Assembly: GCF_000737315.1 (NCBI RefSeq)
Contig: NZ_JMCB01000004.1
Location: 476,314 to 540,313, forward strand
Length of the DNA: 64,000 bases
Direction of reading: 5' to 3'
Source of the DNA: Hyalangium minutum
Lineage (GTDB): Bacteria; Myxococcota; Myxococcia; Myxococcales; Myxococcaceae
In this document: piece after piece, positions 1-64,000 of the stretch
Numbering within the stretch: the stretch's first letter is position 1
How the letters are laid out: each line of letters opens with the position of its first letter
Notes under the pieces: generated by a model
Told to the model about the DNA's origin: nothing
Seen by the model: the letters and a program-made list of their open reading frames with translations, nothing else
Database searches by the model: none
Position numbers and translations under genes: made by a program

Positions 1-2610
1 CAATACACGTGGGCCTTGGGTGCTGGGTACAACTTCATGATCGATGACACGCCACTGGCCCCTATTAGCGATCCCAGCTCGTGGTGGACCATCCCGAACC
101 TGAATGAGGGCACTTACAGCGAAGCCTCGATCGCCTATCTGGGGGCGGGCCTCGACGCGCAACAAGCGTACACCGGGTTTGCGCTTTACGATGGCCACGT
201 GGTGGGAAACCAGACGACTCCCGTGACGCGGGTGATCGATGGCGAGACGCGCTACCCCTTCGTCATGCATCCCGCGTATGTCTATGGCTCCCTCCGGCTG
301 GTGGATCCCTACGTCTCGCAGCACCCGGGAGCCCGAAGCGCGCTGCAGTCCCTGCACTTCGGCATCAGTGACACCGACCCCCCAGGGTATCCCGGCTGCT
401 TCTCCTGCGGCACCCTGCTCAACACCCAAGGAAGTACCGGGAACAGCAATGTCGCTGCGTTCCGGGGGAGCTTCGATCCGTCCACCGGCCAGCTCGTGTC
501 TGCCTACGAGCAGGTCCTGCTGAGCCCCTATGACTTGCCGACGCGGTGGGTGCAGGACTCCCTCCTGCTGAGCTTCCGCTCCTCTGCGGGAGACACGGAT
601 CCCACCCGCCACCTGAATGGCGAACTCACGCTCCGGCAGGCGCAGAACAGCGCGGAGCTGGCGGCGGGCGACCGCTTCCGCGTCGATCACGAGTACTGCT
701 TCAATGAGATCGATCTGGAGTTCTGGAACACGCAGTCCCGCTTCTTCCAACCCCTCGTCACGGTGACGGGCTCGTTCACGGGCTCGGACTGGCGGGGGCA
801 GGCAGCTTCCTACACGGCCGAGGGCACCTCCCGCGGAACGCCACTCACCTACGAGACGGCCGCGCCTCAGGGCTCGCTGCACCTGACGATCCCGCAGGGC
901 ACCTACACGCTGGCGCCGAGCGCCCAGATGGTGAACTCCGCCGGCCAGGTGAACAGCGCCAACTTCGCGCCCATCTCCATGCAGCTGGGCTGCGGGCAGC
1001 GCCTCAAGGTGGTGCCTCCGCTCACGGTGTCCCTCTCTCCTCTTCCCGGGTGCGCACAGTCTTCCTCTGCCACGGTGACAGGGGTGGTGCGGAGCGGTCC
1101 GGCCCTGGTGGATCGGGTGTGGTACCGGCTCAACGGTGGGCCCGAGGTGGTGCTGTGCCAGTCCTGCGGCACCGACCCCTCCTTCTCATTCACCGTGCCG
1201 CTGCAGGCCTGTGGCAACTCGGTGGAGGTGCTCGCCTTCACCGACGGCATGCCCGAGCCCGCCGTGGGCTACCAGCAGCTCATCTGGGATGATCCGGCGG
1301 ACGGGCCCAGCTGCTCCGGCGCCTACTGCGTCAACCGCCCTCCCGTGGCCCGCTGCCGCAGCGCGACGCTGTCCGTGGGGCCGGCGTGCGGCCCCTTGAG
1401 TGCCTCTATCAACGATGGCTCGTTCGATCCGGACAGCGGGGACACGGTGACGTGCGTGCAGTCGCCCACGGGCCCCTACGGCGTGGGCTCTCGGCGGGTG
1501 ACACTGACGTGCACGGACTCGACGGGGTTGTCCTCCTCGTGTGCGGCCCAGGTGACGATCCTGGATGGCACGGCTCCGGTCCTTCACTGCCCCGCCTCAG
1601 TGCCGACCTGCCCCGGTGAGAGCGGAACGGTGACGGGGGTGACGGCCACGGACAGCTGTGGGGCTGCACCGGCGGTGACGTGCTCCACCTCGGCGAGCCA
1701 GGTAACGTGCACCGCGACAGATGTTGCGGGCAACAGTGCCAGCTGCGCGTTCACGTGCGGAGGCGGCGGGGACGATGGCGGCGGCGGAGATGATGGCGGC
1801 GGTGGGGACGATGGTGGCGGGGGCACCGGGTGCATCGACGTCCAGCTGAATGACTTCAACCTCTTCGTGCTGGAGGACTACTCGGGCGGCCACGACGTCC
1901 AGGGGAAGGTGGCGGCTGGTGGCCACATCACGATGACCGACTTCGCCGTGGGCGCGGGAGTCTCGGACACGTCCATTGCCCAGACCCTGGTGGCGGGAGG
2001 CAACCTGAGCCTCTCCCGCGGTGGCGTCTGGGGCGATGCATGGCATGGCGGCAGCTACTCCGCCGATCCGTCCGTGAGCTTCAGCCGAGGGACGGTGTCC
2101 CAGGGCACGCCCATCGATTTCACGGCCCGAGGAGCCCAGCTGCGCAACCTGTCCTCCCGGCTGGCCGCGCTGCCGGCCAACGGCACGACGGTTCGCGAGA
2201 GCTGGGGCGGGGTCATGCTCAGCGGCACAGATCCGAACGTGAACGTGTTCGACGTGGATGCCAGCGCCTTCACGGGGGCCGTGTTGCTCTCCGTTCAAGC
2301 CCCCGCGAACTCCCTGGCGATCCTCAACATCCGAGGGGCGTCGGCTCGGTTCTCGGGCTTCGGGCACTCGTTCAGCGGCGGGATCGACCAGCACGGCGTG
2401 CTCTTCCACTTCGTGGATGCCACAGCGATCACGGCTCAGGGTTACGGCTTCTGGGGAACCGTGCTCGCGCCCCACGCGGCCGTGGACTTCAGCAACGGGA
2501 GCTTCGATGGCGGTATCTACGCCCGCTCGTTCACAGGCAGCGCCGAGGGCCACGTCAACGTCCTGTATGACCGCACCGTGTGTCCCTCGGCTCCGGTGAG
2601 TTCTCCGTAG
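1..2610 (+). CDS. Large secreted/surface protein with HYR/Ig-like Cys-rich modules and C-terminal choice-of-anchor A domain (5' partial)
   Basis: Frame is open from base 1 (QYTWALGAGYN). C-terminal FNLFVLEDYSGGHDVQGKVAAGG...GFWGTVLAPHAAVDFSNGSFDGGIYARSF matches choice-of-anchor A. NRPPVARC...VTLTCTD...ATDVAGNSASCAFT are HYR-like modules. Confidence 0.8.
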   Translation, partial: QYTWALGAGYNFMIDDTPLAPISDPSSWWTIPNLNEGTYSEASIAYLGAGLDAQQAYTGFALYDGHVVGNQTTPVTRVIDGETRYPFVMHPAYVYGSLRLVDPYVSQHPGARSALQSLHFGISDTDPPGYPGCFSCGTLLNTQGSTGNSNVAAFRGSFDPSTGQLVSAYEQVLLSPYDLPTRWVQDSLLLSFRSSAGDTDPTRHLNGELTLRQAQNSAELAAGDRFRVDHEYCFNEIDLEFWNTQSRFFQPLVTVTGSFTGSDWRGQAASYTAEGTSRGTPLTYETAAPQGSLHLTIPQGTYTLAPSAQMVNSAGQVNSANFAPISMQLGCGQRLKVVPPLTVSLSPLPGCAQSSSATVTGVVRSGPALVDRVWYRLNGGPEVVLCQSCGTDPSFSFTVPLQACGNSVEVLAFTDGMPEPAVGYQQLIWDDPADGPSCSGAYCVNRPPVARCRSATLSVGPACGPLSASINDGSFDPDSGDTVTCVQSPTGPYGVGSRRVTLTCTDSTGLSSSCAAQVTILDGTAPVLHCPASVPTCPGESGTVTGVTATDSCGAAPAVTCSTSASQVTCTATDVAGNSASCAFTCGGGGDDGGGGDDGGGGDDGGGGTGCIDVQLNDFNLFVLEDYSGGHDVQGKVAAGGHITMTDFAVGAGVSDTSIAQTLVAGGNLSLSRGGVWGDAWHGGSYSADPSVSFSRGTVSQGTPIDFTARGAQLRNLSSRLAALPANGTTVRESWGGVMLSGTDPNVNVFDVDASAFTGAVLLSVQAPANSLAILNIRGASARFSGFGHSFSGGIDQHGVLFHFVDATAITAQGYGFWGTVLAPHAAVDFSNGSFDGGIYARSFTGSAEGHVNVLYDRTVCPSAPVSSP
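1759..1824 (+). repeat. Coding tandem repeat, 18-bp unit, (GGGGDD)x3 linker
   Basis: ggaggcggcggggacgat ggcggcggcggagatgat ggcggcggtggggacgat ggtggcgggggc, seen directly. Confidence 0.9.
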
Positions 2611-2627
2611 CCAGGGTGAGAGCGCCG

Positions 2628-2679
2628 CTCCTGGGGTGATCCGTTTCGCTGTGCCCATCATTCCCCGTCACCCCAGGAG
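2628..2679. terminator. 12-bp perfect inverted repeat between convergent genes (possible bidirectional terminator)
   Basis: ctcctggggtga (2628-2639) and tcaccccaggag (2668-2679); no U-tract. Confidence 0.45.
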
Positions 2680-2704
2680 TTCCCCGGATGTGCACTCCTT
2701 CCAC

Positions 2705-3577
2705 TCAGTGGCTCGCTTCGTCGATGACCACCGACGTCTCGACATCCTGGTCGATGATCCGCACATCGCTCGTTCCACACGACTTCCTCGGCGAGCACCA
2801 CTCATTTCCGTCCGCGATCGCGAGGAGTTGATAGCGACCGGGCGGGAGTTCGAACGCGAAGGCTCCGTTTTCATCGGACATCGCTCGCGCAACGATTTCA
2901 GCCTCGGGGAAGTCTGGCCCGATCCCGCGAACGATGACCTCGCGCTGAATCCCGCGAGGCTTGCACTTGATCGGCGGCATGCAGTTGCCGGTGAGCAGAC
3001 CCACCTGGCCGTGCAGCTTGAACCGGGCATCGGGGGCGAGCGCACGCGGTGCGAAGAAGCGCAGGTGCGACAGGAACTCGTCGATCTCTTCGACAGGAGT
3101 CCGCTCCTCGAACTTGATCACGAGCAGTTCCTCACGGAGGTTCTTCACGTAGTAGGTGCGCTGCGCCGCAATCTGCACTCTCAAGGCGGGTCGCGTATCG
3201 ATCGTGACGTCGGTCACATCAGGCATCGGTACATAAGAACGCGGTGGGTGTCGGAACGAATCGAGCGTGCGGTCCGGATCGTCGAGAATGACGCTCACCC
3301 ACGCTGCGGCCCGCGTCGACCACCCAGATTCGTACGCGTGTGAGACCGAGAACGCGAGCTGACCCGGAGCCTCATCGGCGCTCCACCCCTCGGGTAGGCG
3401 TCCGGAGATGAGGAACTCCTCGGAACGGAAAGACGTGGGTCTCGGCATGGGCTCGGGCTCGCCGAGGAACTCCCTGGAACGGAAGGAGGAAGTGGACCTC
3501 AGCACGAGTCCGACTCCGATGGCGGCAGCCACTGCGGCCATGATGACCGCGATCCTCACGAGCTTCATCATGCGCAT
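2705..3577 (-). CDS. Hypothetical exported protein with C-terminal carboxypeptidase-regulatory-like (transthyretin-fold) domain
   Basis: N-terminal hydrophobic helix, a short internal duplication SFRSREFL/SFRSEEFL, and C-terminal ARAMSDENGAFAFELPPGRYQLLA. Confidence 0.6.
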   Translation of the reverse strand: MRMMKLVRIAVIMAAVAAAIGVGLVLRSTSSFRSREFLGEPEPMPRPTSFRSEEFLISGRLPEGWSADEAPGQLAFSVSHAYESGWSTRAAAWVSVILDDPDRTLDSFRHPPRSYVPMPDVTDVTIDTRPALRVQIAAQRTYYVKNLREELLVIKFEERTPVEEIDEFLSHLRFFAPRALAPDARFKLHGQVGLLTGNCMPPIKCKPRGIQREVIVRGIGPDFPEAEIVARAMSDENGAFAFELPPGRYQLLAIADGNEWCSPRKSCGTSDVRIIDQDVETSVVIDEASH

Positions 3578-3715
3578 GGGGCTCAGGATAGGAGATTTTC
3601 ACGAACGAGGGCATCGCCGGAATCTGGGTCGCCCCATAGCCGTCGACGGGCCCACTCCATCCCCGCTCCGTGGCAGCATGGCCCCCACGTCCACCCAAGC
3701 GAGGCAGGTCCAGGG

Positions 3716-4900
3716 ATGAAGATCGATATGTTCTGCGAGATGATCAAGCCGAAGGAGTTCTTCGGGGAAGGTCAGGAGCACACGCTGTTCCTCGAGACGC
3801 TCGCCCAGGCGCAGCTCGCGGACGAGCTCGGTTACGGTTGCTGGTGGCAGGTCGAGCACCACGCCGCGCCCCAGTTCAGCTACAGCTCGGCTCCAGAGCT
3901 GATGCTCACCGCGATCGCGCGTTCGACGCGGCAGATGCGTGTCGGGCACTCGGCCGTGCTCGCGCCCGTCAGGATCAACCACCCGCTTCGGATCGCCGAG
4001 CGAGCGGCGTTTCTCGATCACCTCAGCGAAGGCCGGCTCGAGCTGGGCCTCGCGCGCGCGTCGGTTCCCGAGTGGCGCGTGTTCGGCATCGAGCCCGACG
4101 ACGCTCGCCGGCAACTGCAGCAGGCCTTCGAGATGATCCCGAAGATGTGGACGCAGGAGCGTTTCTCGTGGAGCAGCCCTGACTTTACAATCAAGGACGC
4201 CACGGTGGTTCCCAAGCCGGTGCAGAAGCCCCACCCGCGGCTGTGGCAGGCGGCCGTCACGCCCAGCGGTTTCGCGCAGGCCGGACGCAACGGAGTGGGC
4301 GTGCTGCTCACCACGATAGCGACGCCGATCGAAGCGGTCGTGGAGATGCTCGGGGTGTATCGCGGAGAGATCCAGCGCTGCCAGCCGGTGGGCGAGACCG
4401 TCAACGATCAGGTCGCGCTGTTCACGTTCGTGCACTGCGCGGAGACCGAGCGCGAGGCCATCGAGCATGGCGCGGCGGCGGCGGCGGCTTGGTACATCAA
4501 TATGGTCTTCACATTCTTCGAGGCACGCGAAGTCATGACGCGCACGATCGACGAGATGGCGGCGGCGGTCAGTCGAGACCCGGACAGCCCGCTCGCCGCG
4601 TATGCGCGGCTCGCCGCGCAGAAGGCCGCCCTGCCCAAGAGCCCCCTGACGTCGATGCTCGATCGGATGATGGCGGGCGAGCCGGTCTCGAACGAAGAGG
4701 TGTACGAGACCCTCACCGCCGACGCCGCGGTGATCATCGGCGATGTCGCGTCGTGCCGTAAGAAGATGCAGCGCTACCAGGACGTCGGTATCGACCGCCT
4801 GATGTGCTTCCAACAACTCGGTCACCTGCCCCACGAGCACATCATGAAGAGCATCCGGCTTGTCGGAGAGCACCTGATCCCAGTGTTCGATCCGAAGTGA
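3716..4900 (+). CDS. LLM-class (luciferase-like) flavin-dependent monooxygenase
   Basis: QAQLADELGYGCWWQVEHH, HPLRIAERAAFLDHLSEGRLELGLAR, PKPVQKPHPRLWQAA and SIRLVGEHLIP are typical LLM motifs. Confidence 0.9.
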   Translation: MKIDMFCEMIKPKEFFGEGQEHTLFLETLAQAQLADELGYGCWWQVEHHAAPQFSYSSAPELMLTAIARSTRQMRVGHSAVLAPVRINHPLRIAERAAFLDHLSEGRLELGLARASVPEWRVFGIEPDDARRQLQQAFEMIPKMWTQERFSWSSPDFTIKDATVVPKPVQKPHPRLWQAAVTPSGFAQAGRNGVGVLLTTIATPIEAVVEMLGVYRGEIQRCQPVGETVNDQVALFTFVHCAETEREAIEHGAAAAAAWYINMVFTFFEAREVMTRTIDEMAAAVSRDPDSPLAAYARLAAQKAALPKSPLTSMLDRMMAGEPVSNEEVYETLTADAAVIIGDVASCRKKMQRYQDVGIDRLMCFQQLGHLPHEHIMKSIRLVGEHLIPVFDPK

Positions 4901-5102
4901 GGCGCGAAGCCCGCCTCAGAGGACTCGGACGACAACCACGGCGCTCCCGATGTCGACCCGTCCGAGGGGCCTTTCGGCGAAACAGACACGACTGGCGACG
5001 AATAGCGACGCCGGCTCGCTTGGCAGGCGGAACGATGGAGTGCACACTTCGGCTCGACACGCACGGAGTGCGCTCTCAGGCAGACCCACGTCGGCATCGA
5101 CC

Positions 5103-6632
5103 ATGACCCAGCCAGACAAGCTCACCGAGGTTTTCGAGAAACTGCACGGGCCCGCTGGGCTGGAGTCGCGGCTCCAAGAGCGCAACGAGACGCCTCTGAT
5201 CTGGGCCGTGAGCGAGGGGTATCACGACATCGCGCTGACCTTGATCGAGGCCGGTGCCGACCTGAACGCGCAGAACACCGACGGCAACACGGCGTTGCTC
5301 CGGGCCGCCTGCGAGAATCGCGCGGAGCTCGCCAGCGTCTTGATCAAGGTGGGCGCGAAGCTCGACGTCCAGAACAACGACGGGTACTCCGCGCTCATCC
5401 TCGCGCGGCGCCGGGGCAACAGGGAGATCGTCGACAGCTTGCAGGCGGCAGGAGCGGATCCGAGCCTGGTCACGCGACTCGGGACGACCTTCGACAACCC
5501 GGGCGATTCGCGGAAGACTTCGCTCGAGGGCCGCCGCGATGCGGTTCTGGAGAAGAAGATCATCGACGCCATCTCGAAGTGCCGCGACGGAAGGATGGCG
5601 GGCAGGGAGCTCGAAAAGTACGTCAACCTGAATCCCGAGGACCGGTTCGTACCGACCTCCGTCCTTCGCCGCGCCTACGTCCGCTACGACGGGTCCCACA
5701 ATCCCTCGGCGCCCAATTACGTGCTCCTCGACGATGACATGGAGCTCGGCATCGTCTCGAGCGCCGTTCCCGAAATCGCGCGCGCAGTCTCCTCGCTGCT
5801 CAGCCGCTCACTCGAGGACGCGCGCAACGACCGCGAGGGCCATTTGCCCGCGGCGGTCGTCAGGCGCGTGCAACTCGAGATCATCTCGCCGTACGGCGTC
5901 GCGCATATCTGGGGCGTCACGGGCCATCGGTTCGTGCTGTCGCGGCGCGTGAGTCCCGATCGAAGCGAGCTCCTCGCGACCATCCTCGTCGGACGGAGCA
6001 AGGACACGGTGTTCTTCTTCACCGGCCGTTACAACAATCTGAGGCACTCGACGATCCGCGAGACCGTCGACTTCGACCAGCCCGACGGCGACGATCCCGC
6101 GCACAAGTGGTTCGACAGGTTCGCCTTCCCCGAGATCAGTCGCTTCAAACCGAAGGGCTACCACCACATCGCGAACTTCGTTGTCTGCAAGGAGGAGCGC
6201 GGGCGCAAGCTCGCCCAGTTCGTGCTCGACAAGATCGTGGAGAAGTACGCTCGCGACCACCTCGACAAGCACCAGCGCGCCGTCGAGCACTCGCAGCACC
6301 TGCTGTGCGGTAAGGGCTTCTGGCAGATCGGCGACCCGCCCTGGCTCCCGCGCATGGAGAAGCTCGGCTTCCGCCTGCGGTTGGGCGCCGAGAGCTTCTT
6401 CATCGAGCACGACTGGGCCCGCTTGCCCGCGATCTTCGACCGAAAGACCGGCGAGCCGATCTCCAACGTGGCCTACAACAAGTTCTACGGGCTCCCGCAG
6501 CGATATCAGAGCTGGAAGCCGACGGGAGACACCTCCGAGTCCCTTCTCGATCGGGTGCCCGAGGTGATCCGGCTGTCGCAGGACCCCAAGGCCAAACTGC
6601 AATACTTCCAAGCCATGTTCGACTTCGTATGA
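5103..6632 (+). CDS. Ankyrin-repeat protein with C-terminal GNAT-like acyltransferase domain
   Basis: Three ankyrin repeats (ETPLIWA, GNTALLRA, GYSALILA). HIANFVVCKEERGRKLAQFVL resembles the GNAT acetyl-CoA-binding motif A, and RMEKLGF resembles motif B. An in-frame upstream ATG exists at 4950. Confidence 0.65.
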   Translation: MTQPDKLTEVFEKLHGPAGLESRLQERNETPLIWAVSEGYHDIALTLIEAGADLNAQNTDGNTALLRAACENRAELASVLIKVGAKLDVQNNDGYSALILARRRGNREIVDSLQAAGADPSLVTRLGTTFDNPGDSRKTSLEGRRDAVLEKKIIDAISKCRDGRMAGRELEKYVNLNPEDRFVPTSVLRRAYVRYDGSHNPSAPNYVLLDDDMELGIVSSAVPEIARAVSSLLSRSLEDARNDREGHLPAAVVRRVQLEIISPYGVAHIWGVTGHRFVLSRRVSPDRSELLATILVGRSKDTVFFFTGRYNNLRHSTIRETVDFDQPDGDDPAHKWFDRFAFPEISRFKPKGYHHIANFVVCKEERGRKLAQFVLDKIVEKYARDHLDKHQRAVEHSQHLLCGKGFWQIGDPPWLPRMEKLGFRLRLGAESFFIEHDWARLPAIFDRKTGEPISNVAYNKFYGLPQRYQSWKPTGDTSESLLDRVPEVIRLSQDPKAKLQYFQAMFDFV

Positions 6633-7510
6633 ACCTCAAACACCTTCGACAAGAACACACGCTCGACTCGCAGCAGATCGCCCCGTTCACCGGCGAAGGC
6701 GCCTACCACGGGTCGACCCGCAAACGAGCGGCCCGCTCCGCGAGCGCACCGCAGCCGGTCGTCGTCGAGGAGATGCGACCCACCACGCTCGACGCGTACC
6801 CGCTCGACGGGTCGCGCCCGATCGCAGAGTTCGAAGCCACCTTCCCGAACCTCTACACCGTCGAGCGCGTCCTGCCGGTCCCAACGCAGGAAGAGGTCCG
6901 CAGCGATGGCGTCACGCTCTGCTGGTGTCCCCTCGAGGAGGCCCTCGAGGTGGCGGGACCGCTGACCCGGCGCGTGCTCGAAGCGATGAAGGAGTTGCTC
7001 ATCGGCGACAAGCGCTTCGTCTACGTCGACTCGAAGATCCAATATTTCGAGCCGGGTGACGTGCCTGTCGACAGCCAGCACTGGCACGTGGATGGGAGCA
7101 TCGTGGCCCGAGGTCCCGCGGTCGAAGCGCTCGGCCACAACCTTCTGCACGACATGAAGGCGAGGCTCGCGAGCGGCGTGGTCCCGCCTCGGTATCTCGC
7201 CTATCAATCGTCCGATCACTGCGCGACCCTCTTCGCGACCTCGCCCGTCACGATGACGCTGCCCGAGCTCATTCCCAACTTCGACGGCCTGGACGCTCAC
7301 ATTCGCGCGCTCTCGCCGCCTATCGTGGCGCAACCGGCGTCCTCGATCGTGCGCACCGACGGGCTCTCGCTGCATCGCGCGCAGGCCGCCTCGGGCGCAG
7401 GCTGGAGACTTTGGGTTCGTTGCGTCGAGACGGACCGTGAGGTCCTGCTCGATTCATCGATCATCGAGTGTTACGGCACGGTGTTCAGGCCGAGTGCCGT
7501 CACGAGGTGA
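6629..7510 (+). CDS. Putative Fe(II)/2-oxoglutarate-dependent oxygenase (DSBH fold)
   Basis: HWHVDG (HxD), distal LHRA (His) and GWRLWVR (Arg for 2OG). ATGA overlap with the upstream stop codon. Confidence 0.6.
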   Translation: MNLKHLRQEHTLDSQQIAPFTGEGAYHGSTRKRAARSASAPQPVVVEEMRPTTLDAYPLDGSRPIAEFEATFPNLYTVERVLPVPTQEEVRSDGVTLCWCPLEEALEVAGPLTRRVLEAMKELLIGDKRFVYVDSKIQYFEPGDVPVDSQHWHVDGSIVARGPAVEALGHNLLHDMKARLASGVVPPRYLAYQSSDHCATLFATSPVTMTLPELIPNFDGLDAHIRALSPPIVAQPASSIVRTDGLSLHRAQAASGAGWRLWVRCVETDREVLLDSSIIECYGTVFRPSAVTR

Positions 7511-7598
7511 CCCTTGTGAGCCGACGAGGAGCGCTCGATCGGCAAGATACCCACGCTCGTTCCATGGCAGCGCTCTGCTACGATTCCCGCCGAGCGGC

Positions 7599-7621
7599 GG
7601 TTCGATTCCCGCCGCCTCCAC
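7599..7621 (+). mobile_element. ssrA: Fragment of the tmRNA 3' end (T-loop plus acceptor strand); att-like scar
   Basis: ggttcgattcccgccgcctccac gives T-loop TTCGATT, 3' T-stem CCCGC, and acceptor strand CGCCTCC-A, which would pair with a 5' GGGGGCG including the G3-U70 pair. No 5' half is nearby. Confidence 0.6.
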
Positions 7622-7626
7622 TCTGC

Positions 7627-9069
7627 TTAGAATGTGAGGAGCATCCCCGTCTCGATGCCCGCAGTGCTGCGTCGGCCCGCGTCCCCACCGAACTCCGCTA
7701 TGTCGGGCGCCTGCAGCACGTAGTGGGACTGGTAGAGGAAGCCCTCCACCATCAGGGCGAGCGCTGAGCCCGGCTTGAACTCGTAGCCCAAGCGGGCGGC
7801 TCCGTTGCGGGTCATGCCCGGCCCCGTGCCGCTCAGCGCCGCGCTGGAGATCGCCGGCCGCGTGGTTCCCGTCGACGCGGGATACGCGTAGGCGGGCACC
7901 ACGTCGCCCGGATTCAGCACGCGCTGCAGACCCGCCAGCGCGTAGAGCGCGTGCTGGGGCGTGAAGGCATGGCGCGCCGAGATGAAGCCGCCCACGTCCC
8001 GCACGTCCTGATCCACACGCCCCTGCGACAGCGAGAGCATGCCCAGGTTGGCGGTGTTCTGGCCCAGGTTGAGCTCCACGCGCACCGTGGTGGCTGGGGA
8101 GGGAATCAGCTCCGAGTAGAGCGCGCCCTGATACGACAGGCCGTGGCGCTCCTGCGGCGAGGCCGTGGCATAGGTCAGGCGCGAGAGGAGCACGCTCGCT
8201 CCCACGCGGCTCGTGCCGAATTTGTACGCCCCACGCGCGGCCACGGTGGGCACGCGGGCCAGCTCCAGCGCGGCATCCTTGGCCGTGGCGTTGGCCGCGG
8301 GGAAGCCCAGCGCCACGCCCAGCTCATAGGTGTCCTGCGCGCGGATGTACCGGAGCTGCTGGCGCATGAAGCCGGTGTTGCCGGCGGTGAACAGCGCGCC
8401 TACCATGTTGATGCCGTGCGGGTTGAGCGGTGCCGCCAGATCCCAGTCCTGCCCGAGCGACAGCGTATGGCCGGGCGCAGGCACCCAGTCCACCCGCGCG
8501 ATGCGCAGGCGCGGCAGGGCCTGCACCGTGGGCGTGGCCTTGGCGAAGTCGACGAAGTCCACCTCCACCTGGCCGCGCAGCGATCCCTTCTCATTCACCC
8601 ACAGCCCGAGCCGGGACTGGCCCACCTGGGCGGAGAGGCGTGCCTCGTCCGGCAGGGTGGGGATCACCGGATCTCCTGCGGCACTGGGCGCCGTCTCGTT
8701 GGGCTGGTTGAAGGACGCCACCGCCCCCGAGGCCACCACCAGGCGCACGTTGAGGGTGCCATACGGGCGCAGCACGTTCTCCGGGGCTGGGGTGGGTGGT
8801 GCCGGAGGAGCAGGCGGTGCTGGAGGCGCGGGTGGTGCTGGAGGCGCGGGTGGTACTGGAGGCGCGGGTGGTGCTGGAGGCGCTGGAGGCCCGGGCGGTG
8901 CCGGAGGCGCGGGCGGCTCCGCGGGTGTCGCCGACGGGGACTCCTTGGCCTCCGGTGCGGACTGGGTCAGTACTGAGGCGCTCACGCTCCGCGGAGCGTC
9001 CAGGGGGGAGGCCTGGGCCTCGCTCACGGCGGATACGGCGAGCACTGCGACAAGACGCAACACAGCCAT
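7627..9069 (-). CDS. Outer-membrane porin, DcaP-like, with Pro/Ala-rich N-terminal linker
   Basis: Signal peptide, then SRLGLW...GQVEVDF...PRLRIARVDW...LGQDWDLAAPLNP, terminal aromatic residue (LLTF), directly downstream of an MFS gene. Confidence 0.6.
   Translation of the reverse strand: MAVLRLVAVLAVSAVSEAQASPLDAPRSVSASVLTQSAPEAKESPSATPAEPPAPPAPPGPPAPPAPPAPPVPPAPPAPPAPPAPPAPPAPPTPAPENVLRPYGTLNVRLVVASGAVASFNQPNETAPSAAGDPVIPTLPDEARLSAQVGQSRLGLWVNEKGSLRGQVEVDFVDFAKATPTVQALPRLRIARVDWVPAPGHTLSLGQDWDLAAPLNPHGINMVGALFTAGNTGFMRQQLRYIRAQDTYELGVALGFPAANATAKDAALELARVPTVAARGAYKFGTSRVGASVLLSRLTYATASPQERHGLSYQGALYSELIPSPATTVRVELNLGQNTANLGMLSLSQGRVDQDVRDVGGFISARHAFTPQHALYALAGLQRVLNPGDVVPAYAYPASTGTTRPAISSAALSGTGPGMTRNGAARLGYEFKPGSALALMVEGFLYQSHYVLQAPDIAEFGGDAGRRSTAGIETGMLLTF
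8782..8920 (-). repeat. Coding (PAP)n low-complexity repeat, 9/18-bp units
   Basis: ggtgctggaggcgcgggt-like units are repeated on the + strand and encode PAPPAPPAP on the - strand. Confidence 0.85.
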
Positions 9070-9126
9070 ACAACCTCCAAGAGGGGGTGCAACCAGGGAA
9101 GGGGATGCGCGAGGAAACTCGGCGCG

Positions 9127-18828: not shown

Positions 18829-20166
18829 CTACGGTTTGTCCGAGAGGATGATCGAGAAGGGATACCGATCCTCCGTCCGCAGGTCCGGGTCATACGGGCC
18901 CGTCGGGATGGCCGTCACGATCAAGGTCCGGCGCTGATCGGCCGCAAGCTTCAGCACCTGGGGACCCGAGGACAGCTCCAGGGTCTCACCGTCGGAGTCC
19001 GCGGTCAGTCCGGGCACGGCCTGGACGACGAAGCGGCGGCCCACGTTGAGCGGGGCCTGGAGGGACACGTAGAGCGTCTGCGGCGTCCCCGCGGAGGCCT
19101 TCACTTCGATGTAGCTCGTCCCCAGCATCATCGGCGCGTTCTCGCTGATGGAGATGGTGCTGGGCACCGCGTCCACCTGGGCCGCCAGCGCGAGCTTCGC
19201 CGCCTGCAGGTTCTCCAGCCCATTCTGGAAGTGGCGGAAGTGGCGATCGTCGATGTGGTCCCCCGTGTACCAGCGCCAGCGCGCGAACTCGGGCACGGTG
19301 GCCACGTAGCTCGAGTTGTGCGAGGCCAGCATGTCGTCGAGCGCATCAGCGAAGTCCGGCTCGTTGAGCGTCTGATCATCTTCCGCTCCGGGCGGGTTCC
19401 GGGACTTGAGCCACATTTGCGAGAGGAACTGCGGCTTTCCGTCGAAGAAGCGATCCTTCAGGTACAGCAGGTACATCGAGGAGCCATACATGTACCAGGT
19501 GTCGTACTTGTCATCCCGGTCCAGCGCCCAGTCCGGGTGGGCCTGGAAGTCATCGAAGTACGTCTTGATGTAGCGGTTCGCGTAGACCTGATCCGCGAAG
19601 ACGGCGGACATCTCGAAGGTATGGGGGGCCTCGTACCAGTCATCCGCGGCCTGAGAGGCATGCGCCATCTCGTGGACCACCGTCTCCTCGAGCTCGGGCC
19701 CTCCATAGGGCCCCCACGCGTCGACCACCATGAAGCCGCGCCGGTCATCCCACGCGGTGGAGTCGTCGCCGGAGAGGACGTTGACCAGGCAGCTGCGGTG
19801 GCCCTTCCACACGAACACATCGAACGCGTCATCGGGGCCGCACTCGCCGCCGTCCGTGAGCGGCTGGCGCATGCCGAGCTGGTTGACGTGGTAGTCCCAG
19901 CCCTTCTCGACGAAGGCGAGCACCTGTTGCGCCGTCTCCTTCTCCTGCTCCTTGTAGTAGTGGACGAGCACCGGGAGCTTCTGGGAGCGGATCGAGTACG
20001 GGAACTGCTCCTGGAGGTCCGCCCGCCCGCAGATGGGCGTGCCTTCCGCCAAGGGATGGACGTAGTCCTCGGGTTCGTCGCTCGAGCCGCAGGCGGTGGC
20101 GGCAAGGGTCAGCAAGAGGAGAGAGCCCCGCAGCAGCGGAGCCGCGGAGCGAAGAGCAGCGTGCAT
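18829..20166 (-). CDS. Lipoprotein zinc metallopeptidase (HEXXH)
   Basis: Lipobox LAATAC; [10 protein letters not shown] followed by a downstream Glu (TFEMSA). Confidence 0.7.
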
Positions 20167-20184
20167 AAAAACCTCGGAATGGGA

Positions 20185-23100
20185 TCAAAGCGCAGGCGGA
20201 ACATGCGCCGTGCCCAATGTAGCGCCAGCGAGCCGCGAGAGCAGTCCATTTGCTTCGGCGAGGTCCACGCAAGTGCCGCCGGGTGCACATCTCGCATGAA
20301 GCGGGGCCAGCCGCTGCGCGCCCTCCTGCGGCCTACCCAGGTCCCAGAGTTGACGGGCGAGGCTCACGGTCGCGCGCAGCTCGAACAGGAGCGCGTGTTG
20401 CTGGCGGGCCACGGTGATGGCAACCATAAAGGATTCTCCCGCTTCCCGCTCCTGCTCGAGCTGCCGCAGCAGCTCTCCCCGCACCCGGTACAGCTCGGCG
20501 TCGGAGGAGTGCTCCCCCGTGGCCTCGGCCCACTCCAGGCCGTTCTTCACCGCGGCCAGCCCTGCCTCGGACTGGCCCAGCTTGAGGTGCAGCGCCGCGC
20601 GCAGTCCGAAGAAGAAGGGGAAGGTGGTTCGCACACCGGTGCCCTTCACCTGCTCAATGGCCTGGCACAGCGTCTGGAGGCCCTCGGAGACACGGCCCTG
20701 CTCGGCGATCGCCCAGGCCCGAAGGAGCACGGACCACACCAGCCAGACCTGGAGCCGGTGCTCGCGCGAGAGCGCCAAGCCTGCCTCGGCCCACTGCAGG
20801 ACTTGCTGGGGCTCTCGCAGGAGCTGGGCGCTCACCCCGGCGTAGGTCAGCACGAAGGCCGAGGTGTGCGGGTGGGCCACCTCTCGCGCCAGCTTCACGG
20901 CCTCCTGGGTGGAGCGCAGGGACTGGGTGGGCCGGGCCAAGAGCGCCTGGAGTACGGCGTCGAACGCCAGCGCGGCCGCCCGAGGGCTGATCCAGTGCTT
21001 CACCGCGAGCGTCCGGTGCTGCTCGAGCGTGAAGTCTGACGCCTCCAGGGCTCGCTCGACATGCTCCAGGGCCAGGAGGTTGTCTCCCCGGGTGAAGGCG
21101 CTGAGCGTGATGGCCCGGTGCCCCTGCACGAGCAGCTCGCGGAGGTGGTGGCGCTGGCCCTGCTCCACGAGCAAGGCGCCCAGCTCCTGGAGCTGATCGA
21201 GCTTCGCCCTCGCGTAGTGGTAGTGGAAGAGGCTCCAGTACGACAGCTCCACCTGGGGCAGCGTGTCTCCCACCTCGTGGAACAGCGTGTAGGCACGCTC
21301 GTAGGTCTGCTCCACCTCGGTGGAGCCATAGCCCTGGACCTGAAGCAGGGGAATGCCCAGGGCCAGCCGGAGCTTCAGCTCTGTGCGGGTGCGCTCGGGG
21401 GAGTCGGGGAGGCGGTTGAGCAGCGTCAGGGCCTGGGTGAAGTGGCTGACCGCCTCTGGATTGGCTGAGCGCATCGCGGCGCGCTCTCCGGCAACGGCCC
21501 ACCAGCGCAGAGCGGACTCCACGTCTCCCGCCTCGGTGTAGTGGTGGGCGAGCCGCTCCGGCTGTGTCTCCGCCACGTCGGGGAACTGCTCCGCCAGCGC
21601 CTGGACAATGCGCTGGTGGTACTGCCGCCGCGTGCCCCGAGGCAGGGACTGAGAGGCCGCCTCCTGCAGGAGCGCGTGCCGGAACTGGTACCGAGGCGGA
21701 TCGTCACCCTGTTGCTGGAGCAGGCCCCTTTCCAGCAGCCCTCGGAGGTCTTGCTTCAGCGCGGCCTCGGTGCGGTCCGCGGTGGCCGAGAGCAAGGCGT
21801 GATCGAAGCTGCGGCCCATGATGGCGCAGAGCTGGGCCAGCGCCTTCTGCCGGTGAGGTAGCGCGTCCAGGCGGGCCTGCAGCAGCTCGTTCAAGGTGAT
21901 GGGGACGGAGGAAGAGACTCCCGTCCCCGAGGGCGAGCGCCGCTCCAACACGATGCGGGTCATCTCCTCGGCGAAGAGGGGGATGCCGTCGGTGGTGGCC
22001 ACCAGCCGGTCCACCACCTCCGGAGCCAAGGCCCTGCCGTGGGCGGCCTCTCTCACCAGGGTTGCGGCGAGCTCCGCGGGCAGCCGCTCCAGCGTGAGCT
22101 GCTTCAGCCTGGGGGCCCAGGAGGCCGGGAGCGGGAAGTCCGGGCGGGCGCTGAACATGAGGCACAGCCGGTGTCCTTGGGAGTGAGCCAGCAGGAAGGT
22201 CAGCAGCTCCAGCGTGGACGGGTCGGCCCAGTGCAGGTCCTCGAAGATGGCGAGGATGGGGTGCTTCGCGGCCATGTGCCCGAGCAAGGCCGCCAACGCC
22301 TCGAAGGTCCGCTCCTTGAGGAGCTGGGGTTGCAGCCGGAGGTGAGGGGACTCCTCCGGCACCGGCAGCGAGAGGAACACCGCGATGAGCCGCGCCTGCG
22401 CGGAAGACAGTTCCAGCCCGGCGAGCTGTGCTTCCAGCAGGTGCAGGCGCTGCGCGGGCGCATCTTCCGGGGCCAGATGGAAGAAGTGCTGCAGGGCCTC
22501 CACGACAGGATAGAAGGCGCTGGTGCGGAACTGCGCCCAGCACTGGGCGCGCAGTACCGCATGCGGCTCCGAAGCCGCGCGCTGGCCCAGCTCGCGGATG
22601 AGGCGCGACTTGCCGATGCCGGCCTCGCCTCGGAGGAGGACGGCGGTGCGTTGACCGCCGCGCGTCTCCTGCCAGCAGGCGAGGAGCTGTTGCAGCTCCG
22701 CGTTCCGCCCGATAAACGGCAGCAGTCCGCCCACGCGGGGGCGATCGAACCGGAGCGGCGTTCTCCGCTCGCGCAGGACCCGGTGCAGCGCCACCTCCCG
22801 AGCACCGAACACCCCTGTATAGGAAGCGTGGCCGCAGGCCTCGGTCTCGAAGGCGCCACTCACCAGGGTCCACGTCGCCTCACTGAGGAGCACGGTTCCG
22901 AGTGGGGCCTGGCGTGCCAGCCACACGGCGAACCGGGGCGCCTCGCCTTGGATGGAGGGCGTCCACCCCTGAGTCTGGGTGGGCAGCTCATCGAGCGTCA
23001 CCAGATCCGTGTGGATCCCCACCCGCACGGCCAGCGCTCCATGGGACAGAGGCGCCAGCTCCGGGTCCAGCTCCTGCGCCACGTGCAGCCCCGCGCGCAC

Positions 23101-24351
23101 CGCGTGCTCCGAGCCCTCCTCTCGGGCCAGGGGATACCCGAAGCAGGCCAGCACTTGATCTCCAATGCATGAGGCCAGGGTGCCTCCATGCTGCCGGAGG
23201 ATCTCCGAGCACCGCCGTTGGAAGGTGGCCTCCCACTCGCCGCTGCTCTCCGCATCGAGCTCGGGGGAGACTCTGTCCAGCCCCGCCAATTGGCAGCACA
23301 CCAGCGTCACTTGCCGGCGCTGAGGCCCGAGCGCCTGGGGCTTCTCCCTCCAGGGGCCCAGCGTCTCCTGGAGCCGGGACAGCGCTTCTCGAAGCTCGAC
23401 CGCGGAGGGGAAACGCTCCGCCGGATTCTTGGCCAGCGCCTTGGTCAGCAGCGGTTCCACGGCCGGAGGCAGCTCTGGACGGAGCTCGCGAGCCGAGGGG
23501 ACTGGCTCCTGGGACGTCACGAGCGCACGCAGCTCCGCGAGGTTCGTGCCGGGGTAGGGGAGCTGCCCCGTCAGCAGCTCGTACAGCACGACACCGGCGG
23601 CCCAGACGTCCGTGCGCTCGTCCTGCGCCTCGCCTCGCCACTGCTCCGGGGCCATGTACGGCGGCGTCCCCGCTGTGGGCAACTGCGGCGTCCCCGAAGC
23701 CTTGCTTGTCGTGAAATGCGCCAGCCCGAAGTCGATGAGCTTGAGCTGGCCCCGCCGCGTGATGAAGACGTTGCTCGGCTTGAGATCCCGGTGCGCGACG
23801 TGGTGCTCGTGAGCGTGCGCCAGACCCGCGACCAGGGTGCTCATGAGCTCCAGGGCCTGCCGCAGCTCGGGCCGCTCCCGCCGTAGGAGCGAGGAGAGAG
23901 ATTCGCCGTCCAGGCACTCCATGACCAGGAAGGGGACCCAGGGCTCCCAGGGCTGTCCCTGCCACTCGGATACGTCGAAGATCCGGACGATGTTCTCGTG
24001 GTCCAGCTGGGCAATGGCGCGGGCCTCTTCGCGCAGTGCCGCCCGAAGCCGGGGCTCGGCCATCACCGTGCGGGGCCTCAGGAACTTGAGCGCCACCACC
24101 CGCTGGAGCTCTTTGTCCCAGGCCCGGAACACGTGCCCCATCGCCCCACCGCCCAGCTCTTCGCGGATCTCGAAGCGGGCGCCGTCTCGGCCGCCCAGCC
24201 GCTCCCCTGGCTTGGGCGTCCTCAGCAGCGGATCCACGCGGGCCACCTGCAGAAGGAAAGAGTCGTCCTGATCCGAGGCGTACGTGTCCGCACGCTCAGC
24301 GCTCTCGCCAGCGGGTGGATGGCGCTCGGGAGGGTCAGGTCTCTTTGGCAT
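20185..24351 (-). CDS. Ser/Thr kinase + degenerate class III cyclase + STAND AAA ATPase + TPR protein (copy 1)
   Basis: GGGAMG, VALK, HRDLKPSN, DFG, GTPPYMAPE; RRQVTLVCCQL...GDQVLACFGYP; GEAGIGKSRL, FEDLHWAD; helical TPR-like C-terminus. Confidence 0.9.
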   Translation of the reverse strand: MPKRPDPPERHPPAGESAERADTYASDQDDSFLLQVARVDPLLRTPKPGERLGGRDGARFEIREELGGGAMGHVFRAWDKELQRVVALKFLRPRTVMAEPRLRAALREEARAIAQLDHENIVRIFDVSEWQGQPWEPWVPFLVMECLDGESLSSLLRRERPELRQALELMSTLVAGLAHAHEHHVAHRDLKPSNVFITRRGQLKLIDFGLAHFTTSKASGTPQLPTAGTPPYMAPEQWRGEAQDERTDVWAAGVVLYELLTGQLPYPGTNLAELRALVTSQEPVPSARELRPELPPAVEPLLTKALAKNPAERFPSAVELREALSRLQETLGPWREKPQALGPQRRQVTLVCCQLAGLDRVSPELDAESSGEWEATFQRRCSEILRQHGGTLASCIGDQVLACFGYPLAREEGSEHAVRAGLHVAQELDPELAPLSHGALAVRVGIHTDLVTLDELPTQTQGWTPSIQGEAPRFAVWLARQAPLGTVLLSEATWTLVSGAFETEACGHASYTGVFGAREVALHRVLRERRTPLRFDRPRVGGLLPFIGRNAELQQLLACWQETRGGQRTAVLLRGEAGIGKSRLIRELGQRAASEPHAVLRAQCWAQFRTSAFYPVVEALQHFFHLAPEDAPAQRLHLLEAQLAGLELSSAQARLIAVFLSLPVPEESPHLRLQPQLLKERTFEALAALLGHMAAKHPILAIFEDLHWADPSTLELLTFLLAHSQGHRLCLMFSARPDFPLPASWAPRLKQLTLERLPAELAATLVREAAHGRALAPEVVDRLVATTDGIPLFAEEMTRIVLERRSPSGTGVSSSVPITLNELLQARLDALPHRQKALAQLCAIMGRSFDHALLSATADRTEAALKQDLRGLLERGLLQQQGDDPPRYQFRHALLQEAASQSLPRGTRRQYHQRIVQALAEQFPDVAETQPERLAHHYTEAGDVESALRWWAVAGERAAMRSANPEAVSHFTQALTLLNRLPDSPERTRTELKLRLALGIPLLQVQGYGSTEVEQTYERAYTLFHEVGDTLPQVELSYWSLFHYHYARAKLDQLQELGALLVEQGQRHHLRELLVQGHRAITLSAFTRGDNLLALEHVERALEASDFTLEQHRTLAVKHWISPRAAALAFDAVLQALLARPTQSLRSTQEAVKLAREVAHPHTSAFVLTYAGVSAQLLREPQQVLQWAEAGLALSREHRLQVWLVWSVLLRAWAIAEQGRVSEGLQTLCQAIEQVKGTGVRTTFPFFFGLRAALHLKLGQSEAGLAAVKNGLEWAEATGEHSSDAELYRVRGELLRQLEQEREAGESFMVAITVARQQHALLFELRATVSLARQLWDLGRPQEGAQRLAPLHARCAPGGTCVDLAEANGLLSRLAGATLGTAHVPPAL

Positions 24352-24499
24352 CCCCTCCCAATGTGGGAAGTGATCCGCTGCGAGGACAGCCAAGAGAGCG
24401 GGCAGCCACGGCCCCCGCCCGCCCAGCTGCCCAGCCATGAGCAACTGAATGGTTGCGCTTCCGGAGCCCTGTCTGTAATGTGCAACCGGGAGGTTGCAC

Positions 24500-24958
24500 A
24501 TGGGAACCACGAGTACCGATCGCATCGAGAAGCAGTTGCTGCTCCGCGCACCGCGATCACGGGTCTGGCGGGCGCTGACGACCGCCGAGGAGTTCGGGAG
24601 CTGGTTTGGGGTCAAGCTCCATGACCCCATCGCTCTGGGCGCCCACGTGAAGGGGACAATCACGCACCCGGATTACGCGCACCACCCCTACGTGATGATC
24701 ATCGAGCGGCTGGACAAGGAGCGCGTGTTCGCCTGGCGCTGGCACCACATCATCGACGGCAAGGTGGACCTGAACGGGCCCACGACCCTGTGCGTCTTCG
24801 AGCTCGAGGAGGCCCCCGGCGGCACGCTGCTCAAGTTCTCGGAGTCCGGCTTCGATCAGCTTCCACTCTCCCACCGGGACAAGCTCTACCGGGGCAACGA
24901 GGAGGGCTGGACGATCCAGATGGGGAACATCGAGAAGCATGTCAGCGCGACGGCCTAG
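24500..24958 (+). CDS. SRPBCC (Aha1-like) family protein
   Basis: IEKQLLLRAPRSRVWRALT...FAWRW...FSESGF...NEEGWTIQM; GGAGG RBS at 24489-24493. Confidence 0.88.
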   Translation: MGTTSTDRIEKQLLLRAPRSRVWRALTTAEEFGSWFGVKLHDPIALGAHVKGTITHPDYAHHPYVMIIERLDKERVFAWRWHHIIDGKVDLNGPTTLCVFELEEAPGGTLLKFSESGFDQLPLSHRDKLYRGNEEGWTIQMGNIEKHVSATA

Positions 24959-25304
24959 CGCGGGAGTCGCGGAGGGCGGGCTGAGAGCCTCTGCTCCCAT
25001 CTTCGCCGCGCTCGGAGACGAGACGCGCCTGCGGCTGGTGTCCCGGCTGTGCACGGACGGGCCCATGTCCATCGCGCGCCTCACGGACGGGGCGGGCGTC
25101 ACCCGGCAGGCCGTCACCAAGCACCTGCACGTGCTGGCCGAGGCCGGGGTCGTCCGCAGCCTGCGCCATGGCCGCGAGAGCATCTGGGAGCTGGAGCCGG
25201 GGCCGCTCGAGGAGGCCCGCCGCTGCCTGGATTCGATCTCCCAGCAGTGGGACGCGTCACTCGGACGGCTGAAGATGCTCGTGGAAGGCCCGGAAGACTC
25301 CTGA
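24939..25304 (+). CDS. ArsR/SmtB-family transcriptional regulator
   Basis: FAALGDETRLRLV...VTRQAVTKHLHVLAEAGVV...GRE...WDASLGRLK. Confidence 0.9.
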   Translation: MSARRPSAGVAEGGLRASAPIFAALGDETRLRLVSRLCTDGPMSIARLTDGAGVTRQAVTKHLHVLAEAGVVRSLRHGRESIWELEPGPLEEARRCLDSISQQWDASLGRLKMLVEGPEDS

Positions 25305-25347
25305 GGCTCCGGGTGGCAGAGCCTCAGGAGGTGCTCCACCGCCCGCG

Positions 25348-27006
25348 CTACTTCTTCACCTCGGGGCGGACCTGGCCGTCGGCGTTCGGGATCTCGATCC
25401 CGAGGAACGCGGCCAGCGTGGGGGCGATGTCGGCCTGATCCACCGGCGTCTTCACCACCTGCTTCTTGATGCCCGCGCCGTAGAAGGCCAGCGGCACGTG
25501 CTTGTCGTACCCATACGGGCTGCCGTGGGTGGAGCCCTCGGACTTCTCGCCGTACTTGCCCCAGAAGGAGTTCTCCGCGGGCACCAGCAGCACCTCGCCC
25601 GCCCGGTCCGGGTGGAAGGTCAGCCGCGTCTCCTTGAAGTAGGGGCGCTCTGGGTTCGTCCCGGCGATCAGCTCTGTCCGGGTGAAGCCAGCGGCGATCT
25701 GCGGCACCTTGAGCGCGGCCTCCAGCGCCGTCTTCTCCAACTCCGCGGGAGCGATCTTCTTCTCCTCGGCGAGCTTCGTGTTCAGATAGATGCTCGGGTC
25801 CTCCAGCGCGGAGACCCACTCACCCGGTCCGTACTTGTCCTGCAGGGCCTTCTGGACGGCGGCCTTCAGCTCGGCCTTCTTGATGCGCCGCACCGTCTTG
25901 CCCTCGGCCGCGAGCTTCTCCGGGGCTGGCGCCGCGCCGTGGTCCGCGCTGAACGCGAACACGAGGTTCTTCGCGCCGACCTTCTTCTCCAGGTAGGTGA
26001 CCAGGTCGCCGATGGCGCGGTCCACCCCGAGGATCGAGTCCTGCACCTCGTGGCTGTCCGGGCCGTACGCGTGGCCCGCGTAGTCCGGCGCGGTGAAGCT
26101 CACCGCCAGGATGTCCGGCGCCGCGTCCGCGCCCAGGCCCTCGGCCTCGACGGCGGCCTTCACGAAGGTCAGCTCCCAGTCGGTGGCGTACGGGGTGGCG
26201 GCGAAGGCGGTGTAGAAGTCAGGCCCCGGCTTGTCGAGCTTGCCCGTGATCTTGTGCGGGAACGTCTTGCCCAGGCCCTTGTAGTCGCCCTCGTAGGCGG
26301 CCTCGTCCGGGCCGAAGTACTTCGCGGCCGGCTGCGAGCGGTCCCACACCTTGCCGAACTGCGCATCCATGGGGTTCTTCGAGTTGAACCCCGTGACCCA
26401 GGCGGGCAGGGCGCTCTCGAAGAAGGTGGAGGTGGTCATCTTTCCGGTGCTCTCGGACAGCCAGTAGGCCTTGCCGGTGTGGCCCGCCATCAGCACCGCC
26501 GCGCGGTCCTTCAGGGCGATGGCCACCACCTTCGAGTCCGGGCTCTTCTGCTTGAGCAGATCGCCCACCGTGGGCGCCAGCAGCTTCTCCGGCGAGGAGT
26601 CATCCTCCGGATCCGCGGGCGAGTCGATCAGCGGGTGGGCCGGATCGAGCAGCGTGGTGACGCTCTTGCCCGTGGTGCGATCGTAGTACTTGTTGGAGAC
26701 GATGCCGCTCTTGTGCGGGTAGACGCCGGTGCCCAGCAGCGCGTGCCCGGGGCCCGTGTACGTGGCCAGCTGCCGGTACGTGGAGTCGGTGAAGCGCGTG
26801 CCACCGAGGATGCGCTTGATGCCCTTGGGGCTCAGGCGCGGCTCCATCTTCGACAGCACGTCCGCGCCGAGCTGATCCACCACCAGCAGCACCACCAGCT
26901 TCGGCTGCTGCTCCTGCTTGCCCTTCTTCGCCTGAGCAGGAGCGGTCTGCGCCACCGCCGTCGAGCCCATGAGCAGCGCGGCTGCCACTCCCAGATGTGC
27001 CTTCAT
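25348..27006 (-). CDS. Alkaline phosphatase superfamily protein (PafA/nucleotide pyrophosphatase type)
   Basis: Signal peptide; LVVDQL, TYTGPGHA (Thr nucleophile), KDRAA, DYAGH, SADHG, THGSPYGYDKHVP. Confidence 0.88.
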   Translation of the reverse strand: MKAHLGVAAALLMGSTAVAQTAPAQAKKGKQEQQPKLVVLLVVDQLGADVLSKMEPRLSPKGIKRILGGTRFTDSTYRQLATYTGPGHALLGTGVYPHKSGIVSNKYYDRTTGKSVTTLLDPAHPLIDSPADPEDDSSPEKLLAPTVGDLLKQKSPDSKVVAIALKDRAAVLMAGHTGKAYWLSESTGKMTTSTFFESALPAWVTGFNSKNPMDAQFGKVWDRSQPAAKYFGPDEAAYEGDYKGLGKTFPHKITGKLDKPGPDFYTAFAATPYATDWELTFVKAAVEAEGLGADAAPDILAVSFTAPDYAGHAYGPDSHEVQDSILGVDRAIGDLVTYLEKKVGAKNLVFAFSADHGAAPAPEKLAAEGKTVRRIKKAELKAAVQKALQDKYGPGEWVSALEDPSIYLNTKLAEEKKIAPAELEKTALEAALKVPQIAAGFTRTELIAGTNPERPYFKETRLTFHPDRAGEVLLVPAENSFWGKYGEKSEGSTHGSPYGYDKHVPLAFYGAGIKKQVVKTPVDQADIAPTLAAFLGIEIPNADGQVRPEVKK

Positions 27007-27022
27007 TCCGTTCTCCTGACTG

Positions 27023-27754
27023 CTATGAGTTTCGTGTTCTCTGTGGCTGGCCAGGCGCCCCGGCGACCTCGGCGAAGCTGTCCGAGATCACGCCGATGTC
27101 CTGCGACAGCTTGGACAGATCCGTGGTCACCCGCCGCGAGCTCTCGACGATTCCCGAGTCCGCCCGGGCCGAGCGCAACGTCAGCACTTGCACCTTCACG
27201 GCCTCCAGCCGGGCCTGGAGCTCGGCCAGCTCCGCGTCCAGCCGGGACACCTGCCCCCGAAGCGCGGCGGCATCCGCGAGCTGTCCCTCGCGGACCTTCG
27301 CCGCGTCCCGGTAGCGCTCGGCGGCGGCGCTGTCATGGCTCTGCGAGGCGAGCTGCTCCAGCCGGTCGCGCTCCTCGGCCAGTCCCTTCTCTCCCGTCTG
27401 CGCCAGGAACGACTGCAGCTCCTGGTGCCGGGCCACCAGCGCCATCGCTTGCGCGCCAATGCGCTCCAGCTGTGGCGCGGAGACCGCGAGCATCTCGCGC
27501 GCGGCCTCGGGCACCTTCGCCAGCTCCACCCCCAGCTGCTCCTTGGCCTCCCAGAGCAGCCGGGCCCGCTCACGGTGCTCGGCATCCAGTCCTGGGGGGA
27601 GCTGGGGGCCGCCACGGTTCAGCAGGGCGAGCACCACGGAGGCCAGCGTCCCCAGTCCCAGCACCCACCACTCGTGGGTCGCTGCCGCGGTGACGCCGGC
27701 CGTCGCGAGCATCCCCGCGGCCGGAAACAGCCTCTGCCAGTTGGGTCCCTTCAC
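27023..27754 (-). CDS. Hypothetical protein, two N-terminal TM helices plus long coiled coil
   Basis: Hydrophobic N-terminus and heptad-rich remainder; 6 bp downstream of the VWA gene; GTG start. Confidence 0.65.
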   Translation of the reverse strand: MKGPNWQRLFPAAGMLATAGVTAAATHEWWVLGLGTLASVVLALLNRGGPQLPPGLDAEHRERARLLWEAKEQLGVELAKVPEAAREMLAVSAPQLERIGAQAMALVARHQELQSFLAQTGEKGLAEERDRLEQLASQSHDSAAAERYRDAAKVREGQLADAAALRGQVSRLDAELAELQARLEAVKVQVLTLRSARADSGIVESSRRVTTDLSKLSQDIGVISDSFAEVAGAPGQPQRTRNS

Positions 27755-27760
27755 GCGCTC

Positions 27761-29491
27761 TCAGAAGTACGACGCGATCTGGTGGTACAGCTTGTCGAGG
27801 TCCGCGCTGTCGCCGTTCACCATCAGCGCGTTCGAGCGATCGCTGAGGGTGCGCAGCAGCTCCTCGTCCGCTTCGTTGCCGTAGGCGATGGTGAAGACGC
27901 GCGTGCCCTCGGTGTCCTCGGGCTTGGGCAGCCGCTCGATGAGATCCGGCCGGTTCCGCTTCGAGGAGGTGTCCTTGCCGTCCGAGAGCACGACGATGCC
28001 GTAGCTGCGCGGCTCGGGGTCCGTCTTGCGCGCCTGCTCGATCTGGTCGAACGCCAGGATGATCGCGTCGTACAGCGAGGTCTGCCCGTGGGCGTACAGG
28101 CCCTGGACCTTCTGCACGAGGCTCTCGCCCGACTCACGCACCTTGCCCGGGTTGCCCAGCGGGGTGGGGGCCTCGCTGAAGGAGATGACCTGGAGCAGGT
28201 CCTCCGGCTCCATGCGCTTGAGGAACTTCACCGTGCCCTCGCGGGCCGCGTCCATCGGCTTGCCGTTCATCGAGCCCGAGGTATCCAGGACCACCCAGAT
28301 GGCGGCCTTCTTCTTCGTCTCGTGCCAGAGCGTGTTGGCGCGCTGGAACAGGTCCTCGTTGATGTACTCCAGCTCCTTGCGCTGGGCGTTGGGCGAGATG
28401 CCATGGTCCTCGTCGAACGGCGCGGTGAGCGGCACGTCCTTCAGCGCGGGCCGGAAGCCGTACTTCGGAGCCTTGGCCTGCTGCTCGGATGACGTGAGGA
28501 AGTCGAGGAACGCCTGGGCGCCGGCCTTCTGATCCTCGGTGACCCAGTCGGCGTCCACGACGCCTGCGGGGTGCGTCTCCCAGAAGGTACCCTCCTTGGG
28601 ATAGATGGCCACGAAGGGGAAGGGCTTGGTCTTGCACTTGTCGTTGGCCTTCACCACGGACGACTCGTACACGGTGACGGCGGACAGGTAGGACGGGCCG
28701 CGCGCGCACAGCTTGTCCATGAGCCAGCTGGAGCTCTCTCCGTAGTGGACGATGGAGCGCTCGATGTCCTTGAGCAGCGACACCACCTTGGGGTTCTTCA
28801 TGTCCGCCGAGGTGAGGCCCGCAGTCTTGTCAGCGCCCGCGTAGATCATGCTGATCACAGAGAGCATGGCGGAGTTGGAGTAGTCCGGGTGCGAGTGCCC
28901 GAACTTGAAGGCGCCCCACTCGGGATGGCCCAGCGCGCTCCAGCCCTTGGGATTCGTGACGACCCTGTGGAGATCATCCCAGCCGATCTCCTTCTTGGGC
29001 CAGCCGAGCGCCTCGGCCATGGGCTTCCACAGGGCGATGATGAGCGCGGTGTTCACCGTGTCCTTCGCCTGGGGCACGAAGGGGCGGTTCATGCGCGTCT
29101 GCCAGTCCTGGTTGATGAGATCGATCCAGCTCTTGCCCGCGGGCCCCCAGATGGTGGGCTGGGACTTGCCGGCGAGGATTGCGGCGCGGCTCTCGCCCGA
29201 GCGCATGTGCTCGGCTTTGACGACGACGACCTTGCCGTTGATCTCCACCTGCTTGTCGTTGAACGTCTTGACGACGTCGTTGACCCATTCCTTCTTGCCG
29301 TCGGACGAGGCGTAGAGGACCTGGATGGTGTCCTTGCTGGGCTTCTCTGCGGGCTTGGCGCTGCCCTCGGCGGGGCGGCCATCCGAAGTGGCCGTGCCCT
29401 GGCTCCCGCTGGGGGAGAGCTTGTTGTACAGCACAACACCGCAGACAAGCGCGAACACCAGGACAACGGCGACGCTGGTTCCTTTGTTCAT
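27761..29491 (-). CDS. Extracellular solute-binding domain + von Willebrand factor A protein
   Basis: N-terminal anchor, SBP motifs (FGHSHPDYSNS, IYPKEGTFWETHP), and intact MIDAS LDTSGSM...GQTSLYDAI...LSDGKD. Confidence 0.88.
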   Translation of the reverse strand: MNKGTSVAVVLVFALVCGVVLYNKLSPSGSQGTATSDGRPAEGSAKPAEKPSKDTIQVLYASSDGKKEWVNDVVKTFNDKQVEINGKVVVVKAEHMRSGESRAAILAGKSQPTIWGPAGKSWIDLINQDWQTRMNRPFVPQAKDTVNTALIIALWKPMAEALGWPKKEIGWDDLHRVVTNPKGWSALGHPEWGAFKFGHSHPDYSNSAMLSVISMIYAGADKTAGLTSADMKNPKVVSLLKDIERSIVHYGESSSWLMDKLCARGPSYLSAVTVYESSVVKANDKCKTKPFPFVAIYPKEGTFWETHPAGVVDADWVTEDQKAGAQAFLDFLTSSEQQAKAPKYGFRPALKDVPLTAPFDEDHGISPNAQRKELEYINEDLFQRANTLWHETKKKAAIWVVLDTSGSMNGKPMDAAREGTVKFLKRMEPEDLLQVISFSEAPTPLGNPGKVRESGESLVQKVQGLYAHGQTSLYDAIILAFDQIEQARKTDPEPRSYGIVVLSDGKDTSSKRNRPDLIERLPKPEDTEGTRVFTIAYGNEADEELLRTLSDRSNALMVNGDSADLDKLYHQIASYF

Positions 29492-29549
29492 GACACTCCT
29501 TGCTGGGGGCGCACTCTACGGCACTCGCCCTACAGCGGGTAGGGGCGTC

Positions 29550-31052
29550 TCACCTCAGATTCGCTAGGAATTTCAGGGCCTTGAGGCCTGGTAGGAAGAA
29601 GTAGGCACCGCCTCGGACGGTGATGAAGCGCTCAAGGCCCTCCACGCAGCGGCGCAGGGGTTGACGGGGCACCGTCATGGCTCGAGTCCCCTGTGCCACG
29701 AGCGGATCCCGCTCCGCATACCGGCCGCCGAACTTGCCGTTGTTGAGCCACGTCTGCTGGAGGAACTCGAACTGCCGGGCGATGTTGGCGTTGAGGGCGA
29801 TGAAGATCATCCCCTGGTCCGCCCCGTCCGAGTAGGTGATGCCCCGGCGCAGGATGCGGTGGCGTCGGCTCACCTGCCGGGACAGCTCCGCGTTGGGTGG
29901 CAGCGCATCCCGAGGATTGGCGCGGCGCACGTGCGAGGCCACGGGGCAGCCGTAGCCCTGCGGATCCTTCTCCGCGAAGCCGAAGCTGTTGTCGGCACCG
30001 TCCTTGCCGCCGGAGGTGGGGGCCGGGGGCGTGTCTTCTCCTGGCTTCAGCGGCGCGCCGTTGGGCCAGCGCCCCATCAGCTTGGCCGCGAGCCACTGCT
30101 TCTTCTGCTCGTCCGTCTCGCCGACGGCCACCGACTTGTGCGCTTCGAGGAACTGCTCGAAAGCCTCCACGTCCTGCCGGAGCTTGCGCATCACGAGGAA
30201 GCTGCCGTTCTTCCCCAGCTCCTTCCAGCCGGCCTCTCTGCCTGGCGGGAGGACTCCCGATGCGTCCAGCGCGGCAGGGACCTCCGGCGTCTGAGGAACC
30301 TCCGCGTACTCGTTCTCGTAGCCCAGGAGGAACTCCCCCGGCTTGACGGGACCGCCGTGGTCTAGCGCCGCGTGCTTCGGATCGGTGAACCCTTCGAGCT
30401 GTGGCTGGGAGATCCCATCGCGGAACCCGAAGTGCTCGATGGCGTGGCCCTCGGAGTTCTTGCGCCGTGCGGCTCGCTGAGCGTGCAGCACTCGCAGGCC
30501 TCCCGCTTCGAGCCGGGCCCGCTGCAGCTCGAGCAGCGCGGTGACCTCTGCGTCGGTGGTTCCGTAGAGCATCAGCAGCAGGTGGAGATCCTCCTGAGCC
30601 GCCGGACCCGACGGGCCACCGAACTCCCAGGCTTCGGGCGCGCTCACGTCCTCGTCACCCAGGATGTCGGCGCGGGCGGACATGCCGTCGCGGAACTCCT
30701 CCGGGAAGGTCTCCAGCGCCTCGGCTGGAAGCCCGAGCGCCCGCAGCCCGCTCCACGTCACCGCGAGGTTCACGCCCGTCGTCCAGTGGGAGAGCTGCTC
30801 GGAGGTCTTGTCGGCCCCGGTGGTGATGTCAGGGAGCGTCTGGCGCAGCCAGCTCCTCGCCCGGGGGGGATCCTCGATCCTCAGCAGCAGGAAGCACGCT
30901 GCGTCCATGACCTTGTACCCATGGACCACGAGCCCTTGGATGTCGGCCGCCGGGTGCCGGAGATCGCGGGGTGGGCGCTTTCGCAGGAATGGCGGCAGCA
31001 GCCGTTGGGCGCGTTGGAGCACCGGGCTTCGTGAACTGTCGATCCGCAACAT
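29550..31052 (-). CDS. Dyp-type heme peroxidase
   Basis: EHFGFRDGISQP (GxxDG), KLRQDV, SHVRRANPRD (proximal His), HRILRRG, FEFLQQTW; GGAGG RBS upstream. Confidence 0.9.
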   Translation of the reverse strand: MLRIDSSRSPVLQRAQRLLPPFLRKRPPRDLRHPAADIQGLVVHGYKVMDAACFLLLRIEDPPRARSWLRQTLPDITTGADKTSEQLSHWTTGVNLAVTWSGLRALGLPAEALETFPEEFRDGMSARADILGDEDVSAPEAWEFGGPSGPAAQEDLHLLLMLYGTTDAEVTALLELQRARLEAGGLRVLHAQRAARRKNSEGHAIEHFGFRDGISQPQLEGFTDPKHAALDHGGPVKPGEFLLGYENEYAEVPQTPEVPAALDASGVLPPGREAGWKELGKNGSFLVMRKLRQDVEAFEQFLEAHKSVAVGETDEQKKQWLAAKLMGRWPNGAPLKPGEDTPPAPTSGGKDGADNSFGFAEKDPQGYGCPVASHVRRANPRDALPPNAELSRQVSRRHRILRRGITYSDGADQGMIFIALNANIARQFEFLQQTWLNNGKFGGRYAERDPLVAQGTRAMTVPRQPLRRCVEGLERFITVRGGAYFFLPGLKALKFLANLR

Positions 31053-32523
31053 GATCCCTCCGCTTCAAGATGTAGCTCAACCACTCCCGGGCCCTCATGA
31101 GGTGGGGCTCGGGATCGAAGACGCCTCGTGACAGGAACGAGCCCAGCGCCTGCTTTGCCTCCGCGGAGGAGACGTCGCCGCGCGCGAGCAGCCGTCGCAG
31201 CTGGAGCAAGTGGTGGAGATCCGGGATGGAGGGCTCCACGCGGCCCGCCGGGCCATGCAGGTGGGCGCTGTACCAGACGCGCGTGGGCACCTGCTGCTGT
31301 TGGATCCACGCCTTGAAGGGCTCCACGAAGGGACGGCTGCTCTGGCGCTGGGGAAAGTCCTGTGTGCCGCTCCAGATGCGCACCAGGAACTCGCGCACCT
31401 CGGGGTCGTCCACGAAGGAGTCGATGTACGACTCCCAGCTCCCGTCATAGTTGCTGAAGAACAGCAGCCGGTGCGTCCGAGGCCGGAGCAGCGAGCCTCG
31501 CCCACTGCGGCGGTTCGTCAGCAGGACCCAGCGTGCGCAGTGGATGGCGCGGATGTGGTTGAGCCCCACCACGTAGCGCAGCAGCCGCAGGTTCACGCTC
31601 CGCAGCGTCATCCACAGCGCGGCCCGGGCAACGAGCCCCGGCTCCAGGGTGGCGACGTGGATCATCGGGTTCTGCACCGGGCCTTGCGGCTCCCGTGGGT
31701 AGTTCCGGAGGACCCGGAGGGGATGGAGGGCCTGGCGCGGCTCGATGGGAGCCCGGCGGTGGAAGAGGCCCCGAGCCTTCTTCTCGACGGCGGCAATGGC
31801 ACTGCAGAGGCCCACCAGCGGGAGCGCCACGGCGTAGCGGACCGCGGGATAGAGCAGGGTGGCCCAGGCTGCTCGGGAGCGCGCCAAGTCCCAGCGCCGC
31901 CTCCACTCGGAATCGGAGAGCACGGGCTGGAGCGGACGCAGGTGCTGTTGAATCTCCTGGTGTACCCGCTCCACTCCGAGCTCTTCGTCCCGGGCCAGGC
32001 TTTCGAGCGGGTGGCGGTGGGTGTTCAAGTGGTGCTCGACGGCGTCGCTCAACGACAAGAGCTGGCGCATGCCCTCGGCCGTCTCCACCCGGTAGGCGAA
32101 GTCGACCTGGCGCGCCGTGTAGGGCACGGAGTGGGTCTTCAGGAACTCGAACACCCGGTTGGGCTTGCGCAGCCCCTTGGCGGGGTAGCCCGCGCAGCAG
32201 CGGTAGATGGCATCGAAGGCGCGAGGACCTGACTCCTTCCGGTGCGCGCAGAGCCCGACGACGAGCCGCTCCAGGAACTCCCTCGAGCGCTTCCGGTACC
32301 GGCCATCCTCTGCGCTGAAGTCCGCGCCGAACACCAGCAGCCGCTCGCCGTCCGGCCCGGGCTCGAGGATGCCCCAGCGCGCGAAGGAGAGCCCCTCCAC
32401 GCCTTCGAAGGGATGCGCCTCGCCCTCGCGGATGCGCGCGTTGAGCTCTCCCAGGAGCGCCTCGAGCGCCTTCACCTTCGAGGGCCGGATCTTCGTGACG
32501 ATCGTCAGTGTGCCGTGGAGCAT
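30829..32523 (-). CDS. Dyp-associated hypothetical protein with two similar domains; 3' end runs into the dyp gene
   Basis: Duplicated pattern LSFARWGIL...LLVFGADF and IHCARWVLL...LLFFSNYDGSWESYIDSF. The last ~70 aa are low-complexity and overlap dyp. Confidence 0.7.
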   Translation of the reverse strand: MLHGTLTIVTKIRPSKVKALEALLGELNARIREGEAHPFEGVEGLSFARWGILEPGPDGERLLVFGADFSAEDGRYRKRSREFLERLVVGLCAHRKESGPRAFDAIYRCCAGYPAKGLRKPNRVFEFLKTHSVPYTARQVDFAYRVETAEGMRQLLSLSDAVEHHLNTHRHPLESLARDEELGVERVHQEIQQHLRPLQPVLSDSEWRRRWDLARSRAAWATLLYPAVRYAVALPLVGLCSAIAAVEKKARGLFHRRAPIEPRQALHPLRVLRNYPREPQGPVQNPMIHVATLEPGLVARAALWMTLRSVNLRLLRYVVGLNHIRAIHCARWVLLTNRRSGRGSLLRPRTHRLLFFSNYDGSWESYIDSFVDDPEVREFLVRIWSGTQDFPQRQSSRPFVEPFKAWIQQQQVPTRVWYSAHLHGPAGRVEPSIPDLHHLLQLRRLLARGDVSSAEAKQALGSFLSRGVFDPEPHLMRAREWLSYILKRRDHVADRQFTKPGAPTRPTAAAAIPAKAPTPRSPAPGGRHPRARGPWVQGHGRSVLPAAEDRGSPPGEELAAPDAP

Positions 32524-32987
32524 TCCGCTTCACCTTTCAGGTTGAACGTGAACGCCTCGCACTCCGAGGGCGCGGGCATGGTGTGCGGAGGAGGCGAGCG
32601 GGACCCCTGGAGCTCGTGAGATGCCGTCCGGCGCTGTGGCTGCGTGCTGGCGAGCAGCCGGCTCACGAGCGCCTCGAACTCCTCCATCGCACAGCTCTTG
32701 GGCACGAACTGGACTCCCGGAGCGTGCGGGTTGCCGGCGGAGCTGTGCAGGATGATGGGAATGTCACGCAGCCGTGTGTCCTCGTGCAGCTCGTGGCAGA
32801 GCTCCAGCCCGGTCATGCGCGGCATGTTCCAGTCCGTCACCACGAGATCCGGGTTCGCCTCGCGGGCGATGGACAGTGCCTCGCGCCCGTCACGCGCGCC
32901 CAGCACGCGGTGGTTCATCAGCTCGAGCACTTCCGTGAAGAGGTCGAGCATTTCCTGTTCATCATCAACGAGGAGGATCGTGCTCAT
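32505..32987 (-). CDS. Single-domain response regulator (receiver) with short tail
   Basis: ILLVDDE...PDLVVTDWNMPRMTGLELC...IPIILHSS...FVPK. Confidence 0.88.
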   Translation of the reverse strand: MSTILLVDDEQEMLDLFTEVLELMNHRVLGARDGREALSIAREANPDLVVTDWNMPRMTGLELCHELHEDTRLRDIPIILHSSAGNPHAPGVQFVPKSCAMEEFEALVSRLLASTQPQRRTASHELQGSRSPPPHTMPAPSECEAFTFNLKGEAECSTAH

Positions 32988-33269
32988 GGTGTCGTTGCCT
33001 TCCGTCTCTCAGGTCTCTCTGTCTGGATCGAGTTCTCCCCTCCTCGGTGTGATGTGGGACAGACCGTCCAGCCCGGAGGATGCGTGCGCACCCTGAGTGC
33101 TGCTTGCTCGGCTTCGCGCGCGGCGCAGGGAGGGCCGGGCTTCCGCTTGCTCATGAGGCTGCTGGATCAGCCGTGCGGGGCCAGGCGCGTTGCTTACCCT
33201 CCCCACGGTTCCTAACGTGTGTCGGAGGCGCTGCGCCCGAGGGGACCACGCGTTCCGAAAGGCGGGGAG

Positions 33270-36200
33270 ATGCGTCCAGACGAAGAGCATTCGGACGAGC
33301 AGGCGCACGGCGAGGAGGCCGTGTGGGACGAGGCTGACGACGCCGACCTCGATGACTCCTTGTTGGCTCAGGTAGCCCAGGTCTCCGTTCCACTGCGAGT
33401 CCCATTCCGGGGCGAGCACCTGGGAGGGCAGGACGGGCAGCGCTTCGAGATCCTGGATCAGCTGGGGGGTGGCGCGATGGGCCTGGTGTTCCGGGCCCGG
33501 GACAAGGAGCTTCAGCGCGTGGTGGCGCTCAAGTTCCTGCTCCCGCGCGAGGGGCTGGGCGAGCTGCCCATGAGCTCCCTGCTGCGGCAGGAGGCGAGGG
33601 CCGTGGCGCAGCTCGACCACGAGAACATTGTCCGGATCTTCGACGTGTCCGAGTGGAGCGGGGCGTCATGGGAGCCCAGGATTCCCTTCCTGGTGATGGA
33701 GTGCCTGGAGGGGGAGTGCCTGTCCGCCCTGTTGCTGCAGGAGCACCCTTCGCTGCCGCGCACCCTGGAGATCATGGCCGCTGTGGCGGCGGGACTCGGC
33801 CACGCGCATGAGCACCACATCGTCCACCGGGACCTCAAGCCGGGGAACGTCTTCATCACCCAGAAGGGGCAGGTGAAGATCCTGGACTTCGGGCTCGCGT
33901 GGCTCACCGCGGCCGTCTTCCCAGCGGCGCCCAACTTCCCCGCGGCAGGGACGCCCAGCTACATGGCTCCAGAGCAATGGCGGGGAGAGGCGCAGGACGA
34001 GCGCACGGACATCTGGGCTGCCGGGGTCATGCTGTACGAGCTGCTCGCGGGTGTTCCTCCTTATATAGAGACGAGCCTGGCGGAGCTGAGGGCGCGGGTG
34101 CTCTCCGATGCACCGGTGCCGCGCCTGAGCGAGCGGCGGCCTGGGCTGCCCGAGGAGCTGGAGAAGCTGGTGGCCTCCATGCTGGCGAAGACTCCCCGGG
34201 AGCGGCTCTCCAGCGCCGCCGAGCTCCGGGAGCGCCTGCGCCGCATCGAGGAGGGCCTTACGCCGTGGCGGGACGAGCCTCGGAGCCTGGCGCCGCAGCG
34301 CCGCCAGGTGACGCTGGTGTCGTGCTGGCTGGCCGATCTGGCGGGGCTGGCCGAGCACCTGGATGCGGAGGACTTTGGCGAACTGGAAGGTGCCTTCCAC
34401 CAGTCCTTCTCGGAGATCATCCAGCAGCACGAGGGCTCCATCACCACGTGCATGGGGGACGAGGCGCTTGCGTGCTTCGGCTATCCCCAGGCGCGCGAGG
34501 AGGACCCGGAGAAGGCAGCTCGCGCGGGACTCTTTCTCGCCACGCACCTGGGCACAGCCATCCAGCAGAAGCTGCCGTACCTCCCGCGCCGAAAGCTCAC
34601 CGTGAAGGTGGGGGTGCACACGGACACGGTGGTGCTGGACAACCTCCCCGTGGAGCTGCGCGGACGCACTCCCGCGCTCCAGGGCGAGGCGCCGAAGATC
34701 GCACTCTGGCTGGCCCATGAGGCGGCGCCCGACACGGTGTGCCTCAGCCACACCACGTGGAAGCTCGTCCGAGGCGGCTTCCGCACCGAGCCGCTCGGCC
34801 CCCGGTTCTTCCAGGGGCTGGCGGGGATGGCGAAGCTAGACGTGCACCGCCTGCTGAGGGAGCAGCGCACCACGAGCCGCTTCGAGCGCACCCATGCCCA
34901 GGGACCCCTCACGCCGCTGGTGGGCCGCGAGCCCGAGCTGCACCAGTTGCTCGAGAGCTGGGAGCGCGCTTGCATGGGCCAGGGCGCGTTCGTCCTCGTC
35001 CGAGGCGAGGCGGGAATCGGCAAGTCCCGGCTCATTCAGGAGCTGCGCGAGCGGGTTCCTCAGGACAGCGTCATCCGCCTGCGCTGCCAGTGCTGGGTGC
35101 AGTTCCGCACGAGCGCCTTCGCCCCCATCATCGAGCTGCTCCAGCACTTGCTGCGGCTCGAGTCCGAGGGCAGCCCGCAGGCGAACCTGCGCAAGGTGGA
35201 GGGGCGCATGCGGGCGGCGGGCCTGCCGCCGGAGCACGTGTTCCTGGTGGCGAGTCTCCTCTCGCTGCCCGTGGCCGAGGCGCCACCTCACCTCCGGCTC
35301 AGCCCGGAGCTGCTGAAGGAGAAGACGCTGGAGGCGCTCGCGACGCTGCTGCAGCGGATGACCGAGGAGCGTCCCGTCTTTGCCATCGTCGAGGATCTCC
35401 ACTGGGCGGATCCTTCGACGCTGGAGCTGCTGGGCTACCTGCTGGCCCGGATCGAGAAATGGCGGCTCTGCGTCTTCCTTACCGCCCGCCGCGGCTTCGA
35501 GCCCACCTGGCCTGGGAAGGAGAAGATCCAGGTCCTCACGCTGGAGCGCCTGTCGCCCGCGCTCACCGCGGAGCTGGTGCGTCAGTCCGCCAGTGGGAAG
35601 GCGCTCTCCGAGGAGACCATCGAGCAGCTCGCGGCCAAGACGGACGGCGTGCCGCTCTTCGTGGAAGAGATGACGCACATGGTGCTGGAGAAGGGCTCCA
35701 CGGGCAGCACCTCGGCGGAGCCGTTCTCCATTCCTCTCACGCTGGGAGGGCTCTTGCTGGCCCGCCTGGACAAGTTGCCCCGGCGGCAGAAGGCGCTGGC
35801 CCAGCTCTGCGCCGTGGTGGGCCGGGGCTTCAGCCATGCGCTGCTCGCCACGCTCTCAGGGAGGAACGAGGCAGCGCTCGGGCAGGACCTGAGCGGGTTG
35901 CTGCAGGCGGGCCTCTTGCAGTCGGTGGAGGAGGGCCCCGAGTCTCGGTACCAGTTCCGCCACGCGCTCATCCAGGACGCGGCCTACCAATCCCTGCTGC
36001 GGCGTACGCGGCGCGAGTACCACCGGCGCATCGCCCAGGTGATGGCCGCGCAGTTCCCGGAGCTGGCCGACAGCCAGCCGGAGATGCTCGCCCACCATTA
36101 TACGGAGGCGGGGGAGGTGGAGCCGGCCATCCACTTCTGGGCCAAGGCGGGCCTGCGCGCCAGCGTGCGTTCGGCGAACGTGGAGGCGATCAGCCACCTC

Positions 36201-37334
36201 AACCAGGCGCTCCGATTGCTGCGCAGCCTGCCCGAGGCCTCGCGCCGCCCGGAGCAGGAGCTGGAGCTGCAGGTGGCCCTGGGCCTTCCGTTGATGCAGA
36301 CGCGCAGCATCCGCTCCCGCGAGGTGGAACAGACTTACAGCCGGGCCTTCGAGCTGTTCCACCAGGTGGGCGACGGGCTGACGCGCGTGCAAGCCTCGAC
36401 GTGGGGCTCCTTCGCCTACTCCTTCATGCGCGCCCGGTTCCAGCTGGGGCAGGAGCTGGCCGAGTTGCTCGCGAGCCTGGGCGAGCGCCAGCAGAGCCGG
36501 GAGATGCTCTCGCTGGGCCACCGGATGATGGCCACCAACTTCTTCACCTGGGGGCAGATGACCACGGCCTTGGAGCACGTCGAGCTCGCGCTGAAATACT
36601 CGGACTTCGGGCTCGAGCAGCACCGCGAGCTCGCGGTGAAGCAGTGGGTCAACCCGCGGGTGGCCGCGCTGGCCTATGGCTCCGTCGTCCAATCCGCCCT
36701 GGGCAATATGGAGCAGGCTCGGCGCTGGAGCTCCGAGGCTCTGGTGCTCGCCGAGGAGATTGGCCATCACCACACGCTGGCGCTGGCGCTGACCTACACC
36801 GCACTGGCGTGCCAGCTCCGAGGGGAGCTGGAGTGCGCCCGGGAACGCGCGGAGCGGTGCATCGCGCTCTCCACCGAGCACCGCTTCCGCCTGTGGCTGG
36901 GCTGGTCCGTCTTCATCAAGAGCTGGGTCCTGTCCGAGCAGGGCTCCCCGCGCGAAGGGCTGGCGCTGCTGCGCGCCAACCTCGCGAGGTGGCGCAACGC
37001 GGGAGTCAAGGTGGGCATGCCGCTCTTCCTCGGCATGCTCGCGGAGTACCACATGAAGTTGGGGGAGTACTCGCAGGGGCTGGCGGCCGTGACCCAGGCG
37101 CTCGGGTGGGCGGATGCGTTGGGGGAGCGCTCGTACGAGTCGGAGCTGTACCGGATCGAGGGCGAGCTGCTCCAGGCGCTCGGCTACGGCTCAGCGGCGG
37201 CGACAGCGTTCCTGCACGGGATGGAGGTGGCGGAGCGGCAGGGGGCGCACGGGTTCCGCAGACACGTGGAGGCGGCGCTCGAGCGTCAGCTCCAAGGGGG
37301 GGCGGGCGAGCTGCCACTGTTCGCCCCGCCTTAG
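33270..37334 (+). CDS. Ser/Thr kinase + degenerate class III cyclase + STAND AAA ATPase + TPR protein (copy 2)
   Basis: GGGAMG, VALK, HRDLKPGN, DFG, GTPSYMAPE; RRQVTLVSCWL...GDEALACFGYP; GEAGIGKSRL, VEDLHWAD. Colinear with copy 1. Alternative GTG start at 33219. Confidence 0.9.
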   Translation: MRPDEEHSDEQAHGEEAVWDEADDADLDDSLLAQVAQVSVPLRVPFRGEHLGGQDGQRFEILDQLGGGAMGLVFRARDKELQRVVALKFLLPREGLGELPMSSLLRQEARAVAQLDHENIVRIFDVSEWSGASWEPRIPFLVMECLEGECLSALLLQEHPSLPRTLEIMAAVAAGLGHAHEHHIVHRDLKPGNVFITQKGQVKILDFGLAWLTAAVFPAAPNFPAAGTPSYMAPEQWRGEAQDERTDIWAAGVMLYELLAGVPPYIETSLAELRARVLSDAPVPRLSERRPGLPEELEKLVASMLAKTPRERLSSAAELRERLRRIEEGLTPWRDEPRSLAPQRRQVTLVSCWLADLAGLAEHLDAEDFGELEGAFHQSFSEIIQQHEGSITTCMGDEALACFGYPQAREEDPEKAARAGLFLATHLGTAIQQKLPYLPRRKLTVKVGVHTDTVVLDNLPVELRGRTPALQGEAPKIALWLAHEAAPDTVCLSHTTWKLVRGGFRTEPLGPRFFQGLAGMAKLDVHRLLREQRTTSRFERTHAQGPLTPLVGREPELHQLLESWERACMGQGAFVLVRGEAGIGKSRLIQELRERVPQDSVIRLRCQCWVQFRTSAFAPIIELLQHLLRLESEGSPQANLRKVEGRMRAAGLPPEHVFLVASLLSLPVAEAPPHLRLSPELLKEKTLEALATLLQRMTEERPVFAIVEDLHWADPSTLELLGYLLARIEKWRLCVFLTARRGFEPTWPGKEKIQVLTLERLSPALTAELVRQSASGKALSEETIEQLAAKTDGVPLFVEEMTHMVLEKGSTGSTSAEPFSIPLTLGGLLLARLDKLPRRQKALAQLCAVVGRGFSHALLATLSGRNEAALGQDLSGLLQAGLLQSVEEGPESRYQFRHALIQDAAYQSLLRRTRREYHRRIAQVMAAQFPELADSQPEMLAHHYTEAGEVEPAIHFWAKAGLRASVRSANVEAISHLNQALRLLRSLPEASRRPEQELELQVALGLPLMQTRSIRSREVEQTYSRAFELFHQVGDGLTRVQASTWGSFAYSFMRARFQLGQELAELLASLGERQQSREMLSLGHRMMATNFFTWGQMTTALEHVELALKYSDFGLEQHRELAVKQWVNPRVAALAYGSVVQSALGNMEQARRWSSEALVLAEEIGHHHTLALALTYTALACQLRGELECARERAERCIALSTEHRFRLWLGWSVFIKSWVLSEQGSPREGLALLRANLARWRNAGVKVGMPLFLGMLAEYHMKLGEYSQGLAAVTQALGWADALGERSYESELYRIEGELLQALGYGSAAATAFLHGMEVAERQGAHGFRRHVEAALERQLQGGAGELPLFAPP

Positions 37335-37403
37335 GCATCACATCGGCGGGGCCGGAGCTCCACCCGCTGGGGCGCAAGCCAGAGACAGTCAGGGGACGAG
37401 ACG

Positions 37404-38027
37404 ATGGCGACCGATCGAGAGAAGCTGGAGCAGGAGATCCGGGAGTTGAGCCAGCGGGGGGACACTGGCGGAGCGGTGGAGCGTGCGCTGCAGGGCTACG
37501 GGATGGAGATCATGCGGCTGATGGCCTCCGTTCTGCACAACCCCGAGCTGGCCAAGGACGCGTTCAGCCTCTTCTGCGAGAACCTCTTGAAGGGCTTGCC
37601 GTCCTTCCGCTGGGAGAGCTCCTTCCGAACGTGGGCGTACCGGCTGGCGCGGAACTCCTGTTACCAGTTGGCGCACGCTCCCTCGGCGCGAGAGACGCCG
37701 GTGAGCTCCTCGGGGATTCCGGACGCGGCGCTTCGCCAGCGCTCCGACACGCGCCCCTGGCAGCGGACCTCGGTGAAGGAGCGCTTCCGGGCGCTGCGCG
37801 AGAGCCTCGAGCCCGAGGATCGCATGCTGCTGCTGCTGCGAGTGGATCAGCGGCTGGCGTGGACGGAGGTGGCACGCATCATGTGGGACTCGGACGAGCC
37901 GATGACGAGTGCGGCCCTGTCGCGCAAGGCCACGGCACTGCGCCAGCAGTTCCAGCGCATCAAGACCCACCTGCGGCAGATGGCCACCGAGCAGGGGCTG
38001 CTCGAACAGGATCAGCCGCCGGTGTGA
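37404..38027 (+). CDS. ECF-type RNA polymerase sigma factor
   Basis: Sigma-2 FRWESSFRTWAYRLARN; sigma-4 LRESLEPEDRMLLLLR...WTEVARIM. Confidence 0.8.
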   Translation: MATDREKLEQEIRELSQRGDTGGAVERALQGYGMEIMRLMASVLHNPELAKDAFSLFCENLLKGLPSFRWESSFRTWAYRLARNSCYQLAHAPSARETPVSSSGIPDAALRQRSDTRPWQRTSVKERFRALRESLEPEDRMLLLLRVDQRLAWTEVARIMWDSDEPMTSAALSRKATALRQQFQRIKTHLRQMATEQGLLEQDQPPV

Positions 38028-38075
38028 CGCGGAGCGCGTGTACGGAGAGAGTGCGCGCGGCCTATCGTCGAGCGC

Positions 38076-39125
38076 ATGAGCGACACCTCACTTCAGCCTC
38101 GGGATGTGCTGCCTTCGAGACTCGCGCGGGAGTACGGCGTGGACGTGCCCTTCGTGGGGGCGGGGATGGCGTTCGTGGGAGGGCCCCGGCTCGCGGCGGC
38201 GGTCTCCAACGCGGGAGGCCTGGGGATGCTCGGGACCGGCCCGATTCCTCCAGCGGTCGTGGCGGGGCTCGTCCAGGCGACGCGCGGGATGACCTCGCGC
38301 CCGTTCGGCATCAACTTCATCGTCGCGAATGGGAGCCCCACTGGGGATCAGCCGTTCACCACGGACGAGCACATCGAGGTCTGCGTCCAGCAGGGCGTGA
38401 AGCTGGTGACCTTCCACTGGAACGTTCCGCCGGAGCGCTGGGTTCGCCGGCTGCATGAGGCGGGGGCACGTGTCTGGATGCAGGTGGGCTCCGTAACCCA
38501 AGCCCGCGAGGCGGTGGCGGTGGGTGTGGACGGGGTGATTGTCCAGGGCGTGGAGGCAGGTGGCCACGTCCGAGGGACGACGCCGCTGCTCACGCTGTTG
38601 CCCGAGGTCATTGCTGCGGTGGCGCCCCGGCTGGTGCTGGCGGCGGGAGGCATCGTGGATGGGGCCTCGGCGGCGGCGGCGTTCTCGGCGGGCGCGGAGG
38701 GCGTATGGGTGGGAACGCGGCTGGTCGCCTCCGAGGAGTCGGATGCGCATCCGGAGTACAAGCAACGGCTCGCGGCGGCGAACACGAGCACGGCGGTGAC
38801 GACGTTGTTCGGTCCCGAGTGGCCGGGGCAGCCGATGCGCGTGCTGCGCAACCGGGTCGTGAGCGAGTGGGCGGGACGTGAGGGCCAGGTGCCTCCGCCG
38901 CAGCCGGGCGTGTCCATCGGCCGGGCGATGATGGGACCCGTTCCCTACGAGATGCCGAAGTTCAGCGCGATCCTGCCCATGCCGGGCGTGACGGGAGACT
39001 TCGAGGAGATGTGCCTGGCGGCCGGGGAGGGCGTCTCACGGATCCACGACATCCGGCCCGTGGCCCAGATTGTCGATGAGATGATACGAGACGCGGCGCA
39101 GGCGCTGCGGACGGCTCGCAAGTAG
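38076..39125 (+). CDS. Nitronate monooxygenase family flavoprotein
   Basis: PFVGAGMA, AAAVSNAGGLG, VQGVEAGGH, LAAGGIVDG, VWVGTRLVASEES, AGEG. Confidence 0.9.
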   Translation: MSDTSLQPRDVLPSRLAREYGVDVPFVGAGMAFVGGPRLAAAVSNAGGLGMLGTGPIPPAVVAGLVQATRGMTSRPFGINFIVANGSPTGDQPFTTDEHIEVCVQQGVKLVTFHWNVPPERWVRRLHEAGARVWMQVGSVTQAREAVAVGVDGVIVQGVEAGGHVRGTTPLLTLLPEVIAAVAPRLVLAAGGIVDGASAAAAFSAGAEGVWVGTRLVASEESDAHPEYKQRLAAANTSTAVTTLFGPEWPGQPMRVLRNRVVSEWAGREGQVPPPQPGVSIGRAMMGPVPYEMPKFSAILPMPGVTGDFEEMCLAAGEGVSRIHDIRPVAQIVDEMIRDAAQALRTARK

Positions 39126-39140
39126 CGGCGGCTCCGTCGC

Positions 39141-39860
39141 TCACGGCCGCTTCGTGGCGACGACGACGCTGTAGGGCGTGAAGGGCGGAGGCATCAGCCC
39201 ATCGCGCACGTCCACGTCGAACCCCCGGGCCTCCAGCAGCTCGCGGGCGCGGGGCACCAGGAACGTCAGGTAGTACATGACGAAGGGCGGCTTCCAGAGC
39301 GCGTTGCGCACGCGCATTGCCGCGTTGAAGCCCTTGGCCAGCCAGTAGCCCGGGTTCCACGCCGACGGTGGATGCCCCGTGACGAAGACGAAGCGGCCCC
39401 CGGGCCGCAACGCGCGGGTGAGCACGTCCGCCAGCCGTGGCTCGTCCTCCTCCAGGATGTGCCCGAAGGCCCCGAAGCTCGTCACCACGTCGAACTCGGC
39501 CTCATACGTCAGCTTCAGGGCATCGCTCTGGACCAGGGTGATCTTCGCGTCGCCCGGTGCGTCCGCCAGCCGCTGACGCGCCTCGTCGAGCATCCCCCGG
39601 CTCAAGTCAACGCCCACCACCTCCTGGCGGCACAGCGGCCGCAGGAAGCGCATCGCCGCTCCCGTGCCACAGCACAAGTCGAGCGCGCGATCGATGCGGC
39701 CCGGAGCGCCCACCTGCTCCATTGCCACCTTCAGCACCGCATCTGGCGTGCGGAACGGCGTGTACTCGAACTTCGGCGCGAGCAGATCGTATCCGTGCTC
39801 CACGGACGAGAGTGCCTGCTGCGCCAGCTCCAGAAACGTCGGGCCCTTGCGATGGAACAT
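39141..39860 (-). CDS. Class I SAM-dependent methyltransferase
   Basis: ALDLCCGTG, VGVDLSRGML, QSDAL, ALRPGGRF. Confidence 0.88.
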   Translation of the reverse strand: MFHRKGPTFLELAQQALSSVEHGYDLLAPKFEYTPFRTPDAVLKVAMEQVGAPGRIDRALDLCCGTGAAMRFLRPLCRQEVVGVDLSRGMLDEARQRLADAPGDAKITLVQSDALKLTYEAEFDVVTSFGAFGHILEEDEPRLADVLTRALRPGGRFVFVTGHPPSAWNPGYWLAKGFNAAMRVRNALWKPPFVMYYLTFLVPRARELLEARGFDVDVRDGLMPPPFTPYSVVVATKRP

Positions 39861-39880
39861 GATCGTCCGTGTAATATCCG

Positions 39881-39899
39881 CCCTCCCGGAAAGGGAGGG
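39881..39899 (+). promoter_or_regulatory. 7-bp hairpin covering the Shine-Dalgarno of the 39905 gene
   Basis: ccctccc-ggaaa-gggaggg; the GGAGG (39894-39898) lies in the 3' arm, ATG at 39905. Confidence 0.35.
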
Positions 39900-39904
39900 G
39901 AAAC

Positions 39905-40954
39905 ATGTCAAACAGAAATACCTGGTGGAGCGCCGCCGCGCTTGGCCTGACCGTGGTGGCTGGCTGTGGCCCGGAGGACGAGACGCTGGACTTGCTGCTG
40001 TCCGCCAAGCAGGGGCTGGTCGCGGGATGCACCGCCTCCGGTGTGGATGCCGATGCCGACGGCCTGGATGACGGAGACGAGGACTGTCTCCTCCAGCGCC
40101 ACGCGCCCGTGGTCAACCTCCCGTGGACGATCGACTGGACGAAGCCCGCCAACGTGGACTGGTACCTGGCTCGCGTCCACATGCGCTTCACCCATGACGG
40201 CTGCTCCGACTGCCAGATCCTCAATGTGGGCAGCGTGAACCAGACCAGCATCACCAACCGGACCCACAACGACAAGAACTGGCTGTGCTCGCACACCAGC
40301 ACGGCCCGCTACTCGTACGGCACGGACTGGAACGACAGCGAGCACTTCTTCCTCCAGCCGCCGGATGATGCCGTCCACAACGGCAGCTCCAACTCCGCCG
40401 ACTGGAAGGTCTACGGCCACGTCTACAAGAACGCCTACGGGGGCGTGAACCTCCAGTACTGGTTCTTCTTCCCGTACAACGATGCGCAGCTCTCCTTCAA
40501 CCACGAGTCCGACTGGGAGCACGTCAACGTGCGCCTGAATCCGGACTACTCGGTGGCGGGAGTCCACTTCGCGCACCACAGCAATGTCACCTACTACGCC
40601 AAGGCCAGCGTGCAGTGGTTCGACAGCACGCACCCGCTGGTGTGGACGGCGGACGGCAGCCACGCCAGCTACGTCTCCGAGTCCGTGTGTGACTCCACCA
40701 TCGAGGAGGTGGGCTGGGGCTCCAGCAGCTGCGAGACGAACGCGAACTATCGCTGGTTCACGTGGGCGGGAGGGAAGGGCACCCTGGTGGGTCTCCAGGG
40801 CGGAGGCATCATCAACGTGGGCGAGAAGACCCGGCCGCTCAATGGGCAGAACTTCATCAAGTACAACTCGCGGTGGGGCGAGATTGGTGAAACGAGCATC
40901 ACCTCGGGTGTGCGGGGGCCCTCTTTCCAGGGCAACTGGACCCGAGACATGTGA
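39905..40954 (+). CDS. Lipoprotein with Vps62/NPP1-like domain
   Basis: Lipobox VVAGC; acidic DADADGLDDGDE; LQYWFFFPYND...HESDWEHVNVRL...HPLVWTADGSHASY. Confidence 0.7.
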   Translation: MSNRNTWWSAAALGLTVVAGCGPEDETLDLLLSAKQGLVAGCTASGVDADADGLDDGDEDCLLQRHAPVVNLPWTIDWTKPANVDWYLARVHMRFTHDGCSDCQILNVGSVNQTSITNRTHNDKNWLCSHTSTARYSYGTDWNDSEHFFLQPPDDAVHNGSSNSADWKVYGHVYKNAYGGVNLQYWFFFPYNDAQLSFNHESDWEHVNVRLNPDYSVAGVHFAHHSNVTYYAKASVQWFDSTHPLVWTADGSHASYVSESVCDSTIEEVGWGSSSCETNANYRWFTWAGGKGTLVGLQGGGIINVGEKTRPLNGQNFIKYNSRWGEIGETSITSGVRGPSFQGNWTRDM

Positions 40955-40986
40955 GCGAGGAGGGGAAGCTCGGGTAGGGTAGGGGC

Positions 40987-42639
40987 ATGGCTCCTTCTCC
41001 CGAATCCTGGACGCTGCCCTGGCGAGGGCTCGGCCTGAGCAGCAACCTCAGCGCCAGCGACCAGCCTCACCCCTACCGGCTGCTCGACGAGGAGCCCGAG
41101 CTCTTCGACTTCGTCGAGTACAGCGCTCCCTTGTCGCTCTCGGAGACGAAGAAGCACGCCACGCTGTTTCCGGAGATGCACCGGCGCCTCCAGGAGGTGC
41201 CGGTGCTCTTCCATCCGGTGCACCTCAACCTCTATGGGCCGGTGCTTGAGTCCCCCGAGGCCCTCGCCGACCTGGACGCGCACGCGCGCACGGTGGGCAG
41301 CCCGTGGGTGGGCAATGACGTGGGCTGGTGGCACTCAGGCGGGCAGCCCTTCCCGGGCTACCTCTACTTCTCGCCACCCCTCACCAATGAGGGACTGCAG
41401 GACTGCGCCGCGCACGCGCTGCACGTCCAGTCGGGACTGAGCCGGCCGCTGGCGCTGGAGAACCCCGCCGTGTTCGCTCGGCGCGGGGACATGCACGTGC
41501 TCGACTTCATGGCGAGGCTGCAGTCGCGCACAGGGCTGCCGCTGCTGCTCGATCTGGGGCACCTCTTCAGCTACCAGCTCTCCGCCGAGCTGCCGTTGGA
41601 GACGGGGCTCGACGGCTTCCCGTTCGATCGCGTCATCGAGATCCACATTGCTGGGGGCGTGGTGACGCGCCGGTGGGTCCGCCGCTTCTATGTGGATGAT
41701 CACACCCAGCCCGTGCGCGAGGAGCTGTTCCAGTTGCTGGAGTGGGTGCTGCCGCGCTGCACCTCGCTGCGCGCAGTCACATTCGAGGGGGACGGGCACC
41801 CGCCCGAGGTGGCATTGCTCACGCTGCGTCGCCTGCGCAACCTGATCCCCAAGCAGCAGCGCGCGCCCCTGCGCCTGACGCCCGTGGAGGCTGTTCCGCC
41901 GCCGCTGAGCAACGTGAGCCGGCCCTGGGAGCTGTTCGACCTGGGGCACGGCGCTCGCCGGGCCGTGGAGTCAGATGACGTGGATGGGACGATCGCCGAG
42001 GTGGACTTCCGCCTCGCGGTGGTGGCCGAGCAGCTCGACAAGGACTTCCCCATCTCGCGCCTGCTGCTGGCGGGCACGCGCGAGGGCCTGCTGGCCTTCA
42101 CCTCCTCGCAGGAGTACCGGGAGCTGTTCGAAGGCTCGGGCCGCTCGTTTGGCCATGCGTTCCTGGACTACGCCCGCAAGCGCCTCCGCGAGCACCCGGA
42201 CGAGGCGGGCGCGGCGGCTGCGGCGCTCTCCTTCGAGACCTTCCTCCCGACGCTGATGCTGCGGCCCATGAATCCTCCCAAGCCTGGAGAGGTGGGGTTG
42301 GTAGAGGACGCGCGAGTGGGCACGTTCCCTGCGGACCTGTCCGAGCTGGTGTACTCGGCCCGGGCGCTGCGCCGTCACCTCACGGGCCGGGCCTGGGCCA
42401 ACGGCACGGTGGAGCTGAGCGGCCTGGAGTCCTTGGCGCAGACAGCCCGGAGGACCGTGTCCCGCCCCTGGCGTTTCGCCGTTCGCCGCAGGCGGGGCGG
42501 AGGCATGGAGGTGCACACGGCGACGCCGGGGCTCTCCGAGCTTTTCCGAGCGCTCACGCAAGGCCCGCTGCCGGAGAAAGACATTGCTCCTCCGTTACTC
42601 GCGGAGGCCCTGGGGCGTGGGCTCGTGCGGCGAGGGTAG
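40987..42639 (+). CDS. DUF692 multinuclear non-heme iron oxidase (MNIO) with ~260-aa C-terminal extension
   Basis: LGLS, FVEY, FHPVHLNL, LALENP, LLLDLGH, IEIHIAGG, VDDHTQPV and TFEGD follow the DUF692 TIM-barrel ligand order. Confidence 0.8.
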   Translation: MAPSPESWTLPWRGLGLSSNLSASDQPHPYRLLDEEPELFDFVEYSAPLSLSETKKHATLFPEMHRRLQEVPVLFHPVHLNLYGPVLESPEALADLDAHARTVGSPWVGNDVGWWHSGGQPFPGYLYFSPPLTNEGLQDCAAHALHVQSGLSRPLALENPAVFARRGDMHVLDFMARLQSRTGLPLLLDLGHLFSYQLSAELPLETGLDGFPFDRVIEIHIAGGVVTRRWVRRFYVDDHTQPVREELFQLLEWVLPRCTSLRAVTFEGDGHPPEVALLTLRRLRNLIPKQQRAPLRLTPVEAVPPPLSNVSRPWELFDLGHGARRAVESDDVDGTIAEVDFRLAVVAEQLDKDFPISRLLLAGTREGLLAFTSSQEYRELFEGSGRSFGHAFLDYARKRLREHPDEAGAAAAALSFETFLPTLMLRPMNPPKPGEVGLVEDARVGTFPADLSELVYSARALRRHLTGRAWANGTVELSGLESLAQTARRTVSRPWRFAVRRRRGGGMEVHTATPGLSELFRALTQGPLPEKDIAPPLLAEALGRGLVRRG

Positions 42640-42651
42640 AGCTCGGCGAGG

Positions 42652-43056
42652 CTACGGGCTCTCGGCCTCAAGCAGCGCCGCGAGGAACAGGGAGTAGGTC
42701 AGCTCGGCCACTGGCCGCTTCTCTCGGCGCGCCTGGGTGCGCAGGGCCTTGGGCAGCGAGCAGGGCTTGCCCTTCTCTGCTTCGCGCAGCTGCACATAGC
42801 CTCGCTCGGAAAACCCGGCGATCTGCCACCCGCGCTGGCGGAGCGCTTGGCTGAGATCATCGGTGAGCTGGTGGTGGAGGGCCTTGGCGAGCGGCAGCGT
42901 GCCAAAGATCTCGCTGTGCCAGCCGCGCGGCTCCTCGCGCCACCCTCGGGCGCGCAGGTAGTGAGCCTTGCGAGCCAACGAGAGCCCGCCGACGTGCCGC
43001 TCCAGCTTCACAGCGCGGAGCGGGTCAGCGGGCCGTCGAAGTTCTGGCCATTGCAC
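42652..43056 (-). CDS. Hypothetical protein
   Basis: 134-aa ORF with plausible composition and an internal repeat (LRARGW / LRQRGW), downstream of yaeQ; start uncertain. Confidence 0.5.
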   Translation of the reverse strand: MQWPELRRPADPLRAVKLERHVGGLSLARKAHYLRARGWREEPRGWHSEIFGTLPLAKALHHQLTDDLSQALRQRGWQIAGFSERGYVQLREAEKGKPCSLPKALRTQARREKRPVAELTYSLFLAALLEAESP

Positions 43057-43559
43057 TCGGCATAGACATGGTCCCCGACGAAGGTCAGCGACACCTTGAG
43101 GCGCCGGGAATCGAAGGAGGAGAGTGCACGCAGGAGCCCGGCGTCAATCGCCGCGAGCTCCGCCTTGGCCACGCGCAGGGCCTTGGCCTCGCGCGCTTCG
43201 GCGATGAACGCCTCGAGCCGTTCGGCCGACTCAAACAGTACCGAGACCTTCGCGTGAGGGTTCTGGTCGACCGCGCGCTGCAGCTTGATGGGGTCCGCCT
43301 TGCCGACCCGGACCCAGCGGGTGACGAGCCCGGTGTAGTCACGGCATTCGAGATCCGGCGCGTCCGGTTCGCCCAGCCCCGGGCCGAAGGTCATCCGCTC
43401 CTCCCACGCCCAGCAGTAGGCGAGCACTCGCAGCCAGAGCCGTTGCATCGTCTCGGAGGGGTGGCGGGCGACCTTGATGCCGATCTGCGGCTGGTCGATG
43501 GAGCGATCCACCTGGCTCAGGCTGATCTGGAAGTCGTACAGCGTCGGAGCGAGGGTCAT
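43008..43559 (-). CDS. yaeQ: YaeQ family protein
   Basis: ARHPSETMQRLWLRVLAYC, FGPGLGEPDAPDL, WVRVG. Confidence 0.85.
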   Translation of the reverse strand: MTLAPTLYDFQISLSQVDRSIDQPQIGIKVARHPSETMQRLWLRVLAYCWAWEERMTFGPGLGEPDAPDLECRDYTGLVTRWVRVGKADPIKLQRAVDQNPHAKVSVLFESAERLEAFIAEAREAKALRVAKAELAAIDAGLLRALSSFDSRRLKVSLTFVGDHVYAECNGQNFDGPLTRSAL

Positions 43560-43647
43560 TGAGGAGTCCCGGTGCCCTCCGTCCGAGGGCCTGCGCGGTA
43601 TAGCCTATCTCCGCGCAGCCTCGAAGGCGGCTGGGCAGGAGGCTCGT

Positions 43648-45084
43648 TTAGGCCCCCCGCGTTACAGCCGAGAGGCTGGCGCGCAACCGCCGGAGTCCCT
43701 CGTCGATGCGGTGGGTGGCGATGGCTCCGTAGCCGAGGACCAGCCCCGGCCGCGCCGGGCGGTGCGCGTAGAAGCCCGACAATGGGTGCAGTCCGACCCC
43801 TGCCACCTTCGCTCTCGCCACCACCTCTCGCTCCAGCTTGGCGCTCGTGTCCTTGAAGGTCGCGCTCAAGTGCAGGCCGGCCACTGAAGGCACCGGCTCC
43901 AGCCATGGGTCGAAGTCGCGGAGCAGGGTGTGGTGGATGCGCTCGTGCCGCGCCTCATATTCGCGCCGCATCTTGCGGATGTGCCGCGCCAGCTGTCCCT
44001 CGTCGATGAAGCGGGCCAGGGCAGCCTGCTCGGGCCACTGACAGTGCCAGTCGCTGAGGTGCTTCGCGGCCCGGAGCGCTGGCTGAAGCGCGGGCGGGGC
44101 GACCAGGTATCCCAGCCGAAGGGCTGGGAGCATCACCTTCGAGAACGAGCCCACGTAGATCACCCGGCCCGAGCGATCCAGACTGTGAAGCGTCTCGAGG
44201 GGGCGGCCACCGAAGCGGAACTCGCTGTCGTAGTCGTCCTCGATCACCACCGCGTTCCGTTGCTCTGCCCAGGCCAGCAGGGCTGTCCGGCGCGCGGGTG
44301 ACATCGCCACTCCCAGCGGGAACTGGTGGGAGGGGGTGACGTAGACGAGCCGGGCCTCCGAGGGGAGCGCGCTGACGTCCAGACCCTCGGCATCCACCGG
44401 GACGCGCACCACCCGCGCACCGAGCGACTGGAAGAGCAGTCCTGGGGGAGGGTAGCCCGGCTCCTCGACGACGACGCACGTTCCTGGATCGATGAGCACG
44501 CGCCCGATCAGATCGAATGCCTGCTGCGCCCCGTGGGTGATGATCACATCCTCGGCGTCCGCCTGGACACCGCGCGCCAGCCCGATGTGCCTCGCCACCG
44601 CCGCACGCAGTGTCGGATGACCCGCAGGCTCTCCGTACTCCGCGCTGAGCACTGCGGCGCGAAGCTGGCGCGCGGAGAAGCGGCGCCAGGTCTCAAAGGG
44701 GAACAACTGTGCGTCGGGCATGCCCGCGCGGAAGTCGTAGGCCGAAGGACCCAAGCGTTCGCGCGGGCCAGGGAGTTCTCTCCAGAGCGCTCGGCTCTGC
44801 AACAGGGCCCCTGCCTTCGCCCGCCTGCGGGGCGAGGCCGGTGGGGGCTCCCCCTGGACGAAGCTGCCCGCACCGGCTTGGCCGGAGACGAGCCCCTCCG
44901 CGATCAGCCACTCGTAGGCGGCGGCCACGGTGTTGCGGGAAACCTCGAGCCGCTGGGCCATCTCGCGGGTCGGTGGCAGCCGGTCGCCCCGGCGGAGCCG
45001 CCCATCGAGGATTGCTGCTCGGACGCCTCTGTAGATCTGGCCCGCCCGATCGCGCCGGCGCTTCAAGTCGATGTGGAGATCCAT
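43648..45084 (-). CDS. MocR/GabR-type GntR regulator with PLP aminotransferase-like domain
   Basis: wHTH LPPTREMAQRLEVSRNTV; YVTPSHQFPLG, IEDDYDSEF, GSFSKVMLPALRLGY. Confidence 0.92.
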   Translation of the reverse strand: MDLHIDLKRRRDRAGQIYRGVRAAILDGRLRRGDRLPPTREMAQRLEVSRNTVAAAYEWLIAEGLVSGQAGAGSFVQGEPPPASPRRRAKAGALLQSRALWRELPGPRERLGPSAYDFRAGMPDAQLFPFETWRRFSARQLRAAVLSAEYGEPAGHPTLRAAVARHIGLARGVQADAEDVIITHGAQQAFDLIGRVLIDPGTCVVVEEPGYPPPGLLFQSLGARVVRVPVDAEGLDVSALPSEARLVYVTPSHQFPLGVAMSPARRTALLAWAEQRNAVVIEDDYDSEFRFGGRPLETLHSLDRSGRVIYVGSFSKVMLPALRLGYLVAPPALQPALRAAKHLSDWHCQWPEQAALARFIDEGQLARHIRKMRREYEARHERIHHTLLRDFDPWLEPVPSVAGLHLSATFKDTSAKLEREVVARAKVAGVGLHPLSGFYAHRPARPGLVLGYGAIATHRIDEGLRRLRASLSAVTRGA

Positions 45085-45186
45085 CCCGCCACAGCCCATA
45101 ACTTGGCCCAGTGAGAATCGTCAAATCTGGCTTTCTACCGGTCCATTGCGGCTGGCACTTTGCGGACCACTCAAGGAGGAAGCCCC

Positions 45187-45642
45187 ATGTCGCAACCTGC
45201 CGCCGTTGGTTCCCGTCCCGTCGATACCGAGCGCATTCCCTGGATCCCGCAGAGCCCCGGCAACTCCTTCAAGCCTCTGCGTTTCTTGCCCGAGGACCGC
45301 GGCTGGGTCCTGCTGCTCCGGCTCGAGCCGGGGACCGCCATCTCCCGGCACCGCCACACGGGCGAGGTGCACGCCTTCAACCTCTCGGGCCAGCGCAAGC
45401 TTCTCGAGACCGGAGAGGTGGTGGGTCCGGGTGGTTACGTCTACGAGCCCGCCAACAACGTCGACAGTTGGATGGCCGTGGGCACCGAGCCAGTGATTGT
45501 CCACATCACCGTGTACGGCGCGGTCGAATACCTCAACGAGCGCGGGGAGATCACCCGGCGCTACACGTCGAGCACGCAGCAGGAGGTGTACCGGAGGTTC
45601 TGCGCCGAGCACGGACTGCCGATGCTCGATCTGACGGCCTGA
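45187..45642 (+). CDS. Cupin (ChrR-like / 2,4'-dihydroxyacetophenone dioxygenase family)
   Basis: RHRHTGEVHAFNLSG...GGYVYEPA; GGAGG RBS; divergent from the MocR regulator. Confidence 0.8.
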   Translation: MSQPAAVGSRPVDTERIPWIPQSPGNSFKPLRFLPEDRGWVLLLRLEPGTAISRHRHTGEVHAFNLSGQRKLLETGEVVGPGGYVYEPANNVDSWMAVGTEPVIVHITVYGAVEYLNERGEITRRYTSSTQQEVYRRFCAEHGLPMLDLTA

Positions 45643-45669
45643 GCCGCACCGGGTGCTCGAGCCACCGCG

Positions 45670-46455
45670 TCACGGCATCGTGGGCCGCACGAAGGGAATG
45701 AATCCGGCGATGAAGTGCACCTGAGGGGATCGGCCGAGCGTCCGCAGCCGGTCATGGGCGATCACCAGCAGGAGCGCGTAGAACCCGCAGGACACGAGGA
45801 TGTGCCACCACGCGTGGAGCTGCGGGTTGGGGATCCCCAGGGAGGGCAGCGTCACGTTGAGCGTGAAGCAGGCGCGCAGGTCGGTGAACCACACTGCGAA
45901 CGCCAGCGCATAGGCGCTCATCCCCAACCGGTAGACGCGCCGGATCGTCCGGTCCTGGTTGCGGCGGTGGATGAAGTAGACGCGGCCCAGCGCGAACAGC
46001 TCCAGCGACGCGAAGCTCGCATGGAAGAGGTAGAACTGAAGGGGGCCGTTCGTGAACGCGTTGAGGCTCGTGATGAGCACCGCGTGTCCGAGCAGCAACA
46101 GGGGAAACCAGTTCCCGAACCGCCGCTCGGGCTTGTTCTCCAGCAGGATGAAGAGGATCACCAGGACCAGCCAAAGCATGGGAACCTCGTCCATCATCTG
46201 GGCCTGGCGGAGGAGCGTCGCGTGGAAGGCGATGCTCCCCAGCCCGACGACGGACACCATGGCGAACGCGAGCATGAAGCGGCGCTCCAGCACGTGGCGG
46301 TGGAGGACGATGCCCAGCACGCCCGCGAACACCATCGCCAGGCTGGAGGCCGAGTTGAACAGCTCACCCACATAATAGAGGTGCTCGTAGTTCGTCTCGC
46401 ACCAGTCCACCGTGGAAGTGGTGGGTCCCCAGAAGCCCGTGGCCGTCTCTTGCAT
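45670..46455 (-). CDS. Alkaline ceramidase (ACER/CREST superfamily), multi-pass membrane hydrolase
   Basis: WGPTTSTVDWCETNY...ELFNSASS, GSIAFHATL, QMMDEVPM, QLHAWWH. Confidence 0.88.
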   Translation of the reverse strand: MQETATGFWGPTTSTVDWCETNYEHLYYVGELFNSASSLAMVFAGVLGIVLHRHVLERRFMLAFAMVSVVGLGSIAFHATLLRQAQMMDEVPMLWLVLVILFILLENKPERRFGNWFPLLLLGHAVLITSLNAFTNGPLQFYLFHASFASLELFALGRVYFIHRRNQDRTIRRVYRLGMSAYALAFAVWFTDLRACFTLNVTLPSLGIPNPQLHAWWHILVSCGFYALLLVIAHDRLRTLGRSPQVHFIAGFIPFVRPTMP

Positions 46456-46609
46456 GACGGCCACAGGCTAGCAGTCCCTCAAGGGGTGGGAGTGCCCTTG
46501 CACACCCCGGCGTCGGCCACGAAGGGCTGCAGGTTTAGCGCCGCACTGTTCTCAGAGCCCCTTTGACAGAAGGTGGGTGACTGGAGAATCTGGGGATTCG
46601 GACGCGCCC

Positions 46610-47113
46610 ATGTGGATCTTCGGCTACGGCTCTCTCATCTTCCGCCCCTCCTTTCCGTATGAAGAGCGCCGCGAGGCGTGGCTGCGGGACTGGAGCCGGC
46701 GCTTCTGGCAGAGCTCCACGGATCACCGGGGCGTGCCGGAAGCTCCGGGACGGGTGGTGACGTTGGTGCCCGAGCCCGGTGCGCGCTGCTGGGGCATGGC
46801 CTACCGGATCGCCTCCGAGCGCGTGGCGGAAGTGCTGACCCACCTGGATTGGCGGGAGCAAGGCGGCTACGAGCGGCACCCCGTGGCGCTGGAGACGCGC
46901 GAAGGGCCCATCCCGCAGGCCGTGGTGTACCTGGCAGGGCCGTCGAACCCTCAATACGTGGGGCCGTTGACGGTAGCGGAGATCGCGGCGGTGGTGCGCT
47001 CCGCTCACGGGCCCAGCGGTTCGAATCGCGAGTACGTGCAGCGGCTGGCCGAGGCCCTGGCCCAAGCCGGTGAGCACGACGCGCACGTGGCGGAGCTGTT
47101 GCGGCTGCTGTAG
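46610..47113 (+). CDS. chaC: ChaC-type gamma-glutamylcyclotransferase
   Basis: WIFGYGSL, RRFWQSSTDHRGVPEAPGRVVTL, LDWREQGGY, GPSGSNREY. Confidence 0.88.
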   Translation: MWIFGYGSLIFRPSFPYEERREAWLRDWSRRFWQSSTDHRGVPEAPGRVVTLVPEPGARCWGMAYRIASERVAEVLTHLDWREQGGYERHPVALETREGPIPQAVVYLAGPSNPQYVGPLTVAEIAAVVRSAHGPSGSNREYVQRLAEALAQAGEHDAHVAELLRLL

Positions 47114-47143
47114 CCGCGCCCGGGCGTGGCCCGGTGCCAGGCG

Positions 47144-48757
47144 CTACGGGTGGATGGGGCGGGCGCGCGCTGCGGGCACGGTGGCGATCTCGGACTCGGG
47201 CGTGGACGGAGCGGAGGGCTGGGCCATGGCTTGCGTGACCAGCTCGATCAACTGCCTCCGGCCGTGGGGCAGGGGCGCCTCCGGACCGGTGAGCGCCATC
47301 AACTGCTGATGGAGCACCTCACCCGAGGGCGTGCGCTTGTCCAGGTCCCGCTGCAGGAGGCCCATGACGATGCCGTCCAGTGCGCGAGAGATGCCGGGCA
47401 CGAAGTGGGAAGGTGGCAGCAGCTCCTGATTCAAGGAGGCCAACATCAGCAGCGCCTGGTTGTTGCCCTGCAGAAGCGGCTCTCCGGTGAGCACCTCGTG
47501 GAGGGTGAGGCCCAGCGCGAAGAGGTCTGCCCGGCCATCGAGGGGATCGGCGCGGACCTGCTCGGGGGCCATGTAGCCCGCCTTGCCTCGCACCGTCTCG
47601 GCCTGGGTGAGGGCGCCGCGGTTGGCCGCGCGAGCGATGCCGAAGTCCGACAGCTTCACCTCACCAATGCGCGACAGCAGGATGTTGGGCGGGTTGAGAT
47701 CGCGGTGGACGAGGCCCATGGGTTCGCCGCGAGAGTCCGCGCGGGCGTGCATGTACGCGAGCGCCGAGGCGATCTCCGCACCGAGATAGGTGGCCGCGGC
47801 CGGGGGCAGCCGGTAAGCGGGCAGACGCTTGAGCAGGCTGCTCAGCGGCAAGCCTTGCACGTACTCCATCGCGAGGAAGACGGTGTCCTTGTGGCGCCCG
47901 AGGTCCAGCACCTGGACGATGTTGGGGTGGATGAGCAGCGAGCCCAGCTCGGCCTCGCGCCGGAACAGGGCGAGGAACTGCTCGTCGTCCGCGTAGGCGG
48001 GCAGCACGCGCTTGACGGCCACCTGCTTCTCGAAGCCGCCCTCGGGGCTGTAGGTGGCGCGAAACACCTCGGCCATGCCTCCCGCGCCCAGCCGCTCATG
48101 GAGGAGGTACTTGCCCATGACGTCCTTCTCACGGATGGCGCGCAGGGCGGCCTCGGCCTTGTGGACGATGATGCTGGCCAGCGTGGCGGTCAGCGGTCCG
48201 TAAGCGAAGAGGAACACGCAGCGCAGCACGATCATCGGCGGCGTCAGGGTGGTCAGCGGCTCGTCAGGCAGCAGGGGCCGCATGATGAACAAGTAGAGCA
48301 GCAGGTACTCCAGGGCCGCGATCGACGCCGCGTAGTAGGCCAGGAGCTTTCCCGCCCTCATGGCGCACACCACGATGAGGGCACCCCAGGCGAGCACCGG
48401 AGGCGTGGTGAGCGCGTAGACGGGGCCGTGGAAGTTCACCTCGATGGCGCAGGCCACCGCGGGGATGGACACGGTGATGGCGGTGTCCACCCAGGGGAGG
48501 GCAGGGTGGTAGTGGCCTCGCCGCAGAAACCAGAGCGTGATCGAGTAGTAGAGGGCCAGGCCGCCCGTGAGTCCCGCGAGGCTCAGCGCCAGGCCCCAGC
48601 CGATGGCGCCCACCAGGGCGAAGGAGGCCCCACAGCCGAGCGCCATCATGCCGCGCATGAAGCGGGCGATGGACGTCTCGCGGGGGACAACGTCTTGTTC
48701 CAGGTACTCCTGCAGCAGCCGAGTGGACTGCGACGCCTGGGGGGGAGTGGCCGGCAT
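47144..48757 (-). CDS. Membrane Ser/Thr kinase with N-terminal multi-TM domain
   Basis: About six hydrophobic helices followed by GAGGMAEV, VAVK, HRDLNPPN, DFG, GKAGYMAPE. Confidence 0.88.
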   Translation of the reverse strand: MPATPPQASQSTRLLQEYLEQDVVPRETSIARFMRGMMALGCGASFALVGAIGWGLALSLAGLTGGLALYYSITLWFLRRGHYHPALPWVDTAITVSIPAVACAIEVNFHGPVYALTTPPVLAWGALIVVCAMRAGKLLAYYAASIAALEYLLLYLFIMRPLLPDEPLTTLTPPMIVLRCVFLFAYGPLTATLASIIVHKAEAALRAIREKDVMGKYLLHERLGAGGMAEVFRATYSPEGGFEKQVAVKRVLPAYADDEQFLALFRREAELGSLLIHPNIVQVLDLGRHKDTVFLAMEYVQGLPLSSLLKRLPAYRLPPAAATYLGAEIASALAYMHARADSRGEPMGLVHRDLNPPNILLSRIGEVKLSDFGIARAANRGALTQAETVRGKAGYMAPEQVRADPLDGRADLFALGLTLHEVLTGEPLLQGNNQALLMLASLNQELLPPSHFVPGISRALDGIVMGLLQRDLDKRTPSGEVLHQQLMALTGPEAPLPHGRRQLIELVTQAMAQPSAPSTPESEIATVPAARARPIHP

Positions 48758-48808
48758 GGGGGCGTGACTGTAACCCGACGTGGTGGATTCCGTCCTACCG
48801 CGAAACCC

Positions 48809-49240
48809 TCATCTCGGAAGGCCGCAACGAATCCACGTCAGGATCGCGAGCCGCTCCTCGAGCGTCATGGGGACCCCTGCGTCGGCGGGCGGCATGGTGC
48901 AGTCACGCACGTTGGTTCGAATCGTGTCCTGCCAATCCGCGACGTGTCCGTAATCCGCCAGTGACCAGGGACCTCCGGGCGAGCCGGAGTGGCAGACGAC
49001 GCACCGGCGATCGAAGATCGGTGCCACGTCTGGGTAGTGCGGGGCGGGAGAGGGACACGCCGTAGGGGCAGGCACGACAGGGCATCCAGAAGGCTCCTCG
49101 CTGCCCGGACCCGCGTCTGGCAACGAGGTTCCTCCATCTGGCTCGCCCGTCGGTGGATCGGGTGTCGCGCCTTCACACCCCAGCGCAGTGAAGCCGCTGA
49201 TCACTGCCCACAAGAGGACACGCCTCGCTCTGGAACGCAT
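48809..49240 (-). CDS. Lipoprotein monoheme cytochrome c
   Basis: Lipobox TALGC; CVVCH heme-binding motif; TMPP (candidate distal Met); LTWIRCG. Confidence 0.7.
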   Translation of the reverse strand: MRSRARRVLLWAVISGFTALGCEGATPDPPTGEPDGGTSLPDAGPGSEEPSGCPVVPAPTACPSPAPHYPDVAPIFDRRCVVCHSGSPGGPWSLADYGHVADWQDTIRTNVRDCTMPPADAGVPMTLEERLAILTWIRCGLPR

Positions 49241-49350
49241 GGCTGGAGACTAGTGCAGGGGTGGATCCATCGCTTGCGACAATTTGCCCCATGGGCATGA
49301 AGTGCTTGGCTCGCGATAAGTGCTCCCGCTTTTCGGAAAGGAGCACACAT

Positions 49351-50052
49351 ATGAAGCGGACTGTCGCGGCGGTGCTGGCTATCACAGGAGCCTTCTTGGT
49401 GCCCGGAGTGGCCCTTGCACACATCGCGGTGTCTTCGGGCCCAGGCTTCGCCAACACGACTCAGGAGATCGCCTTCGGAGTGGGGCATGGCTGTGAGGGA
49501 GCGGATACCTACAGCGTGAAGGTCGACATCCCCGCGGGGGTGACGTCGGTGCGCCCCGTACGCAGTGACTTTGGCAATGTGTCTGTCGAGAAGAACGCGC
49601 AGGGCGATGTGATCGCCGTTGTCTGGCAGAAGGCAGACGCCGATGTGCTCCCGAGTGACCTCAGCTATTACAAACTCGTGATCCGGCTCAAGGTTCCCAA
49701 CCAGCCGTTCACGACCCTGTACTTCCCGACCCATCAAACCTGCAAGGCGAGCAACGGGACCCTCACGACGGTCGACTGGGTCGGCACGCCCACGACCACA
49801 GGGGGAACGACGGCGCCGGAGCCCGCGCCAGAGCTGCGGATTGTCCCCGCGAGGAAGGCCGGTTGGAACAAGTACACGGTGCCGGCGGCTGTGACGGACC
49901 TGAGCCTCTTCTTCGGGGACGCACAGATCGTGTGGAAGGGGACCGCGGCCTATAGCGCCAACGCCTCTACTGCGGAGCTTGCGAAGACGACCTCGGGCGT
50001 CTCCGAGCTCACGTCGCTCCAGGCCAACGATGAGATCTGGGTGAGGTACTGA
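49351..50052 (+). CDS. YcnI/DUF1775-family copper-binding protein with extra C-terminal domain
   Basis: Signal ALA|H (mature N-terminal His), FGVGHGCEG, YFPTHQTC, VDWVG. Confidence 0.75.
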   Translation: MKRTVAAVLAITGAFLVPGVALAHIAVSSGPGFANTTQEIAFGVGHGCEGADTYSVKVDIPAGVTSVRPVRSDFGNVSVEKNAQGDVIAVVWQKADADVLPSDLSYYKLVIRLKVPNQPFTTLYFPTHQTCKASNGTLTTVDWVGTPTTTGGTTAPEPAPELRIVPARKAGWNKYTVPAAVTDLSLFFGDAQIVWKGTAAYSANASTAELAKTTSGVSELTSLQANDEIWVRY

Positions 50053-50252
50053 TGAGGCGCGCGCTCATGAAGACCCGTGGGTTGTGGCTGCTCGCCGCGC
50101 TGGCGTTGGCCTCGTGCAGCGACGACTCACCGCCGCCCACCCCTGAGCAACCGCAGGGGTTGAGCTCGTGTCTCGAATCGCCCACCCAGCTCGCGCGCCC
50201 CCCGTCTGGGCAGCTCCCCTGTGAGTTGCTCCCTCCGGGATTCGGGACATAA
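50052..50252 (+). CDS. Small lipoprotein with two additional Cys
   Basis: Lipobox LALASC; SSCLE...LPCELLPP; TGATG coupling to the upstream stop codon. Confidence 0.65.
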   Translation: MRRALMKTRGLWLLAALALASCSDDSPPPTPEQPQGLSSCLESPTQLARPPSGQLPCELLPPGFGT

Positions 50253-50260
50253 GCGGGTTT

Positions 50261-50313
50261 GGGGCTCGTCAGGGCTCCAAGCCACCGCCTTGGAGCTTGC
50301 TTCTCCGAGCCCC
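50261..50313. terminator. Composite hairpin after the ycnI operon
   Basis: Inner stem gctccaag/cttggagc (50274-50296) and outer stem gggctcg/cgagccc. Confidence 0.35.
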
Positions 50314-50509
50314 GCAGGGTGAGGGGAATGGATGACAGGGACCGAAGGTTCCACCCTCAGCCGCCAGTCACGGGTCCGCTTTTCGAAGAAATGGAGAGCG
50401 GCCCCTCGCCAAGAGCTTGGAAACGTGACACACGGTGATGGTCGGCCCTGAATAGGGGAGCGGCCTCCGGCTCAACTCATTGATGCCGGACAAGAAAGAA
50501 GACGAGTTC

Positions 50510-50713
50510 ATGGCAATTGGTACCGTGAAGTGGTTCAACGACGCGAAGGGCTTCGGTTTCATCACGCAGGAGGGCGCGGGCGAGGATCTCTTCTGCCATC
50601 ACAGCGCGATCCAGGCCGATGGCTTCCGTTCCCTGCAGGAAGGGCAGAAGGTCCAGTTCGATGTGGCCCGCGGCCCCAAGGGTCTGCAGGCGCAGAACGT
50701 CCGCCCCGTCTAA
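50510..50713 (+). CDS. cspA: Cold-shock protein
   Basis: [15 protein letters not shown]...DLFCHHSAI...[14 protein letters not shown]...[10 protein letters not shown]. Confidence 0.96.
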
Positions 50714-50738
50714 CGCGCGTCCGCTAGGCCCTGCACCC

Positions 50739-50778
50739 GGCCCAGTCTCCACAGCGAGGCTGGGCCTTTTTCATTTTT
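50739..50778 (+). terminator. Rho-independent terminator of csp
   Basis: ggcccagtctc-cacagc-gaggctgggcc (11-bp stem, one G-U pair) followed by tttttcattttt. Confidence 0.8.
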
Positions 50779-50965
50779 CGGCGGGGTGGGCATCCGCGAT
50801 CCAAGTGCTTAGCTTGATGCTCCTCAGCGGTACCGTGAAGAGTTGCCAAGGCGGCTCTGCCTCCTCGGCCTGGCGGTCCGCTTCCCGGCGCATCAGGACT
50901 GCAGGTACGGTCCCGGTCTCCAGCAGGAGACGGGCCACTCACTCACTCACTCAATTTGGAGACTC

Positions 50966-51148
50966 ATGACGGTCACATTCATCAAGCGGCAGAAGGAGCG
51001 GGCTCGTCAGCAGCGCAATCAGGACAAGCAGCTCAAGCGCGAGCAACTCAAGCGTGAGAAGGCCGAGCGCCCCGCCCGCATGGACGGCGGAGTCGACCCG
51101 GACATCGCGCACATCATCCCGGGGCCCCAGGCCCCGCTGGAGTACTGA
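50966..51148 (+). CDS. Small basic/coiled-coil protein downstream of csp
   Basis: GGAGA RBS; KRQKERARQQRNQDKQLKRE...DPDIAHIIPGPQ. Confidence 0.65.
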   Translation: MTVTFIKRQKERARQQRNQDKQLKREQLKREKAERPARMDGGVDPDIAHIIPGPQAPLEY

Positions 51149-51288
51149 GGACAGGATGTCATCCCTCTCGCTCGTGCGCACCCGCACTGGGCCGAGGGAT
51201 GAGCGGGCGAGGAAAAAATAAGGAAACTGGCTCTGGTAGGCAGTGGTGATACCGCTACCGCATTCACTGCCCCCTCGAGGACATCCTC

Positions 51289-53598
51289 TTGAAAAGCCTC
51301 TCCACCAGCCTGTGGCTGGCACTCACGCTGGTGCTGGTCACGGGCTGCTCGCCTTCTGCTCCCATCACCAGCGCTGTCCAGGTTGCCGTCTCCGTCCCCC
51401 AGGCTCTCTCCTCCAGTGACGTCACCCGCGTCCAAGTGACGGTCTCTGCCTCGGACATGGCCTCCCTCTCCGTCGAGCTGGCTTCGTCCAACGGCTCCTG
51501 GGGCGGCCTCATCGGCAACATCCCGGCGGGTTCCAACCGCTCCTTCCTCGCTCAGGCTTACGACGCCTCCGGCACCCTGCGCTTCCAGGGACAGACCTCG
51601 GGCGTCACCCTTTTCCCCAACCAGACCACCGCCGTCGCCCTCATCCTCCAGGAGCTTTCTCCTCCTCCTCCCTACGCCAATGAGGCCCCCGTCATTGATT
51701 CCCTGGTGGCCTCCTCCACTTCTGTCCTGACGGGCGGCGCGCTCTCCCTCACTGCCATCGTTCACGATCCCAACCCGGGTGACACCCTCTCCTTGGCGTG
51801 GACCGCTTCTGGCGGCTCCTTCTCTGACCCCGCCGCCGCCTCCACCTCTTGGACGGCGCCTTCCTCCGTCGGCGTCCAGACCCTTACCCTCACCGTGACG
51901 GACTCCCAGGGCGCCGCCGTCTCCGTCTCCTTGGCCGTCAACGTCTCCTCCGACGGCGCCGCTGCTGGCAACGCCGCCCTCAACATCTCCTTCAACCTCT
52001 GGCCTGTCATCTCCAAGGTCTCCGCCTCGCGCAACCTCCTCGACGCAGGACAGTCCACCTCCGTCTCCACCCTGGCCTCCGACGCGGATGGCGATGCGCT
52101 CTCCTACGCGTGGACTGCCTCTTGCCCGGGCACCTGGACCCACGCCTCTTCCAGCACCGCCTCCTTCATCCCTTCCTCGGTTCCCGCAGGCGCCTGCAAC
52201 AACTGCCGCCTGACCGTCACCGTTCAGGATGGACGCGGTGGGCAGAACACGGGCTCCCTCTCCCTCTGCGTCGCCGCATCCTCTCCCGAGCGTTTCGCTC
52301 CCCGCTTCTCCCAGTTCTACCAGTCCGCCACTTCCACCTCTCCGGGCCAGACGGTGACCTTTGACGTCACCGCCCTGGACCCTCAGTCCGCTTCCCTGAC
52401 GTTTGCGTGGACCGCCACTTACGGCTCACTGGGCACACCCGCCCACGGCGCCTCCACCAGCCGCATTATCTGGACGGCCCCCTCCTGTACTCCCGCGAGC
52501 ACTGCCTCGGTCATCACCGTGACCGTCACCAACGCCTTCAACCTGTCCGCCACTCAGAGCTTCTCGGTGGCAGGCTTGCCCGCCTGTGTCTCGGGGTGGG
52601 CCGCCACGGGCTCCATGGCCTCGCCTCGCTACCAGCACACGGCGACGCTGCTGCCCAACGGCAAGGTTCTTAACGTGGGGGGCCGCTACAACGGCGGTAG
52701 CACCGACATCGTGGCGATGGCGGAGGTGTACGACCCGGCCACGGGCACCTGGAGCGCAGCCGGTTCCCTGGTCGCGCCTCGCTTCCAGCACACGGCGACG
52801 CTGCTGCCCAACGGCAAGGTCCTCGTCGCGGGAGGACGCGGCACCGGCTACCTCGCATCGGCGGAGGTGTACGACCCGGTCACGGGCTCCTGGAGCGCGA
52901 TCGCCTCCATGGCCTCGCCTCGCCTCCTGCACACGGCAACGCTGCTGCCCAATGGCAAGGTCCTCGTCGCGGGGGGATACACCGGCAGCAGCTACACGGC
53001 ATCGGCGGAGGTGTACGACCCGGCCACGGGCACCTGGAGCGCGACCGGTTCCATGGTTGCGCCTCGCTACGTCCACACGGCGACGCTCCTGTCCAACGGC
53101 AAGGTCCTCGTCGCGGGGGGATACAACAGCAGCAGCACCTACCTGAGGACGGCGGAGGTGTACGACCCGGCTACGGGCTTCTGGAGTGCTGTCGGTTCCA
53201 TGAGCACTTATCGCGGTTTCCACCCGGCGACGCTCTTGGCCAACGGCAAAGTCCTCGTCTCGGGGGGAAATCGAAGCAGCACCGACTCCTCGGCGACGGC
53301 GGATTTGTACGACCCGGCCACGGGCACCTGGAGCGTGACGGGTTCCATGGTCTCGATTCGCAGTGGCCACCCGGCAGTGTTGCTGCCCAATGGCAAGGTG
53401 CTCGTCGCGGGGGGAAGTGGCACCTCGACGGTGGAGTCATACAACCCAGCCTTGGGGACCTGGAGCGCTGCTGTTCCCATGGCTGCTGTTCGCAGTGGCC
53501 ACACGGCGACGCTGCTGACCAATGGCACGGTCCTCGTCTCAGGGGGAACCAATGGGAGCAGCGGCGTCCTCACGACGGCGGCGGTGTACTCGCCCTGA
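51289..53598 (+). CDS. Kelch-repeat lipoprotein with Ig/PKD-like domains
   Basis: Lipobox LVTGC; Ser/Thr-rich Ig-like modules; about six to seven repeats of RxxHTATLLPNGKVLVAGG...AEVYDPATGTW. Confidence 0.88.
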   Translation: MKSLSTSLWLALTLVLVTGCSPSAPITSAVQVAVSVPQALSSSDVTRVQVTVSASDMASLSVELASSNGSWGGLIGNIPAGSNRSFLAQAYDASGTLRFQGQTSGVTLFPNQTTAVALILQELSPPPPYANEAPVIDSLVASSTSVLTGGALSLTAIVHDPNPGDTLSLAWTASGGSFSDPAAASTSWTAPSSVGVQTLTLTVTDSQGAAVSVSLAVNVSSDGAAAGNAALNISFNLWPVISKVSASRNLLDAGQSTSVSTLASDADGDALSYAWTASCPGTWTHASSSTASFIPSSVPAGACNNCRLTVTVQDGRGGQNTGSLSLCVAASSPERFAPRFSQFYQSATSTSPGQTVTFDVTALDPQSASLTFAWTATYGSLGTPAHGASTSRIIWTAPSCTPASTASVITVTVTNAFNLSATQSFSVAGLPACVSGWAATGSMASPRYQHTATLLPNGKVLNVGGRYNGGSTDIVAMAEVYDPATGTWSAAGSLVAPRFQHTATLLPNGKVLVAGGRGTGYLASAEVYDPVTGSWSAIASMASPRLLHTATLLPNGKVLVAGGYTGSSYTASAEVYDPATGTWSATGSMVAPRYVHTATLLSNGKVLVAGGYNSSSTYLRTAEVYDPATGFWSAVGSMSTYRGFHPATLLANGKVLVSGGNRSSTDSSATADLYDPATGTWSVTGSMVSIRSGHPAVLLPNGKVLVAGGSGTSTVESYNPALGTWSAAVPMAAVRSGHTATLLTNGTVLVSGGTNGSSGVLTTAAVYSP

Positions 53599-53634
53599 GG
53601 AGTGAAGCGAAGTAGGTATCCCCGAGCCGAGCGG

Positions 53635-54390
53635 TCACGGAGAGTCGCGCCCGCCGATCATTGGGAAGCGCTCGTACGTCCGCTTGAGCGCGTCCAGGTG
53701 GGCGGGGTTGTCGAAATCGAGCGGCGCATCGGTGAGCTGCACGACCCATCCACCCGCCGCCGTGCGCCGCGCCCGCGTGAGCAGCTCGGCGTCGCGGGCC
53801 GGGTCCGGGAACCCGATGACTCGTGCGGCGGCTGCCGACCAATAGTTTAGCCACCCAAGGAAATAGGGGATCTCTGGCGCGCGGATCTGTTCGAGGAGCT
53901 TGAGGGCAGGCAGCCCCCGACGTGGGGACGGCGGCCCTTCCCTCGTGGGAGCTGTCTGATACGCGATGTCCAGCGCAGCGTCATCCGGCGTCGCATGTCC
54001 CCAGAACGCGCAAGCGCCCTCCGCTACGCGCTCCAGCATCTCCCCCGCAGCCGCGATAACTGCCGTGTCTAGCGGCATCTTCGCATGGACATCGAGCAAC
54101 GATTGGCCGCCCGGCGCTTGGCTTGCGGGTGTTGTCAACCCGCTAATCTTCACCGGGAAACGATTATCGCCATTGCATACGAGTGGGAACTTCCCGCGTG
54201 CCGCTGCCTCAGAGAGCCATTCGTCGCGCTGTGGCAACAGGGCAAGCCGTCGCTTCTCGGTAACTCTCCACTCCAGGCGCAAGCCGGGCAGCGCCCGTTC
54301 CATACCACGGACGACAGCGAGTGTGCGGCCGTCATTGGCCACGAGCGCTGGTGCGTAGACGGTCAGATCGAGGCGTTTCCGAGGGGTCAT
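53635..54390 (-). CDS. DUF5953-family putative immunity protein
   Basis: LTVYAPALV...VVRGMERALPGLRLEW...PYFLGWLNYWSAAAA...GFPDPARDAELL...GGWVVQLTDAPLD; ATGA-coupled to the upstream toxin gene. Confidence 0.75.
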   Translation of the reverse strand: MTPRKRLDLTVYAPALVANDGRTLAVVRGMERALPGLRLEWRVTEKRRLALLPQRDEWLSEAAARGKFPLVCNGDNRFPVKISGLTTPASQAPGGQSLLDVHAKMPLDTAVIAAAGEMLERVAEGACAFWGHATPDDAALDIAYQTAPTREGPPSPRRGLPALKLLEQIRAPEIPYFLGWLNYWSAAAARVIGFPDPARDAELLTRARRTAAGGWVVQLTDAPLDFDNPAHLDALKRTYERFPMIGGRDSP

Positions 54391-55295
54391 CGTTTGCATC
54401 CTGTGACGACGACATTGAGGAATCGATCCACGCGCAGCAGCGCGTCTTTGTGTGCTTGGGTGCTCACGCCAACAACGAAGTCATAGCCACAGGCCTGCGC
54501 CGCCCGGCGCTCCTCGCGCAATTGCTCAATCTCTTTCTCAATCTCCTGATCTTGGATGAAGTCAGGGTACGTGTTAAAGCGATGGGTCTTGATCTCCCAC
54601 AGCACGCGCACGCCGACTTGAAGAGCGTCGAAGCGCTCGCCGCCCACGAATACGTCCATGCCGGGATAACGGTTGGGCGGAAACTTATCGGCGCACTCGT
54701 TATGCGGGACATCTCCGCCCGCGTGCCGTACCGGGATGGGATCGCACGACGGACTGCGCGGCTTGGTTTCTGGCGGTGGGGGGAAGATGTCTCCGGTGCT
54801 CGACCCCCTCGGCTTGGGCGCTTGGTTCGCTAACGGTTCATTGGCGGGCCGCGTTTGAGCCTTGGGCTTCGCGCGCTCGCGGGATGCGTTCCGTTGATAT
54901 GCATCGCTCCCCTCTTGGATGGCGGCTGCCACGACCACTACGCCAATCACAATCACTGCACCCGCGACGATCTCGGGCGCTGCAAAGATACAGAGAGCCA
55001 CGACTGCGGGAGTTGCTGCATCCGCGTAGGCGACAGCGCATCTTTTGGTGACATCCCGAAACCTGACTCTGTCGCGATCGAGCGCGTGAAAGCACCGCTC
55101 CGCAAGGATAGGCCATTCGTTGGATGCTTCTCGCACCGCACACTGTCCATCATCCGTCCAGGGATACAGTGCCGCACGCTGAAGATTGGCGAGTCGCGGG
55201 CTCGGGGCCTCCACCTCTCCCGGGCTCAGGTCCATCGTGGCGCAGGCCGAGAGTAGAAGTAGAAACAGGGGGACGCTGCACGTTTGCAGGCGCAT
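54387..55295 (-). CDS. DUF6310-type lipoprotein with C-terminal PD-(D/E)xK nuclease-like toxin domain
   Basis: Lipobox LLLSAC; hydrophobic central segment; FDALQVGVRVLWEIKT; ends CGYDFVVGVST...VVVTGCKR. Confidence 0.75.
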   Translation of the reverse strand: MRLQTCSVPLFLLLLSACATMDLSPGEVEAPSPRLANLQRAALYPWTDDGQCAVREASNEWPILAERCFHALDRDRVRFRDVTKRCAVAYADAATPAVVALCIFAAPEIVAGAVIVIGVVVVAAAIQEGSDAYQRNASRERAKPKAQTRPANEPLANQAPKPRGSSTGDIFPPPPETKPRSPSCDPIPVRHAGGDVPHNECADKFPPNRYPGMDVFVGGERFDALQVGVRVLWEIKTHRFNTYPDFIQDQEIEKEIEQLREERRAAQACGYDFVVGVSTQAHKDALLRVDRFLNVVVTGCKR

Positions 55296-55322
55296 GGCCA
55301 CGTCCTTTCAATCAGGCGCGGG

Positions 55323-55352
55323 AGTTGACGTCAGATATCTATATCGTCAACT
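55323..55352. promoter_or_regulatory. AT-rich inverted repeat upstream of the toxin gene
   Basis: agttgacg-tcagatatctatat-cgtcaact (8-bp arms). Confidence 0.4.
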
Positions 55353-55422
55353 AGAAAGGGTTCGGGGTGAAGACCCTTGCAGCCTCGCTCCATGCAGCTA
55401 GCGGTACACCTTTCCGCCCCAA

Positions 55423-55563
55423 ATGAACGACGAGAAGATCCGCGACAACACGCACCGGGTGGTGGACGAGTCCCGCCGGACTGGAGTGCTGCCTCGCCAG
55501 TCCGCGGTGGCGCTCGCGGAGCAACGCGTGCGCGAGGCCTGGCGCTCACGCCGCTGGAGATGA
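55423..55563 (+). pseudogene. 3'-terminal remnant of a Glu/Leu/Phe/Val dehydrogenase-like gene
   Basis: Translated by hand as MNDEKIRDNTHRVVDESRRTGVLPRQSAVALAEQRVREAWRSRRWR*, resembling the C-terminal helices of that family (recalled, not searched). Confidence 0.5.
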
Positions 55564-56021
55564 CTCCCTTCCTCAGGTCCGCTCATGGGCACGGGAGTGC
55601 CCTGCCAGGGCTCAAGGTCACGCTCGAGCTCTTCGTCATCAAGACGTGGGACGGCAACAGCCCATTTGCTGGCCCGGATCGCTGGATAGCGTCAGTCGAC
55701 GGTGGCCCCGTGCTGCTCGATGCCACCTTCTCCAACGATGATGCCCCGTTCGACCCCGAGTTCTTCCAATCGTACCCGCAGCAGTTCCCCGGAGGCAGCA
55801 ACCCGGGCCTCACCGGCGCGGAGGAGAAGGGCACGCTCGGCTACCCCGATGAGTCCGGCTACGGCGGGGTGGGAGACTCCATCTACAAGCTCACCTTCAC
55901 CTTCCGCCACTCGGGCAACCACCTGACCCTCCGTTTCGTGGATCCGCCCCGAGCTGATGCCAACGAGCTGTGGGGGCTGGATTGCGTGCGCGTCAAAGTC
56001 CGCAAGGCGGAGACGCGGTAG
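55560..56021 (+). pseudogene. N-terminally truncated extracellular beta-sandwich domain
   Basis: ELFVIKTWDGN...GPD...LLDATFSN...QSYP...GTLGY...DSIYKLTFTFRH...ELWGLD resembles a domain of secreted/PEP-CTERM-type proteins; no signal peptide. Confidence 0.45.
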
Positions 56022-56043
56022 GGGAGCATCGGGTCACCCAGAC

Positions 56044-56073
56044 CTGGGAGCGGAGGACACTCTCCGCTCCCAG
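56044..56073. terminator. Perfect 12-bp hairpin
   Basis: ctgggagcggag-gacact-ctccgctcccag, 22 nt after the 56021 stop; no U-tract. Confidence 0.5.
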
Positions 56074-56306
56074 CGGGAAGGGTGGAGCGCTCTTGGACTG
56101 GGCGGGCAGTTGCTCCAAGGCAGGGTGTTGCGTCTCCGTCTCGCGCGAAGGTGAAGGAGGAACAAACCTCCGATACGGCGAGCACTTACACAACTACACA
56201 ACCCCGAGCCCCTGACGGACGCCGCCACGCTGCCGTGGTAAGCGGAAAAGAAGAAAATTCTGGGGGATGACTCAACGGAATCGCCCCTGGGGTGTTCCTC
56301 CAGGCG

Positions 56307-64000: not shown

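Follow-up and report, generated by a model that had tools for sequence, protein, structure and literature searches.

A horizontally transferred gene pair of Hyalangium minutum encoding an ankyrin–GNAT protein and a predicted Fe(II)/2-oxoglutarate oxygenase

Three adjoining genes of Hyalangium minutum, lying in a 64,000-nucleotide stretch of contig NZ_JMCB01000004.1 (the window), raise the question of which of them belong together and on what they might act. A sequence-only reading had combined gene A (LLM monooxygenase), gene B (ankyrin–GNAT fusion) and gene C (2OG-Fe(II) oxygenase) into one three-enzyme tailoring pathway. Its description of the locus was borne out, as three co-oriented ORFs were found on the plus strand (Table 1), the ATGA overlap indicating translational coupling of B and C was present, and the LLM, ankyrin, GNAT-like and Fe/2OG-type facial-triad assignments were right. 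The longest ORF of B opens at 4950 and spans 560 aa, whereas homologues (503–529 aa) and the source record (509 aa) begin at M52 (5103); the 4950 ATG was rejected as the start, the 51-aa extension being unsupported.

Table 1. Features of the locus, with positions counted from the first nucleotide of the window.
Feature	Position	Strand	Basis
Gene A, LLM-class flavin-dependent oxidoreductase, 394 aa	3716..4900	+	Pfam Bac_luciferase, E = 1.4e-41
Leader of ~100 bp upstream of gene B, putative promoter or 5' UTR	5003..5102	+	DNA similarity starts at AGCGACGCCGGCTCGCTTGGCAGG...
Gene B, ankyrin–GNAT protein, 509 aa	5103..6632	+	Homologue lengths and gene call of the source record
Three ankyrin repeats, aa 28–121 of B	5184..5465	+	Pfam Ank_2, Ank, Ank_4; Foldseek
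Predicted GNAT-type acyltransferase core (aa 166–509 of B), interrupted by large insertions	5598..6629	+	Conservation; AF2 strand/helix order
Invariant loop FFFTGRYNNLRHS, aa 304–316 of B, b3–b4 insertion	6012..6050	+	Alignment columns
GNAT motif A of B, b4–a3, acyl-CoA pyrophosphate-binding region, YHHIANFVVCKEERGRKLAQFVLDKIVEKYA	6159..6251	+	Pfam Acetyltransf_1, _7, _10; hhalign
GNAT motif B of B, b5–a4, PPWLPRMEKLGF	6336..6371	+	Direct reading of sequence
ATGA start/stop overlap of B with C	6629..6632	+	Sequence GTATGAAC at 6627–6634
Gene C, Fe(II)/2-oxoglutarate-type DSBH protein, 293 aa, undescribed family	6629..7510	+	AF2, Foldseek, phrog_1843
Glycine-rich N-terminal loop FTGEGAYHGST, aa 20–30 of C	6686..6718	+	Invariant in C family alignment
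HWHVDG, proximal His153 and Asp155 of the predicted facial triad of C	7079..7096	+	Superfamily alignment
SLHRA...GWRLWVR, distal His249, then Arg260 and Arg264 of C	7367..7420	+	Superfamily alignment
Short downstream tail, right edge of transferred segment	7511..7575	+	Common to the Pyxidicoccus caerfyrddinensis copy

Across the 58 genome loci holding C, counted apart from the H. minutum window, B lies directly upstream of C on the same strand in 57. The exact 4-nt overlap recurs in 22 of these 57, and most of the remainder have a spacing close to zero; locus L052 carries an intact C with no B upstream. The identities of B and C to the window copies co-vary (r = 0.93). No conserved third neighbour gene was detected across the B–C loci surveyed, and none of the B–C contexts examined held partner genes for biosynthesis, transport or regulation. 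The adjacency of B and C is far beyond chance, and the unit is a self-contained two-gene operon of ~2.6 kb (~5003–7575).

Gene A, by comparison, did not accompany the pair: an LLM homologue within 10 kb was found in none of the 58 other genomes. The LLM protein, which falls under every NCBIfam subfamily cut-off in a profile search, has orthologues in H. versicolor (95% identity) and H. rubrum (84%), and in these two congeners the gene is kept with no B–C following. In the window, the 202-bp gap between LLM and B holds B's own conserved leader, and the transferred DNA begins downstream of LLM, at ~5003. Thus, although the three genes adjoin and are co-oriented in H. minutum, the three-enzyme pathway was refuted by the co-occurrence survey and is hardly tenable, and the broader idea of a tailoring pathway was weakened by the absence of a scaffold, transporter or regulator gene from every context examined. 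The LLM gene is a gene of the Hyalangium lineage and a chance neighbour of B–C, outside the module. The sequence-only reading had not recognised the combination as a described system, and searches of Pfam, NCBIfam, PADLOC and the literature likewise turned up none of this composition.

The history of the pair also sets it apart from its surroundings. The module DNA is 95–97% identical to the Pyxidicoccus and Myxococcaceae-MAG copies, and this identity is confined to 4948/5005–7512/7575, with unrelated flanks. The leader travels with the pair, as similarity to these copies starts at ~5003 and the DNA upstream is unrelated; it matched neither the sigma-70 consensus nor any Rfam family. Synonymous divergence (dS) of the module is 0.05–0.10 against the Pyxidicoccus and Myxococcaceae-MAG copies (0.045–0.066 against Pyxidicoccus caerfyrddinensis), lower than that of the LLM gene against its congeners (0.18 and 0.35), which indicates that the B–C module moved recently between families by horizontal transfer. 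The dN/dS ratios of 0.12–0.42, mostly <0.3, reveal purifying selection, and the proteins still show 52–64% identity across phyla (CPR/Patescibacteria). B–C is an accessory, horizontally spreading module that is yet under strong purifying selection.

The hosts of the pair are myxobacteria, a few planctomycetes and tiny CPR bacteria, and lineages with a predatory or epibiotic habit (Myxococcota, Saccharibacteria and Saprospiraceae) are well represented among them. Such hosts, together with the patchy distribution of two translationally coupled genes as a cassette that moves horizontally, the C homologues in phages and the existence of GNAT toxins, would fit a conflict system (toxin–antitoxin, anti-phage or effector–immunity); one enzyme would then modify a conserved target in the cell, and its partner would counteract or license this. 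However, known GNAT toxin systems combine a small GNAT with a small DNA-binding antitoxin, unlike B–C, and PADLOC gave no match of the pair apart from the ankyrin repeats. In addition, the very slow evolution reflected in the dN/dS values differs from the rapid diversification usual in conflict genes, no secretion signal or linkage to a secretion system was found, the CPR copies lie amid housekeeping and translation genes and not in defence islands, and no B homologue was detected on the plasmids, phages and IMG/VR contigs searched. A conflict role is accordingly improbable.

Gene B combines two parts. The ankyrin repeats (Pfam Ank_2, E = 9e-19, aa 28–121 of the 509-aa form) match DARPin and tankyrase ARC domains in Foldseek (TMt 0.7–0.8), and where fused they show 61–98% identity, evolving as slowly as the enzyme part. 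The sequence-only reading would have the ankyrins recruit a protein substrate or partner. As they are missing in about half of the B family (short forms of ~340 aa), the ankyrin domain is not essential to the mechanism. The C-terminal 344 aa bear GNAT motif A, onto which the Pfam Acetyltransf_1, _7 and _10 matches fall exactly; such GNAT matches are weak but recur in 28 of 33 family members, one of which exceeds the Acetyltransf_1 gathering score (26 bits vs 20.7). Moreover, hhalign aligned B with residues 66–99 of E. coli RimI at 81% probability, and sequence similarity to EctA is confined to motif A (E = 0.012). The secondary-structure order in the AF2 model fits b1-a1-a2-b2-b3-[insert]-b4-a3-b5-a4-b6-[insert]-b7, and the Foldseek search, dominated by ankyrin matches, was uninformative on this core, whose identity is 49–97% across the 57 genome loci. 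This motif-level evidence suggests that B is an acyl-CoA-dependent GNAT N-acyltransferase. In the motif B consensus of the GNAT superfamily a Tyr is the usual general acid. B has Met at this site, with R417, M418, L421 and F423 invariant in the family alignment, and its catalysis could therefore be unusual. The only long segment of the model with pLDDT <50 is aa 298–318, containing the invariant loop FFFTGRYNNLRHS.

Gene C gave no match to Pfam, NCBIfam or PDB sequences. In a superfamily alignment reaching relatives 22–35% identical, phage proteins included, the sole invariant columns are H153-x-D155, H249, R260, R264, W152, P146 and F72, and the motif WH-x-D...H-x10-R-x3-R holds out to the 22% identical relatives. 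The AF2 model (pLDDT 86) contains a confident DSBH, and these residues occupy the strands expected of them: W152, H153 and D155 sit on a short strand or directly behind it, and H249 and R260/R264 lie on strands 248–251 and 258–268, respectively. Its Foldseek matches in the PDB are nearly all 2OG oxygenases (EvdO1, GriE, HalB, SadA, EctD, PhyH and KanJ). Their probabilities reach 0.98, but the fold scores are weak (E ~2e-3, TM 0.25–0.33). The best matches among solved enzymes have small molecules as substrates, which speaks against a protein target. Taken together, conserved residues and model suggest a non-haem Fe(II)/2-oxoglutarate oxygenase as the product of gene C, one that belongs to a new DSBH family. 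A 65-aa N-terminal extension with the invariant FTGEGAYHGST is limited to GNAT-linked members and absent from relatives of 220–245 aa and from the phage proteins; the FTGEGAYHGST loop was modelled with low confidence.

What the two proteins might do together can be framed from these observations. It is likely that two enzymes act here on a common substrate. The ATGA overlap would have B and C made in fixed stoichiometry, and the two may assemble into a complex on one substrate, which C would hydroxylate and B would N-acylate, or one enzyme might take the other's product; complex formation, reaction order and the nature of the substrate are what we infer. The reading preferred here, and on balance a modestly probable one, is that of a two-enzyme complex in which C hydroxylates and B N-acylates one conserved macromolecule inside the cell, most likely a protein, with the ankyrin module as a putative accessory docking surface in one sub-clade. 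Judged as a separate point, a protein or other macromolecule as the common substrate is a tentative assignment, and a small molecule a more doubtful one. Hints of a macromolecular target are the slow-evolving fused ankyrin domain, the lack of pathway partners and the CPR copies amid translation genes. The low-confidence models of the most conserved loop in each protein (FFFTGRYNN in B and FTGEGAYHGST in C) would fit segments that become ordered on a partner or substrate.

Alternatively, the pair may be a small-molecule module. A free amine (an amino acid, a polyamine, or an aminoacyl- or nucleotide-linked compound) would be N-acylated by the GNAT and then hydroxylated by the oxygenase, or the two steps would run in the opposite order. 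The outcome would be a compatible-solute- or signal-like metabolite, or else the inactivation of an exogenous toxin, with the two genes spreading horizontally as a resistance pair that stands alone. The structural neighbours of C point this way, among them SadA (an N-succinyl-amino-acid dioxygenase, 3w20/3w21), GriE (a leucine hydroxylase), HalB and HalD (Lys/Orn halogenases), EctD (the ectoine hydroxylase), KanJ and PhyH, but these matches do not exceed a TM of 0.33. Likewise, the H-x10-R spacing of C is that of the PhyH/TauD/EctD type, mostly small-molecule enzymes. Resistance genes typically show such a distribution, sporadic and independent of gene context, with transfer and yet conservation, whereas a transporter, regulator or further pathway gene was never linked, half of the family carries a fused and conserved ankyrin domain of the protein-binding kind, and 50–60% full-length cross-phylum identity (Myxococcota vs CPR/Patescibacteria: B 60–64%, C 51–56%) is high for a small-molecule tailoring enzyme. 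A HIT-family (nucleotide phosphoramidase-type) gene lies 3' of C in three CPR loci, which recalls the microcin C system, where antibiotics of the aminoacyl-nucleotide type are detoxified by GNAT as well as by HIT enzymes (PMC7157772); this linkage is confined to three related genomes. Overall, the small-molecule module is possible but rather unlikely.

A third arrangement would make the two proteins enzyme and substrate, with one regulating the other: C would hydroxylate Asn/Asp of the B ankyrins, or B would acylate the N-terminal loop of C. FIH-type enzymes hydroxylate the ankyrin consensus loop ...GADLNAQN..., which is found in B, and the C loop FTGEGAYHGSTxKR occurs only in GNAT-linked members. 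However, C is equally conserved beside ankyrin-less B forms and is not of the JmjC type, making this arrangement very improbable.

The preferred two-enzyme complex resembles several known systems in part. FIH, a JmjC-type 2OG oxygenase hydroxylating ankyrin repeat domains, offers the analogy of a 2OG oxygenase tied functionally to an ankyrin-repeat protein, but the ankyrin is dispensable in half of the B family. In ectoine synthesis (EctA/EctD) and with SadA, an N-acyltransferase and a 2OG hydroxylase serve one pathway on an N-acylated amine, and EctD and SadA are among the structural neighbours of C; unlike these, the B–C loci are without EctB/EctC, a desuccinylase or further pathway genes. 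C is also related to phage proteins, and the suggestion of a phage-type oxygenase proved sound: the DSBH core of C is homologous to phrog_1843 (HMM E = 4e-20 over residues 98–271), tblastn gave 25–31% identity to C in 62 phage genomes, the invariant WHxD...H...RxxxR is common to both, and the viral fold matches (best E = 5.7e-9, TMq 0.53) are better than those in the PDB. Examples are proteins of Cronobacter phages CR3/CR8/CR9, Bacillus phage G (gp274), Mycobacterium phages Rey, Aziz and MrMagoo, and Gordonia phages, all members being unannotated and none functionally characterised. Unlike C, the phage and short members (~170–245 aa) are without the 65-aa FTGEGAYHGST extension and, in the two phage contexts inspected, without a GNAT neighbour. 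C is of common stock with phrog_1843, the extension having been gained only in the GNAT-partnered lineage. With the PhyH/TauD/EctD-type oxygenases (EctD, PhyH/PHYHD1, GriE, SadA, HalB, EvdO1 and KanJ), C shares the DSBH, the HxD on strand II and an Arg on the next strand, 11 residues past the distal His, but it has no sequence-level membership in Pfam, NCBIfam or PDB searches, shows a TM of only 0.25–0.33, and differs further in its N-terminal extension and in being obligately paired with a GNAT. Similarly, B resembles E. coli RimI and canonical GNATs in its aligning motif A, its motif B-like ...EKLGF and its GNAT-like order, but it differs from them in a core of 340 aa (vs ~150), where b3 and b6 are followed by large insertions, a pyrophosphate loop RGxxLA/S (vs R/QxxGxG/A), Met for the motif-B Tyr, the ankyrin domain fused to some forms and the translational coupling with an oxygenase gene.

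Genes B and C of Hyalangium minutum DSM 14724 (assembly GCA_000737315.1, contig JMCB01000004.1; PMC5441343), encoding an ankyrin-GNAT protein and a DSBH oxygenase-type protein, respectively, overlap at the sequence ATGA, in which the start of C falls within the stop of B, and they follow gene A, encoding a luciferase-like monooxygenase (LLM), after an intergenic distance of 202 bp. The mechanical ORF of gene B starts at 4950 and would encode 560 aa; as Met52 is the start in approximately 380 B homologues and in the gene call of the source record, the 509-aa form was adopted. An Rfam scan of 4700-7900 revealed no riboswitch or tRNA-like family, a sigma-70 scan gave no promoter match, and the conserved leader, checked by hand, did not fit the sigma-54 consensus. 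The sole terminator-like match was located inside B on the minus strand and was below chance expectation.

Coordinates of the features discussed, in the window and in loci from other genomes
Feature	Location	Coordinates	Strand	Description
Adhesin-like gene	window	16-2610	+	large protein; pAdhesive_15 (ice-binding-like) domain, weak HYR match; 1147 aa in the source record, with its start upstream of the window
Flanking ORF	window	2705-3577	-	290 aa; no Pfam match
LLM similarity island	window	3671-4906		shared with H. versicolor and H. rubrum
Gene A	window	3716-4900	+	LLM flavin oxidoreductase, 394 aa; Pfam Bac_luciferase, E=1.4e-41
Shared B-C segment	window	about 4948/5005-7512/7575		matches the closest copies
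Gene B	window	5103-6632	+	ankyrin-GNAT protein, 509 aa
Gene C	window	6629-7510	+	DSBH oxygenase-type protein, 293 aa
tRNA 3'-end-like fragment	window	7577-7622		GGCGGTTCGATTCCCGCCGCCTCCA
Direct repeat	window	7580-7591; 7603-7614		CGATTCCCGCCG
Flanking ORF	window	7627-9069	-	480 aa; no Pfam match
MFS transporter gene	window	9127-10977	-	
Immunity-like gene	window	11157-11600	+	T6SS_Tdi1_C
Exporter genes	window	11605-15784	-	C39-peptidase ABC exporter and two HlyD-type genes
HIT-family gene	L056 (CPR)	10916-11416		
HIT-family gene	L059 (CPR)	10956-11429		
HIT-family gene	L061 (CPR)	3478-3966		
tRNA 3'-like fragment	L068 (Pyxidicoccus sp. MSG2)	~10900-10935		directly after C
C homologue	L071 (Mycobacterium phage prophiT49-2)	3899-4597		annotated 'oxidoreductase'

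A pattern scan with one genome per species yielded 58 loci encoding C, of which 57 had a B homologue immediately upstream on the same strand, with the exact ATGA overlap in 22 of the 57 and near-zero spacing in most others. In the one exception (L052), located on a contig of 4.3 kb, C was intact and was preceded by a divergent TetR-like gene. Moreover, the identities of B and C to their counterparts in the window rose and fell together across loci (r=0.93). These results show that the GNAT-type and Fe/2OG-type genes B and C are obligately paired, translationally coupled, and travel as a unit. An all-against-all ORF comparison across the C loci detected no further conserved neighbour, homologues of the other flanking genes of the window were found within 10 kb in none of the 58 loci, and the contexts inspected (Labilithrix, Polyangiaceae, Nannocystis, Planctomycetota, and Pyxidicoccus) all differed. 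One neighbour family, present in 20 loci and considered as a third-gene candidate, was a mixture of sensor kinases and Ser/Thr kinases differing in distance and orientation, and was set aside due to this heterogeneity and variable position, which are background for Myxococcota. The protein P0251, considered as a B-C fusion, proved to be a frameshifted read-through rather than a Rosetta-stone fusion.

The sequence-only reading had proposed a three-gene tailoring system in which the LLM joined the ankyrin-GNAT protein and the 2OG oxygenase; its two-gene core passes the co-occurrence check set in that reading and is retained here, and the larger set fails it and has to be abandoned, because an LLM was found within 10 kb of the pair in 0/58 loci and the congeners H. 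versicolor and H. rubrum both keep the LLM without B-C beside it. The Bac_luciferase TIM-barrel domain of gene A was clear in Pfam (143 bits vs a cut-off of 27.9), and none of the NCBIfam LLM subfamilies was reached (best 108 bits, under the cut-off of that family). Its closest relatives were those of H. versicolor (95% identity) and H. rubrum (84%), other myxobacterial LLMs being approximately 55-58% identical; on these comparisons the LLM has the pattern of a gene belonging to the Hyalangium lineage. Its position beside B-C is a coincidence, and it should be left out of the annotation of the unit. Compared with loci L072 and L073, the stretch around the LLM formed an island of similarity, with DNA identity of 94% to H. 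versicolor and 87% to H. rubrum and unrelated flanks on both sides in both species, showing that the Hyalangium genome is highly mosaic at this stretch. Among the other genes flanking the pair, the immunity-like and MFS transporter genes had no pairing with it elsewhere, and the 290- and 480-aa ORFs were absent beside it in other genomes.

For gene C, no Pfam or NCBIfam match was obtained at E values up to 1, which also held for its distant relatives, and PDB sequence and profile searches gave nothing meaningful; given the lack of a curated Pfam or NCBIfam match, C is considered a new sequence family within the Fe(II)/2OG superfamily. Foldseek comparison of its AF2 model (pLDDT 86, pTM 0.86) with the PDB retrieved almost exclusively Fe(II)/2OG oxygenases of the DSBH fold (EvdO1, AviO1, GriE, HalB/D, SadA, PhyH, EctD, KanJ, and proline hydroxylases) as weak matches (E ~2e-3, TM 0.25-0.33), and predicted viral structures (BFVD) matched better than the PDB (best E=5.7e-9, TMq 0.53), the top matches in both having probabilities of 0.9-1.0 despite low TM scores. 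H153, D155, and H249 were invariant in 24 sequences with identity down to 22%, and in the AF2 model they lie on the strands where DSBH enzymes carry them. When C was aligned with its relatives and two phage proteins, invariance was limited to F72, P146, W152, H153, D155, H249, R260, and R264, of which R260 and R264 are located 11 and 15 residues past the distal His on strand 258-268. In Fe(II)/2OG oxygenases, the C5 carboxylate of 2OG is held by a basic residue of the strand that follows the distal His, the position of R260 and R264 in C. The HxD...H...R facial triad and the DSBH fold, both anticipated from sequence, were thereby recovered, and triad and fold place C, with predicted activity, in the Fe/2OG DSBH superfamily. 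The structural neighbours of C act on small molecules, and its H-x10-R spacing is of the PhyH/TauD/EctD type, both favoring a small-molecule role of the pair (N-acyl-amine hydroxylation or toxin inactivation), the main rival to modification of a macromolecule.

Furthermore, C matched the phrog_1843 HMM (E=4.3e-20, profile positions 35-198 of 222), and tblastn uncovered homologues with 25-31% identity in 62 phage genomes, almost all annotated as hypothetical, including Certrevirus CR3/CR8/CR9, Yersinia phiR1-RT, Bacillus phage G, and Gordonia and Mycobacterium phages. Exhaustive HMM searching delineated a narrow full-length C family and a halo of 170-245-aa relatives matching the core only; the first 65 residues of C, including the invariant glycine-rich loop FTGEGAYHGST, were confined to GNAT-partnered members. 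No loci from viral contigs were found for P0255 and P0269, the closest C relatives without a GNAT link. In prophiT49-2, the C homologue comes immediately after a large array of tRNA genes and genes for an RtcB-like RNA ligase and a peptidyl-tRNA hydrolase. This setting of translation repair might point to the kind of substrate used by the phage clade. In addition, the 370-aa protein P0112 (a cluster of 11 sequences; 12-kb JGI contig) joins the first ~1.5 ankyrin repeats of B in frame to C residue ~4 and lacks the entire GNAT core; it would be a naturally occurring deletion form or an artefact of assembly.

In gene B, residues 28-121 comprise three ankyrin repeats (Pfam Ank_2, Ank, and Ank_4, all above cut-offs), confirmed as tandem 33-residue repeats and matched by Foldseek to DARPins and tankyrase domains. 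For residues 166-509, the window protein alone gave nothing above threshold in Pfam, NCBIfam, or PDB, and a PDB profile search with the B core likewise had no match. Weak generic Pfam GNAT matches were detected in 28/33 family members, all on the motif A (b4-a3) stretch, which reads YHHIANFVVxKExRGxxLAxxxL in the family; one member, P0238, reached 26 bits against the Acetyltransf_1 gathering score of 20.7, and hhalign aligned this stretch of the family profile with E. coli RimI at 81% probability. In GNAT enzymes, motif A binds the CoA pyrophosphate. Its loop in B (RGxxLA/S) is one residue longer than the classical R/QxxGxG/A, and only ~35 residues of motif A make B recognisable. The motif B (b5-a4) counterpart is PPWLPRMEKLGF (aa 412-423), with R417, M418, L421, and F423 invariant; in GNAT enzymes motif B is of the ...Y-E-K-L-G-F type, and the usual Tyr is replaced by the invariant Met in the B family. 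Compared with the GNAT order b1-a1-a2-b2-b3-b4-a3-b5-a4-b6-b7, the strand and helix order of the AF2 model (pLDDT 80) would fit a single GNAT domain with large insertions following b3 and b6. As all Foldseek matches of the full-length model were ankyrin/DARPin proteins and thus uninformative on the GNAT core, the assignment rests on motifs and topology, from which B is predicted to be a GNAT-type, acyl-CoA-dependent acyltransferase. The ankyrin module was confined to a sub-clade with C identity of at least ~68%, the other half of the family having the GNAT alone in a form of 340 aa. A conflict system appears less likely, as PADLOC matched the ankyrin repeats alone and nothing for C, and a 340-aa GNAT core with a 293-aa enzyme partner differs from the small GNAT toxin and small antitoxin of GNAT toxin-antitoxin systems.

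With regard to mobility, the closest copies, in Pyxidicoccus caerfyrddinensis and two Myxococcaceae MAGs, were 95-97% identical to the window at the DNA level, and this identity was restricted to B and C with a leader of ~100 bp and a tail of at most 65 bp; the rest of the 64-kb window did not match the P. caerfyrddinensis or Myxococcaceae MAG loci, and end alignments with Pyxidicoccus sp. MSG2 gave identical segment boundaries. The dS of B-C was 0.045-0.066 between H. minutum and P. caerfyrddinensis, which belongs to a different family, compared with 0.52-0.53 to a Labilithrix MAG and 0.66-0.69 to a Polyangiaceae MAG, whereas that of the LLM was 0.18 to H. versicolor and 0.35 to H. rubrum. 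Since B-C diverged less from Pyxidicoccus than the LLM did from its congeners, these values provide strong evidence for recent horizontal transfer of B-C within Myxococcota. The dS argument is stronger than lost synteny, which alone is weak evidence in such plastic genomes because the LLM flanks are also unrelated in congeners. The dN/dS of B-C (0.12-0.42, mostly <0.3) shows strong constraint at the sequence level. No mobility gene was found with B-C, and B was absent from IMG/VR viral contigs, plasmids, and phage genomes. A tRNA 3'-end-like fragment, preceded by a direct repeat, was located ~70 bp past the C stop codon and received no call from ARAGORN or Rfam; in Pyxidicoccus sp. MSG2 the same fragment, with a short direct repeat, comes straight after C, and fragment and repeat may be the scar of an old attachment/integration site. 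As a general integration signal, tRNA adjacency was rejected, as such orphan fragments occurred in a few loci only, without systematic tRNA linkage.

The majority of C loci belonged to many families of Myxococcota, and others were found in Planctomycetota MAGs (three), Saprospiraceae (one), and approximately eight Patescibacteria (CPR) genomes of Paceibacterota, Uhrbacteria, and Saccharibacteria, some on contigs of 0.36-0.74 Mb; two short contigs, binned as Actinomycetes or Pseudomonadota, may be mis-binned. Identity to the window was 60-64% for B and 51-56% for C in the CPR copies, which sat amid housekeeping genes (mnmA, leuS, rpsB-tsf, and pgk-eno), and in L059, the one CPR locus profiled, the GC of the pair equalled that of its surroundings. 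In three CPR genomes, a 157-aa HIT-family gene with the histidine triad GGSITHLHSHIQVP and a CPFCG motif was encoded, in the orientation of C, directly after it; this gene may be a third component specific to the lineage or may reflect shared synteny only, and its presence is a further point for the small-molecule role.

In the preferred model, B and C would form a complex acting on one substrate, with hydroxylation by C and N-acylation by B. We lean toward a conserved macromolecule as the target, because half of the family carries a fused protein-binding module that evolves slowly, B and C are constrained along their whole length, the most conserved loops are left unplaced by the model without a partner, and pathway, transport, and regulatory genes are never nearby. 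Self-modification between B and C is considered less likely. At its most far-reaching, the preferred model would make the pair an unrecognised, horizontally circulating complex of an Fe/2OG hydroxylase and an acyltransferase that modifies proteins or the translation machinery, with a combined mark on a cellular target that is universally conserved, common to predatory Myxococcota and ultra-small CPR, and with an oxygenase ancestry in a widespread phage family; this is a speculative proposal that we regard as unlikely to prove correct. Working out the pair would also provide phrog_1843 with a function.

B-C combines, in a rare mix, patchy horizontal spread (dS ~0.05 between myxobacterial families), >50-60% identity between phyla, and presence in genome-reduced CPR. 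With its characterisation, two new enzyme families would be defined, and a new modification combining acyl and hydroxyl groups, or else new detoxification chemistry, would probably come to light; it would also give a first functional handle on phrog_1843, which occurs in Vequintavirinae-like, T4-like, Bacillus jumbo, and actinobacteriophage genomes. As for known systems of the host, the microcin-C-like cluster of H. minutum has a three-gene exporter, mccP1P2P3 (PMC7157772), and exporter genes of the same kind lie 4 kb from B-C. A link of B-C to that cluster was rejected, as no ThiF/MccB- or HIT-type gene was found beside the window exporter, which is probably a different bacteriocin exporter. 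Pfam, NCBIfam, and PADLOC did not contain an optional ankyrin module combined with GNAT and this DSBH, and no description of the pair was found in the searched literature, which included surveys of GNAT ligases and of peptide-modifying dioxygenases by comparative genomics. In summary, C falls in none of the curated 2OG families and by HMM is a member of phrog_1843, and B and C are undescribed families of very well-known superfamilies.
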